From a virus, in IMG/VR virus record IMGVR_UViG_3300033485_000002, positions 32,001 to 96,000 of that record: a stretch of 64,000 nt of DNA; one strand, written 5' to 3'. Positions 1 through 64,000 of this stretch are shown in pieces; position 1 is the stretch's first letter, and each line of letters opens with the position of its first letter. Below the pieces are notes generated by a model. That model did no database searches. It was not told the origin of the DNA and saw nothing but the letters and a program-made list of their open reading frames with translations. The translations under genes and the position numbers were made by a program.

Positions 1-1848
1 GTCGCCGGGTGGGATGACGAGCACCTGACTCACCCTCGTGATCTGATTTATGACGCAAATGCCTCTCTCTTGTACGTGGCCGATAACGATACGGAGGGAG
101 ATGATGGGCGTGTTGTTGTCCTAAGCTCGTTGGATCTTACTTATCAGGGGCAAAGAGATACGGATAAGGGGTTAGTTGGTCTAGCCTTCTATCAAGATGC
201 GGGTACTGCCGGGAAACTGTATGCAGGTGGGCAAAATACGGTTTACAGGTTCGCTTTACCTGTTCCAGGTTCTCGGTTAGATCCGGATAATTGGACGCAA
301 GATTGGGCAGTAACAGCATTTTCAGGGACTGATATCGCTTTTGTTCATGACTTGTCGTTAAACCAAGCGAGTGGTAACTATCTTTACGTCGGTGATTTGT
401 TGGCTTCGAAGGTATACAAGGTAGATATTTCAGGCGGTACACCTACGTTAGCTGATACTTGTGACTTGATCTCTGAGGGTAAAGCTCCGCAGTGGCCTCC
501 GGCTGTAGGTGTAGGTTGCCCCTTTGGAATGGAGCTGAATGCGGATGCATCCAAGCTGTACCTTTGTGGTGGCTCCCTTAATGGGGAAACTACTGGTGGT
601 GTTATCCGGGTGGTTAACACTTCCACTATGGAGATCACTGACGATGATCTCTTTGACAATCAGCACTGGCCAACAGAATCGTTCCCATTCAACATCCGGT
701 TCAACAAGGACGGGGATGCATATGTGCTCCTGTCCAACCGGGTGCTGCTCTATAATCAACCGTTTGTTCCGTCGAGCGGTAGCATCGCTGGGGATTTCCT
801 CTATGACGTAGCCGATGTCCCACTCAACATCGACCTTGACCTCGCGGTTGAGTGGGAAAACGTTCGTGCCGTCCACATTAAGGACGATGTCCTATATGTG
901 GCAGACATGACGACCAATACCCTCACTTCGATTGATGCGGTGAGTCTCACAGTCTTAGGGCAGATCGGGTCACCGGCAGTGGTTGGTCGTGGAAAAGCTT
1001 CAACGGCTGGCCCTGGTGGGGTGATAGTTCATAACACGGAGATCTATTTCTCTGATACGCTCAACAACCGGGTTGTGAAGGGTTATCGATTCTTCCCGAA
1101 TGTCGAGCGAGGTACTGGTCGGCTTACGTATCTGATCGCACCTCCGGCAACGCATACTGTCACTTATCAGGTGCGATATGCTCCGTACCAGGGCTACTGG
1201 AAGTTTTTGAATGAGCCGAGTCTGCATGGGCGACACTACATCACTGACAACAACACCATGTACTTAACTACGTTAGGCCGGGGTACTCCGAGTATCGTAA
1301 CTCAGGATGGGGGCATGGGTTTCTACGCTAATATGATTGCCCATCTTCCGACGCCTACGGATACGCCGACCAAGGCTCCTCGGGTGACCGATGAGTACCT
1401 GTTTGCCCCAGAACCGCTACCGATCACGGGAGAGACTGGCGGGACGCCTTTTGCCCGGTTGCCGGTCATCAATCGGTATCCGGCGACTGCCCAAGAGGTC
1501 AACCCCATGTATGGTGGTGGGTCTCGGTATGACTTCACTCGAATGTTGTTCATGCAGGGGTTAGGACCGAATTGGCCGTCTGAAACTCCAGTGGACTATG
1601 TGCAGCGTGGATTTGAATGCACCGGTACTTTCCCTGGTTATGACACGCTGGAAACCTTCCCGCTGCAAACGATTTCGGTGCCGCGTCTTCTGTTTGCCAC
1701 AGCTATCGTGGAAATCGAGGGACAGGGATTCTTGGTCATTTTTACCTGCTATCGTGCCGAGCAGCGTAACCGGTTGAATGACGGCACCCCGATTGTGGCA
1801 GATGTGTTCAAGCTGTTCGGCAACCCCGGTGTCAAGGCTAGGTATTAA
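1..1848 (+). CDS. Beta-propeller (NHL/YncE-like) virion/tail protein, 5'-truncated
   Basis: Frame is open from base 1 (VAGWDDEHLTHPRDL...). Repeated propeller-blade motifs LYVAD, LYVGD and IYFSDTLNNRV. Lies upstream of the lysis cassette. Confidence 0.6.
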   Translation, partial: VAGWDDEHLTHPRDLIYDANASLLYVADNDTEGDDGRVVVLSSLDLTYQGQRDTDKGLVGLAFYQDAGTAGKLYAGGQNTVYRFALPVPGSRLDPDNWTQDWAVTAFSGTDIAFVHDLSLNQASGNYLYVGDLLASKVYKVDISGGTPTLADTCDLISEGKAPQWPPAVGVGCPFGMELNADASKLYLCGGSLNGETTGGVIRVVNTSTMEITDDDLFDNQHWPTESFPFNIRFNKDGDAYVLLSNRVLLYNQPFVPSSGSIAGDFLYDVADVPLNIDLDLAVEWENVRAVHIKDDVLYVADMTTNTLTSIDAVSLTVLGQIGSPAVVGRGKASTAGPGGVIVHNTEIYFSDTLNNRVVKGYRFFPNVERGTGRLTYLIAPPATHTVTYQVRYAPYQGYWKFLNEPSLHGRHYITDNNTMYLTTLGRGTPSIVTQDGGMGFYANMIAHLPTPTDTPTKAPRVTDEYLFAPEPLPITGETGGTPFARLPVINRYPATAQEVNPMYGGGSRYDFTRMLFMQGLGPNWPSETPVDYVQRGFECTGTFPGYDTLETFPLQTISVPRLLFATAIVEIEGQGFLVIFTCYRAEQRNRLNDGTPIVADVFKLFGNPGVKARY

Positions 1849-1858
1849 GGAGTAGCTA

Positions 1859-2731
1859 ATGCCCTATGCAGTATTTTCCAAGCGCACTAAGATCGTGTCG
1901 CGGATCATCCACGATCTGACGAGCCTGTTGCCTAGTGAATCGGCCATCGAAGTGGACGATGATATCGCTTATCCGCGTAGGCAGAAGGCTATTCCTATCG
2001 GACAGCAGGTGAACACAAAACGGTTCAAGCTGTTTGAAGCTGCTGACCTTTCGCCTACGATCAAGCCGTATGCGCGTGTGTATGACCCGGTAACAGATAT
2101 CGCTGGAAAGGTGAAGCACACACCGTTGCTTATCCGGGCAGCTAGGCTGTCTGGGGGTGATGTTCAAGATCCTGATGAGTTTATCGATCTTCCGATCTAT
2201 GCCAACCCATTTGCCTGGAAGGCGCAAGAGGTTGCCCAGATCAAGTACGAGTCGATGCTGGCCGAGAATTACCCTTATCAAGTAGTGATTGGTGAAGAGT
2301 TCATTGACACGAAACACATCGATGCTTCTTCTTCCAATTACATCCTGAGTGAGGGGCATTGCATGCTCTCCCCCGGTGGGGTGCTCGTCACCAAGGAGTT
2401 TAGTTTCCGGTTGCCGAAGCGAATTACCTTCTCCACTGCTAACTATGAGAAGGCGTTTAGGTACGCTTTTGATACGTACTTCTTCTCCACCAACCCGGAA
2501 TTCCCCGAAGGTGTCCAGATGGCTTGGCGTGGGGATAAGTATGTAGACGGGTCTGACACTGACTATCAAGACCTAGTTGTTGACGAGGAGATGCCTACGC
2601 TAGTGGGTTTAGAGACAGCTTCCACGTTACTTACTACTTTCCAACTCAAGTTCACGAATCTCACTCCGGAAATGTTCGAGATCGAAAATTACGTCCTCTT
2701 CCTCCGTCTGCGGAATGTGCCTGGGTCGTAA
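1859..2731 (+). CDS. Hypothetical protein, probably virion-associated
   Basis: 290 aa ORF with AAGGAG RBS, co-oriented with the tail gene. Confidence 0.6.
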   Translation: MPYAVFSKRTKIVSRIIHDLTSLLPSESAIEVDDDIAYPRRQKAIPIGQQVNTKRFKLFEAADLSPTIKPYARVYDPVTDIAGKVKHTPLLIRAARLSGGDVQDPDEFIDLPIYANPFAWKAQEVAQIKYESMLAENYPYQVVIGEEFIDTKHIDASSSNYILSEGHCMLSPGGVLVTKEFSFRLPKRITFSTANYEKAFRYAFDTYFFSTNPEFPEGVQMAWRGDKYVDGSDTDYQDLVVDEEMPTLVGLETASTLLTTFQLKFTNLTPEMFEIENYVLFLRLRNVPGS

Positions 2732-2741
2732 GGAGATACCA

Positions 2742-3134
2742 ATGGCTTTTATCGCGACTGTCGTTAACATGCCGCAGCTTAGGCGGTCAAACTGGCGTGG
2801 CCCTGGTAACCCTAGACCGCCGTCACCGCCAATTATCGAGCCTCCGGGTCGGCCTCCGATCAAGCCCCGGTGCAGTGGGGGCTATCAGTACATGAATGTT
2901 CGATGCATCCCGGTTGGCCCTCGGGGCGTTGGGGACCACCGTCTCATGTACAGATTCGGTTGTCGGCGTACGACTGCTCGTAGTGTTCGAGCATCTCGTT
3001 ACACTCGAAACGGTGTGGTGTGGCGTGGAGTGCCGATGCAATATCTTCCGTTGTACCGGAATGACCGTCGCGTGATCGGTGGACGACGTATTCCACGTCG
3101 TGCGGTGACCCGTCATACGGTTCAAGAGGGCTAA
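2742..3134 (+). CDS. Arg/Pro-rich small basic protein
   Basis: AAGGAG RBS before ATG 2742; ends immediately before the next ATG. Confidence 0.55.
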   Translation: MAFIATVVNMPQLRRSNWRGPGNPRPPSPPIIEPPGRPPIKPRCSGGYQYMNVRCIPVGPRGVGDHRLMYRFGCRRTTARSVRASRYTRNGVVWRGVPMQYLPLYRNDRRVIGGRRIPRRAVTRHTVQEG

Positions 3135-3284
3135 ATGAACGCTCGTGAACTCGTGCTCGAAGAGGTATTGGCCCGTATCGTGGACGAGCATGGAGTGGAG
3201 ACCATGGCTCTGAATTGGGCCATTTTGAATGAGCTTATGAAGGAAGAGGCTCCACCGGAAAAGTCGGAAGAGCCTGCTGAATAA
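3135..3284 (+). CDS. Small acidic protein (49 aa, MNARELVLEEVL...)
   Basis: ATG directly follows the upstream TAA, with GAGGG upstream. Below the ORF-track size cutoff. Confidence 0.5.
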   Translation: MNARELVLEEVLARIVDEHGVETMALNWAILNELMKEEAPPEKSEEPAE

Positions 3285-3320
3285 GATCTTTTAGTTGTAA
3301 TTACAACAATAGGAGGGGTA

Positions 3321-3854
3321 ATGCCTCGTTGGACACATATCGTAATGCACCACTCGTTTACCGGAGATACTACGCTACCTGATGCAGTCGCGATTCGACG
3401 TTTCCACACTAGCTATAGACATGGTGGGGACATCATCACCGAAGCTCAGTATCAGCAGCTTAAGAGTGAAGGTGCTTCAGGGTTAGAACTTCCGTGGCAA
3501 GACATCGGTTACCATTGGATCTTTGAACGTTTGTCGGATGGGCGGCCCTGGTTGCTCAAAGGTCGTTCTATGATGAAGACCGGAGCGCACTGTAAGGAAG
3601 CCGGAATGAACCGACGAGGTATCGGAGTCTGTATCGTTGGCAATTTTGACCCGGCACCTCCTCCCGAGGATATGCTGGAGATGGTAGCCGATGATGTCGC
3701 ATGGCTCTGCCGCATGTATCGGATTCCGGTAGAAAACGTGGTTGCTCACAGGGATTTCGCTACGTATAAAACTTGTCCTGGGGCGAAGTTCGATATGAAC
3801 TATTTTCGAGAACGGGTAGCTGAGTATCTGGCAATCTGGATTCCTCACACCTAA
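3321..3854 (+). CDS. Endolysin, N-acetylmuramoyl-L-alanine amidase (Amidase_2/T7 lysozyme type)
   Basis: Zinc-amidase motifs IVMHHS, DIGYHW, GAHC, IGVCIVGNFD and AHRDF...KTCPG. Confidence 0.92.
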   Translation: MPRWTHIVMHHSFTGDTTLPDAVAIRRFHTSYRHGGDIITEAQYQQLKSEGASGLELPWQDIGYHWIFERLSDGRPWLLKGRSMMKTGAHCKEAGMNRRGIGVCIVGNFDPAPPPEDMLEMVADDVAWLCRMYRIPVENVVAHRDFATYKTCPGAKFDMNYFRERVAEYLAIWIPHT

Positions 3855-3880
3855 TCCGAGGAATAGAAAGACATACGATC

Positions 3881-4165
3881 ATGGGGAGATATCTCGTGAA
3901 CGCCGTAAAACTCATCAGTGAAAGCACCGGAGTTCTTGCCACGCTGTTTGCCATGACGGGCATGACGGCATCATCGATTTTCCTGTGGTTCCGCCCTGAG
4001 CGGTTTACTGCCGATAACTGGCTCTCTGCGTTGTTAACGTGTGCTGGGCTGGTTGGAGGAGTGGTAGCTAAACGAACGATCGAAAATACCAAACTCGGTA
4101 AAACCGGAGTCGGTGATATCGACGGCGCGGGGAACAATCGAAAAGACGATAACAATGGGGGGTAA
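3881..4165 (+). CDS. Putative holin
   Basis: 94 aa, two hydrophobic segments and a charged C-terminus; located between endolysin and spanins. Confidence 0.65.
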   Translation: MGRYLVNAVKLISESTGVLATLFAMTGMTASSIFLWFRPERFTADNWLSALLTCAGLVGGVVAKRTIENTKLGKTGVGDIDGAGNNRKDDNNGG

Positions 4166-4168
4166 ACA

Positions 4169-4606
4169 ATGTTCGGGTTAGCTTGGCTAACAGGTCCAAT
4201 GCTCTATGCTGGTGTTGGTGGGTTGGTAGTTATCATTGCTCTTTCCGGCGCACTTTGGGTCCAGACAGATAGAGTTGCTTCTAGGGACGACACCATCAAA
4301 GCTATGGAAATCGTTGCTGCCTCCTGGGAGCAGAAGGTTGGCGAAAAAGAAGCTAAGATTGAAAGCCTACAGTTCACGATCGACGAGCAGAACAAGCTCA
4401 TTGAAGACAATGCCGCTCAGGGTGAGCTTGCTAAAGCCAAGCAACGCGAGGTTGACGCCCTTCAGCAAGAGCTAGCCCAGGCTAAGGGCGATCTTAAGCT
4501 GATCTCCGATATGTACAGCCGTATGCGAGATCAGGCGGTCGGGTTGAACACCTGTCAGACTTACGAGATGGTTCTACGCTCCATTGCGAAGAGGGTAGCG
4601 CCATGA
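4169..4606 (+). CDS. Putative inner-membrane spanin (Rz-like)
   Basis: N-terminal TM helix followed by a long coiled coil. Confidence 0.75.
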   Translation: MFGLAWLTGPMLYAGVGGLVVIIALSGALWVQTDRVASRDDTIKAMEIVAASWEQKVGEKEAKIESLQFTIDEQNKLIEDNAAQGELAKAKQREVDALQQELAQAKGDLKLISDMYSRMRDQAVGLNTCQTYEMVLRSIAKRVAP

Positions 4607-4992
4607 ACCGCAGTCGAAATATCTTAGGCGCTATCTGTGCTGGTGTCATGATCGTTGTGTCAGTTGTGCTACTCTTGTCCTTGTGTGGGTGTAACCATAA
4701 GCCCAAGTTGCCGTGCCCTGAGTCAGAGCTACAGATTGTCAAAGTGGATAAGCCCATCCCCTGTATCGTTGAAATTGCTCCATTGGAGCCAGCCCCCAAG
4801 CCGACGCCCCTCCCGTTCCCCGAGGATGTTCTAGATGAAGAGGTCAAGAAGGCGTGGGCGTTGAAGGTGGGTGAAGCTGTTGAGAGCCAACATGCGCTTC
4901 AGCTTGCTCGTGACGCAGCGTGGCTGGTGAAGATCACGGAGCATAACAAAGCGCTTCCAAAGTGCTCGGAAATCCCCACTCCGGTTCCATAG
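4603..4992 (+). CDS. Putative outer-membrane spanin lipoprotein (Rz1-like)
   Basis: Signal peptide with lipobox-like LSLCGC, Pro-rich mature part, ATGA overlap with the i-spanin. Confidence 0.75.
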   Translation: MNRSRNILGAICAGVMIVVSVVLLLSLCGCNHKPKLPCPESELQIVKVDKPIPCIVEIAPLEPAPKPTPLPFPEDVLDEEVKKAWALKVGEAVESQHALQLARDAAWLVKITEHNKALPKCSEIPTPVP

Positions 4993-5015
4993 CCCCCTTA
5001 CACCCTTGTAAATTC

Positions 5016-5046
5016 AGCCCCGATCTTTGAGATCGGGGTTTTTTGC
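5016..5046 (+). terminator. Rho-independent terminator after the lysis cassette
   Basis: CCCCGATC-TTTGA-GATCGGGG stem-loop followed by T6. Confidence 0.85.
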
Positions 5047-5162
5047 TTTATTAGGTAATCGCGCAAAGGCATGCGCGAGGGGTGTTGAGGCGCGAAGAGA
5101 AAGAGTCACATAGGAGGTAAATCTATGTTGATCTATAGGGTAGCTGTCCAAGGAAAGAGTGC

Positions 5163-6395
5163 ATGAGCACACCGAAAGCAACACAAGAAATACAACATTT
5201 TGTTCACGATGATGGCACAATTGAAGTCACCGTCATCCCAATTGTAAAAGGAAATGTCAAAGCCTTTTTTACCGACAACGAAGATGTACGCCATTACGGG
5301 TACACGACAGAACAAGAACTCCGCGCTATTGCTAACATCCCCGATAATTACCACACCAAAGCCTTCAATCCGAACAACTGGGCAGCTCAAGATAGCGACG
5401 GCCCCTTCATTTGTCATCAGGTAAAGGGCATCTTCTCCCCGCCTGTCCCGGAGGAGAACGCGATCGGGGCGTTGCTCAAGCACATGGAGAGCAAATCACG
5501 GATCGTACCGAGGCTATACCCCAAGATAAGGTTTGGCTCGAAGGTCCGTCGTCGCCTGTTGGAGATCAGCGTCATGGATCCCCACCTCGGGCTTCAGTGC
5601 TTCAGGCCGGGGGCAGACGCCGACTACAACTTAGAACAAGCGGAAAAGACCTATCTGTGGGCGGTGAACAACTTACTTGCCCTTGGTGAGCATTATGGCC
5701 CCTTCGAAGAGATCCTGTTCCCGTTCGGTAACGACTACCTGCACGCGGAAATGATGCCGATGGGCAAGGGTGCGGGGCACACCACCTCGGCAGGCACCGC
5801 TCAGCCCGAGATGATGGCATGGCACCATGTGTACCTGCGTGGGGAGAAGCTCCTGATCCAGGCCATCGAGATGATGAAAGACAAGGCTCCGGTTATCTTA
5901 CTGGAGGTTCCGGGGAACCATGATCGGTATTCGGCCTTCACCATGGGCCGGGTAATGAACGCATGGTTCCACAACGACGAGAATATCGTCGTAGACGCCT
6001 CTCCCAGCCCCTACAAGTTCAAGCACTATGGGGTGAACCTCATAGGGTTCGAGCACGGGCACAGCGTGACTCCGATCCGGCTAGCGGCCTTAATGGCCAA
6101 TGAGTGCAGAGACATTTGGGCGGGCATCAAGTACGCTGAGTGGCATCTGGGTGACCAGCACCGAAAAGGATCGTCAAAACCGTCTGTGTTCGAGGAGCAG
6201 GGCGTTTCGGTGGAGTTCCTGCCGAGTATCGTGGCTCCGAACGAGTGGCATAGGCTGAAGTCGTTCAACCACCAGAAGCGGGGAGCCATGGCATGGGTCT
6301 GGGACTACGAGACCGGCCCTGTAGCTCGTCTTCAGGTGAACCTCGATAATCTGACCGGTGGACCTATGGGAGGAGGCACCTGTGACCTGGAGTGA
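5163..6395 (+). CDS. Calcineurin-like metallophosphoesterase
   Basis: Motifs DPHLG, GNDYLH, GNHD, EHGH and GDQH. Confidence 0.8.
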   Translation: MSTPKATQEIQHFVHDDGTIEVTVIPIVKGNVKAFFTDNEDVRHYGYTTEQELRAIANIPDNYHTKAFNPNNWAAQDSDGPFICHQVKGIFSPPVPEENAIGALLKHMESKSRIVPRLYPKIRFGSKVRRRLLEISVMDPHLGLQCFRPGADADYNLEQAEKTYLWAVNNLLALGEHYGPFEEILFPFGNDYLHAEMMPMGKGAGHTTSAGTAQPEMMAWHHVYLRGEKLLIQAIEMMKDKAPVILLEVPGNHDRYSAFTMGRVMNAWFHNDENIVVDASPSPYKFKHYGVNLIGFEHGHSVTPIRLAALMANECRDIWAGIKYAEWHLGDQHRKGSSKPSVFEEQGVSVEFLPSIVAPNEWHRLKSFNHQKRGAMAWVWDYETGPVARLQVNLDNLTGGPMGGGTCDLE

Positions 6396-6786
6396 CGTTT
6401 TATGGATTCTGGCCCTGATCCCGGTAGCGTTCATCCAGAACATGGTCTTTACGGCAGTCAGTCGTTCCCGTAACAGCGGTGACCCGCAGTACCACAGATG
6501 GTGGGCATATGGTAGCAATAGTGTTTGGCTGCTGTGCCAAGTGTTCATCTGGAAGGGTTTCTGGGGGGCGTTCAATGATGCCGACTACCTGACCATGGTG
6601 GTTATGGCATTCGTCTACATCGTCAGCACGACTGAAGGTTCAGTCGTTATGATGCGACGGATGCTCAAGACGGAGACCGGGGCACGTAAGGTCGGAGCCA
6701 ATCCGAATGAAGTCAAAGTTCAACAGATAGAAGTGGATATGGCTACCTTGAAAAAACGGATCACTGAACTTGAAGAGTGCTGGTAG
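6382..6786 (+). CDS. Membrane protein (about 3 TM segments)
   Basis: GTG start after GGAGG; hydrophobic segments; short coiled-coil tail. Confidence 0.65.
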   Translation: MTWSDVLWILALIPVAFIQNMVFTAVSRSRNSGDPQYHRWWAYGSNSVWLLCQVFIWKGFWGAFNDADYLTMVVMAFVYIVSTTEGSVVMMRRMLKTETGARKVGANPNEVKVQQIEVDMATLKKRITELEECW

Positions 6787-6864
6787 GAAAACCCGGATGG
6801 GGTGGTTGCCTTCTGAAAAATAGTCGTGTATATTTGTTCCTGTGAGGTTCACAGGAGGTACGTA

Positions 6865-7227
6865 ATGAACACGACGACACTTAGGGATTACATCTACTCC
6901 GAGTCTGCCAAAGTGTTCGATCCCCCAATGACGCGGCAGGACGTGTCATCGTTGATCGACATTTTCCTTGATGGATTGGCGGCGGGTCTCTCGGGAAAGA
7001 TCACGGATGCTGAAGGTGAGGAAGACGGTATCAACAAGGTGCTGCTTCGTAGCTTCGGCACCTTCAAGGTGGTCAAGCGCCGTGGGCGCACGTATAGCGT
7101 CCGGGGCAAGGAAGTCAAGGTCGGTGATCGTTTCACGGTTGTCTTCAAGCCGGGAGCGGACCTCGTCCGGATGCTTGAAACCATGACCCCGGAGAGCGAA
7201 CCGGCACCTCCTATTCAGCAGCCGTAG
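6865..7227 (+). CDS. HU/IHF-like DNA-binding protein
   Basis: VLLRSFGTFKVVKRRGR...VVFKPGADL signature; AGGAGG RBS. Confidence 0.85.
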   Translation: MNTTTLRDYIYSESAKVFDPPMTRQDVSSLIDIFLDGLAAGLSGKITDAEGEEDGINKVLLRSFGTFKVVKRRGRTYSVRGKEVKVGDRFTVVFKPGADLVRMLETMTPESEPAPPIQQP

Positions 7228-7243
7228 TGTATATCGCTCTCCC

Positions 7244-7276
7244 GGCACCCTTTCTCCCAAGGGTGCCAAATTTTTT
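7244..7276 (+). terminator. Putative intrinsic terminator
   Basis: GGCACCCTT/AAGGGTGCC stem followed by AAATTTTTT. Confidence 0.6.
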
Positions 7277-7297
7277 CCTTATCCTTGGAACAGGGGG

Positions 7298-7326
7298 TTG
7301 ACATCCGAGGTAGAGGGTAATATATT
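7298..7326 (+). promoter_or_regulatory. Sigma70-type promoter
   Basis: TTGACA-17 nt-TATATT. Confidence 0.75.
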
Positions 7327-7332
7327 GCCTCT

Positions 7333-7419
7333 TGTCGAGAGCGAGTCTGGTACACCCGGTTCTCGGCACGAGGCTCGGAGGCCACAGGTAGTCCCCTTCC
7401 TGTGGCCTTCACTCTTTTT
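7333..7419 (+). ncRNA. Putative ~85 nt small RNA
   Basis: Lies between a consensus promoter and a 12-bp terminator hairpin with U-tract, contains no ORF, and has a 5' stem-loop. Confidence 0.55.
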
Positions 7420-7425
7420 AGGGGC

Positions 7426-7454
7426 TTGACACAAGGGTAACCAAGGTATATCCT
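7426..7454 (+). promoter_or_regulatory. Sigma70-type promoter, near-leaderless mRNA
   Basis: TTGACA-17 nt-TATCCT; ATG at 7464 with no SD. Confidence 0.7.
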
Positions 7455-7463
7455 GATAGTGTC

Positions 7464-8045
7464 ATGAAGTTCACACGTACCCCCGATGGTTCACTCGTCC
7501 AAGTCCCCTCGGCAGTCCTGCCCAGGCACCACGGGTACACACCGGACATGACGGTAGAGATCAGGTTCGGCAAGAGCAAGTGCCAGTTCCTGACCCCGTA
7601 TCCCTCCCAATTGGACAAGGCACTCACCGCACCCCACCCAGGGTACATCTTCACGCCGCAGTACAAGAGCGGCAACTGGGACGGGCAACACCACTTCATC
7701 ACACGGGCTGGCCAATTTCCTACAGGGTTATTGCCAGTGGTATTTCACATCTTAAAGACAGGGATAAATCCGTTGATAAAGGAAGGGAAAAAGGAACGGA
7801 AAGTCCTGTCTATTCTACCGGCTAATGTGAAGGTCACGGTACCCGAGGAGGAGATTTTCCACTTCTATCCGGGGATGGTCACCTTCTACCAGGACCACGT
7901 CAACGCAGTCGAGTATCTCTCTGAAGATGGAACCTTTGCCTACTCGGTTCCGTCGCTGAAGCAGTGGAAGAAAGTTGAGACGCACAACGCTTTCGCAAGA
8001 TCCGTACTCGATTTAGCTAAAGCTTTGAAAACAAAAGACTTATAA
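7464..8045 (+). CDS. UvsW-like helicase N-terminal domain encoded as a separate gene
   Basis: GYIFTPQYKSGNWDG...FPTGLL resembles the N-terminal arm of T4 UvsW-family helicases (GY.F.P....GNWDG...P.GL). Confidence 0.7.
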   Translation: MKFTRTPDGSLVQVPSAVLPRHHGYTPDMTVEIRFGKSKCQFLTPYPSQLDKALTAPHPGYIFTPQYKSGNWDGQHHFITRAGQFPTGLLPVVFHILKTGINPLIKEGKKERKVLSILPANVKVTVPEEEIFHFYPGMVTFYQDHVNAVEYLSEDGTFAYSVPSLKQWKKVETHNAFARSVLDLAKALKTKDL

Positions 8046-8340
8046 AAATGCAGAGGACGATAACCACAATATCAAACGTTTCCTCGCAAAAAACATGCAG
8101 GGAACCCGGAGATGCGAGGTGTAAACCGAGCATAAACGGGTCTATTTGGATGAGGTACTTTAGTACCGAATCCGAATAGGAAGGTTGAAAGGAAGGGGGG
8201 GTATATATATGTACTATATAAGGGACCGGGGGGGAAACCATAAGGAAACCATCGATAGCGTCTACCAGTCCTTTCCGGAGAGTTGTTGAGATTCCCAGTT
8301 CGGGTAGGTTCGTTCCCAGGTCGGGAATATTTTTTCCAGG
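8046..8340. other. Origin-like non-coding region
   Basis: TA-alternating core flanked by G-runs, GGTACT/AGTACC inverted repeat, GGAAACCAT x2 and TTCCCAG(T/G)TCGGG x2; sits among replication genes. Confidence 0.4.
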
Positions 8341-8344
8341 GGGC

Positions 8345-8373
8345 TTGACGAGTGACGAAGTGGGGTTTACATT
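8345..8373 (+). promoter_or_regulatory. Sigma70-type promoter
   Basis: TTGACG-17 nt-TACATT. Confidence 0.65.
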
Positions 8374-8417
8374 AGCTGATCTGAGCCTCCGGAGACTCGG
8401 CAAAGGAGCCAACGCTA

Positions 8418-9722
8418 ATGCCAGTCGGGTGTACCAACTTCCAAATCAACTCATGGCAGACTGTCGCAGATCACTTCCCAGGTGTTCAACCTCTAGCAAA
8501 CCTTGAAGATAACCAGGAGATCGAGTTCCGGAGCTATCAAGCTCTGGCAGTCGCTTCGGTTATCTTTTCCGGTTTCAGGGGGGTGGTTCGAGCGGCTACC
8601 GGTAGCGGGAAAACTTTAATCGCAGCCGGTATCTGTGGTGCATTTTTGCCAAAGCGTTCACTCGTGATGATCCACGGGAGGGAGTTGCTTCGCCAGAATC
8701 ACGAAGAGTTCGTACGTTACCTTGGTAAAGAAAACGTTGGTGTTATCGATACTTCCAAGTTCAATCCGAAACTGATCACGTTGGCGTCAATCGACACGTT
8801 CGCGTTTTACATGGGTAGCCTTCCGTGTAAGAGTACCGGTGTCCCGATCATGAACCCGACTGCGTTTTACGAGCAGAAGAAGCGTTTCCTCGACTACCTT
8901 CAAAATGACGTTGATATGCTGGTTTTCGATGAAGTTCACCATGGTTCAGCCGATACGTGGCAGGATGTGGGAAAGCAAACTGAAGCGTATTACCGTGTTG
9001 GTCTCTCGGGTACACCGTTGAAGCATGACGAATTGTCCGACATGCTCATGATGAGCCTTGTCGGTCCAGTGGTCTACGACCTTAACGCTTCGTGGCTTCA
9101 GAAGAAGGGTTATCTCGCACAGGCGCGACTCGAAATACGTAAGCTCGATTACACGTCACCAAAAACTCGCGGGTTGAATTACCAGCAAGCTAGAAAAGTT
9201 TTATTGATCAACAATCATCAACGTCATGTTCGTATTGCAAGTGATATTTTAGATGCAATTGAAAATACGAACACTCGACTTCTCGTACTCACGGGGAACT
9301 CAGTCGAGATTGCGGAACAAGTCGCTGCTGAACTCGAAGTCCTGGCCAGACCGTTGACTCGTAAACTGGGGTTCGAACCGTTCACCATGGTTACGGGTCA
9401 GATGCACCCGAAGAAGGTAGCGAAAGCCTTCAGTGACCTCCGTAAGGGAAACATCCGGTGTGTCATCACCACGAAGCTGGCTGATGAAGGCATCGATGTG
9501 CCCGACGTGAATCTCCTTTTCCTTGTCGGTGGTGGGAAGGCATATGTGTCCACCGTCCAGCGTATCGGTCGGGGTCTCCGTAAGAAGGACGGGGAGCGAG
9601 AGCTGTTGGTGGTGGATTACTTTACGTTGGGGAATAAGTACATGGAAAAGCATGATAAGCAACGGCTTAAGACCTACGAAGCGGAGGATTTCTTTTACCA
9701 GATCGACATCATCGATGCCTAA
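8418..9722 (+). CDS. uvsW: Superfamily II helicase core (UvsW-like)
   Basis: Q motif RSYQ, Walker A ATGSGKT, DEVH, LSGTP, EGIDVP and QRIGRGLR. Confidence 0.88.
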   Translation: MPVGCTNFQINSWQTVADHFPGVQPLANLEDNQEIEFRSYQALAVASVIFSGFRGVVRAATGSGKTLIAAGICGAFLPKRSLVMIHGRELLRQNHEEFVRYLGKENVGVIDTSKFNPKLITLASIDTFAFYMGSLPCKSTGVPIMNPTAFYEQKKRFLDYLQNDVDMLVFDEVHHGSADTWQDVGKQTEAYYRVGLSGTPLKHDELSDMLMMSLVGPVVYDLNASWLQKKGYLAQARLEIRKLDYTSPKTRGLNYQQARKVLLINNHQRHVRIASDILDAIENTNTRLLVLTGNSVEIAEQVAAELEVLARPLTRKLGFEPFTMVTGQMHPKKVAKAFSDLRKGNIRCVITTKLADEGIDVPDVNLLFLVGGGKAYVSTVQRIGRGLRKKDGERELLVVDYFTLGNKYMEKHDKQRLKTYEAEDFFYQIDIIDA

Positions 9723-10708
9723 TGTACACCGATGATCTTCCTCCGTACGCAGATAAGGATCCTGATTACGCTGTCCTCAAGGATCCTGATGAGATCGTGG
9801 TGCTCCGCATGCTCAAGACCTACGAGGATCTGATCCTCCGGTACACGAGCAAATCCCCCCTTGTCTACAATAACTTCAATGGCACTGATAACTTCCGTAA
9901 GTCTAGGGCATACAAACCCATGTGCCGTTTGGCGGGGAAAATTCGCACCGCCAAGATAGCGGACCCGGCCCACTTCATTGCGTTCATCTTCGAGCTTTGG
10001 GCGACTCAGCCGAAGCAGCATGAGCGTAAGTTTCAAATGCGGAAGAAAGGGATGGGACAGTTTCAAGGCTCGGGGGTGGACTACCCTTCGCTGAAGTACA
10101 TCGTTGACTGCGGGGATGCGCTGCTGCAAGAGTTTGCCGCCATCACTAACTATAAGCCGACGCACTTCATGCCGAGGGACGACTATGCCAACCGTGACCG
10201 GCAGATGATCCGGAACATGGTGGATCGATGGTGCGAGATGGAGGGTAAGACACCTGCGGACTACTGGACGACGCCTCAGCATCTGCGGGACTTGGAGTGG
10301 AAGTACATCGATTACGCGGACTCGTTGTGGGAGTGTGATGCCCTGATCCAGGAGAAATTCGGATTTAGTGTACAGGAGATGAAGGAGTACCTCATCGAGA
10401 GGGAAAGGGTCACTAGGGAGTACTTCGAAACCCACCCTCCGATCCCGTTCAAGCACATCACCGTGTTGGATTGGGAGGAAGAGAACGAGGTCGATCAGGA
10501 GCGGATCGACCGGTACCAGCAGGCCATCGAACAGGGTATCGACGTTACGACCGAAGAATTTCAGAAAGGCGTAGAAGATACTGTAAACCCCATTGACATA
10601 GATCATCCGGATACGCTCGCTTGGTATTTCTTTGGTATCGGCCAGCCACGTCGTCGGGATGGGGAGGAGATAGACGTTGCCGAAGATTTTGGAACTTCTG
10701 ACGGATGA
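9722..10708 (+). CDS. Hypothetical replication-module protein (possible helicase loader)
   Basis: 328 aa, translationally coupled between two helicase genes. Function inferred from position only. Confidence 0.55.
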   Translation: MYTDDLPPYADKDPDYAVLKDPDEIVVLRMLKTYEDLILRYTSKSPLVYNNFNGTDNFRKSRAYKPMCRLAGKIRTAKIADPAHFIAFIFELWATQPKQHERKFQMRKKGMGQFQGSGVDYPSLKYIVDCGDALLQEFAAITNYKPTHFMPRDDYANRDRQMIRNMVDRWCEMEGKTPADYWTTPQHLRDLEWKYIDYADSLWECDALIQEKFGFSVQEMKEYLIERERVTREYFETHPPIPFKHITVLDWEEENEVDQERIDRYQQAIEQGIDVTTEEFQKGVEDTVNPIDIDHPDTLAWYFFGIGQPRRRDGEEIDVAEDFGTSDG

Positions 10709-12086
10709 CTTTCGATACGATACGTTAGCCTACATCATCAGGGATCAACTTGTTGCGAAGTCACTCATACACGGAATACCCGATGACTTCTACGCTTACA
10801 ACCCACGGTTGAACGCGATCTTCTTAGGGTTCCGGGAGTTTCTGAGTAAGTATGGGTGCCGCCCGAGAGAGCATGAGCTGGAAGATTATCTTCAGGACTA
10901 TGTCCAGAAGAACAAGCTGGATGTCCACCAGCAGCAGGCGTTGTTCTCCCAGTTGCATGATGTTTGGCGGTGGAGCAACTATTCGTCGGATCGAGTAAAA
11001 GAGAAGTTCTCGAAGGCTATCAAGTGGCATAACCTGTTACGTGTCGGCCTCCAGATGCCGGATCTGGCTGATAACGATGACTTCGACAGTTTGTTGAAGG
11101 CGTGGAAGGATGCCGTGTCATTGGGGGTGGAAGACACTCCGGTCACCGAGTACTGGAAAGACATCAGTGACCGTATGGAGCGGCGTAAGAACCAGAAGAA
11201 ACGGTTGATTCCGACAGGATTTACGCCTCTTGATGAGATGGTCAGCGGGGGGCTTCCCCGAGGGGCGCTGGCGTTGTTGCTGGGAGGCACGGGGTTCGGG
11301 AAGAGCGCCTTCCTTTCACAGATCGCGATGCAGGGGTCACGGCAGGGATACCGGACGGCCTTCATTACCCTGGAGTTGGATGCTGATTCGGTGATGGCGA
11401 GGATGGATGCATTCAACACCAACTTGCCGGTGGAGACCTTGCCGCATAAAGGCCCCACATGTGCCAAAAAGCTGTATGAAGTTTTCGAGGGTGACCCAAC
11501 GCAACTCCCGGCTGAGATGTTTGTGAAGTATTACCCCACCAAGAGCATCGACCTGACCCACATCGAGTCTTTCTTGGAGCGGCTCCGGATGGAGCAGGGG
11601 GTCACTCTCGATCTGCTGGTGGTGGATTACTTCGACCTGTTGAAGATGGTCGGCGTGTACAAGGACAAGTGGGCGGCGCTGGAGGAGAACTGCGAGATCC
11701 TGCGAGGCATGGCGGGCAAGTACGACATGGCGATCTGGACCGCAGGGCAGACCCGGCGTGACGGCATCAGCAAGGAGCTGGTCGGGATGGATGACATCTC
11801 GGCCTCGTTCGGCAAGGTGTTCCCGCTGGACCTGATGCTGACCATGAGCCAGACCCCGGAGGAGCGGATCAAGAAGGCGATGCGGGTGCGAGCGGCCAAG
11901 AACCGTTTCGGCCCCACGGACGGCATCATGTTCGTTGAGCATGACTTTACCAGGATGCGCTTTACCGCCTTCTCAGAGGATGAGGCGAAGAAGAAGGGTC
12001 TCTACACTCCCAAGGGGAAGAAGAAGCGCAATGCTAGCGCCTCTACAGGGACGCTGTACCAGGGCTTTGGCACCCAGGGGCCATGA
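10677..12086 (+). CDS. dnaB: Replicative DnaB/gp41-like helicase
   Basis: IPTGF..LD, GGTGFGKS, ITLE, VVDYFD, WTAGQTRR and KNRFG. Confidence 0.88.
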   Translation: MPKILELLTDDFRYDTLAYIIRDQLVAKSLIHGIPDDFYAYNPRLNAIFLGFREFLSKYGCRPREHELEDYLQDYVQKNKLDVHQQQALFSQLHDVWRWSNYSSDRVKEKFSKAIKWHNLLRVGLQMPDLADNDDFDSLLKAWKDAVSLGVEDTPVTEYWKDISDRMERRKNQKKRLIPTGFTPLDEMVSGGLPRGALALLLGGTGFGKSAFLSQIAMQGSRQGYRTAFITLELDADSVMARMDAFNTNLPVETLPHKGPTCAKKLYEVFEGDPTQLPAEMFVKYYPTKSIDLTHIESFLERLRMEQGVTLDLLVVDYFDLLKMVGVYKDKWAALEENCEILRGMAGKYDMAIWTAGQTRRDGISKELVGMDDISASFGKVFPLDLMLTMSQTPEERIKKAMRVRAAKNRFGPTDGIMFVEHDFTRMRFTAFSEDEAKKKGLYTPKGKKKRNASASTGTLYQGFGTQGP

Positions 12087-13129
12087 TGGGTAGGGCCATC
12101 CGTCCAAACGTGCTGGAGAGGCTCCTGGACAAGGTGTGGCCCGATCACAGGGTGGAGAAGGATGGCACCGAGCACATGGTCGAGTGCCCCTTCTGTGACA
12201 CGGATAAAGCCAAGTGCGCTGTGAACCCCGGAAAGGGCGTGTTCCAGTGCTGGGTGTGTACGGAGAAGGGACCGGTTCAGAAGCTGCTGTTCCATCTCCG
12301 TGACCTGAAGATCATCACCCAAGCGGACATAGATGCCGTGATGGTGGGCAAGGGTATCCCGGCACTTTCTGACGCCATCCAGGTATTGAAGCCAAAAGCA
12401 GCTAAGAAGAAAGAGCAGTATTGGAGTAACATCATCCCCTGCGTGTACCCGCCCCACACCCAGGAGCTGATGACTATGATGGCGCATAACACCCTGGAGG
12501 GTAGACTCCGTAGGGCAGCCATCGAGTACCTGAACAATCGAGGGGTAACGGACGAAAATATCAAGGAGTTCCGGCTGGCTCTCTGCACTGAGCTGGGGTC
12601 ACCGTACTATGGGCACATATTCTTCCCGGCATTGGGGAAGTGGGGTAGGCAGCTTACCTTCTGGACCACGAGGAGCATCCTTCCGAACCCGGAGCCGAAA
12701 AGCCTTCATGCAAGTGGCAAGTACTCGCGGTTTTCGGCGAAGCAGATCCTAATGAACGAGCATTTGGTTGTAGGTACAACGGTGGTTCTATGTGAAGGCC
12801 CGTTTGATGCTATCAGCATTATGAATGCCACCGGTTATCCTGCATGCCCGCTTCTGGGGAAGATCTTTCACGAGTATCAGTTCAACCTGTTGAAGGACGA
12901 GAAGAAGATCGAGCGGGTGTACGTTTGTTTGGACCCGGATGCCAGGGAATTCCAGGATAATATCACGCATAAGTTCACTAAACCGATCAAGACGTACGTG
13001 GTGTTGTTGGAAGGTGGAGACCCGAACGAGGTATCCCCGGAGACGTTGAGAGCCGCCTTTCAAGCGGCGGCTCCCTCAGCGAATGATCAGGTCTATCGTC
13101 AGTTTTCGAAGCTTCGTGAACGGGTTTAG
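12083..13129 (+). CDS. dnaG: DNA primase (zinc finger plus TOPRIM)
   Basis: CPFC...CWVC zinc finger, EYLNNRG, CEGPFDA, LDPD and DPNE. Confidence 0.88.
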   Translation: MMGRAIRPNVLERLLDKVWPDHRVEKDGTEHMVECPFCDTDKAKCAVNPGKGVFQCWVCTEKGPVQKLLFHLRDLKIITQADIDAVMVGKGIPALSDAIQVLKPKAAKKKEQYWSNIIPCVYPPHTQELMTMMAHNTLEGRLRRAAIEYLNNRGVTDENIKEFRLALCTELGSPYYGHIFFPALGKWGRQLTFWTTRSILPNPEPKSLHASGKYSRFSAKQILMNEHLVVGTTVVLCEGPFDAISIMNATGYPACPLLGKIFHEYQFNLLKDEKKIERVYVCLDPDAREFQDNITHKFTKPIKTYVVLLEGGDPNEVSPETLRAAFQAAAPSANDQVYRQFSKLRERV

Positions 13130-14586
13130 ACGTTAATGCCGCCCTTGAGCGCTGCTTGAGCGAGCTTTCGCTCTCTGGCTTTTTTGATCGCTTGGCTGGC
13201 TTTGTTGATTCCTTTGTCTGCGGCAGTCCAGGCTGCGGTATCGATGACTGTGCTGCGGACAAAAGGACTGCGGACGAACTTGCTGGCAGCGGCAATAACC
13301 GGGCGTCCGAATCGGGCAAGAATCCCTACTGCGGGTCCGATCTCGGTAAGGTTGGCCCTACGCTCGAAGGCAGAGGCATGCATGCGCCTCTTTCTGGTGA
13401 GGGCATTGACACCGGCATTGAGTGCCATACTTGTCCCGACTTCCTTAGCAACAGTTCGCACGATGGGTTTTGCTGCGAATCTGGTAGCAGCAGCGCGAAG
13501 TCCAGCTCCCAGGGCGACACGACCAGCAGCAGCAACAACTGGAGCGGCTACTAGGGGGTTTTCGGTGATGTCATCGGTGGCATCGATGTCGGCCATCAGT
13601 CCCATGCCTTGTGCTGCCCTTTTTGCCCCACTCCTACCCATGATGATCGGATTCCCTGTTGCTGCCCCTAAAGCCATCCGGATTTTACCCGCTTCATAGA
13701 TTCGGGCAGCGGCATTGATCACTGGATCCTCGATGTCATCACCAACAACGGTTTTTTTGGTGTTGGTCTTAGTCTTCTGGTTTAGCTTGATGGGACCGGC
13801 AGCTTTTGCGTTTTGCGTTCGGATTTTCCCCCCATCCTGACTCAGCATGAGAGCGGTGTGGGCCGTGTGTTGAGGGTGGAGTTTGGTATAGGCAGACCCA
13901 GCTTGGGGTTTCGCTTTTGCAGCTTCCATGATGTCCTCGTGAGTGGGCTTAGGTTTATGCGGTGTCTTAGCCCGGAAATGCCCGGTGCCAAGCTCTTGCT
14001 CCTGACCGAGTTGCTTTAACTTGGCGGCATATTCGGGGTCACGGCGAATCTTGGCTCGCATGGTCAGTTCGTGGGAGCCAACGTCAACGGCGGTTCTCTG
14101 GGCAGTCTGTGAGAGTGTTTCACCTGTCCATCTAAGTAAAGGGTGCCGAGAGAGCAGTCGCTTGGTTGCCCCTTTCAGGACACGGTATTTATGCCCACCG
14201 GGGAGGCTTTTGGCCCCAACACGGATATGTTGCAAAGCTCGCTTGGGCCACTTTTTCCATCGTTTGATCACGCCCGACCTGAGCATGACATCTTTCGGCC
14301 CCATCGGCCTTTCGTCTTCCTCAACTCGCCTACGATAAATCAAGGGAGCTTCCTCTTTAAAGCGCTTTTTGGCATAGCGCTTTTCCCGCCAGTCTACGTA
14401 CTTGTTGACACCCTTTTGACGGGTGTCTTCACCTTTTTGGATACCGATCATTTGGGCGGCTTGGACCGCAACACCCCCTGGATACGTGTTTTTGAAGGCT
14501 TCGGCTTGCCGTCTGAAGCCCCAATATAGCCCGTATGAGTCAGGTGTTTCGGAACCTTGGTGTTTTGGGCGTCCAGATGCAGGCAT
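13126..14586 (-). CDS. Basic Ala/Lys/Arg-rich modular protein, possible internal virion protein
   Basis: 486 aa ORF with AGGAG RBS on the minus strand; the only large minus-strand gene I accept. Confidence 0.7.
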   Translation of the reverse strand: MPASGRPKHQGSETPDSYGLYWGFRRQAEAFKNTYPGGVAVQAAQMIGIQKGEDTRQKGVNKYVDWREKRYAKKRFKEEAPLIYRRRVEEDERPMGPKDVMLRSGVIKRWKKWPKRALQHIRVGAKSLPGGHKYRVLKGATKRLLSRHPLLRWTGETLSQTAQRTAVDVGSHELTMRAKIRRDPEYAAKLKQLGQEQELGTGHFRAKTPHKPKPTHEDIMEAAKAKPQAGSAYTKLHPQHTAHTALMLSQDGGKIRTQNAKAAGPIKLNQKTKTNTKKTVVGDDIEDPVINAAARIYEAGKIRMALGAATGNPIIMGRSGAKRAAQGMGLMADIDATDDITENPLVAAPVVAAAGRVALGAGLRAAATRFAAKPIVRTVAKEVGTSMALNAGVNALTRKRRMHASAFERRANLTEIGPAVGILARFGRPVIAAASKFVRSPFVRSTVIDTAAWTAADKGINKASQAIKKARERKLAQAALKGGINV

Positions 14587-14631
14587 ATCTGTCTCCTATC
14601 ACGTGTAATAAAGCGATTTTACCAATTGGGC

Positions 14632-14800
14632 TTCCGGGAGAGGTTTTTTGCGTCATACCGGAGCTGATTCTGGGAGTCCCAGAACCCGTTCTGGGACAGT
14701 TAAGTGCTTGAAAACACATCGTTTCTGGGAATCTAGGAGCCATTATTTTGAAAAGCGTTTTAGGGGGGGTCGGGGCGGGGGGGTCGGGTAGGGTTGGGCA
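14632..14800. repeat. TTCTGGGA repeats, IHF-like site and G-run tract (putative packaging/terminus region)
   Basis: TTCTGGGA at 14668, 14689 and 14723, inverted copy at 14677, variant at 14632; TAAGTGCTTGAAA at 14701; G-tracts at 14763-14798. Confidence 0.45.
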
Positions 14801-15072
14801 CTCGCGGAGAATCATTCAACACGCCTGAAAAGCCTATCGTGGCTTATGCTTTCTCAGGACGGGCGAGATGGTAGAGAATGGGCATAGGCACGGGAGCGCC
14901 CGCTCCCGCGTGTCAGAGAGATCCTCGGCTCTCTCTGCGTCTCTGCGTCGCATTTCCCCCGACTGCCACAACTGTGGGTGGTTCTGCTCCAAGCGCCGGG
15001 AATTCACTCCGGCCTGGGGGTGGGGTACGCCCACGCAACCGGCAACCTCGTTGCCAGAAGGAAAGGTCCGCT

Positions 15073-15495
15073 ATGACCAAGCGCCAGTCGTCCAAGTCCA
15101 CGAAGTCCAACGCGAACACCGCCGACCCCATCGTCCCGATCTACATGTACGTGACCCTGCTCGTGCTCACCCAGGGTGGTGAGTGGAAGCGGCACCAGGA
15201 CACCGTCAGCGACCTCAAGGCGATCCGCAACGCCTACCTGCCCACCGACCGCATCGACTGCTCGAAGGTGAAGGCGATGCTCGACGAGTCGCCCGGTGTG
15301 AAGATCGAGATGCCGCTGTCCCGTGAGGGTGTGGCCAACCTCGTCGCGAAGCTCGACGCCGTCCCGGTCACGTCGCTCGACGAGGCGGCGCGGCTGCTCA
15401 AGGCCAAGGCCCGCATCGAGCGGATGGTGGCCTACAAGTCGGCGGTGCCCGCCGTGTCGAAGGTCGTGCTCCGTGCCGGTTACGCCATCAAGTAG
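15073..15495 (+). CDS. Hypothetical early protein
   Basis: GAAAGG RBS and strong GC3 codon bias. Confidence 0.75.
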   Translation: MTKRQSSKSTKSNANTADPIVPIYMYVTLLVLTQGGEWKRHQDTVSDLKAIRNAYLPTDRIDCSKVKAMLDESPGVKIEMPLSREGVANLVAKLDAVPVTSLDEAARLLKAKARIERMVAYKSAVPAVSKVVLRAGYAIK

Positions 15496-15603
15496 ATACT
15501 CTCGAACCCCCCGCCGAGGGGGGGTTCTTCGAAGCCACTCAGCCCTGGGGTGGTTTCGGAGAACCCGCAACATCAACGCTCGGCTCAACGAAAGGGGTTG
15601 CCT

Positions 15604-15975
15604 GTGGCACAGAAATTCTATCAACGCATCGACTGGAACGGCGGAGGCGTGACGCACGTCTTCAAGCTGTTCCTCTGGACCATCGCCTTCGGGTGGTTCG
15701 GCAACTGCACCCCCCGGACGCTTCAATTCCAGCGCACGGGTCGCGTCCTGGAGATCGCCTACGTTCACAAGAACCTGCGGGACACCGTGCTGTGGTTCAA
15801 CCTCGGTCGGCACCGGTACGACGAGAATGGTAGGCGGCTCACGTACCGGTTCGCCTGGAACTCGGAGTGGATCGCCGGTCGGTGGGGGAAGTCTCTCGAA
15901 GATGAGGGGCCGTGCCCTCGTCACCCTGACGCCGTCATCTACGATGGGTGGCTCGGCTACCACCTGTGGGTTTGA
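15604..15975 (+). CDS. Hypothetical Trp-rich early protein
   Basis: GAAAGGGG RBS with GTG start. Confidence 0.65.
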   Translation: MAQKFYQRIDWNGGGVTHVFKLFLWTIAFGWFGNCTPRTLQFQRTGRVLEIAYVHKNLRDTVLWFNLGRHRYDENGRRLTYRFAWNSEWIAGRWGKSLEDEGPCPRHPDAVIYDGWLGYHLWV

Positions 15976-15976
15976 A

Positions 15977-16037
15977 GGCGAAACGGGGCGAAAGCCCCGT
16001 TGTACCGGGTGGTTCCCGGTACCTGATGAGCCAGCCG
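15977..16037 (+). ncRNA. Hammerhead ribozyme, type II topology
   Basis: GGC-GAAAC-GGGGC gaaa GCCCC-GUU(cleavage after 16001)-GUACCGGG ugguu CCCGGUAC-CUGAUGA-GCC. The catalytic core is complete, and loop I can pair with the 3' AGCCG. Confidence 0.88.
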
Positions 16038-16067
16038 CTCGACTTCGTCTTTGAAAGGGGTATGCCT

Positions 16068-16454
16068 ATGTCCGTTCCAGGGTATCCGGTCGTGTACTCG
16101 ACCGAAGAGGACAGCGACAAGGGCGTCAAAGTCCATTGCGCTGTCTGCGGTCGAGACTACAAGGGGGATTCCCCCCACCAAGCGTACGGTTGCGCGTCGT
16201 CCATCGACAACGGTCAGATCTCCGGGGGCTACGGTTCCGTCGTCGCCGATTTCACCATCTTCAATATCGTGCAGGACTTCGGAGTCACCCAAGGCGACAT
16301 CTGCGACGAGTGCATCCTCAACCTCTTCGACGCGGGCAAGATCATCCACGTCAAGAACGAGTTGCCCGAGGACAGCGAGCGCCCGTTCAACTCGAAGTAC
16401 TATCGCCAGTATCTCGACAGCGTCAAGCACGAGATCGAGTTCTACGGGAACTAG
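16068..16454 (+). CDS. Hypothetical protein with CxxC pairs
   Basis: GAAAGGGG RBS; CAVC...CDEC. Confidence 0.7.
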   Translation: MSVPGYPVVYSTEEDSDKGVKVHCAVCGRDYKGDSPHQAYGCASSIDNGQISGGYGSVVADFTIFNIVQDFGVTQGDICDECILNLFDAGKIIHVKNELPEDSERPFNSKYYRQYLDSVKHEIEFYGN

Positions 16455-16465
16455 GGAGCTGCATC

Positions 16466-16750
16466 ATGGCACTCCCTCTGACCGAGGAACTTGGTGACCT
16501 GAAGCTGCGCGAGTTGTACGAGGCGCTGAAAGCGCTCGTGTATCGCGACGAGTACTGCACCGACAACGAGCATGGTATCGCGAACTACGTCCTCGAACAC
16601 GGCCCGACGCGCATCCACCTGTACCGCTACTTGGGGGGCGTGACCTTCGTCCTCACCTTGACGTACACCCCGATCGGCGGGCCGCAGCGCGTCTTAGAAT
16701 TCGTTGACCAAGTGGAGGACGGCCAGTTCTTCATGCTCACTTCGCTGTAA
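16466..16750 (+). CDS. Hypothetical protein
   Basis: GGGAG RBS and codon bias. Confidence 0.65.
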   Translation: MALPLTEELGDLKLRELYEALKALVYRDEYCTDNEHGIANYVLEHGPTRIHLYRYLGGVTFVLTLTYTPIGGPQRVLEFVDQVEDGQFFMLTSL

Positions 16751-16824
16751 ACCCTCGATAGCGTCGAGTACCGCGTATCTTGTTGATCTATCAGCAGTTT
16801 CCAACTCAGGAAAGGGGACATACT

Positions 16825-17634
16825 GTGTCCAATCTGACTCCCAGTCGCATCGCCTGCTTCGACCGCTTCGCGGAGCGAGTCGAAGACTTCCTCAACGCGA
16901 ACTCCAAGCCCTCGAAGAACGGTCACCGCTCCCTCATCGCGGCGATCTTCGAGGTCATCGTGACCATCTGCTTCCGACCCACCGCCCTCGCGCCGGTCAT
17001 GCACAACGGCGTGTCGCTCCAGGCCACGGGCATGACCAAGCGGCGCTTCCAGCTCCGCGCCCCCAAGACGCTGCCGAACGGCAAGCCCAACCCGAAGGCC
17101 GACATGCTGATCTTCGATCGGGCGACCGGCAACCCGGTGTACTCGAAGGCCCACGCCCAGATGTACACCGCCAAGGCGTTCCGGGAGTGGCGGGCAACGC
17201 AGACTGGTCTCAAGACCCCCGAGACCGTGTACGTCGTCAACTGGGACAAGGTCTCCCAGGCCAAGCAGCAGGGTCTCGCCAAGTCCTTCCCGCCCAAGCG
17301 CGACGGCAAGCCCGAGTTCGTGCCCCAGGTCGTCGGCATCCTGCTCCGGAAGGGCAACAAGCCCGCCAAGGGCGAGAAGCGCCACTCGTGGCAGCGGCTC
17401 ATGCTCGTCGTGGTCGGCAAGTACGGCGAGTTCGGCACCTGCGTGATCCCGAACGCCGCCGTCTGGCAGTCGGGCTGCGTCAAGGCGCTGGGTGAGGCGA
17501 TCGGTTGCCCCGAGGCCGACATCCCGGTCTGGGACGACGAGAACGAGGCCCAGTTCGCCGCCCAGTTCTCCAAGGCCGCCAACGCGGTGATGGAGGCGCA
17601 GCGGCACGGCATCGACCTCGACTTCGACTTCTAG
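16825..17634 (+). CDS. Hypothetical early protein, basic with acidic-aromatic tail (IDLDFDF)
   Basis: GAAAGGGG RBS, GTG start, very strong GC3 bias. Confidence 0.8.
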   Translation: MSNLTPSRIACFDRFAERVEDFLNANSKPSKNGHRSLIAAIFEVIVTICFRPTALAPVMHNGVSLQATGMTKRRFQLRAPKTLPNGKPNPKADMLIFDRATGNPVYSKAHAQMYTAKAFREWRATQTGLKTPETVYVVNWDKVSQAKQQGLAKSFPPKRDGKPEFVPQVVGILLRKGNKPAKGEKRHSWQRLMLVVVGKYGEFGTCVIPNAAVWQSGCVKALGEAIGCPEADIPVWDDENEAQFAAQFSKAANAVMEAQRHGIDLDFDF

Positions 17635-17721
17635 TCGAGCTAACGAGGGGGCCTCGTGGCCCCCTCACTTTTTCGAAAGCTCTTGGCAATGGAGCCGAGC
17701 GCTTTCGAGAAAGGGGATCTT

Positions 17722-18024
17722 ATGGCCTTGACCAAGGACTTCGACAACGTGCCCAGGAAGTTCTTCGGGGGGAGCCGCACCCCGAAGGCGGTCAGTGTGG
17801 ACCTCTGTGTCCACCCCGAGGACCGCAACCGCCCGCTCCAGGTCAGCAGCATTCTCTGCCGCACCTACAAGGGGCGGGTCACCAAGGACGAGCTGCGACG
17901 GATCAAGTTCGCCCTGGACGAGGTCCAGGCGGTGCTCGTCATGAACAAGCTTCAGGGCCAGAGGCTGACCGCTATGGCGTGGTTCCCCCGCTACGGGTGG
18001 CACGTCGTGGCGAGGAAGGACTAG
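17722..18024 (+). CDS. Hypothetical protein
   Basis: GAAAGGGG RBS. Confidence 0.65.
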   Translation: MALTKDFDNVPRKFFGGSRTPKAVSVDLCVHPEDRNRPLQVSSILCRTYKGRVTKDELRRIKFALDEVQAVLVMNKLQGQRLTAMAWFPRYGWHVVARKD

Positions 18025-18026
18025 CC

Positions 18027-18224
18027 ATGCCCGAGCCGGAGCTGACCGTCGAGAAGCTGCTCGACTTCTTGGAGGACGTGCTCTTCACGTTGATCGTAGA
18101 CGAGCACCTGCACCCCGATCACGATCCGGATTGCGGGTGCGTCTACGGGCACATCAAGAAGGTGCTCGGCCCCGAGCGCACGGTGAGGATCGTGGCCGAT
18201 GCCAAGCGCTGCATGAGCGAGTAG
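18027..18224 (+). CDS. Hypothetical His/Cys-containing protein
   Basis: AAGGA RBS; MPEPELTVEK... Confidence 0.6.
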   Translation: MPEPELTVEKLLDFLEDVLFTLIVDEHLHPDHDPDCGCVYGHIKKVLGPERTVRIVADAKRCMSE

Positions 18225-18305
18225 GACTGTTCATACAACGCCCCTACATGGGGCGTTGTCTGGATCAGCTCCCCCTGGTCCAAATACAATCTTGGAGGTG
18301 CCGAT

Positions 18306-18512
18306 ATGGCATTCAAGGGGACCGTCAGCGTTCGCATGGGCCGGAACTGGATCGAGACCACCGAGCAGGTGCGCCCGGTGACCAGCCAGGACCGGGTCAA
18401 GTTGGGCTACGCCAACTTGGCGCTGCACCAGTTCAACGCGGTGCGCGAGGTGTCCAGCACGGAGAAGGACATCCTCACCCCCTGCAACACCAACCCTGAG
18501 TCCCTCAAGTAG
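18306..18512 (+). CDS. Hypothetical protein
   Basis: GGAGGT RBS. Confidence 0.6.
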   Translation: MAFKGTVSVRMGRNWIETTEQVRPVTSQDRVKLGYANLALHQFNAVREVSSTEKDILTPCNTNPESLK

Positions 18513-18676
18513 GGACTCATGTTAGCGCCTATCCGCCTGGATAGCTCTCGCTTCGGGTTCTATCTGATCTGGGCACAGCCTGTCACGGCGTGGGGCGGTC
18601 GGGGGAATCCCCATCCACATCCACGTGATCGCGTGGTAGACTGTGCCTGTCCGACTCTTCACCTCGGGAGGTGATT

Positions 18677-19417
18677 ATGCCTGCGATCGAGGAACCGGAC
18701 CCCCAGAAGGTCTACGCCAGCGGAGGACTCACGTCCTACGGCGTAGTCCAACTCATCATCAACCAGCTTCTGGGGGGGCTGCGAAAGCCCGACCTGGAAA
18801 TCCTCGCCAGCTTCGTCAACCACCGCCTCGCCAACTTCCCCTGTCACTGGAAGAAGGACTTCGCGACCATCGAGGATGTCTTCACCCTGTGGGAGAAGGT
18901 CGCCTTGGAGCAGGGGAACACCGTTTCGGTCATCAAGAAGTTGCGTGACCGCACCGGCTGGGGGCTGCGGGAAGCCAAGGAAGCCACCGACGCCTACAAG
19001 GCGGCACTGGCGAAGAAGGAGATCGATCCTCTGACAAGGGAGATCCCCTTGTGGATGGACGAGGACGAAGACCCCAACGACTGTATCACCGCGAAAGAGC
19101 GGCGGCTGATCTTCGAACAGATGCTGAAGGGTGACAGCACATGGGCGCTGATGAACCCCGAAGGCATCGACCAGATCGCCCAATGCGAGTGCCTCAACAG
19201 CATTCGGGAGCGGCACCAGAGTTCGTCATGGTCTCTGATCGACGCCAAGATGCTGTTCGACGCGGTCGCCAGGGACATTCGCGCCGGGAAGATCTCGAAA
19301 CCCGCCGTGCAACTGGTCGAAGAACCCGAGCCGGAAGACCTCGACGCTGCCATCCGGAGCGGAGAGATCGAAGGCGTGATCGAGTTCAAGGAACTCGACG
19401 GACAACTACTGGAGTAG
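18677..19417 (+). CDS. Protein with ribosomal L7/L12 C-terminal-like motif
   Basis: VSVIKKLRDRTGWGLREAKEATD resembles the bL12 CTD core (VIK.VR..TGLGLKEAK..V). Confidence 0.7.
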   Translation: MPAIEEPDPQKVYASGGLTSYGVVQLIINQLLGGLRKPDLEILASFVNHRLANFPCHWKKDFATIEDVFTLWEKVALEQGNTVSVIKKLRDRTGWGLREAKEATDAYKAALAKKEIDPLTREIPLWMDEDEDPNDCITAKERRLIFEQMLKGDSTWALMNPEGIDQIAQCECLNSIRERHQSSSWSLIDAKMLFDAVARDIRAGKISKPAVQLVEEPEPEDLDAAIRSGEIEGVIEFKELDGQLLE

Positions 19418-19419
19418 CC

Positions 19420-22400
19420 ATGAGCACCTTTCGGATCGAGCAACTGGAACCTCTCCCCCCGGACGAGAACCCGTTCCTGCACGACCGGTTCCACATGGGC
19501 AACTCCCTGGGGAGCAACGTCATGCTCATGTACCGGGGTTCCGGGGAAGACCAGCCTGCGGACTACCTTATCGTCGTTCATATCCCGACCGGCCAGCGGC
19601 TGAAGATCACCTTCCCGGAGGCCAGACCGGACATTCTCGACGGTGGGGTCATGAGCAGGCTGTTGGGAGGTGTGTCGTGAGAGCGATCAGGAACCCGAAG
19701 CTCGTCACTCAGGCGATTCAGGAGGCGATGCTCATTGTCTCCGATCTGCGGGTGGGGCAGCTTCTGGCCAACGCCATGCAGTGGTACAACGAGCGGGAGG
19801 GCAAGCACTCCCGATTCATGGACAAGCATGGCTCACCGGACCTGTACTACGTTGAAGACATCGAACTTGCCAACATCATCCAGATGTACGTGATGTCCCT
19901 TGACTGCCCCAAGTGCGCGGGCAAGGGTGGCAAGCACTTTCTCGATTGCCCCGTGTGGGAGCACAACCAGAAGAAGGAGGCAGAGTGATATGAAGACCAA
20001 GCAAGAGCGTCAGGACGCGGCGAAGCAGTTCATCGTGGAGCGCAGCAAGCGTTCCCCGAAGGAGCAGTGGCAGCGGCTGGACGCGAAGTTCGGTGTCTAC
20101 GAGGGTGCCCGCAAGGAGCGGAAGCGTCTGCTGAAGCAGATGGGTGCTCCGGTGTGCGAGTACTGCGAGGGCAAGGGGTGCAGTCGCTGTCATTACTCCG
20201 GGTACTTCGTCAATTTCGCGTACGGGGAGGCCCCAAATGGCTGAGTACATCAACACCTACGAGGCGTGCTCCGTCCACAAAAATGGTCATTCGGGCCATT
20301 GTGAGAAGTGCGAGACGGAGAACGTGCGTGGCTTGCTGCGCGAGGTGGTCAACTCCGAGATGATGGAGCCGGATGAGTTCGGCAACATCACGCTTTTCGT
20401 CAAGCCGGAGCTGTGGGGCAAGATCGTGGTGCTCCGCACTGTCCCGGTTCCTGTCCGCACCGCCTACGAGATGACGGATGCGGCCACGGCCACCGGGATG
20501 TATGACCACGACACGGAGTGAGACCATGAAGTGGATACTCATTCTGTTGCTGTTGACGTTCTTCGGCATGAAGTGGCTCGACCGGCTGTCCCACCCAAGA
20601 AGGTGAAGCCATGAGTCGGGAACCATTTATCGACCTGTCTGACAAAGATGAAGTCATGGCCTCAATCGGGTGGAGAGACAAGGAGATTGCCCGCCTGCAA
20701 GCAGAGGTGATCGCGTTTCGGGTTCTCTATGGAGAGGAGCAGACCAAGACAAAGCGCCTGCAAGCGTTGGTGGACGCGGCGCGACCCGCTGCTCAGTTCT
20801 GCCTGTGGTGCTGCGAGTACTTTTTCGAGGGCAACGACATCTGCGGTGGAGATGCTCAGGACAAGATGGTCGAGCTGGGGCTGCTCGAACAGAGACCGAC
20901 GCCGGAGGATTCCGAGTGGTATGGCGAGTGTGACTTTCTGTACTTCCCCACCAAGGCTTTCGAGGCTCTGGGGGGTGAGTCGTGAGTCAACGTTCTGCGT
21001 TAGAGAACGATGCACTCATTCGAAAATTGATCGCCTATGCCAAGGGGGATTGCTACAGGCTTACGGCGATCATTCGCAGGTTGGGTGCAACCGGGAAGAC
21101 TCCCAAGTGGAAGGAAGTTGTCCGCGCCCTGGGAGGTGGGTTATGAGCCATCCGTTGCTCACCATGTGCCAGGAACTCATCGACGAGAACCTGCGTCTCA
21201 AGAGCGACCTCAACATGATGTTCTTCGAGAAGGAGGCGCTCCAGCAGGCGCTGGAAGCGAGTGAGGCGTTGCTCCATCAAGAGCAACTTCGGAACGAGAA
21301 GGTGGTGCTTGACCTCAGTGGTATGCTTGGCCATACCTTGCAAAAGATCGAGCAGTTGCAGGAAGAACTGCATCAGGCACAGCTTCGAGCGGACTCGATG
21401 AAGTTCAGGATCATCGACCTGGAGAACGAGGCGCGATATCCCGAGATCCGAGCGGCCAAGGACGCCGAGTTCCTGAAGAAACGCTGCACCGAGTGTGAGG
21501 AGGAAGGCTGTCCTGGCCTTATCCAGTGCCCCAAGTGTGGGTACAAGGAGCACGGTGCGAGTGCTCTTACCCACGTTCAGGACCACGGCTACTGCCACGA
21601 GTGTCTGGTGGCATGGCAATACGGGGAGGATAAATGGCAACACAACGGGGAGGATGAAGATGACTCTGTTTGAGCGGGCGATGAATGACTTGGCCGAGAA
21701 CCTCAACCACGTCATCAACTACAACTGGGAGCAGGAAATCGAGGATTTCGAGCAGCAGCTTTTCGAGGAAAATGCGGATAGCAACCACGTTTTCGTCAAG
21801 CTCGTCAAGCTGGAAAACGCACGGCGCGTTCTGGTAGGGGGACCGATGCCCGAGGAACCGCCTCGCAGGTTGGGTGAGTACCTGTGGAACGAGCTGCTGA
21901 ACACGTCGCAGTACTTCGAGTGCGACAACTGCCACCACATCGACTCGAAGCTCGATCCGATCCCCCCGACCTACTGGCAGTACGTGGAAGGCGGGGAGAT
22001 CGCTCCAGCCGGATTCTGCGTCAGGTGCGGCTGTGCCGCATTTCCGGTGTAGCAGGAGGTGTTATGGCCCGGTATACGCAACCACGTAGCGACACCCCGA
22101 ACGAGGGCACCGGCCCGAACGAGCGGAAGTACGTTCCGAGGACGCTGACGAACTACGAGAAGTTCGCTCGGAACGGGGAGTTGCTTTGGCACTGTTCGCA
22201 TTGCGATGCGCTCAACCAGACCAACGCGAGAGCGTGCGCTCAATGCGGTGCTGACAGACGGCAGAACAAGCGGTGACCACCATGAGCATGATGGATTCGA
22301 GACTGGCTCAGCATGAGCGGGATCTTGAGTACCTGAAGCATGACGGGAAGAAGTGCCCGTTTTGCGGAGTGGTGGACTGCATCGTCATGACTGGTGAACT

Positions 22401-23404
22401 CCAGCATGAGGGCACGGCCATCTTCCAGGAAGTCAAGTGCGAGAAGTGCGCCACTCGATGGGTGGATTGCTACGAGCTGACGGGCATTTCGGCAATGGAA
22501 GATCTGGCAGAGCAGTCTGACTTTGACGAACAACTGTGACTTGGAAAGGAGCCTCGTATGAGCAAGAGTCAGGTGACCAAGGGGACGGTCGTTCTGCGTC
22601 GGCACGAAGTCGAGGTGCTTCAACAGAGGTTGAACATCATCCCGGACCACGTGAACGGGATGCCGCTTCAGACCAAGGTGCGCCGGGGTGCCATCGAGCG
22701 CCGCCGTTTGTCCTTGGTCAAGGCCGACAAGCTCGCTCCGAACCTGCTGGCGAGCCAGGAGCTGTACCGGCTGTGCCAGTACATCAATGACGGCTTCAAG
22801 ACGGTGGGCTGGGCGATCCGTTCGACAGTCTCCGGTGACTACTTCGTCTACAGCGAGAAGTGGTGATGCGACTCTTTCCGGCGAACATTCTCATCTGTGA
22901 GGGTGATTCACTCGTGCGGAGGGATACGACAACCCCCATGGGCTTCAAGGGGGAGTGGATCATCGTTCCCAAGGAAGACTTCGATGCTGCCCGGAAGTTG
23001 TTCACGGATCTCCAGGACGCGATCATCATGTTGAGCCGAAACGTGGACGCCGAGGACGACTACTATCGCCGGAAGGCGATCGTCCCGGAGGTGAATCAGC
23101 TTCGCCTTCTTGTGGGACTGCCGGTACTCGGAACGTCAACGCTATGAAGACGTATATCGCGATCGAAGTCGTGACTCGGGGTGGTCAGTCGTACCGAAGT
23201 GACGAGCAGGAACTCACCCCCGAGGTCGAAGAGGCCATGGCCGGGTGGAAGGAGATCACGAGTCGTTTGCGGGAGGTTTCGGACTTCAGCATCGTCGCTA
23301 CCCATGTGTGGGGCGAAACGACATACCACTTTCATCCGGACGACATTTCCGTTGTCGCCATTCTCAAAATCCGAGAAGAATGGAGCAAAGCAATGAAGCG
23401 GTAG
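19420..23404 (+). other. Cluster of about 15 small coupled hypothetical CDSs: 19420-19680, 19677-19988, 19990-20244, 20237-20521, 20526-20606, 20611-20985, 20982-21146, 21143-21673, 21654-22052, 22064-22276, 22273-22539, 22558-22866, 22866-23147, 23144-23404
   Basis: Abutting or overlapping starts and stops with SD motifs. Many zinc-ribbon CxxC motifs; 22064-22276 has a RanBP2-type W.C..C...N......C..C. Confidence 0.65.
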
Positions 23405-23462
23405 CTATGTCAAGAAGTGCTTGAACCTATCGTCAACTTCTCACTCAATAAGGAGATTTCAG

Positions 23463-24086
23463 ATGGCAACGAAGCGCACCTATCGCAAGACGGCCCCGAA
23501 GACCCAGACCAGCCAGCAGGCTGCCCCTCGGGACTATGATGTCCGGTATGTCCCGGACTTTGTGCTCGGGCAGATCTCGGGAGCGAAGAACGGCAAGTCC
23601 GGTCGCCCGGAGCTGTTCAGCCTGCGGACCTACAAGGTCCGGACCAAGGAAGGCGAGACCGTCGTCGGCAGCTACCTCGTGTTCGGTGGGGTGCCGCCCC
23701 AGAAGCTGCACGAGAAGCTCGACAGCCTGGGCTTCAAGGTCCGCCGCCGTCCCGCTTCCTGGACCGACAAGCAGAACGTCGTCCACGAGGTCGGCAGCAA
23801 CGACCGGGACTGCTACGCGGTGTACTACAACACCGAGCCGTCCATGACTGAGGAGCAGGCCGAGTACATCGGTGGGTTGCTGGCGAAGACCACGAAATAC
23901 GTGGCCGACAATGGCCGCACCTTCCTGCTCCCGTCCTGGGACGCCGTCGAAGCCGACTGGGGAAGCCGGGACAACTGGCTCCAGATCTGCACCGTGGCCG
24001 AGGAGGAGCACTCCCCCGCATCGGGCGGCAACGGTGACGAAGAGACGCCGGGGGTGGACCTCAAGGCCCTCGACGAGATGTTCTAG
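23463..24086 (+). CDS. Hypothetical protein with strong codon bias and acidic tail
   Basis: TAAGGAG RBS; ends VDLKALDEMF. Confidence 0.75.
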   Translation: MATKRTYRKTAPKTQTSQQAAPRDYDVRYVPDFVLGQISGAKNGKSGRPELFSLRTYKVRTKEGETVVGSYLVFGGVPPQKLHEKLDSLGFKVRRRPASWTDKQNVVHEVGSNDRDCYAVYYNTEPSMTEEQAEYIGGLLAKTTKYVADNGRTFLLPSWDAVEADWGSRDNWLQICTVAEEEHSPASGGNGDEETPGVDLKALDEMF

Positions 24087-24092
24087 GCGACC

Positions 24093-24317
24093 ATGTCCAA
24101 GTCGGTGACGCTGCTCGATTTCCTAACCGAGGAGCAGATCACCAAGGCTGACCGTATCGTGGGGGAAACCCCCGATATGGGGCAGGCTGCGAAGCGTCTG
24201 CGAGCGGAGGTCATCGAGCCGAACATGGCCGAGATCGACCGCAAGCTCGGGCAGGAGAACGATCCTGCGTTCATGGCGTACGCGACTCTGTACGTCTTGC
24301 TGCGGCTACGGCAGTAG
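24093..24317 (+). CDS. Hypothetical protein
   Basis: 74 aa ORF followed by a UUCG hairpin. Confidence 0.65.
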   Translation: MSKSVTLLDFLTEEQITKADRIVGETPDMGQAAKRLRAEVIEPNMAEIDRKLGQENDPAFMAYATLYVLLRLRQ

Positions 24318-24327
24318 CTACTCTGGG

Positions 24328-24361
24328 TGGGGGCTATCCTTCGGGGTAGCCCCCATCTTTG
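24328..24361 (+). terminator. Hairpin with UUCG loop, possible terminator
   Basis: GGGGCTATCC-TTCG-GGGTAGCCCC followed by ATCTTT. Confidence 0.5.
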
Positions 24362-24378
24362 TCTTGGAAGGGAGCCTT

Positions 24379-24786
24379 ATGGACGAAGCAGCAGCACGGC
24401 AGCTCATCCTCGATACGCTGGCGAAGATGGACCAGATGGAAGAACTCCGGAAGAAACAGACGGAGACGATCGCCGAACTGCGGCGTGCGCTCTCCCACAA
24501 GTATTTCTGGCCGGAAGCATACGCGGGGCGAGCTGTCCCTAAAATCTTGTTCGTCGGAGCGGGTAAAAGCGACAAGTTCACCATGACCATGACGGATCTG
24601 GAGACGTTGGAGATGCGTAGCTTCACGTTCCGGGTTCGGCACACGACTAAGGAACAATCACAGTTCATCCTAACGGGGCGAGTGGGCGGTTACGCTCGTA
24701 TCGAGTTGGTGGAACCGCAAGGGCTGGAAATCCCGGTTGATATCATGCTTGAAGTCGTGAAACCGTGGCTCAATCAGTGCTTCTGA
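24379..24786 (+). CDS. Hypothetical protein
   Basis: GGGAG RBS. Confidence 0.65.
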   Translation: MDEAAARQLILDTLAKMDQMEELRKKQTETIAELRRALSHKYFWPEAYAGRAVPKILFVGAGKSDKFTMTMTDLETLEMRSFTFRVRHTTKEQSQFILTGRVGGYARIELVEPQGLEIPVDIMLEVVKPWLNQCF

Positions 24787-24796
24787 GGAGGCAACT

Positions 24797-25963
24797 ATGT
24801 ACATGAAAGACGTGCGAGTCGGTCAGACGTATGCGTATGCCGAGGACTACAGCCGGAAGTGCCGGTTCAACGTCAACGAGGTGACGGTGCAGCCGGTCGT
24901 CATCACGGACAAGTCCGTGCAGGAGGTCTACACGACGGACAACTGCGGGAGGTTGATCCCGACTCGCAAGACCATCCTGAAGGGGAAGCTCTATGGCATC
25001 CCGGCCACCGACATGCGGGCGCTCGACCTGGACCTCGTGGAGAAGGACAACCAGAAGCTCATCCAGGTGGTGCAGGTTAAGCCCGAGGATATCGTGTCCC
25101 CGTGGGAACCGGAAGTCGAGCGGGCACGGTATCGTGCGGCGATCAAGGTGAAAGCCATGAACGCCCAACGGTATCTTGGGATTCTGGCCTGTGCGGTGCT
25201 GGATCAGATGCGACTTCAGTCATCTTTCGTCGTTCAGAGCAACCCATCAGTTCTTCTCGATATCTGGCCCCTGACCCTTTCTGGCAGCTCCCCCTTCATG
25301 TACTCGAAGGATGAGGAAGTCACCCAGCTTCTGCGGCATCAACTGAAGTGGTCGCTGTTCTCGGGGCTGGTTGCCTTCAACCGTACAGAGGATGACTACC
25401 TTTCGTTTGCTGTGACGATGCAAAAGCCTTCGGAGGGATGGCCCAAGAAGGAAGCAGCTACTACTGATGTGGCCGCTTCAATGACCACGTACAACTACGT
25501 GAAGGTCTTTGGTGTCAATCTGGCGATGCTGTTTGGAGCCACGTACTGCAAGCCGCCCGCACAGCCGCCCAAGAGCTACCGCAAGAAGAACGTAGCTCTG
25601 TGGACAGCGAAAGACAGGGCTGCGAACGAGGTTTACTTCGACAAGAAGCTTCTCCCGTGGTTCGAGCGTGTTCGTGCCCGGTTGGCGAAGAGCACGCAGG
25701 AGGAGCGGCATCATGTCGTGGAGCTGGGGCTGAATCAGCTTCGACAGCAGGTGATGGATTTCACCGGTTTCTCCGGACGGGCTGCCAAGGATATCCCGGT
25801 GGGTAAGAACATCCCGATGTTCAACTTCACCTTCTCTTCGGATGTTTGGCAAAAGGAGTTGAAGGCACGGTCTGAGTCAACACTTGCGCTGCCGAGTGCT
25901 GCCCAACTTCAGACACTCAAGTCTTCGGAGCTGAGATACACCGCGTTCTTCCTGTCGAGGTGA
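24797..25963 (+). CDS. Hypothetical protein (388 aa)
   Basis: GAGGAGG RBS; long ORF. Confidence 0.75.
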   Translation: MYMKDVRVGQTYAYAEDYSRKCRFNVNEVTVQPVVITDKSVQEVYTTDNCGRLIPTRKTILKGKLYGIPATDMRALDLDLVEKDNQKLIQVVQVKPEDIVSPWEPEVERARYRAAIKVKAMNAQRYLGILACAVLDQMRLQSSFVVQSNPSVLLDIWPLTLSGSSPFMYSKDEEVTQLLRHQLKWSLFSGLVAFNRTEDDYLSFAVTMQKPSEGWPKKEAATTDVAASMTTYNYVKVFGVNLAMLFGATYCKPPAQPPKSYRKKNVALWTAKDRAANEVYFDKKLLPWFERVRARLAKSTQEERHHVVELGLNQLRQQVMDFTGFSGRAAKDIPVGKNIPMFNFTFSSDVWQKELKARSESTLALPSAAQLQTLKSSELRYTAFFLSR

Positions 25964-25966
25964 CGT

Positions 25967-28294
25967 ATGCCCTGGACCGAGCAGGAGATCAAGGAAATTG
26001 AGCGTACCTATCAGGCACCGGAAGGGTTCACCTGGGTGTGCCTGATGTGCGGGAAAACCGCACGGAACCGTGACCAGTTCATGGACGTTTCGTGCTTCAT
26101 CCACGCGGTGGTCATCAAGAACACCGATCTGAAACGGGATGAGACCGGGGAAGTCATTGCCGTGCAAGAGGTTGCGTTTGATCCACAAACGGATCGGATT
26201 CGGGCGTAGGAGGCATCATGCCTGAGACCCCTGAGCAGGAGTTGGCCCGGTTGAGGAACGCTGTCCGAGAGCTGCCGAATTTTCTTCGGTTGGAGATCCC
26301 GGACATCCTGATGGATGAGCATGGTTCTCAATGCGATTGCGACGTGTGTCGTACTTTCGGATACGCGGCTGAGCAGGCTGAGGACGAGGAGTAGGTCATG
26401 CGTAACCTTCAGGGTATCCCGCGAGAGTGGTTGACTCAGGCCCACCTGACCCCCAAGGAGCAGCGTGAACTGGAGCAGCGTGAGAAGAAGCAGCTCCGGG
26501 AGCGGTTGAGCCGTGAAGAGATCTACGCCAAGGAAGAGCCTGACTTCGATACGTGGCAAGCGGAGAAGTAGATGACCTCTCAAGAAAATCCGCTTTGGTT
26601 GAGTGATAGCATCCAGTTCCCCCGGCTGTTGGCTGAGATCCATGCTATTGATATGCCTCAAGATATGCTGGATCAGCTTTGCCTAAACATGGATTTGGAG
26701 CCGTTCCAAATCGGAGAGATTCTCAGGCGAGCGACAGAGGCATTTGACAGGATCAAAGAGGAATTTTGTCCGTCGTCCCTAGACACTACCAAGAGGATCA
26801 ACCCTGATGGCTAAGTATAGCCCTCTACAGCATGAGCATCTTGAAAAAGAGACCAAAGCACAGCTCATTCGGCGTATACAAGAGCTGAGAAAAATGGACA
26901 TTGCCAAAGAGGAAACAATAGGCAGTCTCCATGATCAGCTTTGGCAGCAACATGACCAGAAGCGGGATTTTGAGTGGTTGATGCGCACAAGGGAAGATAA
27001 GATTCGTGATGTTTGTGCCATTTTCATCCATCTGGATGTGAAACGGGTTGCCCCAACATCACTTGTACTCATTCAACGTCTACTGCAAGAAGCCCTGGAC
27101 TGGCAACAGAAAAAGGCAGAGTGATGGCTAACAGCTACGAGCAGACGTGCTTTGGGATCGAGAACGTGACCAATAAGGAGTATGCGTGGATCAAGGAGAT
27201 GACCCGTAAACTCCAAGATGTTGAGTCACAGGAGGAGGGTATCCCTGAGCTGGATGACTTCGTCTCCCATGGGTGGACCGGGTGGAAGCTCGTCACCATG
27301 GTCACGGGCATCCAGGGAGAGGCTATCACGGAAGATAACGTCCGAGGTGAAGTCTACTTCGACATCGAGGAAGGCTTCGACAACGACGCCCTGATTGCTC
27401 TGCTCCAGGGGTTCCTGAAGAAGTTCCGTCCCGATGGCGTGATCGGCTTCGAGATCGCCTACACCTGTTCGAAGATGCGCCCCGATGAGTTTGGTGGTTC
27501 GGCAATCGTCATCACTGCCGATGAAGTTCAGTCGTTCGGTACGGCAGCGTGGTTGCTGGATCGCCTCGGGGAGTACAGAGCACAGGGGAAGGTGCGGGCG
27601 TAGTATGCCCTTCGTGCTCATCTTCGAGCATCGTTTTGGGAAAGACGTGTACGTGGCCCACACTCGGGAAGCCATCGAGAAGCAACGAGAGTATCTTGCC
27701 CATCAATGGCGGGACGAGTACGATATCCCGGAGGAAATCCCGGATGCTGTCCTAGCCGAGAGCTGGTGCGAGTACACGCATGGTACAGAGGGTTTCGAGA
27801 TTCGTGACATCGACTTTGTCGAGGAGGCACCTGACGGGGTTACAGACTGATGCGTATCTATCTCAAAGGCGGGGATGTCGTCGCTGCTAGCGCAGACTTC
27901 GAGATCGTCACGGATCAGGGGGAACATACCTTGTGGAGTATGGGCGTCCCTGATGGTGAAGTGATCCGTTATTGGCACCCCCAAGAAGAGAAGTGGTACG
28001 ACTGCCGGTGGGATCTTGAAACCGACAGTCCAAACTATGGCCAGCTCTACTACGAGGGTCTGGAGCGCGGGGATGAGTCCGTTCTATAGGACCACGATCA
28101 CGTTCGAGGTTCTGAGTGAGGGGCCTATCCCGAGCCATTGGGATCTGGCGCGGATTCACGAGGAGACGATTTCCGGGGAGTGGTCCGGGAAGTCGGAAGT
28201 CACTTCAGTGAAGGAACTGACCGAGGAGGAGCTGATCCGCGAGTGCCATGAGCATGGTACGGACCCCCACTTCTTCCTGATTGACAAACCTTGA
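25967..28294 (+). other. Cluster of small hypothetical CDSs: 25967-26209, 26218-26394, 26398-26571, 26572-26814, 26807-27124, 27124-27603, 27605-27850, 27850-28089, 28073-28294
   Basis: Tightly packed or coupled ORFs with SD motifs. Confidence 0.65.
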
Positions 28295-28309
28295 AAACCG
28301 TGATATCAT
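28281..28309 (+). promoter_or_regulatory. Sigma70-type promoter for the AAA+/vWA operon
   Basis: TTGACA-17 nt-TATCAT with extended TG. Confidence 0.75.
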
Positions 28310-28342
28310 CAACCGTAACTGGCACTTAGACGGAGGCCAGAC

Positions 28343-29323
28343 ATGGAAGTAATCACCATCGAAGCGGGTCAGGTGTTCCCCCAGCTCAAGGGGGAGAACG
28401 CCAAGGTGAAGATTCCCTTCGGCCAGTATGACGATAACGATCCCGAGGATCAGCGGCTCAAGGCTCTGATTCCGGCAGTGGATCCGTACTATCGTTTCCC
28501 TGGTCGGCAGGTGATCTCGCTGCTGTTGGCTTTCGCCAACCGCGACAACGTCCTGCTCGTGGGATCGACCGGTGTTGGTAAGACGATGCTGGGGATGCAG
28601 CTCGCGGCAAAGGTCATGCTGCCCGCCGTCAGGTTGAACCTGCACGGTGAGCTGGGATCGCCGGAGCTGTTCGGCTACTTCGGGTTGAGCAACCCCAACA
28701 TTCTGAACGATGACGGGTGGAAGTGGACCACCTTGACCAAGGCGATCCAGCACCCGTGCGTCCTGCTGCTGGATGAGTGGGATTCCATCAGGGCTGAGCT
28801 GTCGATCGGCCTTCAGCGGCTGTTGGAAGATCACCAGCCCGGTGTGATGCTGCCGGAGCGGGATCAGTTTATCCCTCGGCATAAGGACTGCATCATCATC
28901 GCCACCGCGAACACCCGAGGGCTGGGTGACGAGACCGGCCTGTATGCCGGGACCGGTGCTCAGAACTTCGCGCAGTTGAACAGGTTCCATCTGGTGATGG
29001 AGATGGAGCCGCTGCCGCCCAAGAATCTGGCGCAGATTCTGGAGAAGGTGGAGTTCTACAACCAGAGCTTGAAGCCGGAATTGGTGGATGCGCTCACCAA
29101 GTTCTATGCGGCAACCCTGTCCTCGTGGGAGCAGAACGGGCTGTCCACTCCGATCTCCGTGAGGATGATGCTGCACTTCGCCAAGTACTTCCTGGTGCTG
29201 AAGTACGAGGCATTGGGGATGACCATCCTGTCCAAGCTGCCCACAGCCAGGGACAGGGAGATCATGCTGGGTATCGCTGATCGGTTCAACTTCGTTGATC
29301 CGAACCGAACTGCCGCCAAGTAG
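28343..29323 (+). CDS. cobS: CobS/MoxR-family AAA+ ATPase
   Basis: GSTGVGKT, LLLDEWD, IIATANTRG and AQLNRF. Confidence 0.85.
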   Translation: MEVITIEAGQVFPQLKGENAKVKIPFGQYDDNDPEDQRLKALIPAVDPYYRFPGRQVISLLLAFANRDNVLLVGSTGVGKTMLGMQLAAKVMLPAVRLNLHGELGSPELFGYFGLSNPNILNDDGWKWTTLTKAIQHPCVLLLDEWDSIRAELSIGLQRLLEDHQPGVMLPERDQFIPRHKDCIIIATANTRGLGDETGLYAGTGAQNFAQLNRFHLVMEMEPLPPKNLAQILEKVEFYNQSLKPELVDALTKFYAATLSSWEQNGLSTPISVRMMLHFAKYFLVLKYEALGMTILSKLPTARDREIMLGIADRFNFVDPNRTAAK

Positions 29324-29332
29324 GAGGCAGCC

Positions 29333-31960
29333 ATGGACGAAATGGAAGAGTGGGCCACGCTAGAGCTGGCCATGGCAGAACTGGGTGTCAAACACATGCG
29401 CGACCTGTTCGGGGGGAACATCCCCGTCGCGCAGGTTCTGCAAGGAATTGCGGCTGGCTTGGCCGACTGCGATGTCACGGTCGTGGTAGACCCGAAAGTG
29501 ACAGTTCCGCAGGCGATCCCGAGCCAGAGAAAGATCCTTCTTCCAGCCCACGTGAAGTCGGAGCGGGCGTTGCTGATCGTGTCCTGGTATCTCGATCATG
29601 AGACCGGGCATATCATCTTCACCCCGCCGCCCGAGAACACCGTGGAAGGCTGGAAGCAACAGTCCCGTATGCTCGATGTCTGCAAGGCAAAGGGCTATAC
29701 GGAGATCCCGGAAGAGCTGATCAAGACGGCGCACTTCTTCCTCAACTGTGTTGAGGATGCTCGCGTCGAAAACCTGATGGTACGCCGGTTTCCGGGGTGC
29801 AAGAAGCACTTCATCGGCGGGCCGATTGCGTTGGATCTGCAAGATCCGTTCACGCCGACGCTGGAGAAAGCCAAGGAGATCCAGGCAGCGAACAACCTGC
29901 CGCATCCACCGCTGAATCCGTTCTTCGTCGGAGAGTTGCACGCGAATGCGCTTCTGAACGGTAAGCACGGCCAGTTGGACCGGGACTATATCCGGGGAAT
30001 CGCGCCGCCGCATGTGAGCTGGGTGCTCGATGCAGTGGACGATACCTTCGGGGATATCCGGGATGTGTGCGCCGTGACGTTGGAAGATCTGGCAGCGCGG
30101 GTGGATAAGGTCATGGCGCTTATCCTGGAGAAAAAGCTCCCGGATATGAGTGAGGCCGAAGAGAGCGAAGGCGATCAGGAAGGCGAGGAGCAGGGTGGCG
30201 ACGATCGCTTTGCCGAAGAGTTCGCCAAGCCCAAGAAGGGCAAGAAGAGCAAGAAGGGCAAGAAGGGAGACAAGGATGAGCAATCCGATAGTGACTCCGA
30301 TGGAGCAGATGAAGCTGGAGAAGGAGATTCTGACGAATCTGAGTCCGGAGACGGAAGCGATAATGATGCTGGTGCAGGAAGCGTGGGAGACGAAGATGAG
30401 TCAGATTCGGAAGGAGAATCGGACTCTGAGGGAGGAGAAGGAGACGCTGCTGGCGAACATGATGGCAGCGAGGAGGACGATGAGGATTCTGAAGACGATG
30501 ATTCAGAATCTGATGGCGTATCCGGGGCCGGAGATGACGAAGACGATTCAGATGAAGGTGATTCGGCGTCTGGGGGAGACGATGAAGAGGGCGACGACGG
30601 AGATGACGAGGATGACGCCGATGAAGATTCTGGAGACGACGGCACCGAAGGCGATGACCAAGATGATGAAGGAGATCGAGACGGAAGCGAAGAAGGCGAA
30701 GAGGACGCTGAGGGAGATGGAGAAGACGAAGAAGAAGTCGCTGCCGAAGGCGATTCCGACGACGCGCTGACCGGAGACATCAGCAAGCAGGCGCAGTTCG
30801 ATCAGTTGATTGAGTGGGCGCAGGATGCTCAGACGGACATGGCGCAGCTCATGCGAGAGGCGCAGGAAGCGGAGGAAGCGGCCAAGCAGCAAGCGGCTGT
30901 AGAGTCGAACAGCGCCACAGCCGGTTCACCGAGTATGGAGCATGCCCCGGATGCGGAGGGGATGCCTGACGAGTATCTGGCACGGTTGGACCCCGGAGTC
31001 GGGGTGGTCGTGATCGCGGATCAGGATCTGGACGCACTGGTTCAGGATGATGACTCCGCCTTCCAGGAGTATGACCGGTTTATCCAGGAGATTATGCCCC
31101 ATGATCTGGGGCCAGCCGCTCGGCGGCTGATGGGCAAGTTCAAGAGCGCACCGGGCAAAGCGTGGCAGGGGAATCGGATCAACCCGAAGATGCTGCAACC
31201 GATCATGTCCGGACACGCTCATGGCCGACCGCTGTATCTCCGACGCCAGGAGACGGTGCAAAGCAAAAAGGGCGTGGTCGTCATGCTGTGCATCGATTGC
31301 TCAGGCTCGATGATCTCGGATGTGCCGGGGTTGAATCTCCCGAGACCGCACAACTCCAAGTTCGCGATCTCGCACGCAGCAGGCCGGGGGATCGCTCGGC
31401 TATTGCAGCGGATACAGGTGCCGTTTGCGGTGATGGGCTACACCACCGATACGACGAACAACAATCGTCGTAACTATAACGCATCGAGGCAGATGGACAT
31501 CGTCAACTTCTTGTTCAAGGATTTCCACGAGCCGTGGACGACTTGTGAGCAGAAGATGCTGGCGATGAACGCTTTCACTCGCACGACTTATAAGGGCCGG
31601 TATATCTATCCGGAAACCAATTCCGATGGTGAGTCGCTGCTGTGGGCGGCGACACAGATCATCACCCGACCGGAGGATCGGAAGATCATGATCGTGCTGT
31701 CGGATGGGCTGCCAGCGGCAGGGGACTACACGATGCAGTCCAAGTTCCTGAAGTGGGCAGTGCGCCGGATCGAGATCGCGGGCATTCACATTGGAGCGTT
31801 GGGTATTGGAGATCGTGGTGTGACCCACTACTACCGGATGTATGAACTGCTGGATGTGTTCCCCCAAGGTTGGGGAGACAAGCACACGGCACCGTTCCTC
31901 ATCCAGGAGAAGCTGATCACACTCATCGATCGGTTGGCAACGGACCAGACGGGGAGCTAA
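29333..31960 (+). CDS. cobT: CobT-like protein: N-terminal HExxH domain, long acidic linker, C-terminal vWA
   Basis: DHETGH and NCVEDARVE; D/E/G/S tract of about 200 aa; MIDAS IDCSGSM and LSDGLP. Confidence 0.82.
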   Translation: MDEMEEWATLELAMAELGVKHMRDLFGGNIPVAQVLQGIAAGLADCDVTVVVDPKVTVPQAIPSQRKILLPAHVKSERALLIVSWYLDHETGHIIFTPPPENTVEGWKQQSRMLDVCKAKGYTEIPEELIKTAHFFLNCVEDARVENLMVRRFPGCKKHFIGGPIALDLQDPFTPTLEKAKEIQAANNLPHPPLNPFFVGELHANALLNGKHGQLDRDYIRGIAPPHVSWVLDAVDDTFGDIRDVCAVTLEDLAARVDKVMALILEKKLPDMSEAEESEGDQEGEEQGGDDRFAEEFAKPKKGKKSKKGKKGDKDEQSDSDSDGADEAGEGDSDESESGDGSDNDAGAGSVGDEDESDSEGESDSEGGEGDAAGEHDGSEEDDEDSEDDDSESDGVSGAGDDEDDSDEGDSASGGDDEEGDDGDDEDDADEDSGDDGTEGDDQDDEGDRDGSEEGEEDAEGDGEDEEEVAAEGDSDDALTGDISKQAQFDQLIEWAQDAQTDMAQLMREAQEAEEAAKQQAAVESNSATAGSPSMEHAPDAEGMPDEYLARLDPGVGVVVIADQDLDALVQDDDSAFQEYDRFIQEIMPHDLGPAARRLMGKFKSAPGKAWQGNRINPKMLQPIMSGHAHGRPLYLRRQETVQSKKGVVVMLCIDCSGSMISDVPGLNLPRPHNSKFAISHAAGRGIARLLQRIQVPFAVMGYTTDTTNNNRRNYNASRQMDIVNFLFKDFHEPWTTCEQKMLAMNAFTRTTYKGRYIYPETNSDGESLLWAATQIITRPEDRKIMIVLSDGLPAAGDYTMQSKFLKWAVRRIEIAGIHIGALGIGDRGVTHYYRMYELLDVFPQGWGDKHTAPFLIQEKLITLIDRLATDQTGS

Positions 31961-31969
31961 GGGGAACAT

Positions 31970-33829
31970 ATGCGCTCACTGTCAGTGACCCAGGGTGTTG
32001 TACTGGACCCGTTTTCGATTCTTGCCTCGGGGGTGATGCGCCAGCATGGAGGGCTGAAGATCACGGGCGATCTGGACTGCCTGCACGGAGAAGCCAGATT
32101 CAAACAAGCGTTTGTCAATGCGTGCTACTTCGCTGAGTCGATGACCGTGGTAGGACCGATCGCTCAGCTTATCCAGGAGCATACGGACCCTGCAACGCAC
32201 GCAGCGCTGGCATGGCGGGCAACTCCGACGACTGGGGATAACCGTGACTTCTTCAACCAGTTGAAGCAGTTCATGGCCCAGAATAACCTGGACAAGATCC
32301 CCTCGGATCTGATCTTCGGTTCCATGTCGGACGTGGACTATCGGCTGCATACGATGCCGGATGTGACGTTGGGGCATAAGCGCAACGACTATGGCTCGGA
32401 TGACTTCCAGTCGAGGCTGTTCGAGCAGCTCTTTCAGAGCACGTGGCGGCAGTTCCGGATCGACTCTAGAGCGCGGGCTTTGAGGCCGAATCTGGACCAG
32501 TCGTTCTTCACGTATAGACCGGAATCGATCATTAAGGGCAGTCCGGTATCGGCACTGATGGCGGTGATCTTCACCTTCAAGAAGCCGGTGGGGCCTCTGG
32601 CGGTGGGAGAGCTGACCAATCTGGCATCGTGGCCACCCGTGGTGTTCCTGCTGCCGGTGTTGGCTCCGGCGTTCGCTTCCATTGATGATGACGATGTCTA
32701 CCATAGCCCAGCGGGGGCAGTGGTCCGGAATCAACCGGCGATGATGACCTATCAGCTCCGGATTCCGGAGAGCAACAAGGTGAGGAACCATACGCTGCCT
32801 TATGGTCAGCCGTATCGGTTGTCCTCGGTGCATTCGTGGGGCAAGGAGCCGGATACGCTGCGGTCGCTGTCGGACGTGTTCAAGGCTCTGTGGTCGCAGG
32901 CCGCGCAGTACTCAGCCTGGAATCTTCGGTATGAGTGGGACGCGAAGGCGACCTCGTTGCCGGTCGGAGAGCTGGCTCTGGATCCGATCGGAGCCGGTCG
33001 GCGTATCCGGAGTCATAACCGGTTCTCCGGCAGGTATCCGCTGCACGCTCCGGCGATGCTGTGGGAGACGGGGATCTATAGCGTATCGGGAGGTAGTGCT
33101 CCGAGGCTGTGGGGTTGGGAACCTGAGCGAGGTGAGAGTCAGTACATGGATTTCGTTCACCGAGCGCATCTGTTCACGAATCAGCTTCGCTCGTATCGTA
33201 GTGGTGGTGGCAAGGAGTTCCTGTTCGTCTTTCCGAGCTACTTCCAAGAGGAAGTGAGCGATCACTTCCTGCCGACTGCTATCACCTTGGCTCGTTGGAT
33301 GCTGGTGAAGCACGCCGGGTTGGAGGACTTCGTGGACGGGCATGTTGTTGCCACGAATAAGCCGGGGGATGGTGGAGCCACAGCGGAAGAGCTGGCGGCT
33401 GACCCGGAGCTGGAGCCTGGGGTTGGCGGACGGTCTCTTGCGGATCGGCTGGCCGATCACCTGGGACAACAGAATATGCAGAACGAGGGTGCGCTGCCGG
33501 TGCATCGGGTGAAAACGCCTATCGGTTTCGATAAGACCGGTGACCCGACTGTGTTCGGGCTGGCGGTTGATACGACTGCCGAAAACGTGATGCACTATCA
33601 CGAAGCGCACAACGGTATCAACATTACCGACGAGAACCTGGAGAAGATGGTCAACGGTGTCCAGGTCCAGGGTAACTTCAAGTTCCTCGATGCTTTCTGC
33701 TCCAAGAGCACGAAGGATCTGACGGACGTGTTCGCCACCGTGAGCAAGAAAGCCGTGTCGAAGATGCGGGCTGGCGAACTCGTGGACGAGAGCATGGTGG
33801 TCGATCTGTTCGACGACATGCTGGACTAA
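31970..33829 (+). CDS. Hypothetical protein (619 aa)
   Basis: Long ORF directly following the cobT-like gene. Confidence 0.75.
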   Translation: MRSLSVTQGVVLDPFSILASGVMRQHGGLKITGDLDCLHGEARFKQAFVNACYFAESMTVVGPIAQLIQEHTDPATHAALAWRATPTTGDNRDFFNQLKQFMAQNNLDKIPSDLIFGSMSDVDYRLHTMPDVTLGHKRNDYGSDDFQSRLFEQLFQSTWRQFRIDSRARALRPNLDQSFFTYRPESIIKGSPVSALMAVIFTFKKPVGPLAVGELTNLASWPPVVFLLPVLAPAFASIDDDDVYHSPAGAVVRNQPAMMTYQLRIPESNKVRNHTLPYGQPYRLSSVHSWGKEPDTLRSLSDVFKALWSQAAQYSAWNLRYEWDAKATSLPVGELALDPIGAGRRIRSHNRFSGRYPLHAPAMLWETGIYSVSGGSAPRLWGWEPERGESQYMDFVHRAHLFTNQLRSYRSGGGKEFLFVFPSYFQEEVSDHFLPTAITLARWMLVKHAGLEDFVDGHVVATNKPGDGGATAEELAADPELEPGVGGRSLADRLADHLGQQNMQNEGALPVHRVKTPIGFDKTGDPTVFGLAVDTTAENVMHYHEAHNGINITDENLEKMVNGVQVQGNFKFLDAFCSKSTKDLTDVFATVSKKAVSKMRAGELVDESMVVDLFDDMLD

Positions 33830-33842
33830 GCAGGGGGATAAC

Positions 33843-34751
33843 ATGGACACCTCTCTGGTTCTTGGTCGAACAGGATCGTTTGACGAGGAGACAGGGCTGT
33901 TTGTCCTGACAGGCGGGTATCCCGATTTTGGCTTAACGCCGGAAACGGTGCGTGCTATCGGTAAAAGCCGGGATGGGGTGGAGATGAACTCCACCCTTCC
34001 GTTCATGGACAATAAGCTCCAGACCAAGAACAACGTGATGTTTGTCGATCAGACGCCGGGTGCTTTCAAAGATCCGGTGAAGTTTGCAGGAGGGCTTAAG
34101 ACACTCATCGACCATTGCGAGCGTGTTGCGGTTCATAAGGGAGTTTTTGCACTGGATGTTTCTTCAGACTCGATGTTTTATCGGTGGGGCATCGCGAAGA
34201 TCGCAGAGCGCCGGTACGTGACTGAGTGGATGGGGTTGTTGCCCCCAGAGCATGTACTAAAGGTGATCCTCAAGCAACAGGGGGTGGCAACGAAGCGTAC
34301 CATCCTCTTTGCGACTGGTGTTCCACCGTCAGCCGGTGGCCGGATGTGGTTGGTGTCACCACACGGTTTCCCGTGGTGGGGTGAGCAGTCCAAGGTGGTC
34401 CTCGACATGGGCGGCTCGACTGATATCGAGCAGGCTATGATGATGAATAAGTTCTTGTTCCTGCTTGTCCCACATGCCGTCCCGATGATCTCCGGTCACC
34501 GGAAGCTGCAACAGGATGAGCTAAATCCACGAATCCTCTGCTACGACAGTTTTGACGAAGGGGCTTACCCTCTGGAGGTGGATAGCTTTTTGGCTAAGGT
34601 GATCCAGAGCAGCACGACGTTACAGCAGGGAGCCGATCGCTTGCGGTGGCTGTATGAGAATGCAGCGGCAGGGGCCGGGGTCGCCGCCCAGGCCCAGGAT
34701 TTCGGGGTGGACCACGCCTTGGCCCTGCCCGAGAACGACGAGATGTGGTGA
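33843..34751 (+). CDS. Hypothetical protein, possibly degenerate vWA-like
   Basis: FALDVSSDSM loosely resembles a DxSxS motif. Confidence 0.6.
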   Translation: MDTSLVLGRTGSFDEETGLFVLTGGYPDFGLTPETVRAIGKSRDGVEMNSTLPFMDNKLQTKNNVMFVDQTPGAFKDPVKFAGGLKTLIDHCERVAVHKGVFALDVSSDSMFYRWGIAKIAERRYVTEWMGLLPPEHVLKVILKQQGVATKRTILFATGVPPSAGGRMWLVSPHGFPWWGEQSKVVLDMGGSTDIEQAMMMNKFLFLLVPHAVPMISGHRKLQQDELNPRILCYDSFDEGAYPLEVDSFLAKVIQSSTTLQQGADRLRWLYENAAAGAGVAAQAQDFGVDHALALPENDEMW

Positions 34752-34754
34752 GGT

Positions 34755-35366
34755 ATGTCCTACGCAAAGACGTATAAGGCTACGTTTCTTGAAGATATCA
34801 GTCAATTCCCCAGGGTTTGGAACTATGGTCAGTACCGGAGCAACAACTACGGTGAGCACACTGTGGCGGTGTCGGTTGGTGGAGTAGACTTTTTCTATAG
34901 CTACAAGACGCTGGTTGCGTTTTCTGATGATAAGACTCTTGTTGTGCATAGCAACAATTGGACCCGAACAACCGGCAAGCACCTGACCTGGATCAAGCGA
35001 GCACGTCCAGCGGGGATGCCTTGCATTACTGCTGATCATCCTACATTCGTAGCGATGCTCTATAACCTGTTGAGAGCAACAGGGTTAGTCGCCCGCAACT
35101 ACGCGAAGAAGGTGCCTTGTAGGGTTCAGGCGTTGGAGACTGGGGAGATTATCGATGGGAATATCCCGTCAGCGGTGACCCTGACCCCTGGGCGAGCGTA
35201 CGTACGAGATCAGGAACGGAAGATGGCGAAGGCAAAGGAGAAGGAGGAGGAGAAGGCGCGTAAGCTGCGCCTTAAGCTCCGGAAGGAACGGCGGTTGGAG
35301 AAGAAGCGACGGGAGGAGATGTTTTCGGGGTTGATGCCCCTTGAGATAGTGGAGGAAATGCTGTGA
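34755..35366 (+). CDS. Hypothetical protein with basic C-terminal helix
   Basis: FFYSYKTLVAF...WTRTTGKHL motif of a type I recall from phage accessory proteins. Confidence 0.65.
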   Translation: MSYAKTYKATFLEDISQFPRVWNYGQYRSNNYGEHTVAVSVGGVDFFYSYKTLVAFSDDKTLVVHSNNWTRTTGKHLTWIKRARPAGMPCITADHPTFVAMLYNLLRATGLVARNYAKKVPCRVQALETGEIIDGNIPSAVTLTPGRAYVRDQERKMAKAKEKEEEKARKLRLKLRKERRLEKKRREEMFSGLMPLEIVEEML

Positions 35367-36154
35367 GCCGAGTGGCACTGGCAGAGGCAGTTGAGCAAGG
35401 GCTGGAGAATCCGTTCACGACCGAATATCTGGAAAAGGAAATCCAGTTTTACAACCCGGTGCCGTATGCCAAGGATGGGTTGGTCCTCAAGCTCAAATCG
35501 ATCAAACACCCTGTCCGCATCGATGAGTACCTCAACAAGCAGATGGTGTGTGAGGGACCGGCTATCCCGATCCTTACGTTTGACGGTACGATCTGGATGA
35601 GCCTGACGTGGCTGGAAGTGGAGTCGCATTGGGTACCGTTCCAGACCTTTGGCGGGGATATCCTGGTTGGTGGCCTCGGGATGGGGTATGCGGCGCTTCG
35701 GTTCGCGGCGATGGAGCATGTTGATTCCGTCACCGTGTACGAGACGGACAAGAGGGTGATCGACTTCTTCCAGGCTACCCAAGGAGATCGCCCGGAGCAG
35801 GCTAAGATCCGGGTTATCCACGAGGACATCCACAAGGCCCAGGGCCGCTACGAGTTCGCCTTTATTGATATCTATCCGACGCTATTGCCGGATGAGCTGC
35901 TGAGGGACGCGAGGTTCTTCTGTGAGAGCCGTCCTGGTCTGTCGATCATGGAGACTCCCCACTTCTGGGGGCAGGAGCTTGCGTGGCTGACCCTGATGCA
36001 GCGGCGGGTGTACAAGCCGTTTAGTCTGTCCTATGTCGAGCGTATGTTCTTTGAGTATTGGTGGAAAACAGATAAGCCTGATCTTGCCCGTGAGATCGAG
36101 GATGTTCGCTTCTGTTCATCTTTGGCGAAGGTGATGAGCAGGGTGGAGGACTAA
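35363..36154 (+). CDS. Class I SAM-dependent methyltransferase/spermidine-synthase-like protein
   Basis: ILVGGLGMGY, VTVYETDKRVI and FAFIDIY. Confidence 0.72.
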   Translation: MSRVALAEAVEQGLENPFTTEYLEKEIQFYNPVPYAKDGLVLKLKSIKHPVRIDEYLNKQMVCEGPAIPILTFDGTIWMSLTWLEVESHWVPFQTFGGDILVGGLGMGYAALRFAAMEHVDSVTVYETDKRVIDFFQATQGDRPEQAKIRVIHEDIHKAQGRYEFAFIDIYPTLLPDELLRDARFFCESRPGLSIMETPHFWGQELAWLTLMQRRVYKPFSLSYVERMFFEYWWKTDKPDLAREIEDVRFCSSLAKVMSRVED

Positions 36155-36155
36155 G

Positions 36156-36356
36156 ATGCCGAATACGTCCAAGCCATGGCGCGTGCAGTATCAGCATCCT
36201 TGTCAGGGTTGTGGTAAACCAACTGAATATGTGTGGTGCCAAGAGTGCTGTGACAAGGGTTTGGCAAAGTGTCCTCATGGGAACAAGGCCGGAGAGTGTG
36301 ATGCCTGTGACCGAGAGGGCGACTTTGCCTATGACTCAGGGAGGGAAAGCCGATGA
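36156..36356 (+). CDS. Cys-rich small protein
   Basis: CxxC x3. Confidence 0.6.
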   Translation: MPNTSKPWRVQYQHPCQGCGKPTEYVWCQECCDKGLAKCPHGNKAGECDACDREGDFAYDSGRESR

Positions 36357-36904
36357 GCAAACGGCAGGTGCTGGTCGAATCGATCACCGAGTGCCTGATC
36401 AAACGTGATCGAGTTGAACTAAACATCAAGCTCTATGATGAGAACCTTGCGACTGTCAATCTTACCAGTAAGAATAATCCTGGTGGAGAAGCATGGGATT
36501 GGGCGCAGGGGAATTGGCCGGAGTTCGTGCCGGAGGAGAAGGAGTTCGAGCTGATCGCCAGTGATGGTAGCCTGGTGAAGGTTAAAGCGCCGGTTAAGTG
36601 GGTGTGCGTGACGGGGGTGGTCGATCCTAAAACTCGCAAGTCCTTGCCGATCGAAGAGTTGCGCGAGAGCCATGCCAGCAACAGAAGGTGGGGGGCGGCC
36701 AAAAGGGGACAGAAGGTCAAGCCGGTCAAGGTCAAGGAGCCAGTCCCACTTCAGGCCCAGAAGACCAAATCAAAGAATTCCCCGAAGGGGAATTCTTTGG
36801 CTAAGACCCCGAATAAGCTGGCCCCGGCGGAGGACGTGGGTGAGGTGGATTTGCAGGCGCTGATTGATGAGAGGGTGCAGGAAGTGATGGGAGAAGAAAA
36901 TTAG
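36353..36904 (+). CDS. Hypothetical protein
   Basis: ATGA-coupled ORF. Confidence 0.65.
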   Translation: MSKRQVLVESITECLIKRDRVELNIKLYDENLATVNLTSKNNPGGEAWDWAQGNWPEFVPEEKEFELIASDGSLVKVKAPVKWVCVTGVVDPKTRKSLPIEELRESHASNRRWGAAKRGQKVKPVKVKEPVPLQAQKTKSKNSPKGNSLAKTPNKLAPAEDVGEVDLQALIDERVQEVMGEEN

Positions 36905-36933
36905 TGACAACAAGAAGAAGGTGATGGTATCCT
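36904..36933 (+). promoter_or_regulatory. Putative promoter giving a leaderless polymerase mRNA
   Basis: GTGACA-18 nt-TATCCT with extended TG; ATG at 36940, no SD. Confidence 0.5.
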
Positions 36934-36939
36934 ACGGTT

Positions 36940-38193
36940 ATGGCTAATCTTACTCCCATCTACGATCACAATTGCACGCTCTGCCCCTTACATAAAGTGC
37001 CGGGGGTTACTTGTTTGTCCGGGATCGGCAACCTGGACGACCCGAGCATCCTTATAGTGGGGGATGGGCCGTCGAAGCAGGAGGTGCTGCTTGGTCGGGC
37101 GTTCGGCGATGAGCGGGGTAGGCTGCTCGCTCAGTCGCTCGATGAGATCGGTTTCCCCATCGGGCCTAAAGGCGATGTGTTTGCTACCTACGCCGTTAAG
37201 TGCTTCCCGTCTGGTAAGGTAAAGGTTAAGGATGCCAAGATTTGCGCGGCGAAGTATCTCAACCAGGAGATCGACCTTTTCCGCCCGAAGTTGGTTATAG
37301 CGCTGGGTAAAACCGCCCAATATGCCGTCTTGGGTAGTACTGCACCTATCTCTAAAACTAGGGGCAAGCTGTTCCCCTTAGTTCGTACCGACGCAGCAGG
37401 AAATGAGTGGACAACCCAGGTCATGCCGGTGGATCATCCATTCTCTATCCTCACCACACCGGCCAAGCTGGACCCGTGGCTCGCTGATCTGCGGCGGGCT
37501 AAGGCGGTGTTTTATGGCGACGGAAATCCTTACTGGTCGCCGGAGAAGCTGGAGCGGTTTGACTTTAAAGTGATTGATTCTATCGCGCAGTTCAAAGCAG
37601 TTGCACGGGAGCTTATTGCCAAGCACAGGGGCGAGTACCTAGCTATCGACATTGAAGCTAGTGGTGTTGATGAGGCTATGAACGATGATGACTTTCGGGT
37701 TTTCAGCTTGCAGTTCGGGCTTATAGATTTGGAGGGGCGCGAGGAACATCCGGTCTACTTCCTACCCATCCAGTCGGCGGGGTTCCCGTGGACATCTGAG
37801 GCTAAGTGGCTGGATAATACCGCCCGCCTGCTGAATCGGTTTCTGAGCACGGACTACTTCAAGCTGGTGGGGCATAACCTAAAGTACGATTTGAAAGCGC
37901 TTAGACGGATTGGTGTAACTGAAGCATATGCCGTCTATGACACGCTGATGGCATGGTCAATTGCACATGGTGAAGCACCGTTGTCTCTGAAAACAATTGC
38001 TTACGAGGTTAGTGATTTAGGTGGGTACGAAGTCCTTATGGATCAGTACTTTAAGGAGCACGGTACTTATGACGCCCCCCCCGAAATTCTAATCTCGTAC
38101 AGTTGCCTTGATGTTGTGCTTGTGCGCTACCTTTTTAGTGAGCTGTACAAAACGATCCTTCAAGAGAAAAAGCGTGTTAACATTGGAGTATGA
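36940..38193 (+). CDS. polA: DNA polymerase part 1: family-4 UDG-like domain plus 3'-5' exonuclease
   Basis: CTLCPL, IVGDGP..QE, VKCFP, LVIALG and HP; ExoI IDIE, ExoII GHNLKYD, YDTLMA, ExoIII YSCLD. Confidence 0.85.
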   Translation: MANLTPIYDHNCTLCPLHKVPGVTCLSGIGNLDDPSILIVGDGPSKQEVLLGRAFGDERGRLLAQSLDEIGFPIGPKGDVFATYAVKCFPSGKVKVKDAKICAAKYLNQEIDLFRPKLVIALGKTAQYAVLGSTAPISKTRGKLFPLVRTDAAGNEWTTQVMPVDHPFSILTTPAKLDPWLADLRRAKAVFYGDGNPYWSPEKLERFDFKVIDSIAQFKAVARELIAKHRGEYLAIDIEASGVDEAMNDDDFRVFSLQFGLIDLEGREEHPVYFLPIQSAGFPWTSEAKWLDNTARLLNRFLSTDYFKLVGHNLKYDLKALRRIGVTEAYAVYDTLMAWSIAHGEAPLSLKTIAYEVSDLGGYEVLMDQYFKEHGTYDAPPEILISYSCLDVVLVRYLFSELYKTILQEKKRVNIGV

Positions 38194-38204
38194 GCTATTG
38201 TCAT

Positions 38205-38264
38205 GGCTGGGTGCGGTGTGGCGAGGCCAGGTAGGGTATGGCATGGTGTGGCTCGGCAAGGCAG
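38205..38264 (+). repeat. Array of 12 GGY-NN pentamers (candidate VIPR-type guide RNA)
   Basis: GGCTG GGTGC GGTGT GGCGA GGCCA GGTAG GGTAT GGCAT GGTGT GGCTC GGCAA GGCAG. Intergenic, with a possible extended -10 TGTTAACAT at 38175-38183. Confidence 0.85.
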
Positions 38265-38293
38265 GGGAGCCTCGGTTTAGTAAGGGGGTCTAA

Positions 38294-39778
38294 ATGATTC
38301 GGTTCCATTCGGATGCCGAAGGCGGTAGTCCTCGGTGGCTGTGTGATTATCAGTCTCTATTGGTCAATGCTTTTGTCGATATTGAGAGCTGCGGTTTTCC
38401 TTTCGATCCTATTCAACATGCACAGTTTATCGAGAATGCCGAACGTACTTATGCCGAGTACGAACGGCGATTGATGACCAGCCCCCAACTGCAAGCCTAC
38501 ATCCAGCAGAAGGGGCTGCCCGCTACGGGTAAACGGGCGTTTAACCTGTCCTCGGCCACCCAACTCCAGGAGTTCCTCTTCAGCCCGCGTAGTTCAGGGG
38601 GCCTGGAGCTTGTACCCGTAAAGCGCTCTAAGCTGACGGATAAGGCTAGTTCCGACCGAGAGTCCTTGCAGCATTTCGCTCAGGCAGGCAACGCTTTCTG
38701 CTCGGATCTATTGGTGTTACGGAATTTCGGTAAGCTATTGTCGTCGTTTGGTGAGCCGCTCTTAAAGTTCTACTGTCCTCGCACCGGAGCAGTTCACCCG
38801 ACCTACTTCCTGGCCAAGGTGACAGATAGTGCTGGGGTTGCAGGCGGTACTGCGACCGGACGGCTGTCGTGCAAGCACCCCAACATGCAGCAGCTACCGA
38901 AGCGGGATAAAGATGACAAGGGAATTGGGCTGGCGGGGATCGACGTGCGGAAGTCCTTCGTGCCGTTTCCGGGCCACATCCTTATAGAGTGCGACCAGAG
39001 CCAGATCGAGGTGCGGGTCGCCGGGATGTACGCTAAGGATACGACGATGGGTAAGTTCTTCGATGAGGGGGGAGACTTCCACATCCGGGTGGCCTCTCAG
39101 GTGTTCCAACAGGATTTCGATCATATGGTCGAGGTGTTGGCGAATGAGCACCATCCCGAGTACAAGAAGTTCAAGCAATTCCGTACTGCCGCTAAAACCT
39201 TTACCTTTGGTCTGATGTTCGGTATGGGGTTGAATAAGCTGACCAGACAATCCGGGTTGACTGAGGCTGAAGGTAAAGCTTTTATCGATGAGTACTTTGC
39301 TACTTTCCCTCAGTTCGCTTCGTGGCGTGAGGAGATGATTGATTGGGCTACCGAGCACGGATGGGTCCAAACCTTATTCGGGCGTAAAAGAACCATAAAG
39401 ATTAGCGGCTATGAAACGGAGGATGGTCGGGAGGAACGCATTGGCATCAACACTCCGATTCAGAGTGCGGCGGCAGATATTACTCTGTTTGCGCTCAGCC
39501 GGTTGTGGGAGTTCTTGAAGGCCAACGGTTACGGGGCAAAGATTCTTGGCACGGTCCATGACTCTATTATCTTCTCGGTGCCCTACGAGGAGTTCGAGGA
39601 GCTATTACCGGAGATAGCCCGGAGGATGATCCGTCCACCTGGGCTGGAGTGGCTTTTGGATGACGTGCCGATTCCCCTGTCGATTGGCATTGAGGCGGGG
39701 CCTAACCTCAAGGATATGCACAAGTTAGACCTCGATGACGTGCTGACCTGCTCCCTCGACGTAAAGGATTATCTATGA
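38294..39778 (+). CDS. polA: DNA polymerase part 2: family A polymerase domain
   Basis: TATGRLSC..PNMQQLP, motif A DQSQIEVR, motif B RTAAKTFTFG, NTPIQS, motif C TVHDS. Confidence 0.92.
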   Translation: MIRFHSDAEGGSPRWLCDYQSLLVNAFVDIESCGFPFDPIQHAQFIENAERTYAEYERRLMTSPQLQAYIQQKGLPATGKRAFNLSSATQLQEFLFSPRSSGGLELVPVKRSKLTDKASSDRESLQHFAQAGNAFCSDLLVLRNFGKLLSSFGEPLLKFYCPRTGAVHPTYFLAKVTDSAGVAGGTATGRLSCKHPNMQQLPKRDKDDKGIGLAGIDVRKSFVPFPGHILIECDQSQIEVRVAGMYAKDTTMGKFFDEGGDFHIRVASQVFQQDFDHMVEVLANEHHPEYKKFKQFRTAAKTFTFGLMFGMGLNKLTRQSGLTEAEGKAFIDEYFATFPQFASWREEMIDWATEHGWVQTLFGRKRTIKISGYETEDGREERIGINTPIQSAAADITLFALSRLWEFLKANGYGAKILGTVHDSIIFSVPYEEFEELLPEIARRMIRPPGLEWLLDDVPIPLSIGIEAGPNLKDMHKLDLDDVLTCSLDVKDYL

Positions 39779-41232
39779 GCGATGCAGACGAGTTCGAAGC
39801 GACTTTACCCGATGGTAAAGTAGTTGACGATCCAGCCGTGTTCACGAAAGCATGGAAGGAGTTCGCTGCGCTTGTAAGTGAAGAGTTTGATGAGCTTGAG
39901 CTAAAGGCGGTGGCCTTTAACCCAGGTGTTCTCTATGCCTTTGGCCCTGTGGTGAAACAATGGCATAGCCTGGAATTGCCTATGGCTTTTCATAAGGCAT
40001 TGAACGACCGGATCCAGGAGCTTCGACGCCTTCGTGAGTTCTTCTTTGAGATGGTGGAGATCAGCAAGCAGGCTGGTTTCTATACCGAGGTGAAGGACGT
40101 GATCGTGAAGGTGGGAAAGAGGGAGTGAGATGGCCCATCTGGTGAGCCTCGATAAGTATTTGGTGCAGCACCCGGTTCCGGCATGGGATCATGATAAAAC
40201 TTCGGATGAGAACTTTGCAGCGGAAACAGCCTGGTTAGTAGCTCTGGGCGAGGCTATCCGGCAGGATAACGGTGGGTCGGGAGCTGCTTCTGGGATCATC
40301 GGCGAGGTGGTGAGGTGGCCGCGTGCTGATGGCTATGCCGAGTACATCATCGTGAAAACAAAGCCACTTCAGCTTGCTCATATTCCTCTTGGGGATGGCT
40401 ATATGGTCGAGCCAGCGCTGATCCGAGGGACTACGCTGGCCGAGGTGAAGCGTATGGTAGAGGATGAGCGGCGGTGGAGTAAGCTGTTTGCGGGCAAGGG
40501 CGTTGTCCAGGTTACGATCGATAAGAACGGGGAATTCGTGGAGGCGAAGTGAAACCGGGACGATTGTTAAAAGGTCGGATTGTGTCAGGTGAGTGGGCCG
40601 GAGAGGACACGCTGGTAACTTACCGTGTACCAGGGCATCTAGTGCTAGAGATTCATGACGCGCTGATATTGGTACTTGGTGATTATCTTTGCCCATACCA
40701 CCAAGAGTCCTTGGGTTGGGACGAGTGCTCGGAAGGTTATGACGGGCGATGTGCTGTGCGTGCTCTCCGCCAGGAACTCTATCGCACCTACAAGTTGCCG
40801 GAGCCGATCTCGTATGGTCCGCCAGACTACGTTAAGGCTGGGGATAGGGCGATGATCCCGTGTCCTTCTTGCAGTAAGCCTCGTGAAGCGGTTCTGTCTT
40901 TGGATGGAGATGGTTGCTTCGAGTTTGAGGTAGGAGCAGCTTGTCCGCACTGTGGGCATCCTGGCGATGAAGAGGAGGATTAGTCAATGGCCAAGGTTAC
41001 GGTTGATTTCGATTTGGACAACCCCGAAGATCTGAAACGGTTTGGACGGCTGTCTGAGGATTCTACTTGTGCTAACTACGCTAAGTTAGTTGAAGCTCTT
41101 AAACAGTTTGATGCTTGGTTGTTAGCATTGCGGGATGAGATGTCCAATAAGCCAAAGGCCATGCTGGTGGACACGATCCGAACTATGCTTCTCGATAAGG
41201 TCGTGTCGCTTAGCCTGTTCAAGAAAGATTAA
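39775..41232 (+). other. Four hypothetical CDSs: 39775-40128, 40130-40552, 40549-40983, 40987-41232
   Basis: Coupled ORFs downstream of the polymerase. Confidence 0.65.
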
Positions 41233-41254
41233 GGGGGAAAGCCCGGATAGGATC

Positions 41255-41283
41255 TTGACTTTCTTAGTGTTTGGACCTATATT
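41255..41283 (+). promoter_or_regulatory. Sigma70-type promoter
   Basis: TTGACT-17 nt-TATATT. Confidence 0.65.
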
Positions 41284-41298
41284 TTCTATGGAGGTGTC

Positions 41299-41775
41299 AT
41301 GAAAGTCCAGATGATCGTGGGGAATGAGCAGCTCGATTTTACCGTCCACACGGAGCTAAACTTCGATCCTGCCAATGTTTTCGATGTGATCGGGGAGCAA
41401 CCCGGCAAGCTGGCATGGTGGACGGCTCTCGTCGCGGTGAAGGAGCAGGAGCTGGCCGACTTCGTGGTGGACATGGAGGCCCGCACTTCCGCTATCGAGC
41501 TGGATATCAGGAAAAACAGCAAGAGCTTGGAGGATCAGTATGGCAAGGTAACCGAAGGTGTGATCAAGGCTGTACTCGCGGCTAATGATGAGGTCGTCCA
41601 GTTGAGTACGAAGATGAACGAGATCAAGCGGGACGCCAACATCCTGCGAGCGATGGCGAAGGGTTTCGACTCTCGCTCGTCGTTGATGGCAACCGCAGGG
41701 TCCATGCACCGGGCCGAACTGGAAGCGGGGTTGCGAGCCTTGACAGGTCGGGCCAAAAAGGGTATGATGGAATAG
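41299..41775 (+). CDS. UvsY-like recombination mediator
   Basis: Helical 158 aa protein with KVTEGVIKA...AKGFDSRS; upstream of SSB and RecA. Confidence 0.55.
   Translation: MKVQMIVGNEQLDFTVHTELNFDPANVFDVIGEQPGKLAWWTALVAVKEQELADFVVDMEARTSAIELDIRKNSKSLEDQYGKVTEGVIKAVLAANDEVVQLSTKMNEIKRDANILRAMAKGFDSRSSLMATAGSMHRAELEAGLRALTGRAKKGMME
41740..41768 (+). promoter_or_regulatory. Internal sigma70-type promoter for SSB
   Basis: TTGACA-17 nt-TATGAT within the 3' end of the upstream gene. Confidence 0.65.
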
Positions 41776-41835
41776 TGTTCGTTACTATCTGTGTTTTCGA
41801 TTAACTTACACGTACACGTAAAAGGAGATAGTAAG

Positions 41836-42915
41836 ATGGATAGACTGAGTGCTGAGCTGAAGCGTGCCGAGAGAGCAACCCGCCAGTTCCTGCCGTTCTT
41901 CAAGTTCCCCATTGGTAAGACGGATCTTAGGATTCTCCCTGCTCCGAAGGGGGAGGATGAAGATGGTTGGTTCGTGCCGGTCGGGTTTCACTACAACTTG
42001 AACGAGAAGCAACCGATCATTTGCCGCGCTGAGACGAATTGGGCGCACGAGGATTGTGCGGTGTGCGCGGCGGTGACCGAGCTTCGGGCGGCGGGGCAGA
42101 ACGATGAGGCGCAGCGCATCGGAGTGCGCCGTCAGTACATCGTTCGCGCCATTGTCCGAGGCCAGGAGGAGAAGGGTATCCAGATGCTGCGACTGCCGAC
42201 CACCGTGTGGCAGTCCATCGGTAAGATCGTGCTGGAGAAGGAGACCTTCGGGGACGTGCTCAGCATGTCACCTAAAGGGCGGGATATCCGGGTGATCAAG
42301 ACCGGGACTGGCTTGGCAACGCAGTACGAGGTGCAAGCCCTGCCACAGACCAAACCGGCTCTGCCGACGCCGGGTGAGGTCAAGGCTGTGATGGAAAAGC
42401 TTGACCCTATCGCCAATCTCGTGAGTATGCCCACGTCAAAGGAAGTGGAGATGTTGGTGAAGGCCAAGCTCGGTTTCGTGGTGAGTACTCCAAGCGTGGG
42501 TGCGGTTGCTACTGTGGATGAGGCCGACGACGAGTGGAACAGCCCGCCCAGCAAGGAAGAGACCGATTGGGACGATGCCGCCGAGGATAAGGCAGCGGAT
42601 GAGGGGGATGATGAGGATTGGGGGGATGAGGGGGGCGATGTCCCTTTTGATGACTCGGAATCTGAGGAAAAGGAAGGTGCCGTTGAGCCGGTGTCGGATG
42701 ACTCGTGGTTGGCAGATGACGATGACGAGGATGACGGCATTGATTACGGCGCGAAGGTGCAGGCGCTGCGGGATGAGCAAAAGAAGAAACAAGCTACGCA
42801 GATGACCGGGCTGACCGAGGGGCTGAGTAAGGAACTGCATAAGACGCACGCTGCCCAGGAACAGGAACCGGAGAGGCGCAAGAAGGGTAAGTCGCGGCAG
42901 CGTTTGGGAGCGTAA
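41836..42915 (+). CDS. gp32-like single-stranded DNA-binding protein
   Basis: LRILPA, H...C...C..C zinc site, GRDIRVIKTGTG.ATQYEV, long acidic tail; AAAGGAG RBS. Confidence 0.78.
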   Translation: MDRLSAELKRAERATRQFLPFFKFPIGKTDLRILPAPKGEDEDGWFVPVGFHYNLNEKQPIICRAETNWAHEDCAVCAAVTELRAAGQNDEAQRIGVRRQYIVRAIVRGQEEKGIQMLRLPTTVWQSIGKIVLEKETFGDVLSMSPKGRDIRVIKTGTGLATQYEVQALPQTKPALPTPGEVKAVMEKLDPIANLVSMPTSKEVEMLVKAKLGFVVSTPSVGAVATVDEADDEWNSPPSKEETDWDDAAEDKAADEGDDEDWGDEGGDVPFDDSESEEKEGAVEPVSDDSWLADDDDEDDGIDYGAKVQALRDEQKKKQATQMTGLTEGLSKELHKTHAAQEQEPERRKKGKSRQRLGA

Positions 42916-42916
42916 A

Positions 42917-43996
42917 GTGCCTAAAGTCAAATCGACTACAACTTCGGGGGCAGCTTCGTCTGCCCCCTCTTCTTCTATCACTTTAGACATTGTCGAACAC
43001 CTTCAAAAGAACAACGAGGCTCATACTGAGCGGATGACGGAAGCTGGTTCCATCGTCACCGTTCCGAAGTATCTGTCCACCGGGTTGCCTATCATCGACA
43101 GTATGCTCGGAGGTGGGGTTCCTGCTGGCCGTATCACGGAGTTGTTCTCCAAGGGTGAAGGCCAAGGCAAGTCCTCGCTTGCTGCCACGCTCATGTACGA
43201 GATGCAGAAGCGAGGCGGTACCGTCGTACTGATGGATACTGAGCATGGTTTCGTTGAAGAACGGTTGAGGATGTTCGGTGTTGACCCGGCCAACGTGATC
43301 TTCGTAGAGCCGAAGCACATCGAGAATGCGTGCGAGGTGATCTCCGACATTCTGAAGTACCTGAAGCAGAAGCCCGAGGTCCAGAGCAACGTCCTTATCA
43401 TCTGGGATAGCGTGACAGCCACACCCAGCAAGGCCGAGTACGAGGCGAGCTATGGTGACCTCCAGATCGCGAGCGCGGCCCGTGCTTGGAGCGCCAGTAT
43501 CAAGAAGTTGAAGGCCGAGATTGCTAGGTCCGAATGTTACGTGGTGATGATCAATCAGACTCGTACCAACATCGGGCAGATGTTCGGGGAGAAGCATCAG
43601 ACGACCGGTGGCATGGCGATCAAGTACTATGCTGATTGCCGACTGGTGCTGTACCGCGAGCAGGCTTCATGGTTGAAAAAGGGTGAGGAGCGGATCGGTT
43701 TCAAGGTCACGATGATGACGGAAAAGTCTCGTGTGGCCGCACCTTTTCAAAAGGCAACCGCGTACTTGTTGTTTGATTCTGGTTTCGACCGGGATCGGGC
43801 ACTCTTTGACCTATTGCTGACGATAGGCGTACTAGAACAGAAGGGTGCGTGGTACGAGTTCGAGGGTGTGAAGTCCTTTCAGCAAAAGGATTTTCTGGAC
43901 GTAGTTAAGAACTTGGATCAGCCTGTAAAAGATAAGATCATAGCGGCGATGAAGAAAGCTCGGGTGACGGACGAGACAATCGCCATGTGGTTCTGA
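42917..43996 (+). CDS. recA: RecA/UvsX recombinase
   Basis: STG...D..LGGG.P.GRITE, GQGKSS, DTEH, WDSV, INQTR and TTGG.AIKYYA. Confidence 0.92.
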   Translation: MPKVKSTTTSGAASSAPSSSITLDIVEHLQKNNEAHTERMTEAGSIVTVPKYLSTGLPIIDSMLGGGVPAGRITELFSKGEGQGKSSLAATLMYEMQKRGGTVVLMDTEHGFVEERLRMFGVDPANVIFVEPKHIENACEVISDILKYLKQKPEVQSNVLIIWDSVTATPSKAEYEASYGDLQIASAARAWSASIKKLKAEIARSECYVVMINQTRTNIGQMFGEKHQTTGGMAIKYYADCRLVLYREQASWLKKGEERIGFKVTMMTEKSRVAAPFQKATAYLLFDSGFDRDRALFDLLLTIGVLEQKGAWYEFEGVKSFQQKDFLDVVKNLDQPVKDKIIAAMKKARVTDETIAMWF

Positions 43997-44017
43997 TACC
44001 CTGTAAAGGGGGACAAT

Positions 44018-45151
44018 ATGAGCAAGATCTGCCTAATTGGTGATCCTCACTTCGCCAATCGGAAGCTGTTCGGTTTTCCTACTGCGGTCAAGGGGCGTAA
44101 CACTCGGCTTGACTCTGTCATCCGTGCCTTTGAGTGGATCGATCAGAAGCTGAAGGACGACTACCCCGAGGTCGAGACGGTGTATATCCTGGGCGATATC
44201 ACGCACGACCACGGCATCATGACCCCTGCGGTGTTCGATGCGGTTCAAACTAGTGTGTATGCTCTGACCAAAGGGGGCAATCGGGAAGTCCTGCTACTGA
44301 GCGGCAACCACGATCAGGACATTCACGGGCTGTCGATCATTAAGGTGTTCGGCACCTGTGACGATTGTGAAAGTGCCTCTGTGTTCGACATCGATGAGAT
44401 TTTCCCCAGGCAGTTCGGGGGTATGCAGATCTATCCGGTGTCCTATGGCAGTGATCTTTCACAGCTATGGGTGAAGCTGGCAATTGATAAGGCGAGGAAA
44501 GCTGACCCTGCCATCCTTTTGATGCACCATCATTTCGAGGGCGCGGTTCACGGTCCTCATGAGTTCGAAGTGCCGGGAGGTCTTGCGCTGAAGGATATCC
44601 CCGACAATGTGGCGCTGGTGGTGAGCGGGCATTACCACAAGTGGCAGTGGATCGGGAACCGTGTCCTCTATATCGGTGCGCCCATCCAGCATGACTTTGG
44701 CGAAGCGACTTATCTGCCTGGATTTACGATTTTGACCGTGCATGATGACTCGAAGCGTAAGCCGGATGTGGAGTTTGTCGAGATCCCAGAAGGCGAGGTG
44801 CCGAGGTTCCATATCCTGCCTCATACCCTCACACCTGCTAATTTGCCTGGGATCCCGGCGCTGGACTATTACCGAGTGGATTTGCCGATGGATGTGGACC
44901 CGGCTTCAATTGAGTGGTTGCACAAGGCGGTCCAGCATTTGGCGGTGAAGCCACTTCCGAGCACGACCGAGCTTCGGAGCAGGGTGGAGCAGTATTTCAT
45001 CGAGGCCGGTACCCAGCAGCCAGAAGGACGTGTGGATCTGGGCGAGGTTATTGAGGCGTATACGATGCTCAACGTCGAGGACGAAGGCCGCCAGCAGGAT
45101 CTGATCCGGATCGGGAAAGAAATCGCAAACAAGGTGGTATCAGGATCATGA
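44018..45151 (+). CDS. sbcD: Mre11/SbcD (gp47-like) nuclease
   Basis: GDPH, LGDITH, GNHD, SGHYH and YIGAP.Q.DFGE. Confidence 0.88.
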   Translation: MSKICLIGDPHFANRKLFGFPTAVKGRNTRLDSVIRAFEWIDQKLKDDYPEVETVYILGDITHDHGIMTPAVFDAVQTSVYALTKGGNREVLLLSGNHDQDIHGLSIIKVFGTCDDCESASVFDIDEIFPRQFGGMQIYPVSYGSDLSQLWVKLAIDKARKADPAILLMHHHFEGAVHGPHEFEVPGGLALKDIPDNVALVVSGHYHKWQWIGNRVLYIGAPIQHDFGEATYLPGFTILTVHDDSKRKPDVEFVEIPEGEVPRFHILPHTLTPANLPGIPALDYYRVDLPMDVDPASIEWLHKAVQHLAVKPLPSTTELRSRVEQYFIEAGTQQPEGRVDLGEVIEAYTMLNVEDEGRQQDLIRIGKEIANKVVSGS

Positions 45152-45333
45152 GCAGACCTATGAGTATTGCGGAGTTGTTTGAAGAGGCCACTAACTTTAT
45201 AGCTGAGGCTCAGGAGGACTACGAGAACCAAAAGCTGGAAGAAGCTGCGAACGAGGTAGAGGACGCGATGGAGATGCTCACCAAGCTTTTGGAGAAGATA
45301 ACGAAAGAGATCGATGAGGCGGGGGATGCTTAA
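45148..45333 (+). CDS. Small acidic helical protein
   Basis: Coupled between sbcD and sbcC. Confidence 0.6.
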   Translation: MSRPMSIAELFEEATNFIAEAQEDYENQKLEEAANEVEDAMEMLTKLLEKITKEIDEAGDA

Positions 45334-47290
45334 GTTCACGAAGCTGACCGCTAAGGATTTTATGGCTCTGGGTGAGGTCGAGTACCTTTTCACGCCGGAT
45401 AAGGTACGCCTGCTGCTTGGCCGCAACGAGGACAGCCTCACCGCTGATGACAATGGAGCCGGGAAGTCGAGCGTGGCCGAGGCGCTTCGTTGGGCGCTGT
45501 ATGGCGAAACGGTGCGACAGTGCTTGGACAAGTCGCTGAGCGTGGACCATGTGATCCGGCGTGGGCAGAAGAAAGCGATGGTGTCCGTTTATTTTGAGGC
45601 ACACGGCAACGAGTATGAGGTGAAGCGCGAGCGGAACACCACTACTCAGAAGCTGACCGTGCAAGTGCTGCGAGGACAGGGACCGTGGCAGGAGTATAGC
45701 GGTAAGGCGGCGCAGGAAATCCTCGATCAGGCGCTTGGTATCAACGTTATCCAGTTCTCCAATTTGGTGTATCTGGACGGCTCGTATCCCCTGTTGTTCG
45801 CTCCGAGCACCGACCGTACCCGGAAGGATATCCTGGCCGATCTGGTGGACGTGGCCATCACGCAGCAGATGGAGGAGGAGGTCAGACAGCAGCTTCTCCC
45901 GATCCAGACTGAGCAGGTTCGGTTGGAGCGGCTTATCGACCATTGTACCCAGGCGATCGAGTACCAGACCGAGTACAAAGGTAGGAAGCATACTCAGGGG
46001 CTGGCATTGACTAAAGAGTGTACCTTGCTGAAAGGCGCAAGCGACCAAGCTCTGCAAGAGGTAGAGGCGCTTCGTCAACAGGTGAATGACTTGCGCAGTC
46101 AGGTCGAAGCTGCGCAATTGAAGCATTTGGATCAGCTCACTAAAAGTGAGAAAGAGCTTGGTATTATCGACCGTAACCTGGAGACGGCTACAGACAATCT
46201 TATGCAGGCGCGTAGCTCATTCCGGGTGGGTGACATCGATCAGGTGCAGAAGCAAATTGATTCTTGTACCAGGGAGATAGTTGCCCGTGAGAAACGGATC
46301 AAAGAGATCCGTTTACTGCAATCCCGAGGTCAGTGTCCTACATGCGGGCAAGCTACGAGTGAGGTCGGCACCAATGAGTGCAACGCCCTGGAGGACCAGA
46401 TCAGGGGGTTTCGAGATGAACTTCAAAAACACCAAGCTGCTCAAGCAGTTCTTGAAACGGAACGAAACGGGTATGTGGATGCCCTTACTACAACCGTCCA
46501 GAGTTTGCGTGAAAAGCGGGTTTTGGCAAACACTGCGCTCCAAGCTATCCGGCAGCAAGGCGCGGGGACGGGTACGCTAACTGATGAATACAATGATCTT
46601 CAGGAGAAATTCAGCGCCAAGCAGAATGAACGTAACGAGCTTCAGTCTGATTTGAAGGCCAAGCGAGCGCTTCTCCAGCAAGCGAAAGAGAACTATATCG
46701 AAGCACGGAAGAAGCTGAAGCAGCTTGTTCAGGACAAGGAGCAAGCAGAAGGAGCGCTGGCTGAGCTGACTAAGCAGGCGGATAAGCTGTCGTTCTGGAA
46801 AACTGGGTTCGGCCCGAAGGGTGTGCCGTCGCTGTTTATCGAGACGGTGCTGCCTCGTATCTCCTCACGTATTCAACATTTTGCTAACATCCTCACGGGT
46901 GGGGATGTGATGGTGCAGTTGAGGGCATACAAGGAGACCAAGAGCAACACGATCCAGGAGGCGATTCAGATTGATGCCGTGAACTCAAAGGGTGCCTCGG
47001 TGTATGGGGCGAACTCTACGGGTGAGCGTAACCGGATCAATCTCGCTGTGACCCTGGGGCTGGTGGATTACTTCCGGTCTACCAAGGTGTTCGCATCCAA
47101 CCTGTTGATCTGCGATGAGGTGTTTGACGGATTGGACAGTATGGGGGTTGAGGCGGCTCTGGAAGCGTTGGGAGAGGCCCACGTGGATCATGTGCTGGTT
47201 GTGTCGCATCACGAGCACCTGAAGCCGCTGTTCCCCGAAATCTTGTACGCCCACAAGAAAAATGGTGTGTCGTCGCTGGTGGAGGTCTAA
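45326..47290 (+). CDS. sbcC: Rad50/SbcC (gp46-like) ATPase
   Basis: NGAGKSS, coiled coils, CPTCG hook, STGE signature and CDEVFDGLD. Confidence 0.9.
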   Translation: MLKFTKLTAKDFMALGEVEYLFTPDKVRLLLGRNEDSLTADDNGAGKSSVAEALRWALYGETVRQCLDKSLSVDHVIRRGQKKAMVSVYFEAHGNEYEVKRERNTTTQKLTVQVLRGQGPWQEYSGKAAQEILDQALGINVIQFSNLVYLDGSYPLLFAPSTDRTRKDILADLVDVAITQQMEEEVRQQLLPIQTEQVRLERLIDHCTQAIEYQTEYKGRKHTQGLALTKECTLLKGASDQALQEVEALRQQVNDLRSQVEAAQLKHLDQLTKSEKELGIIDRNLETATDNLMQARSSFRVGDIDQVQKQIDSCTREIVAREKRIKEIRLLQSRGQCPTCGQATSEVGTNECNALEDQIRGFRDELQKHQAAQAVLETERNGYVDALTTTVQSLREKRVLANTALQAIRQQGAGTGTLTDEYNDLQEKFSAKQNERNELQSDLKAKRALLQQAKENYIEARKKLKQLVQDKEQAEGALAELTKQADKLSFWKTGFGPKGVPSLFIETVLPRISSRIQHFANILTGGDVMVQLRAYKETKSNTIQEAIQIDAVNSKGASVYGANSTGERNRINLAVTLGLVDYFRSTKVFASNLLICDEVFDGLDSMGVEAALEALGEAHVDHVLVVSHHEHLKPLFPEILYAHKKNGVSSLVEV

Positions 47291-47901
47291 TGGGCAAGAT
47301 GTCGAAGCGTAAGGGGAGCAATACGGAGAACACGCTGGCCAAGATTCTCCGTGAACACTTTATGCCCGACGTTGACCCTAAGACAGCCTACCAGATGGTG
47401 CATCGTACGCCGTTGTCGGGGGGGCATGTGGAGCGGGGCGACCTGATCATCAAGCCCCCCGTCTTGAAGTACTTCCCCTGGTTTATCGAGTGTCGTAACC
47501 GGGAGAACTGGGATTGGCCGCAGATCTGGAAGCAAGCTGAAAAGTCTCTTATCATCAGGTGGTTCTTGGTAGATGCGGTGGAGAAGTGCCACCCTTATGA
47601 TCAGAACGAGAGGTACCAACGGTTGCCGATGCTGGTGTTCACCAAGAACCAGCAGCCGTTGTATTTTGCGGCATGGTTAGAAGATTTGAGCATGCGCGGG
47701 ATTGAAGCTTATCAGTTCGATTCGGTGATGTACGTCCCGATTACAGTTGACAAACAAGTCGAGAAAAAGTATGTTGTTATTGGTGACTTTGAGCGTATGC
47801 TGACGCTTCATCCTGTACCGGATACGAACGTCATGCAGGAGCAGATCAATACGTACCTGGGAGTGACTAATGAGTGCCTTAAAGGTGTTGATTCAGGTTG
47901 A
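47290..47901 (+). CDS. Holliday junction resolvase (Hjc-like PD-(D/E)xK)
   Basis: KRKG...E, RTPLSGG, GDLI and IECRNRE. Confidence 0.7.
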   Translation: MGKMSKRKGSNTENTLAKILREHFMPDVDPKTAYQMVHRTPLSGGHVERGDLIIKPPVLKYFPWFIECRNRENWDWPQIWKQAEKSLIIRWFLVDAVEKCHPYDQNERYQRLPMLVFTKNQQPLYFAAWLEDLSMRGIEAYQFDSVMYVPITVDKQVEKKYVVIGDFERMLTLHPVPDTNVMQEQINTYLGVTNECLKGVDSG

Positions 47902-48427
47902 CGTACAGAACGTCTTCTATGGATCACGTAACTTCACGCACGGGCAGAGCCGAGTGGATTACGAAAAGCTGGTTGAGTTTATCAAGCACGCGGTTGTCGA
48001 ACATGCACAAGAGGACAATCGCTTTCTGGCTTCGATAGCGGATGTGGCAACTACAGTATTTGGCTATGTGGTGCAGACGCCACGTTATAAGGGCATGAAC
48101 TTCTTCGCGTTCTTACGTAGGATTGGGTATGTGCTGCGGGTGCGGACCTACCCCGAGGATCTTGAGGTCGAGGATGAGTACTGGCGTGGAACCGTCAGCA
48201 ACATGATCCAAATGGACTATCTCCAGTATGCCCCGGACTTTGACTACGTGGTCATTGTTTCGGGCAGTGGGGTGTATGAACCGGTGTTCAAGGCGTCCCG
48301 ACAGAACTGGCCGAACGTGAAGCGGTGTATCGCGGCGTTTAAGGATACTCTCCACGCCACGTACGGTCGGCGCGAGAATCTTGTATGCTTGGCTATCAGC
48401 TTGGATGAGCAAGTGCTAAGGAGCTAG
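47870..48427 (+). CDS. NYN/LabA-like PIN-fold protein
   Basis: QVDVQNVFY, VDYEKL and IVSGSG.YEP; some acidic catalytic residues appear replaced. Confidence 0.65.
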   Translation: MSALKVLIQVDVQNVFYGSRNFTHGQSRVDYEKLVEFIKHAVVEHAQEDNRFLASIADVATTVFGYVVQTPRYKGMNFFAFLRRIGYVLRVRTYPEDLEVEDEYWRGTVSNMIQMDYLQYAPDFDYVVIVSGSGVYEPVFKASRQNWPNVKRCIAAFKDTLHATYGRRENLVCLAISLDEQVLRS

Positions 48428-48428
48428 T

Positions 48429-49340
48429 GTGGCAAAACGAGGGGTGTCGAGAACTCGCAAGGACGATGGGCTGTCTCCGGCCCAGGCTAAGAAAGAGCGG
48501 GTGTTGAAGAAGTCCCGTCGTCGTAAGAATCTCCCTGCCTCTCAGCTTCGCACCGTGACAGACCCCACAACTGGGGCCATCACCGTCATGCAGGCGTATG
48601 ATGAATACCCCGACGAGTTTCGTTACATCGCCAAGATGTTGTATCTCACAGGGCAGGCAACGCCAGCCGAAATCTCACAGCGCATGGGCATACCACTAGG
48701 GACTGTTCGATCCTGGTCACAACGGGATAAGTGGACGGCTCTGCGTCGTAACGTTGCTCGTATCGCCAATAAGGACATGGTCAAAGCTGCTCGTAGGGCG
48801 ATGAGCAATTACATGAAGGACATCGACCGTGGGCTGAATACCATCTTGGAAACGCTTAATGCCAGGATGCTAGCCGTGCCTGCGGATAAACAGCTTGATA
48901 ATGAGGGCCAGATCGTTCGTTATCTGCTGGATGTCTGGAGGTTGAAAATCTCCCTTGTCCGTACACTGACTTATGGTGTGCATGGCAAGGCGTTCTTCCC
49001 ACACCCGAGTAACCTTACGTTTGACGATACTGCCGAAGAGCCAACGGCGATGTTGTTCGGCGAGCATGATATCGAGGAGCTGCTGCAAGTTATACCGGCG
49101 TATATGCAGCAGGCGGCCCGCTTGGTCATCGGGGTGGGGCCAGAAGATTTGAGTGAAGAGATGTTGGACGCGGTGCAGATGAGGCTGGACGAGGTGGAGG
49201 AGGAGCAGAAAGAGCGGGAGAAAGAGAGTAAGGAAGCTCGGGCGAAGCAGCGCCGTGAGCAACAAGGTATTGAAGAATGGCCGGAAGGATTAGACCCAGT
49301 CGAGGATGTCATGGACATCGAGGAGGATGATGACGAATGA
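48429..49340 (+). CDS. HTH protein, terminase small subunit-like
   Basis: LYLTG..TPAEISQRMGIPLGTVRSWSQRDKW resembles a TerS/gpP N-terminal HTH. Confidence 0.55.
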   Translation: MAKRGVSRTRKDDGLSPAQAKKERVLKKSRRRKNLPASQLRTVTDPTTGAITVMQAYDEYPDEFRYIAKMLYLTGQATPAEISQRMGIPLGTVRSWSQRDKWTALRRNVARIANKDMVKAARRAMSNYMKDIDRGLNTILETLNARMLAVPADKQLDNEGQIVRYLLDVWRLKISLVRTLTYGVHGKAFFPHPSNLTFDDTAEEPTAMLFGEHDIEELLQVIPAYMQQAARLVIGVGPEDLSEEMLDAVQMRLDEVEEEQKEREKESKEARAKQRREQQGIEEWPEGLDPVEDVMDIEEDDDE

Positions 49341-50044
49341 GCCGTCCACGAGATTTTAGAGACACGCGCAACCGAGGAGGACGAATTGTTCTTCCTAACG
49401 AAGCGAGGGTAGATGACATGGCCGCACGTAGGGTGGCGGAAGAGCAGGCGGTCGAGAGTAACCCGTTCTTTAAGCTGATTTCCAACGTCCGCAAGGAGCT
49501 GTTGGAGGAGATGGCACGGGTGGCTGAGCAGAATCGACAGCTTACCGTTCGATTGCACGCGCTGTTCGATTACTTGAACTCGATCGGTATTTTGGTGTGG
49601 CACGGCATGGATCAGCAGACCGGCAAGGTGAAGGCAGATGTTCCAACTAAGAGTGAGGACGCCACGCTGCCGGTGTTGAATCTGTTGGTGGATCAGGGTG
49701 CGCTTCCTAATCTTCCACAGCGTGGGTTTGACGCTTACATCGAAGAGCATCTGGCCACCACGGAGATGATCATCAAGCTCCATATCCTGCACGCCAAGCA
49801 GGATGTGCCAATGAAGGAAGTCATTCAAATGGCGCGGGAGTTCAACAACGCCCCTGGTCGCCTGCGTAAGATCAGCGGGGAGCAAATCCCGCTTATCAAG
49901 TATCTTACGGAGAATCCGGACCATCTGGCTGAAGAAGAGTTGGATGCTCTGGCAACTGAGTTCAATCTACGAAAAGAGGAGGAACAGCCAAATGTCGTGG
50001 GAGAGATTCGAGTTACCAGCAACGAGGGATCCAATGTTCACTAA
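49337..50044 (+). CDS. Hypothetical protein
   Basis: Coupled 235 aa ORF. Confidence 0.7.
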   Translation: MSRPRDFRDTRNRGGRIVLPNEARVDDMAARRVAEEQAVESNPFFKLISNVRKELLEEMARVAEQNRQLTVRLHALFDYLNSIGILVWHGMDQQTGKVKADVPTKSEDATLPVLNLLVDQGALPNLPQRGFDAYIEEHLATTEMIIKLHILHAKQDVPMKEVIQMAREFNNAPGRLRKISGEQIPLIKYLTENPDHLAEEELDALATEFNLRKEEEQPNVVGEIRVTSNEGSNVH

Positions 50045-50411
50045 GAAGGTGCGCCGCTACCGTAGGCAGCAGTGTTGTTTGCGTGCGATCATGAGTCAGC
50101 AGAACCTGAAGCCGATTGATCTTGCTGAGCAGTTGGAAGTTAGCACCAGTACGGTCTGGAATTGGATGCACGGCGTCACGGTCCCCGATGTCTTGATGGC
50201 CGATGATATCTGCCAACTGTTGAAGGTTAAGCTGGTGGATATCTACCCGAGGTGGGATGGTGCTGAGATTGTCGAGGTCGAGGCGGTCCAGCTTCCTCTT
50301 CCGGAAGAGGCGCTTGCTTCTACCACCAATGAAGAGGTGCCGATTACTCCTACTACTACCGTGGACGATGTGAAGGAGGAGCCATGTACGAACCCGGACA
50401 GCGTATCGTGA
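50034..50411 (+). CDS. XRE-family HTH regulator
   Basis: LKPIDLAEQLEVSTSTVWNWMHGVTVP. Confidence 0.8.
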   Translation: MFTKKVRRYRRQQCCLRAIMSQQNLKPIDLAEQLEVSTSTVWNWMHGVTVPDVLMADDICQLLKVKLVDIYPRWDGAEIVEVEAVQLPLPEEALASTTNEEVPITPTTTVDDVKEEPCTNPDSVS

Positions 50412-50566
50412 TTCGTAAGGATGACGGGACCGAGCAGATGGTGCTGGTCGAGGATGTCCTGGCTGATAACGGTGGACAGAAGCTGCGGGTCAAGGATGTG
50501 GAGACCGGCGTGTCCTCTGTGGTATCCCCGATGGAGACCACCATTGTGGAGCACCTGGAGGATTAG
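50384..50566 (+). CDS. Small beta-rich protein
   Basis: AAGGAGG RBS. Confidence 0.6.
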   Translation: MYEPGQRIVIRKDDGTEQMVLVEDVLADNGGQKLRVKDVETGVSSVVSPMETTIVEHLED

Positions 50567-50586
50567 TCGTTTAGTTGCTGCAACTT

Positions 50587-50623
50587 GTAGAAACCCTGGT
50601 CTATACCGGGGTTTTCTACTTTT
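50587..50623 (+). terminator. Intrinsic terminator
   Basis: GTAGAAACCCTGGT/ACCGGGGTTTTCTAC stem followed by T-tract. Confidence 0.75.
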
Positions 50624-50629
50624 AGGGGG

Positions 50630-50658
50630 TTGACAACCGGATCAGAATGTTGTATCTT
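50630..50658 (+). promoter_or_regulatory. Sigma70-type promoter
   Basis: TTGACA-17 nt-TATCTT. Confidence 0.75.
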
Positions 50659-50674
50659 TGCTATGAAATGATGG

Positions 50675-52381
50675 ATGTCAACCACCACAACCAAGGAGTC
50701 GAACATGGGGACCAAGGTTCGAAGAATCCTATTTGAGGGGCACTTGCTCTTTAGCGTGCCTGATATGACCGAGTACCTAGAGATGGGGGACTTCCGACGC
50801 AAGATGGACAAGGTGGGGCTGATGCCTCTTACCCTGCCTTTGCCCAAGGAACTGAGGACGCAGGCGGGACAGCCCCTTCAGCATGATTGGATGACCTGGG
50901 ACGATGTCTACAAAATGGACCAACGCTTCAAGTGGAGCGGCAGTGAGATCGGCAAGAAGCTGGCGATGGTCCGCATGTGGTCCAGAAACAAGGATGGAGA
51001 TGCGTATCGCCTCACTATGGGGGGCGATATGGTGTTAGTGGAGCAGCGGCCCAAGGTGTTGAAGGATGTTGGGGAGTTCATCGAAACGGTGGTAGATCTG
51101 GAGGTAGCGGACGTGCGTCAGAACAAGGCAAGGGCGAAGGCGAAGCATGAGCAGGATAAGGTAGCAGTGCAACAGTTCCACGATAAGGTCGCCATGCAGA
51201 AGGCAGCCCAGAAGCAGAGCATGGTGCAGGCTATGCGGACGGATAGCCAGCAGGTGGACGAGCACCTCACCCAGGCCAAGCTTGATCTTGGGCAGTTGAT
51301 GGTGGATCTTGATTACATGCCGAAGGTGGATATGTTCGATCATCCGGTGCGGGTGGTGGCGATGGTGATGATCGAGGGAGTGGAGATGCCTCTGCTGCTG
51401 CAACAGGATTTTTGTTTGGCAGTGGGTATCCACCCTACTTCGTCCATGCTCAGTTCGGTACCGGAGACGGATCGTGGCTTTGTGAGTACGACAGGGGAAC
51501 GGAATGCTGGCCCCGCGATGCGGACGATGTGTTGGATCTCACTCCGTGCGGGAGTGGATCTTCTGCGGCGTTCGAATAAGACTAAAGCGCGGGAACTGGC
51601 ACAGCAACTCAATACGGTGGACTGGAGAGTCATCATGACGGGCAAGTATGAACCGAAGGGGATGGGCATTGTCCCGATGCAAGAGCAACAGGCGTTGACG
51701 GTGTCCTCGGATGTCAATTTGGACCTGATGGCAATTGTCGAGAACGTGCAGGTCGAGTCGATCAAGGAACGGCGTGAGATGCGGGCGCAGATGGAGAAGC
51801 TGATCCTTGGTGAGCAGGCCAACACGCAGACGATTGTGCAGGAACTGGCTGGTGTTATCAAGCATATCACCAACAAGTTCGACATGATGTTCCAGGTGGA
51901 TACCACGCAGCAGCCGAAGGTGAACGTGGTGAACTACGAGCCGGAGGTGGTGAAACCCGAGGTTACCCCCGAGGATAACCCGGTCCCAGTCACCACCGAG
52001 CCTGCTGAACCGAAGAAGCGGCGAGTGCGTAAGGGTGGCCCTTTCGTTCCTCAGATCCCGAAGCGTGACCCGCTTCCCGGCCAGCCCAAGATCATCGGGC
52101 AGGATGAGCGTACGCTCAGGTTTGTGCGGGAGAAGGTGGGCAAGGGCTACGACACTACCAAGATGTTCTTGAACAAGCGGGGTAAGCGCACCGACAAGTA
52201 TCAGCTTTCACTGGCACAGCGTGCGAGGGGTGAGCTTGAGCGGCAGGGTAGGCTGCATGAGCTGTACAGCGTCCCTAGCCCGAAGCCGACCAGGGGGCCG
52301 AACCCGAACACCAGCAACGAGAATGCCTATCCTGTTGATGTGTTGGAAAAGGCTTATGCTACTATGGAGTTCGAGGAGTAG
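50675..52381 (+). CDS. Antirepressor-like protein with a degenerate Bro-N domain
   Basis: PVRVV...DFCLAVG...ISLRAGVDLLRRSNKTKAREL; C-terminal NAYPVDVL. Confidence 0.6.
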   Translation: MSTTTTKESNMGTKVRRILFEGHLLFSVPDMTEYLEMGDFRRKMDKVGLMPLTLPLPKELRTQAGQPLQHDWMTWDDVYKMDQRFKWSGSEIGKKLAMVRMWSRNKDGDAYRLTMGGDMVLVEQRPKVLKDVGEFIETVVDLEVADVRQNKARAKAKHEQDKVAVQQFHDKVAMQKAAQKQSMVQAMRTDSQQVDEHLTQAKLDLGQLMVDLDYMPKVDMFDHPVRVVAMVMIEGVEMPLLLQQDFCLAVGIHPTSSMLSSVPETDRGFVSTTGERNAGPAMRTMCWISLRAGVDLLRRSNKTKARELAQQLNTVDWRVIMTGKYEPKGMGIVPMQEQQALTVSSDVNLDLMAIVENVQVESIKERREMRAQMEKLILGEQANTQTIVQELAGVIKHITNKFDMMFQVDTTQQPKVNVVNYEPEVVKPEVTPEDNPVPVTTEPAEPKKRRVRKGGPFVPQIPKRDPLPGQPKIIGQDERTLRFVREKVGKGYDTTKMFLNKRGKRTDKYQLSLAQRARGELERQGRLHELYSVPSPKPTRGPNPNTSNENAYPVDVLEKAYATMEFEE

Positions 52382-52383
52382 GC

Positions 52384-54401
52384 ATGCCACGGCGTAATGT
52401 TTATCGTGATCTGTTGATCCGTATCCTGCAACAGACCAGGGCGGGTGCAATTGATTATGATGAAGTACCCAAGGAGCTACTCTCCGAGGCCGCAGAGTTG
52501 TGCGATTTTGACATTGACTCATTGCCCCCCATCATCCTGGGGGCAGATCTATCATCGTTGGGTGCCAAGTGGCATAAGGAAGGTGACGAATGACTGAAAG
52601 AGAGTACCCCAAGACGCCGGAGTTGGACAAGATGCAAGCGTGCAGGGAGGGGGCGCAGACCATCGGGGAGTTCATCGAGTGGCTCCGTGAGGAGCAGAAG
52701 GTGGGCTTTTTCAAGGTGGCGCAAACGGAAGAGGAGGGGGCAGTCCACCTGAGCTACACCCCGTTCTGTGAGGATATCAACGTCCTGCTTGCCAACTTCT
52801 ACAACATCAGCTTGGAAAAGGTTGAGGCGGAACGACAGGAAATCCTTGAGTACATCAGGACTAAGCACGGGGATAAGCCTGCACCTGGGTTCTCCTTGAA
52901 GGCTGAGGGTGAAGAGCTGGGGGATGTGAATGTCTGACAGAGCGGATAGGCGGGGCTGGCACATCTATGCCAGATTGGTGTGCGAGCATCAGCAGTTTAA
53001 CGACTGTGCGAGGCCACAATGGGTGAGGGTGTTGGTGATGTGGCACCCGGTGTTGGGCAAGCTGATATCCGCAAGTGCGGTGTTGCGTTGGGTGCATTGG
53101 GCGTTCCCGGTCCTCATTGGTGGTAGGGCATTGATGTGCGCCAACTGCCACCGGGTGGCGTACCAGAGCAGACTGTCGGAGTGGATCGCTCGTTTCGTAG
53201 CGTTCGTTACGTGTATGGGTGAGGATACCTCTGACGCCATCCTCATGATCGATGAGGATCTGAAACACCTGTCGGAGCGGACGCTGGCTGAGCTTAACCC
53301 TGAAGATATTTAGCTTGACACGCACTACATTTGTGGTGTAATGGTAGATGGGATCAGCTAATTCGAGGGAGCAGAGCAATGAAGATCAAGGAGATCACCA
53401 TTGGTGGTAGCTACACCTACCAACCCGCTGCGTACCACAGCGCGAGGGCAGAGGCTACTTTCACGGTGGAGCTTGATGACGACGAAGATCCGGATGCAGC
53501 TCAGGATGAACTGAGGCAGCAGATCGTGAACTCTATTGTTCACACGCTAGCGGGTGTGGACGAGGTCCACAATCAGGTGTTCAAGAAGGGCATGAACCCG
53601 AAGGACTTGATCAAAGAGTCCAACGAGGGGGATATGTTCGAGGACGAGGAATGGAACCCATAGACCCCACCAAGCTCAAGCTGGCTGGCGTCAAGGTATG
53701 GGGCGTTATAGCTGAAGGACAATCTTTCGGGCTACGCATCGAAGAGCTTGTGGGTGACGGGCATAAGGTGTTGGCAGTATCAGCGGGTAGAGAAATAGAA
53801 GATGGCTCGTATGAGAGCCTGGACAACCCATCCAAGGAATTCATGATGGGCTTGCTGACTCATATCCTGTACTTCAATTTTGAACCCATGATGACGTTGA
53901 GTGGAGATGCGTTGGCAGCACTTGAAGCGGAGGAAGAAGATAATCTACCACGACAGTAGAAAGGGGACATGAGCATGACGATCTATCTGGACGAGCAGCA
54001 GGAGTACTTCGACGGTGGACAAGGAACGATGGTGCCATCCCCGATGAAAGAGACGCTGAAGACTTATGGCAGGGGATTGGCAGCAGCGGTGGCAGCAGCA
54101 ACCGTCGCGTACACCATCAAGTTTCTGAGTGATGGCTTCATGGCCGACGAGCTTACAGTCTACTACGACGAAGAACCGGATTGAGAGGTAATGCGGGATG
54201 GCTTTCTTGAGCAACTGGCAAATGCGGATCTTCCTTGACGATGAGGAAGAGGTGTCACCTTCCACGCCTACTCCCTCAGCACCCCGTCACACTGGCACCA
54301 GGGGGAAAAGCAGATCCAGTGGAAGGCCATCCCGCCGTTTTCTCACCTCGAAGATCAAGATACTAGAGGATACGGATATGCCCAATGAGGAATCTAAATA
54401 G
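52384..54401 (+). other. Small hypothetical CDSs: 52384-52593, 52590-52937, 52930-53313, 53379-53663, 53651-53959, 53969-54184, 54198-54401
   Basis: Packed ORFs with SD motifs. Confidence 0.6.
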
Positions 54402-54516
54402 CAACCCCTGGTCCCGTCAACCATTACCGAGGTTAGGCAGTACCACTGTCTCTGCACATACCTACCTCACATCTCACGCAAATAACAGCCCATCCCACAT
54501 CCACCAGGGGTTGCTA
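54399..54516. repeat. 14-bp perfect inverted repeat enclosing a 90-nt C/A-rich segment (candidate ncRNA)
   Basis: TAGCAACCCCTGGT (54399-54412) pairs with ACCAGGGGTTGCTA (54503-54516). Confidence 0.7.
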
Positions 54517-54538
54517 ATTCTTCATAAGAACAGGGAGT

Positions 54539-57500
54539 ATGCAATTTATGCCTGAATTACACGCCAAGTTCATAGTCTGGAAAAACAGGATAACAGCGAA
54601 GCTTATCCAAGAGGATAGGTTTGTGTTGATGCCTATTCTGTCTACTCCTCAAGTGATTGATAACAATAGGGTTAGCTGGGCAGCTCATAAACCTGCCTCC
54701 GGAAGTCACTGTATCAACTGCACTTACTACGTAGTGGCAGTAGAGGAAGAGCCAAGTCTTAAGGACGGGGATGACAACCCGTTGCACACAGCCCCCCCAC
54801 AAGTGAATGGGAGCTGTATCTACTTGATGCCCGAGTACCTGATCACCAACGTCAAGGTGACCCAAGGGTGTGAGCTACATGAGAAGCGACCTGATGAGTT
54901 CGTGGACGACGCAATCGAGGACAAGCTGAAGGTGTGGTAACAAAGTGAACGCGAGAGCAATCAAGAAGCGGATGTTGAAGAATGCCAAGAGGGTGTTCTG
55001 GGGTAGGAGGGCATTCATAGGTCTGAGGTTCCCCCTGGACACCGTACTGCCCCCTAAGCCACCAGATATACAGGTGCCGGATGGGTTCATACCTGATGAT
55101 TGCTTCCCCGGTATCTGGCACCGTAAGAACCAGGATGGCAGTGAGGATTACCTGACTATCCACCATCCTTCGTGTAGCCAACCACCAGACCCGGAAGAGG
55201 GGAGGAGCTATTACCACATGGAGCGTAACAGGTGGGATAGCGCCTACCAATGGTGGGAGGTGTACCAGTCGAGGTCAGTGATTGGTTGTGAGGTAGCGGT
55301 ACAGGTGCCGGTGGACCCCAGCTTGGCAGAGACAATGGCGGGGCAGGCACGTGACCTGGATAGGTGGAGAGACCTGATCATCTTCGGGGATGACGATAAC
55401 ACCTATCCGCTGGTGTGGACCCTCATGGCACCGGAGTGGGCAGCTAAGACTGGCTACCTGTATAAGGACGACACTCACTACTATTGGATCTGGTCGGTGA
55501 AGTACTTCTATGCCTACTTCCTGCGTAGGTTCGTGACCTTGTTCAAGCACAGCTACCTGGAGCTGAAGAAGCAGGGAGTGGACGTTAAGGTGGTGGATAG
55601 CGAGCCAAAGGGCGCTCTCTACCTGTTCTAGGGGGCAGTGATGGCTCATGCGAACACAGATGTGTTGAACTCCTATCAGGTGAACACGCTGCTTGAGGCG
55701 CTGTTGGATCTGGTCCAAAACGGGGATGACATCTTCATTCAGCAACAGGAACGGACTGCCCAGTTAAACGAGGATTTGCTTGCTTGTAGAATGCTTATCG
55801 AGCAGCAGCAGAAGCAGATCGAGATGCTGATTAAACGGGTGGATAGCCTGGAAGTACCGGACATGCTCTGATGAAAGCCGTAAAGAAGCCAGCCACGAAG
55901 CGTACACCTAAGTCTGAGGATTACAGACTTACTACGGAGATATCACCGGAGCTGTCAGCATTATCAGAGCCGGAATTGGATGAGCCGTTCCTTCGCGAGT
56001 TGTTAAAGGAAGCTGTAACCTTCAACAACACTCTGCCTGCCCCTGGTACCTATCACGCAAGCACTGACCCACAGATAGATGGGCCAGTGTTGAAGAAGTG
56101 GGTGCAACTGATACAGCAGCAGCAACAGGCAGAGGCCGAGAAGTCGGCAGCAGTCAATGTGGCCGTGACCCGGTCAGAGGCAGAGCGGCTCATCTTTCAG
56201 CAGATCAACGAGCTACGGTCGGACATGAAAGACGTGCTCCGTTGTCTGATGAAGGTTGAGAACCTCGTACAGTCGATGTTGGATAAGAGCCAGCCTATCG
56301 GGGAGCTGGTTACAGGGCTGAATAAGCTGGTAGACCGCATGGACGATCTTGACCATCGTGTGAAGTCAATCGAAGTACCGGACATGCTCTAAGAAAGGGG
56401 ATGAGCAAATGGCAACCAAGCGAGTGACGAAGCAAGTGGATAAGAATGTCATTGATACGATTGATCCTGACGTGCATTGCACGGTGAGCGTGGAGATCAC
56501 CATAGAGGATCTGTTGAAGCTGCTGGCCCCCAAGTACCCGATTCTGGATGTTATTGTCCAGGAGGCGAGGAAGGGGGCGGTGCTTGGTGTAGACAACTGT
56601 GACACCGAGTATGGCACCCTGTTGCTCGACATCAGCGTGGAGGATTAAGATGGCCAAGAAGAAGAACACCCGGTTGCTTATCAACGATGACATCTACAAC
56701 CCGGCTGACGGTAAAGGGTATCGCTTGCAGATCACGAGGCTCGATGATGAGGGTACGCGGCTGGACTATGCGCTGTATGTGCAGCACGAGGACTCGTTCG
56801 GCACCGAGTACTGGGAAAAGATCGATGAAACGGCTGACTATGAGGATTTTCCAACTACTCTCGTCCGGGTGTTGAGCTATCTCCTGTTTGAGAGCCGAGG
56901 CATCAACCTGGGCATGGGTGACTTGGAGAAGTGATGAAGAACAACAAAGTGGTTGATGAAACTTGGGACCGGGTATTGGATGACTTCGAGGTGTGGTACG
57001 AGAAGGAGAGCCAATCGAAGTACTGTGCGGTGTGCGAGAACACGGAGTATCCCCACCCTGAGTGGGAGGATCAACTGGACCAGTTGTTCAAGCTGGTGAA
57101 GAAGCACTTCATCCTCACTCCGAAAGGTAAGAAGTAGATGTTCACCCTTGATGCTATGGATGGCCGGGAAAAGTATGACACCATCGTGTCTACTATCAAG
57201 CAGCGTAAGCGACAGATCGAGATCGAGGTGGACGAATGGCTCACCCACATCGACTCGGAGGACATCAGTAGGATCGCGCAGCGTCTGGAGTTCAGCACCG
57301 AGGTGGTGCGTGCGGCAGCTTATGGGCAGGTATACACCCAGGTACTGAAAGGGCTGGAAGAGAACGATGAGAAGCCGAAGTACACCTGGGATCTCAGGGT
57401 GCCGCACGTATTCCAGTATGCGCTGCAAGAGGTGTTGAGCAGGTCGCAGAATCCGAGGTTCTCGACCAGCCCGATGGGTAACCTCATCCACCAGTTCACT

Positions 57501-60500
57501 TTGTCCGCATGGGCTGATGTGGTAACCCTTATCGATGATGTGTGCCACGTTATCTACAAAGGAGCGAAGAAGTAATGGCGACCAAGAAGGAAGTTTCGGT
57601 TAAGCCCACGGGTATCACCATCACCCACTCCATGATCGTGGAGATCACGTTGGACGAGCTGGTGGACATCCTAGCGCAGCGGGATCCAGCGATCAAGACA
57701 CTACTTGATAATGACAAGCATTTCGAGGTAAATGATGTGACCGCTGATCTGGGTGCCATTCAGATCGACCTGTTGGTGGTTGACTAGGAGATTCTTGATG
57801 ATGTGGTGGAAGAAGCTCAAAGTCCGCTTTGAGTGCTGGCGTTGGGGCCACGATTGGTGGTACAGCCGGGACTACGATCGAACGTATCGTAACATCGGCA
57901 TGTTCTACATAAATCGTACGTGTCACACCTGTGGTCGGCGTGAGGTGGGGATGCCCAAGCTGGGCGAGACCGCCTATCAGGATGTATATGGAGACCCTGA
58001 CCGCAGCAAGTTCTTCTGGGTGAAGGAGTCAATAAAGTGAGCGATATGGTGAATGCGTTCTTTGCCAGCCAAGTAGGCTCACTCATCGTGGGCATACTGC
58101 TCGGTATTGCGACCTATCGGTTCATCAAGCTGTGGCGGCGGTGGAGGGTACGGGATGACTGAGTGGGTGCTGAAAGAATGTCCAGGTTGTGGCCGTAAAC
58201 AACCCCCTTTTCTCTATGACGAGGGGGTTGAGTTGTGTATGGGGTGCGCGGATAAGGGCACCACCTATACCGACAAGATGCGGAAGCCAAAATTGGCAAA
58301 AAAGAAGTTGACACTCGAAAGCAAGGACACTATCATTGATTCCGTGAAGAAGCGGAAGTACACCAAGCGAACCAAAGTGCTTGAGGTGGGGGAGCTTGAC
58401 CAGACTGCATTGACTCGTTCGCGGATGATGAAGGAGCTGGACGATGAGTGATGCTGGATGGGTGGTACAGATAATGACCAGCATTAACGGCGGCAATGGG
58501 CAGTGGGTGACTATCTGGAATACTGCAAACTGCCACCGGACTGGTGCGATTGCCGAATGGGACAGGTTGTATGGGGCTTATGACGGTGAATGGGAGTATT
58601 GCCGCAAGAGAAAGCTCTTGCGCTGCGTGCGGTGTGAGGTGAAGCCATGAGTGAGCTTACAGAGCGGCTTATCTCCTGGGCGCAGAACGAGGAGATGATC
58701 GACCAGTACTACACGGACCACGGTAAGGATTGTATGGATGCGGTTGATCAGCTTGAGCGGATGCAAGCGCTGCTCCATGAGGTCGCGTGTTGCGGCGTTG
58801 AGTTTGAAGACGAGCGAGTCAGGTACGTGACCATCCAGATTGACAAAGAAACGCTCGACGCCATCCGTGCTCTGGACGGTGTTGATGTTTCAAACTTGTA
58901 ACATCTACCAGGATTCGGAGATCAATAGCCATGTTTCACGGGTCAACGGATAAGCAGACTACGTGGTGTGGTGAGAGCGTCCACTATGTCAGTGGGTGGC
59001 AGGAAGACGCGAACTACGTGGAGTGCATCGAGTGTCTGAGGGCGAAACTTCATGCCCAGCAGCAAGTGGTGGACGAGGTGTTGCGGGTGATCAGAGAGGA
59101 AGTCTACGGTTTGCAGGATCTGCGGAACGCGCTGCGTGAGGGCGGGTTTCTGGAGGTGAAGCATGAGTAGTTTTAAAACTGCTTGGGTTAAGGCTTGTAA
59201 GGGTTATGAGCCACCGGATCTAGAGGCTGAGATCGCCCGCCTCACCGTAGAGAACAAGCGCCTGCTAGCGGTGGTAGACGTAGCGGTGGAGGCTGTTGAG
59301 AACTGGAAGTACGAAGATGACATGGCTGCTTGGGAGAGCATGAAGAAACTGCATGACATCCTCCGCACCATTGGACGTGGGGTGTATCGTGAGTGACCGG
59401 AGCCAATGATGGACACCTTTCAAATCGTTGTGCTGTTTATCTTCCTCCTCGGCTTTGCTTTTGTGGGTGGCATATGGGTAGAGCGGCACACCACGGAGTT
59501 CAATATTTATCGTAGTTTATCGCGTCCTGATAGGCCGTGTCCGACGTGTGGGAGGAAAAATACTCGCCATGAGTGACTGGACTCGCGATGAGATCGTGTC
59601 GGTGTTGAAGGTGGGCCATGAGGCCGAGATCAAAGAGGCCGACGAGTGGCGACCATTGGCGCAGCACGTATTGGACCTGTTGAAGCTGCACGACAGGAAG
59701 TACGAGAAGCTGGTGGCAGTGGCCCACAATGCCAGCCAGAATGTAGGTATCTGGGCGGATAAGCTGGACCGTGCTCTCAAGGAGCTGGAAGGCAAAGACC
59801 CAAGGGTGTGCCCGAAGTGTCAAAGCCAGCCACCACCGTATACGCTGCCGGATCTGTGGCCGGTGAGAGTCATCCCGGTCACCTGTACGGGTTGTGGAAA
59901 GACGTGGGTGTGGGAGGGTCAACGATGGGAGGGGAACTATGACGCAGAATAACGACTATGTGGTGCAGCTCCAGAAGCTGCTCGCTGCCATCGACTGGTT
60001 GCTCCAGTCGCCGACCAACAAGGACGGGGCTATCCCTGGGGATAGCAAGGCATTTAGAAATCTCATCGAAGTGACTGATAAGGTCACGAAGTTCCTGGTG
60101 GGTAAGTCATGAGTAAGGCGTTCTTTGAGGGCTTGGTAGGGAGCACGATGCTGGCGCTTCAGAAGCAGAATGACGCCTTGAAAGTGGAACTTGCCGCAGT
60201 GGTCAAGGAGCGGGATTTAGTCAAGTCGCAGTATGCGCGGGCGATGGAGCTGGGCCAGCAGTCGATGCGGGTGATGGACGCAGCCTGCCGCACCATTGAC
60301 GCCCATAAGAAGGCCCTGGGAGCGATTGCGGAGATCTACCCCATCAGGGCCACCCCTAGCTTGACCAGCGTGTTGGAGGGGCTGCTGGACCAGGAAGAAT
60401 GCGAACTGTGCGAGGGCAAGGGCAGGGTGCCAGCGTCGATGCACGCGGAGTCCATCATGTCGCCCACCTATGACGGTAGGAACTGCGAGTGTCCACTGTG

Positions 60501-63340
60501 TAAGGGTAGCGGCATCAAGTACGACGCAGATGGCTATGTGGCGGCTGACTATCTCTGTAAGATGTGCAAGGGCACGGGGAGGGTCAAGTGATCCATCAGA
60601 TTAGCTTGGAAGTGGGAGATAAGGTCAAGCTTAACCCGGACATCACAAAGCGCATGAGGTGCATCCAGGACCGAACGTTCAAGCTAGTGATCCCTACTGA
60701 TGTGAAGGAGTGGACGGTCAAGTCGTTGGGGGAAACCATGGTGTCGCTGACTGCCCCAGGGTATGGGGAAAGACCCTATGGCAGCGGGTGTATCACGATG
60801 AACAAGATCGACCTGATCATGGCGATGGAGGACTAATGACCGCAAAAGCTGACGTGCTGGAGTGGCTGACTGAGTGTGCTGAGCAGTATGAGGATGGATT
60901 GTCCAGGGAGGAGCGCAAGAACAAGCGCAAGGTGGCGGCGATGAAAGATAACGTATACCGCGCTGCCATCAAGGAGATCAAGGGGTTGAGGAGGGAGATC
61001 GAGCGCACCGACCTCACCCTGTCCGCGCTGATCACTAAGAACCTCAAGATCCTGGGCATGCTCCGCCTGAATGCTAAGAGCATGGATAAGGTAGACCAGG
61101 AGCTGGAGCACCTGAAGAAGTGGAGCAAGGTGGGCAACTGTTTGATCAGGGTGAGGCAGTCAGATCCTCCGATCCTGGTCAAGCACGAGAACGGAATTAT
61201 TACTGCAAACCTTGATGGCTACGCTATTATCCCAAGGGAGGAGATGTTGTATGGCAGCCCCGATGAACCTGCTGTTTGAGCATCAGGCAAAGGATAAGAT
61301 CTGCCCCATCATCTACATCGGCCAAACCCCAGGGGGATACTGTGTTGGGTCAAGCTGCATGATGTGGCGGTGGGCGGGTGAGCGGGCCGAGGGTGACGCA
61401 GACGTGAAGCACCCGGTGGGCTACTGTGGTCTGTCTGAACTGTCCGAGAGGATTGAATGTCATGAGTAGGGAGAACTTGCTCGAACGGTTGGATAAGAGC
61501 CGGATAGAGGTGGACGACTACTGGAGCTACCTATACGACACGATAGGGGAAGTTCAGGAAGACATCACCACTTTGCGGGAACTGGTGTATGATCTGGTGA
61601 TGCAAACCTGTGCGAGCACCACGGTGCCGGATAAGTTGGACAGCATGGCAATCAGCGCTTATGCGGATGCGATGCGTTACCTGGATACTATCGGGAAGAT
61701 CGTGATCACCGAGGAGCGGGGACGGAGAGTTATTGCCCATCTGCCGGGGGATGACAATGGGGATGCCAATCAAGTCGAAGGGCCACACGACGGAGCATGA
61801 TCTCGGGTGCCTGTGGTGTGTCGTCATATTCTTAGTGCTGGTTGCTGTAGGTGCAGTCATCTACTCGATCATGGGGGTAATGTGAGCGAGTTCGTGCAGG
61901 CGCTGTGGGGTGGCTTCGTGGTCGGGGCGATGATGGGGATGTGCATCGGCATGGTGATGGGCTACAAGCTGGGAAGGGACGACCAATGAGTAAGACGCGG
62001 TTGTGCGATCTATGCGCCTGTCCTATCAAGGACACCAGGAAGAGGATTCGAGTGGTGCCTAAGTTCATCTGGCATCTCCCAACGATAAACGGGGATTTTG
62101 AGGGTAAGCTGGACGTGTGCTATGACTGTTGGTCCTGGTTCAAGCGGTTCATCCAAGAGGGCAAGAAGATCCAGTTTAACCCGGTGGAAGGAGCATTCGA
62201 TGGATCATAAGTCGGTTATGATCGAAAAGGTGGATAATGGCTACGTTATCAGGCTTAATGTGGACGGGCCGATATCGAGTGATTCGGTCACGTATGTTGA
62301 GAAGTTGTGGCTTCAAGCGGCGTGTACGGTGACGGAGTTCTTTGACGAGCAGCTTGCCATCAGCCCGGTAGCGCCACCTATTGTCTCTACCTGGAAGGGT
62401 GAGCCGATCACTGGTCCTCCGGTGTATTCGATTGAGCGGGATGACACGGATCGTTGTTGAGGGGGAGAGATGCCTGATATCACCTGTTGTACGGGGGAAG
62501 GTTGTCCGTTGAAGGATAGCTGTTGGCGCTACACTGCGCCCAAGAATGACTATTGGCAGTCGTATTTCGACTCACCACCATGGGACGAAGAGACATACGA
62601 TTGCAAATACTACTGGCCCCTTGACCCACCGAAGAAGAATGGCACGAAGGTTCCGAAAGGATAGGGGCGTATGAGCGCAGATAACGGCGTGTACATCCTT
62701 TGCACCGAGGGGCCGGAGTACCGGGTTCGCCATCTTCAGGCGGTCGAGAACGTGTACTGGGACGATGAGAAGAAGGAAGAGTGTGACAACCCTGATGTCC
62801 ACATCAAGAACGCTAGGGAGATGTGGAACAATTGTAAGGTATTCACTGATCGCATGCAGGTTTTCGAGGAAGCGAGAAGGATCTATAACGAGATCATGAG
62901 TGACGACTTCTGCCCGGTTTGTGAATACGGCATCTGCACTATTTTGGTCCCGAGGAAGTTTTAAGAGGAGGGGGAGTTATGCTGTGGTTTATCCTGGGTA
63001 TTGCCGTGGGCATCATCGCTTATCAGTACTTTCTCGAACATCCTGATAAGGTCAAGGCTACCTTCAGCAAGCTGTGGCAGATCATCAAGGCTCCCTTCCA
63101 GAAGAAACGCTGATGATCTGGCTCATTTACTTCGTTGGAGTCGGGGTAGCGTTGATCGCGTGTCTGTACTGCATAAGTGTCGTTTTTGACATGGGTCCGC
63201 TGCAAGCTGAAGACACTCTGATGGCTATGATTGCCGCAGTAGTTTGGCCGGTCATTCTTGTGGTCTTCGTGTTCTGGGCCTTCTGTGAGGGGATTGCGAT
63301 AACGTGGAACATGCTCAGTGCGTACTATCGGGGCCGTTAG
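54539..63340 (+). other. Long array of about 30 small hypothetical CDSs, e.g. 54539-54940, 54945-55631, 55638-55871, 55871-56392, 56409-56648, 57138-57575, 57575-57787, 60109-60591 (DnaJ-type CxxCxGxG), 60836-61279, 62470-62664, 62671-62964, 63113-63340
   Basis: Dense coupled + strand ORFs; several zinc-ribbon or membrane proteins. Confidence 0.6.
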
Positions 63341-63406
63341 CTCAGTTGGTAGAGCATTTGTCTTACACGCAAGTGGTCGCTGGTTCAAGTCCAGCACGGC
63401 CCACCA
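63331..63406 (+). tRNA. trnV: tRNA-Val (anticodon TAC) with encoded CCA
   Basis: GGGCCGT/ACGGCCC acceptor stem, GCTC/GAGC D-arm, CTTACAC anticodon loop, GCTGG-TTCAAGT-CCAGC T-arm, ACCA end. Confidence 0.95.
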
Positions 63407-63427
63407 AAAATATTTTCTAAGAACCCC

Positions 63428-63456
63428 TTGACAACATCGACCACTTCACCTATCTT
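63428..63456 (+). promoter_or_regulatory. Sigma70-type promoter
   Basis: TTGACA-17 nt-TATCTT, then AGGAGG RBS at 63463. Confidence 0.8.
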
Positions 63457-63476
63457 AGGTACAGGAGGACAATACA

Positions 63477-64000
63477 ATGGTACGTAAGAAGAAAGAAGCG
63501 GTCGCCGAAAACGAAGAGATCCAGGTGTTTAAGGTCGAAAGGGGGGAAGTGTCGTACTGTGTTTTGGGTCTTACTCCACTGATCACGGAAGCGATGAGCG
63601 AGAAGGTGAAGCGGGAGCTGTTGCTGCCCAAGGGCCGTAAGACCGCTGCCGACAAGGCGGGCACGGCCAAGCACGATGTGCTGGAGGAGTACCGCAACAG
63701 CACCTATCAGGCGAAGGACGATACGTCTCCGACTCGGATCGTGATTCCGTCTACTGCCTTCAAGGGTGCGCTCAGGGACGTGGCGACCGATATCCCCGGT
63801 GCCGCAAAGGCGCAGATCGGTCGGTTGGCGTTTGTTAAGGGCTACCATATCCCCGTGTTCGGGGTGCCGCAGCTCATCATGTCGGTGGTTCGTAACTCGG
63901 ACCAGAACCATACTCCTGACATTAGGACTCGGGCGATCCTGCCTCGGTGGGCCTGCTATCTCACGATCGAGTACACGATCCCGCTGTTGAATGATGTTGT
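63477..64000 (+). CDS. Cas7/RAMP-like protein (Vipr-like), 3'-truncated
   Basis: Hand translation: MVRKKKEAV...VLGLTPLIT...IVIPSTAFKGALRDVA...PDIRTRAILPRW... The G.TPLI and IP...FKGALR motifs resemble the N-terminal RRM strand and helix of Cas7/Csm3-type RAMPs. Absent from the ORF track because it has no stop in the window. Confidence 0.75.
   Translation, partial: MVRKKKEAVAENEEIQVFKVERGEVSYCVLGLTPLITEAMSEKVKRELLLPKGRKTAADKAGTAKHDVLEEYRNSTYQAKDDTSPTRIVIPSTAFKGALRDVATDIPGAAKAQIGRLAFVKGYHIPVFGVPQLIMSVVRNSDQNHTPDIRTRAILPRWACYLTIEYTIPLLNDV

Follow-up and report, generated by a model that had tools for sequence, protein, structure and literature searches.

A solo VIPR-type guide array between the halves of a phage polymerase, probably aimed at the exonuclease gene of close relatives

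The short gap between the two halves of a split family A DNA polymerase, in a virus record of IMG/VR (IMGVR_UViG_3300033485_000002; 168,260 bases, estimated to be 77% complete), raises a simple question: what is a perfectly regular array of pentamers doing there, and against what could it be directed? We analysed the stretch from position 32,001 to position 96,000 of this record (64,000 nucleotides, called "the window" below), and we think that the array is probably a weapon against close relatives of the phage that carries it. More precisely, the reading that we favour, and to which we give a probability of roughly 0.7 from sequence comparisons, is that a solitary guide RNA would be aimed at the polymerase operon of these relatives and kept beside a resistant allele of the targeted gene.

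The array is made of twelve consecutive perfect GGY+NN units, with nine different NN dinucleotides, and fills most of the 100-nt gap between the two genes (the coordinates of all features are collected in Table 1); no other perfect GGY run of such length is present in the whole record. TRF called no repeat at this place, because only three of the five positions of each unit repeat, and Rfam has no family that matches such arrays. A scan of viral contigs with the pattern GGYNN x9 recovered at least 120 loci, many with several tandem arrays and most of them closed in more than one frame, which places the array in a widespread class of non-coding elements. It recurs identically (0 other letters) in Logan contigs of runs from two further freshwater/wetland studies. 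None of the sequencing runs listed for this DNA is an RNA run. As a side observation, positions 37943-37996 are missing from the contigs of three DNA runs, a gap to which we give no weight.

Judged from its letters, the array is a stand-alone (solo) guide RNA (vrRNA) of the VIPR type. VIPR was described in bioRxiv preprints of 2026 (10.64898/2026.04.26.720920; structures in 10.64898/2026.04.26.720927) as a small RAMP protein, Vipr, with an accessory gene, vap, and vrRNAs of 9-16 GGY/NN repeats (10.64898/2026.04.26.720920). The NN dinucleotides of a vrRNA pair with double-stranded DNA, every third target base (usually the wobble base of a codon) being skipped, and binding silences transcription on the coding or the template strand alike, whereas disturbed NN pairing abolished silencing (10.64898/2026.04.26.720920). 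Natural targets, called at a threshold of at least 80% NN match, lie in competing mobile elements, with 0 self matches at 80% (10.64898/2026.04.26.720920). By cryo-EM, one Vipr protomer sits on each GGY, hence twelve on a twelve-unit guide, and in the one system studied structurally R-loop formation begins at the 3' end of the vrRNA (10.64898/2026.04.26.720927). Published solo vrRNAs mostly aim at vipr genes, vrRNAs or satellites; those that target vrRNAs score lower on self than on rivals, and satellites carry solo vrRNAs that hijack the Vipr of another element (10.64898/2026.10.15.759431). No mismatch series is reported in the VIPR preprints. Two other ideas on the nature of the array, the first being a binding site for a TRAP-like ring protein and another early one being two-tier G-quadruplexes, were abandoned once these preprints were known.

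Table 1. Positions of the features discussed (window coordinates unless otherwise stated)
Feature	Position	Strand	Basis or remark
UDG-like plus 3'-5' exonuclease domain gene, first half of the split family A polymerase	36940..38193	+	PF03167 3.9e-20, PF01612 1.7e-11
Own near-target, codons 332-343 of the UDG-exonuclease gene, V-Y-D-T-L-M-A-W-S-I-A-H	37933..37968	+	guide match 18/24
5' handle-like motif TTGTC + AT, abutting the first GGY unit	38198..38204	+	comparison with main-array units
Solo vrRNA guide, 12 GGY/NN pentamers	38205..38264	+	read from sequence; architecture that of published vrRNAs
Possible 13th unit GGGAG (38265-69) and 3' boundary GGG-AGCC-T-CGG	38265..38275	+	boundary assignment inferred
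Family A polymerase domain gene, second half	38294..39778	+	PF00476 2.8e-74
Promoter-like TTGACA-17-TATCTT before vipr	63428..63456	+	putative, read from sequence
vipr gene, 260 aa, extends 259 bases past the window end	63477..64000	+	AF2 model and structure matches
159-aa accessory gene, then 8-unit guide array	record 96766-97400, outside the window		downstream of vipr

The same phage has a vipr locus of its own, 25 kb away from the solo array. The encoded protein is devoid of Pfam domains, as is the family to which it belongs (more than 1200 proteins of about 255 aa), and its identification relies on structure: the AF2 model obtained with a 50-sequence alignment (pLDDT 82.7; the single-sequence model, at pLDDT 40, was useless) matches Csm3/Cas7 chains of type III and type VII CRISPR complexes, with E about 1e-5 and a probability of 1.00. 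According to this model, the protein is a Vipr-like RAMP (Cas7-like). The main array downstream occupies about 650 nt of non-coding DNA and comprises units that each open with (G/A)(G/A)CTGTC, followed mostly by an A-initial dinucleotide and then GGT. Its guides u1-u4 and u8 gave no match above shuffled controls in the phage itself or in two relative genomes.

The solo unit resembles these main units without being identical to them. It starts with TTGTC-AT-GGC where the main units have CTGTC-A(C/T/A), and its 3' boundary is handle-like and fits a loose boundary pattern, but differs from the GGCTGTC of the main array. The GGY share of the scaffold is 12/12 (100%) in the solo unit versus 34/74 (46%) in the main array, where 72 of the 74 triplets begin with G, GGT and GGC are among the commonest, and GGG (compare the GGGAG unit of the solo array) is also present. 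The NGNC-A-NGG boundary pattern occurs as well at the loci of related Vipr proteins, and there the scaffolds are mostly GGC/GGT. On our reading, the solo unit would be loaded by the phage's own Vipr.

The array should not be held responsible for the organisation of the polymerase genes around it. Stand-alone polymerase domains of about 490-500 aa are found in about 34 relatives, and in the carrier, as in these relatives, the two halves are complete separate genes; from these sequences, the split is ancestral in the family and not caused by the array. An open reading frame does continue through the array in the polA frame, with a TAA alone separating it from polA, and a frameshift or bypass signal uniting the two halves was considered; this idea was abandoned, since in relatives each half has its own gene, often overlapping the other, so that no polymerase fusion is needed. 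What varies between relatives is the junction: the genes overlap in L171, in L273 and in the contigs of P0122 and P0001 (these are our handles for loci and proteins), an ORF of 142-155 aa is inserted in L170, in the contig of P0134 and in L007/L128, and a vrRNA is present in the carrier only. No junction array was detected in the relatives examined that have the exonuclease-polymerase gene pair, and neither a vipr nor a vap homologue, nor any pentamer array, is present in the two large relative records, which are 81% and 75% complete. Just after polA, L171 has a NUMOD4/HNH endonuclease gene, so the polymerase locus collects selfish elements. In the carrier, the junction shows no sign of a homing element: the gap has no ORF with a function of its own, and no Rfam intron was found above threshold in the window. 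A blastn search against GenBank phages gave no match, and tblastn gave only SPO1-like polymerases at 23-32% identity.

What does the guide spell? The initial annotation had decoded the array into a gapped strand CTn...CAn, and this pattern is reproduced exactly when the NN dinucleotides are reverse-complemented and one target base is skipped between them. This "1-nt skip" is the experimentally established rule of VIPR, and the skip length is therefore not a free choice; skips of 0, 2 or 3 bases give scores of 15-16 only, the array itself being excluded. Read as codons, the guide spells L-F-D-T-(M/I)-(M/I)-L-W-S-T-A-H. The annotation had further noticed a diverged copy of this motif, in codon phase and about 240 bp away, in the neighbouring exonuclease gene, and we recover it with the same figures: 18 of the 24 specified bases (75%) and 7 of the 12 whole dinucleotides are matched, every skipped base is the third position of a codon of the exonuclease ORF, and the site lies upstream, its end being 237 bp from the start of the array. 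A scan for better sites with shuffled guides as control, which had been suggested at the same time, leaves this site as the unique best match on both strands of the window (the next best scores 16) and in the whole 168-kb record. When the order of the NN dinucleotides was shuffled, 3.0% of 1000 guides reached at least 18 somewhere in the window, close to the chance expectation of about 0.05 initially calculated.

If the guide is directed against relatives, their homologous sites should fit it better than the carrier's own, and this is partly what we observe. In two relatives (L170 and L171) the homologous site matches at 20/24 (83%), in codon phase, and in a third (L128) at 19/24, as compared with 18/24 (75%) at the self locus. 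In L129 the score is 16/24, which merely ties the best score of this 139.5-kb record, and the short contig L273 provides a sixth locus, where the homologous site ranks first with 16/24. Five loci of relatives span both genes, and in four of them the homologous exonuclease site comes first. None of 5000 shuffled guides reached 20 over five exonuclease-polymerase loci (14.5 kb), and only two reached 19; in whole genomes, shuffled guides do reach 19. The score of 20/24 is above the published 80% NN cut-off and the self score of 75% is below it, but this is marginal, since relatives fall to 77% (and self to 69%) if the handle-proximal AT dinucleotide is counted. Adding the GGGAG unit gives 21/26 (81%) for relatives and 18/26 (69%) for self.

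The initial proposal that the guide targets the orthologous allele of relatives is thus partly upheld, as far as sequences can show, in that relatives without the array score 19-20/24 (up to 83%) against 75% for self, and in that, at two positions where the carrier stands apart from its relatives (21/21), the guide agrees with the family; however, the gain of relatives, given the self match, is not significant. The near-perfect matches in relatives' exonuclease genes that had been named as support did not appear: the maximum is 20/24, no site above this score being found among 27 family proteins (scored as a protein-level ceiling) or in the six relative loci. The two codons facing the 3'-most units of the guide are mismatched in every relative sampled. 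Since it is at this end that R-loops start in the system studied, the true target may be an unsampled lineage with L-F at these two codons.

The carrier's own allele gives a further view of the site. In 21 relatives (53-70% identity in the exonuclease protein), the consensus at residues 332-343 is x-W-D-T-M-M-L-W-A-N-A-H, and the carrier differs from all 21 by M336L and L338A, both within the 12-codon site. M336L alters the first base of its codon, L338A alters both paired bases, and at both codons the guide carries the bases of the family. The closest relative, P0122, keeps M-M-L, so that both substitutions are derived in the lineage of the carrier. The statistics call for prudence: of the 131 columns with a conservation of at least 90% among relatives, the carrier deviates at 12, two of them in the site (hypergeometric P = 0.09), and, given the self match, relatives regain three of the five informative mismatched bases where 1.7 are expected (P about 0.2). 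We consider the carrier-specific changes and the gain of relatives, both read from sequences, as suggestive of rival-targeting, not decisive.

Searches on the scale of databases are of limited help here, for reasons of information content. A 12-unit guide specifies 24 bases, or 48 bits, and the chance of at least 21/24 is about 2e-10 per site (binomial); matches at this level are thus expected by chance in 1e10-1e11 bases, our estimate of the collection size. The exact 24-base pattern gave 0 matches in viral contigs, in JGI metagenome contigs and in the genomes of 185,579 species, so that none of these three large collections contains a 24/24 site. The 20-base core (codons 3-12) likewise gave 0 matches in the collections searched, and the 20-base pattern of codons 1-10 gave a single one, L272, in another virus (21/24, out of codon phase). 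We rejected L272 as a target: the site is in an unrelated DEDDh exonuclease gene, out of phase, and is consistent with chance. A scan of metagenomes for relatives yielded distant PolA genes only (identity of at most 30%), and the highest score within 355 kb was 18/24. As chance matches of 80-88% are expected database-wide, the case rests on the neighbouring gene and its orthologues. One could fear that near-matches beside arrays are a by-product of the repeat. Among 115 arrays from clustered VIPR loci in other viruses, local near-matches are not in excess (0/115 at P 0.01), so this is not the explanation; for solo arrays of other viruses, 2 of 15 (a small sample) have a local near-match at P <=0.05.

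The reading that we favour can be formulated as a sequence of steps. The solo vrRNA would be transcribed together with the polymerase operon, and each GGY would be gripped by one Vipr protomer, about 12 protomers forming a filament that presents the 12 NN dinucleotides. In a mixed infection, this filament would bind a 35-bp site in the 3' third of the rival's exonuclease gene, the guide lying on the coding strand, and the resulting roadblock would cut short the rival's exonuclease transcript and, with it, block expression of the polymerase gene further downstream. The carrier would be spared by the six mismatches in its own allele, which include one whole dinucleotide in the middle of the guide (L338A) and would leave it below the cut-off used for calling natural targets. 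In this scheme the identity of the array, the vipr locus, the match scores and the differences between alleles are read from the sequences, and we infer the expression of the solo vrRNA, its loading by Vipr, the thresholds of binding and the effect on fitness. One may go further and imagine that the guide and the immune allele together constitute a selfish cassette of two parts (codons 332-343 of the exonuclease and, 237 bp further downstream, the array) that would spread by recombination together with the resistant gene segment, M336L and L338A being the cost of immunity. This would be an RNA-guided counterpart of the marker exclusion practised by homing endonucleases. We put forward this extension tentatively, as a possibility that we would rather bet against.

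Several other explanations should be weighed against rival-targeting. The one that we take most seriously, although we consider it unlikely, is coincidence: the solo vrRNA would be functional, its real target (a satellite, another phage or a rival VIPR locus) unsampled, and the resemblance to the exonuclease gene due to chance. A score of 18/24 is after all obtained somewhere in the window by 3% of shuffled guides, 19 is reached in whole genomes, a match of 21/24 turned up in an unrelated virus (L272), and the gain of relatives given the self match is not significant; moreover, published solos mostly target vipr genes, vrRNAs or satellites, and the main-array guides themselves are without detectable target in self or in two relatives. 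Yet a chance match would have to lie no more than 240 bp from the array, in about 1% of the window, and in wobble phase (1 in 3), the departures of the guide from self lean towards family residues at two positions that are invariant in relatives, and a score of 20/24, seen twice in relatives' loci, was attained by 0 of 5000 shuffles.

It could also be that the solo unit is inactive or foreign, either a relic or an acquired vrRNA that the phage's own Vipr does not load, or a decoy for the Vipr of a rival. The contrast between a 12/12 GGY scaffold and 34/74 in the phage's own array would fit with such an origin, as would a 3' boundary without GGCTGTC and the known ability of satellites' solo vrRNAs to hijack the Vipr of others. 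We nevertheless find this improbable, as twelve flawless units, identical across runs of several studies and years, speak against decay, the main array too counts GGT and GGC among its most frequent triplets, the 5' TGTC-A motif is common to both arrays, and the loci of related Vipr mostly have GGC/GGT scaffolds. Autoregulation, finally, had been mentioned from the start as the alternative: weak binding of Vipr-vrRNA to the carrier's own exonuclease gene would tune its own polymerase operon. The arrangement invites this idea, guide and site being in one operon, 237 bp apart, with a vrRNA that would derive from the very transcript that it could throttle, and VIPR silences from either strand. 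However, perturbation of NN pairing abolished silencing and no natural self match at 80% is reported in the preprint, the carrier allele has diverged from the guide at residues that are the same in all relatives (a maintained site would be expected to do the opposite), and relatives run the same operon without any array; of all these explanations it seems to us the least probable.

If rival-targeting is correct, it would enlarge the range of VIPR, for which satellites, prophage regulators and rival VIPR loci are the natural targets known so far. A VIPR guide directed against a core replication gene of sister phages would amount to direct phage-phage exclusion, here among uncultured freshwater/wetland phages of about 200 kb, and the price of carrying the guide would be visible in an exonuclease changed at two residues that all relatives keep. 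The position of the guide, adjoining the resistant allele, suggests selection for linkage, which would account for the scattered occurrence of solo guides in phage genomes and would give a rule for predicting their targets: inspect the neighbouring gene. It should be clear what is new here and what is not. VIPR itself, solo vrRNAs on phages and satellites, the alignment of skips with wobble positions and a self match lower than the rival match are already published. What the VIPR papers do not contain is a guide whose target is a core replication gene of sister phages, a solo guide far from the locus in a VIPR-positive phage, or a guide placed beside the carrier's diverged copy of its target.

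The comparison with characterised VIPR systems (10.64898/2026.04.26.720920) is close in most respects: GGY/NN pentamers in the 9-16 range, a Cas7-like protein and an accessory gene in the same phage, the 1-nt skip, skips aligned with wobble positions, predicted targets in competing phages and no self match at 80%. The characterised type II vrRNAs, however, end in a conserved 3' pseudoknot tail where we find a short handle of the GGCTGTC type; the main array here has a looser G-led triplet (46% GGY), and the solo unit is located 25 kb from vipr, inside a replication operon. With the solo vrRNAs of satellites and of SUSP1-family phages (10.64898/2026.10.15.759431), the present one has in common a location away from vipr (or a genome without it), wobble alignment and a self match lower than the rival match. 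Those solos occupy what was once the vipr locus in phages that are now VIPR-null, or reside in satellites (10.64898/2026.10.15.759431), whereas this one is in a VIPR-positive uncultured freshwater/wetland phage; their targets are vipr genes, other vrRNAs, satellites and host REP decoys, whereas a core replication gene is predicted here, and the word "polymerase" is absent from that preprint (10.64898/2026.10.15.759431). Unlike them, too, the present guide adjoins the carrier's own diverged copy of the target.

Outside VIPR, a similar logic can be recognised in the virus-borne mini-CRISPR arrays and solitary spacers that Medvedeva et al. (2019, Nat Commun) reportedly found directed against close relatives and mismatched to the virus's own copy, in a form of superinfection exclusion. 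There also a minimal viral guide faces the orthologous gene of close relatives while the own copy is mismatched, but the crRNA pairs contiguously and relies on a host or viral Cas effector, in contrast to the gapped code and the phage's own Vipr in our case. The homing endonucleases I-HmuI and I-HmuII, located in the DNA polymerase genes of phages SPO1 and SP82, had been proposed as a parallel in the initial annotation, and we retain it as an analogy of logic, not of mechanism: our locus has no intron and no nuclease, and what is predicted is RNA-guided silencing, with neither cleavage nor repair-driven copying. The logic that remains common is that a selfish element of a polymerase gene attacks the corresponding allele in a related phage, leaves its own untouched and is inherited together with the allele that resists it.

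The junction between the exonuclease and polymerase genes, where the phage carries its solo guide (12 GGY/NN pentamers), is an insertion hot spot. In the phage itself, an ORF at window 38108-38293 spans the solo array in the frame of polA, and only the TAA at 38291-38293 separates it from that gene, which begins at 38294; we read this shared frame as coincidence, because the relatives encode the polymerase halves separately. Several relatives (L170, L007 and the contig of protein P0134) have an ORF of unassigned role (see table) at the position of the guide, and in other relatives the exonuclease and polymerase genes overlap.

A 362-nt wetland contig (run X7, record 5) matches window 37705-37921 exactly, and its 145 nt upstream of window 37705 are diverged from the carrier, encoding D-F-K-V, the form of the relatives, versus D-F-R-V in the carrier. 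This suggests that a mosaic relative, with a breakpoint that would lie within the exonuclease gene, is present in the same habitat.

Outside these relatives, the solo guide finds a match of 21/24 paired bases at L272:8983-9018, inside the DEDDh exonuclease gene of an unrelated viral contig of 47.8 kb; here the skipped bases fall on codon position 1, and the match is consistent with chance, given the size of the database. The best local match of the solo array of another virus, L038, reaches 21/28 and lies 25 nt downstream of that array (P = 0.003, shuffling). The site is immediately beyond a terminator-like hairpin, in DNA that is apparently non-coding.

Coordinates of guide arrays, neighbouring genes and other RNA or G-rich elements
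Feature	Location	Strand	Remark
Main VIPR array of the phage	record 96766-97400 = L172:1766-2400		just beyond window end
tRNA-Val gene	window 63331-63403 (Rfam), 63331-63406 (ARAGORN)		upstream of VIPR locus
tRNA-Leu and tRNA-Lys genes	record 97412-97569		directly 3' of last guide unit
Solo 14-unit array of another virus	L038:9846-9915		best local match at L038:9941-9981
Junction ORF, 142-155 aa	L170:5092-5520; L007:3550-4000; contig of P0134		takes the place of the guide
NUMOD4/HNH_3 homing-endonuclease-like gene	L171:6675-7217		directly 3' of polA in relative L171
Type II hammerhead ribozyme	window 15976-16040	+	Rfam 44.9 bits
G-rich tract	window 14763-14801	+	7 units of GG(G/T/C) at 5-nt spacing

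The main array has a loose scaffold, with GGY in only 34 of its 74 triplets (GGT 27, GAT 13, GGA 9, GTT 7, GGC 7, GTC 4, and others) and register shifts in units 5-7. For the five guides that parse cleanly, no target was detectable in the phage's own genome or in those of two relatives. The VIPR locus is bracketed by tRNA genes, Val on the upstream side and Leu and Lys on the downstream side.

The G-rich tract lacks the TGTC handle; it may represent a degenerate unit resembling a guide, or a sequence able to fold into a G-quadruplex. The hammerhead exceeds the Rfam gathering score of 37 for its type. In some VIPR types vrRNA arrays are interspersed with hammerheads (VIPR preprint, bioRxiv 10.64898/2026.04.26.720920), whereas that of the phage stands outside any array, 22 kb from the solo guide.
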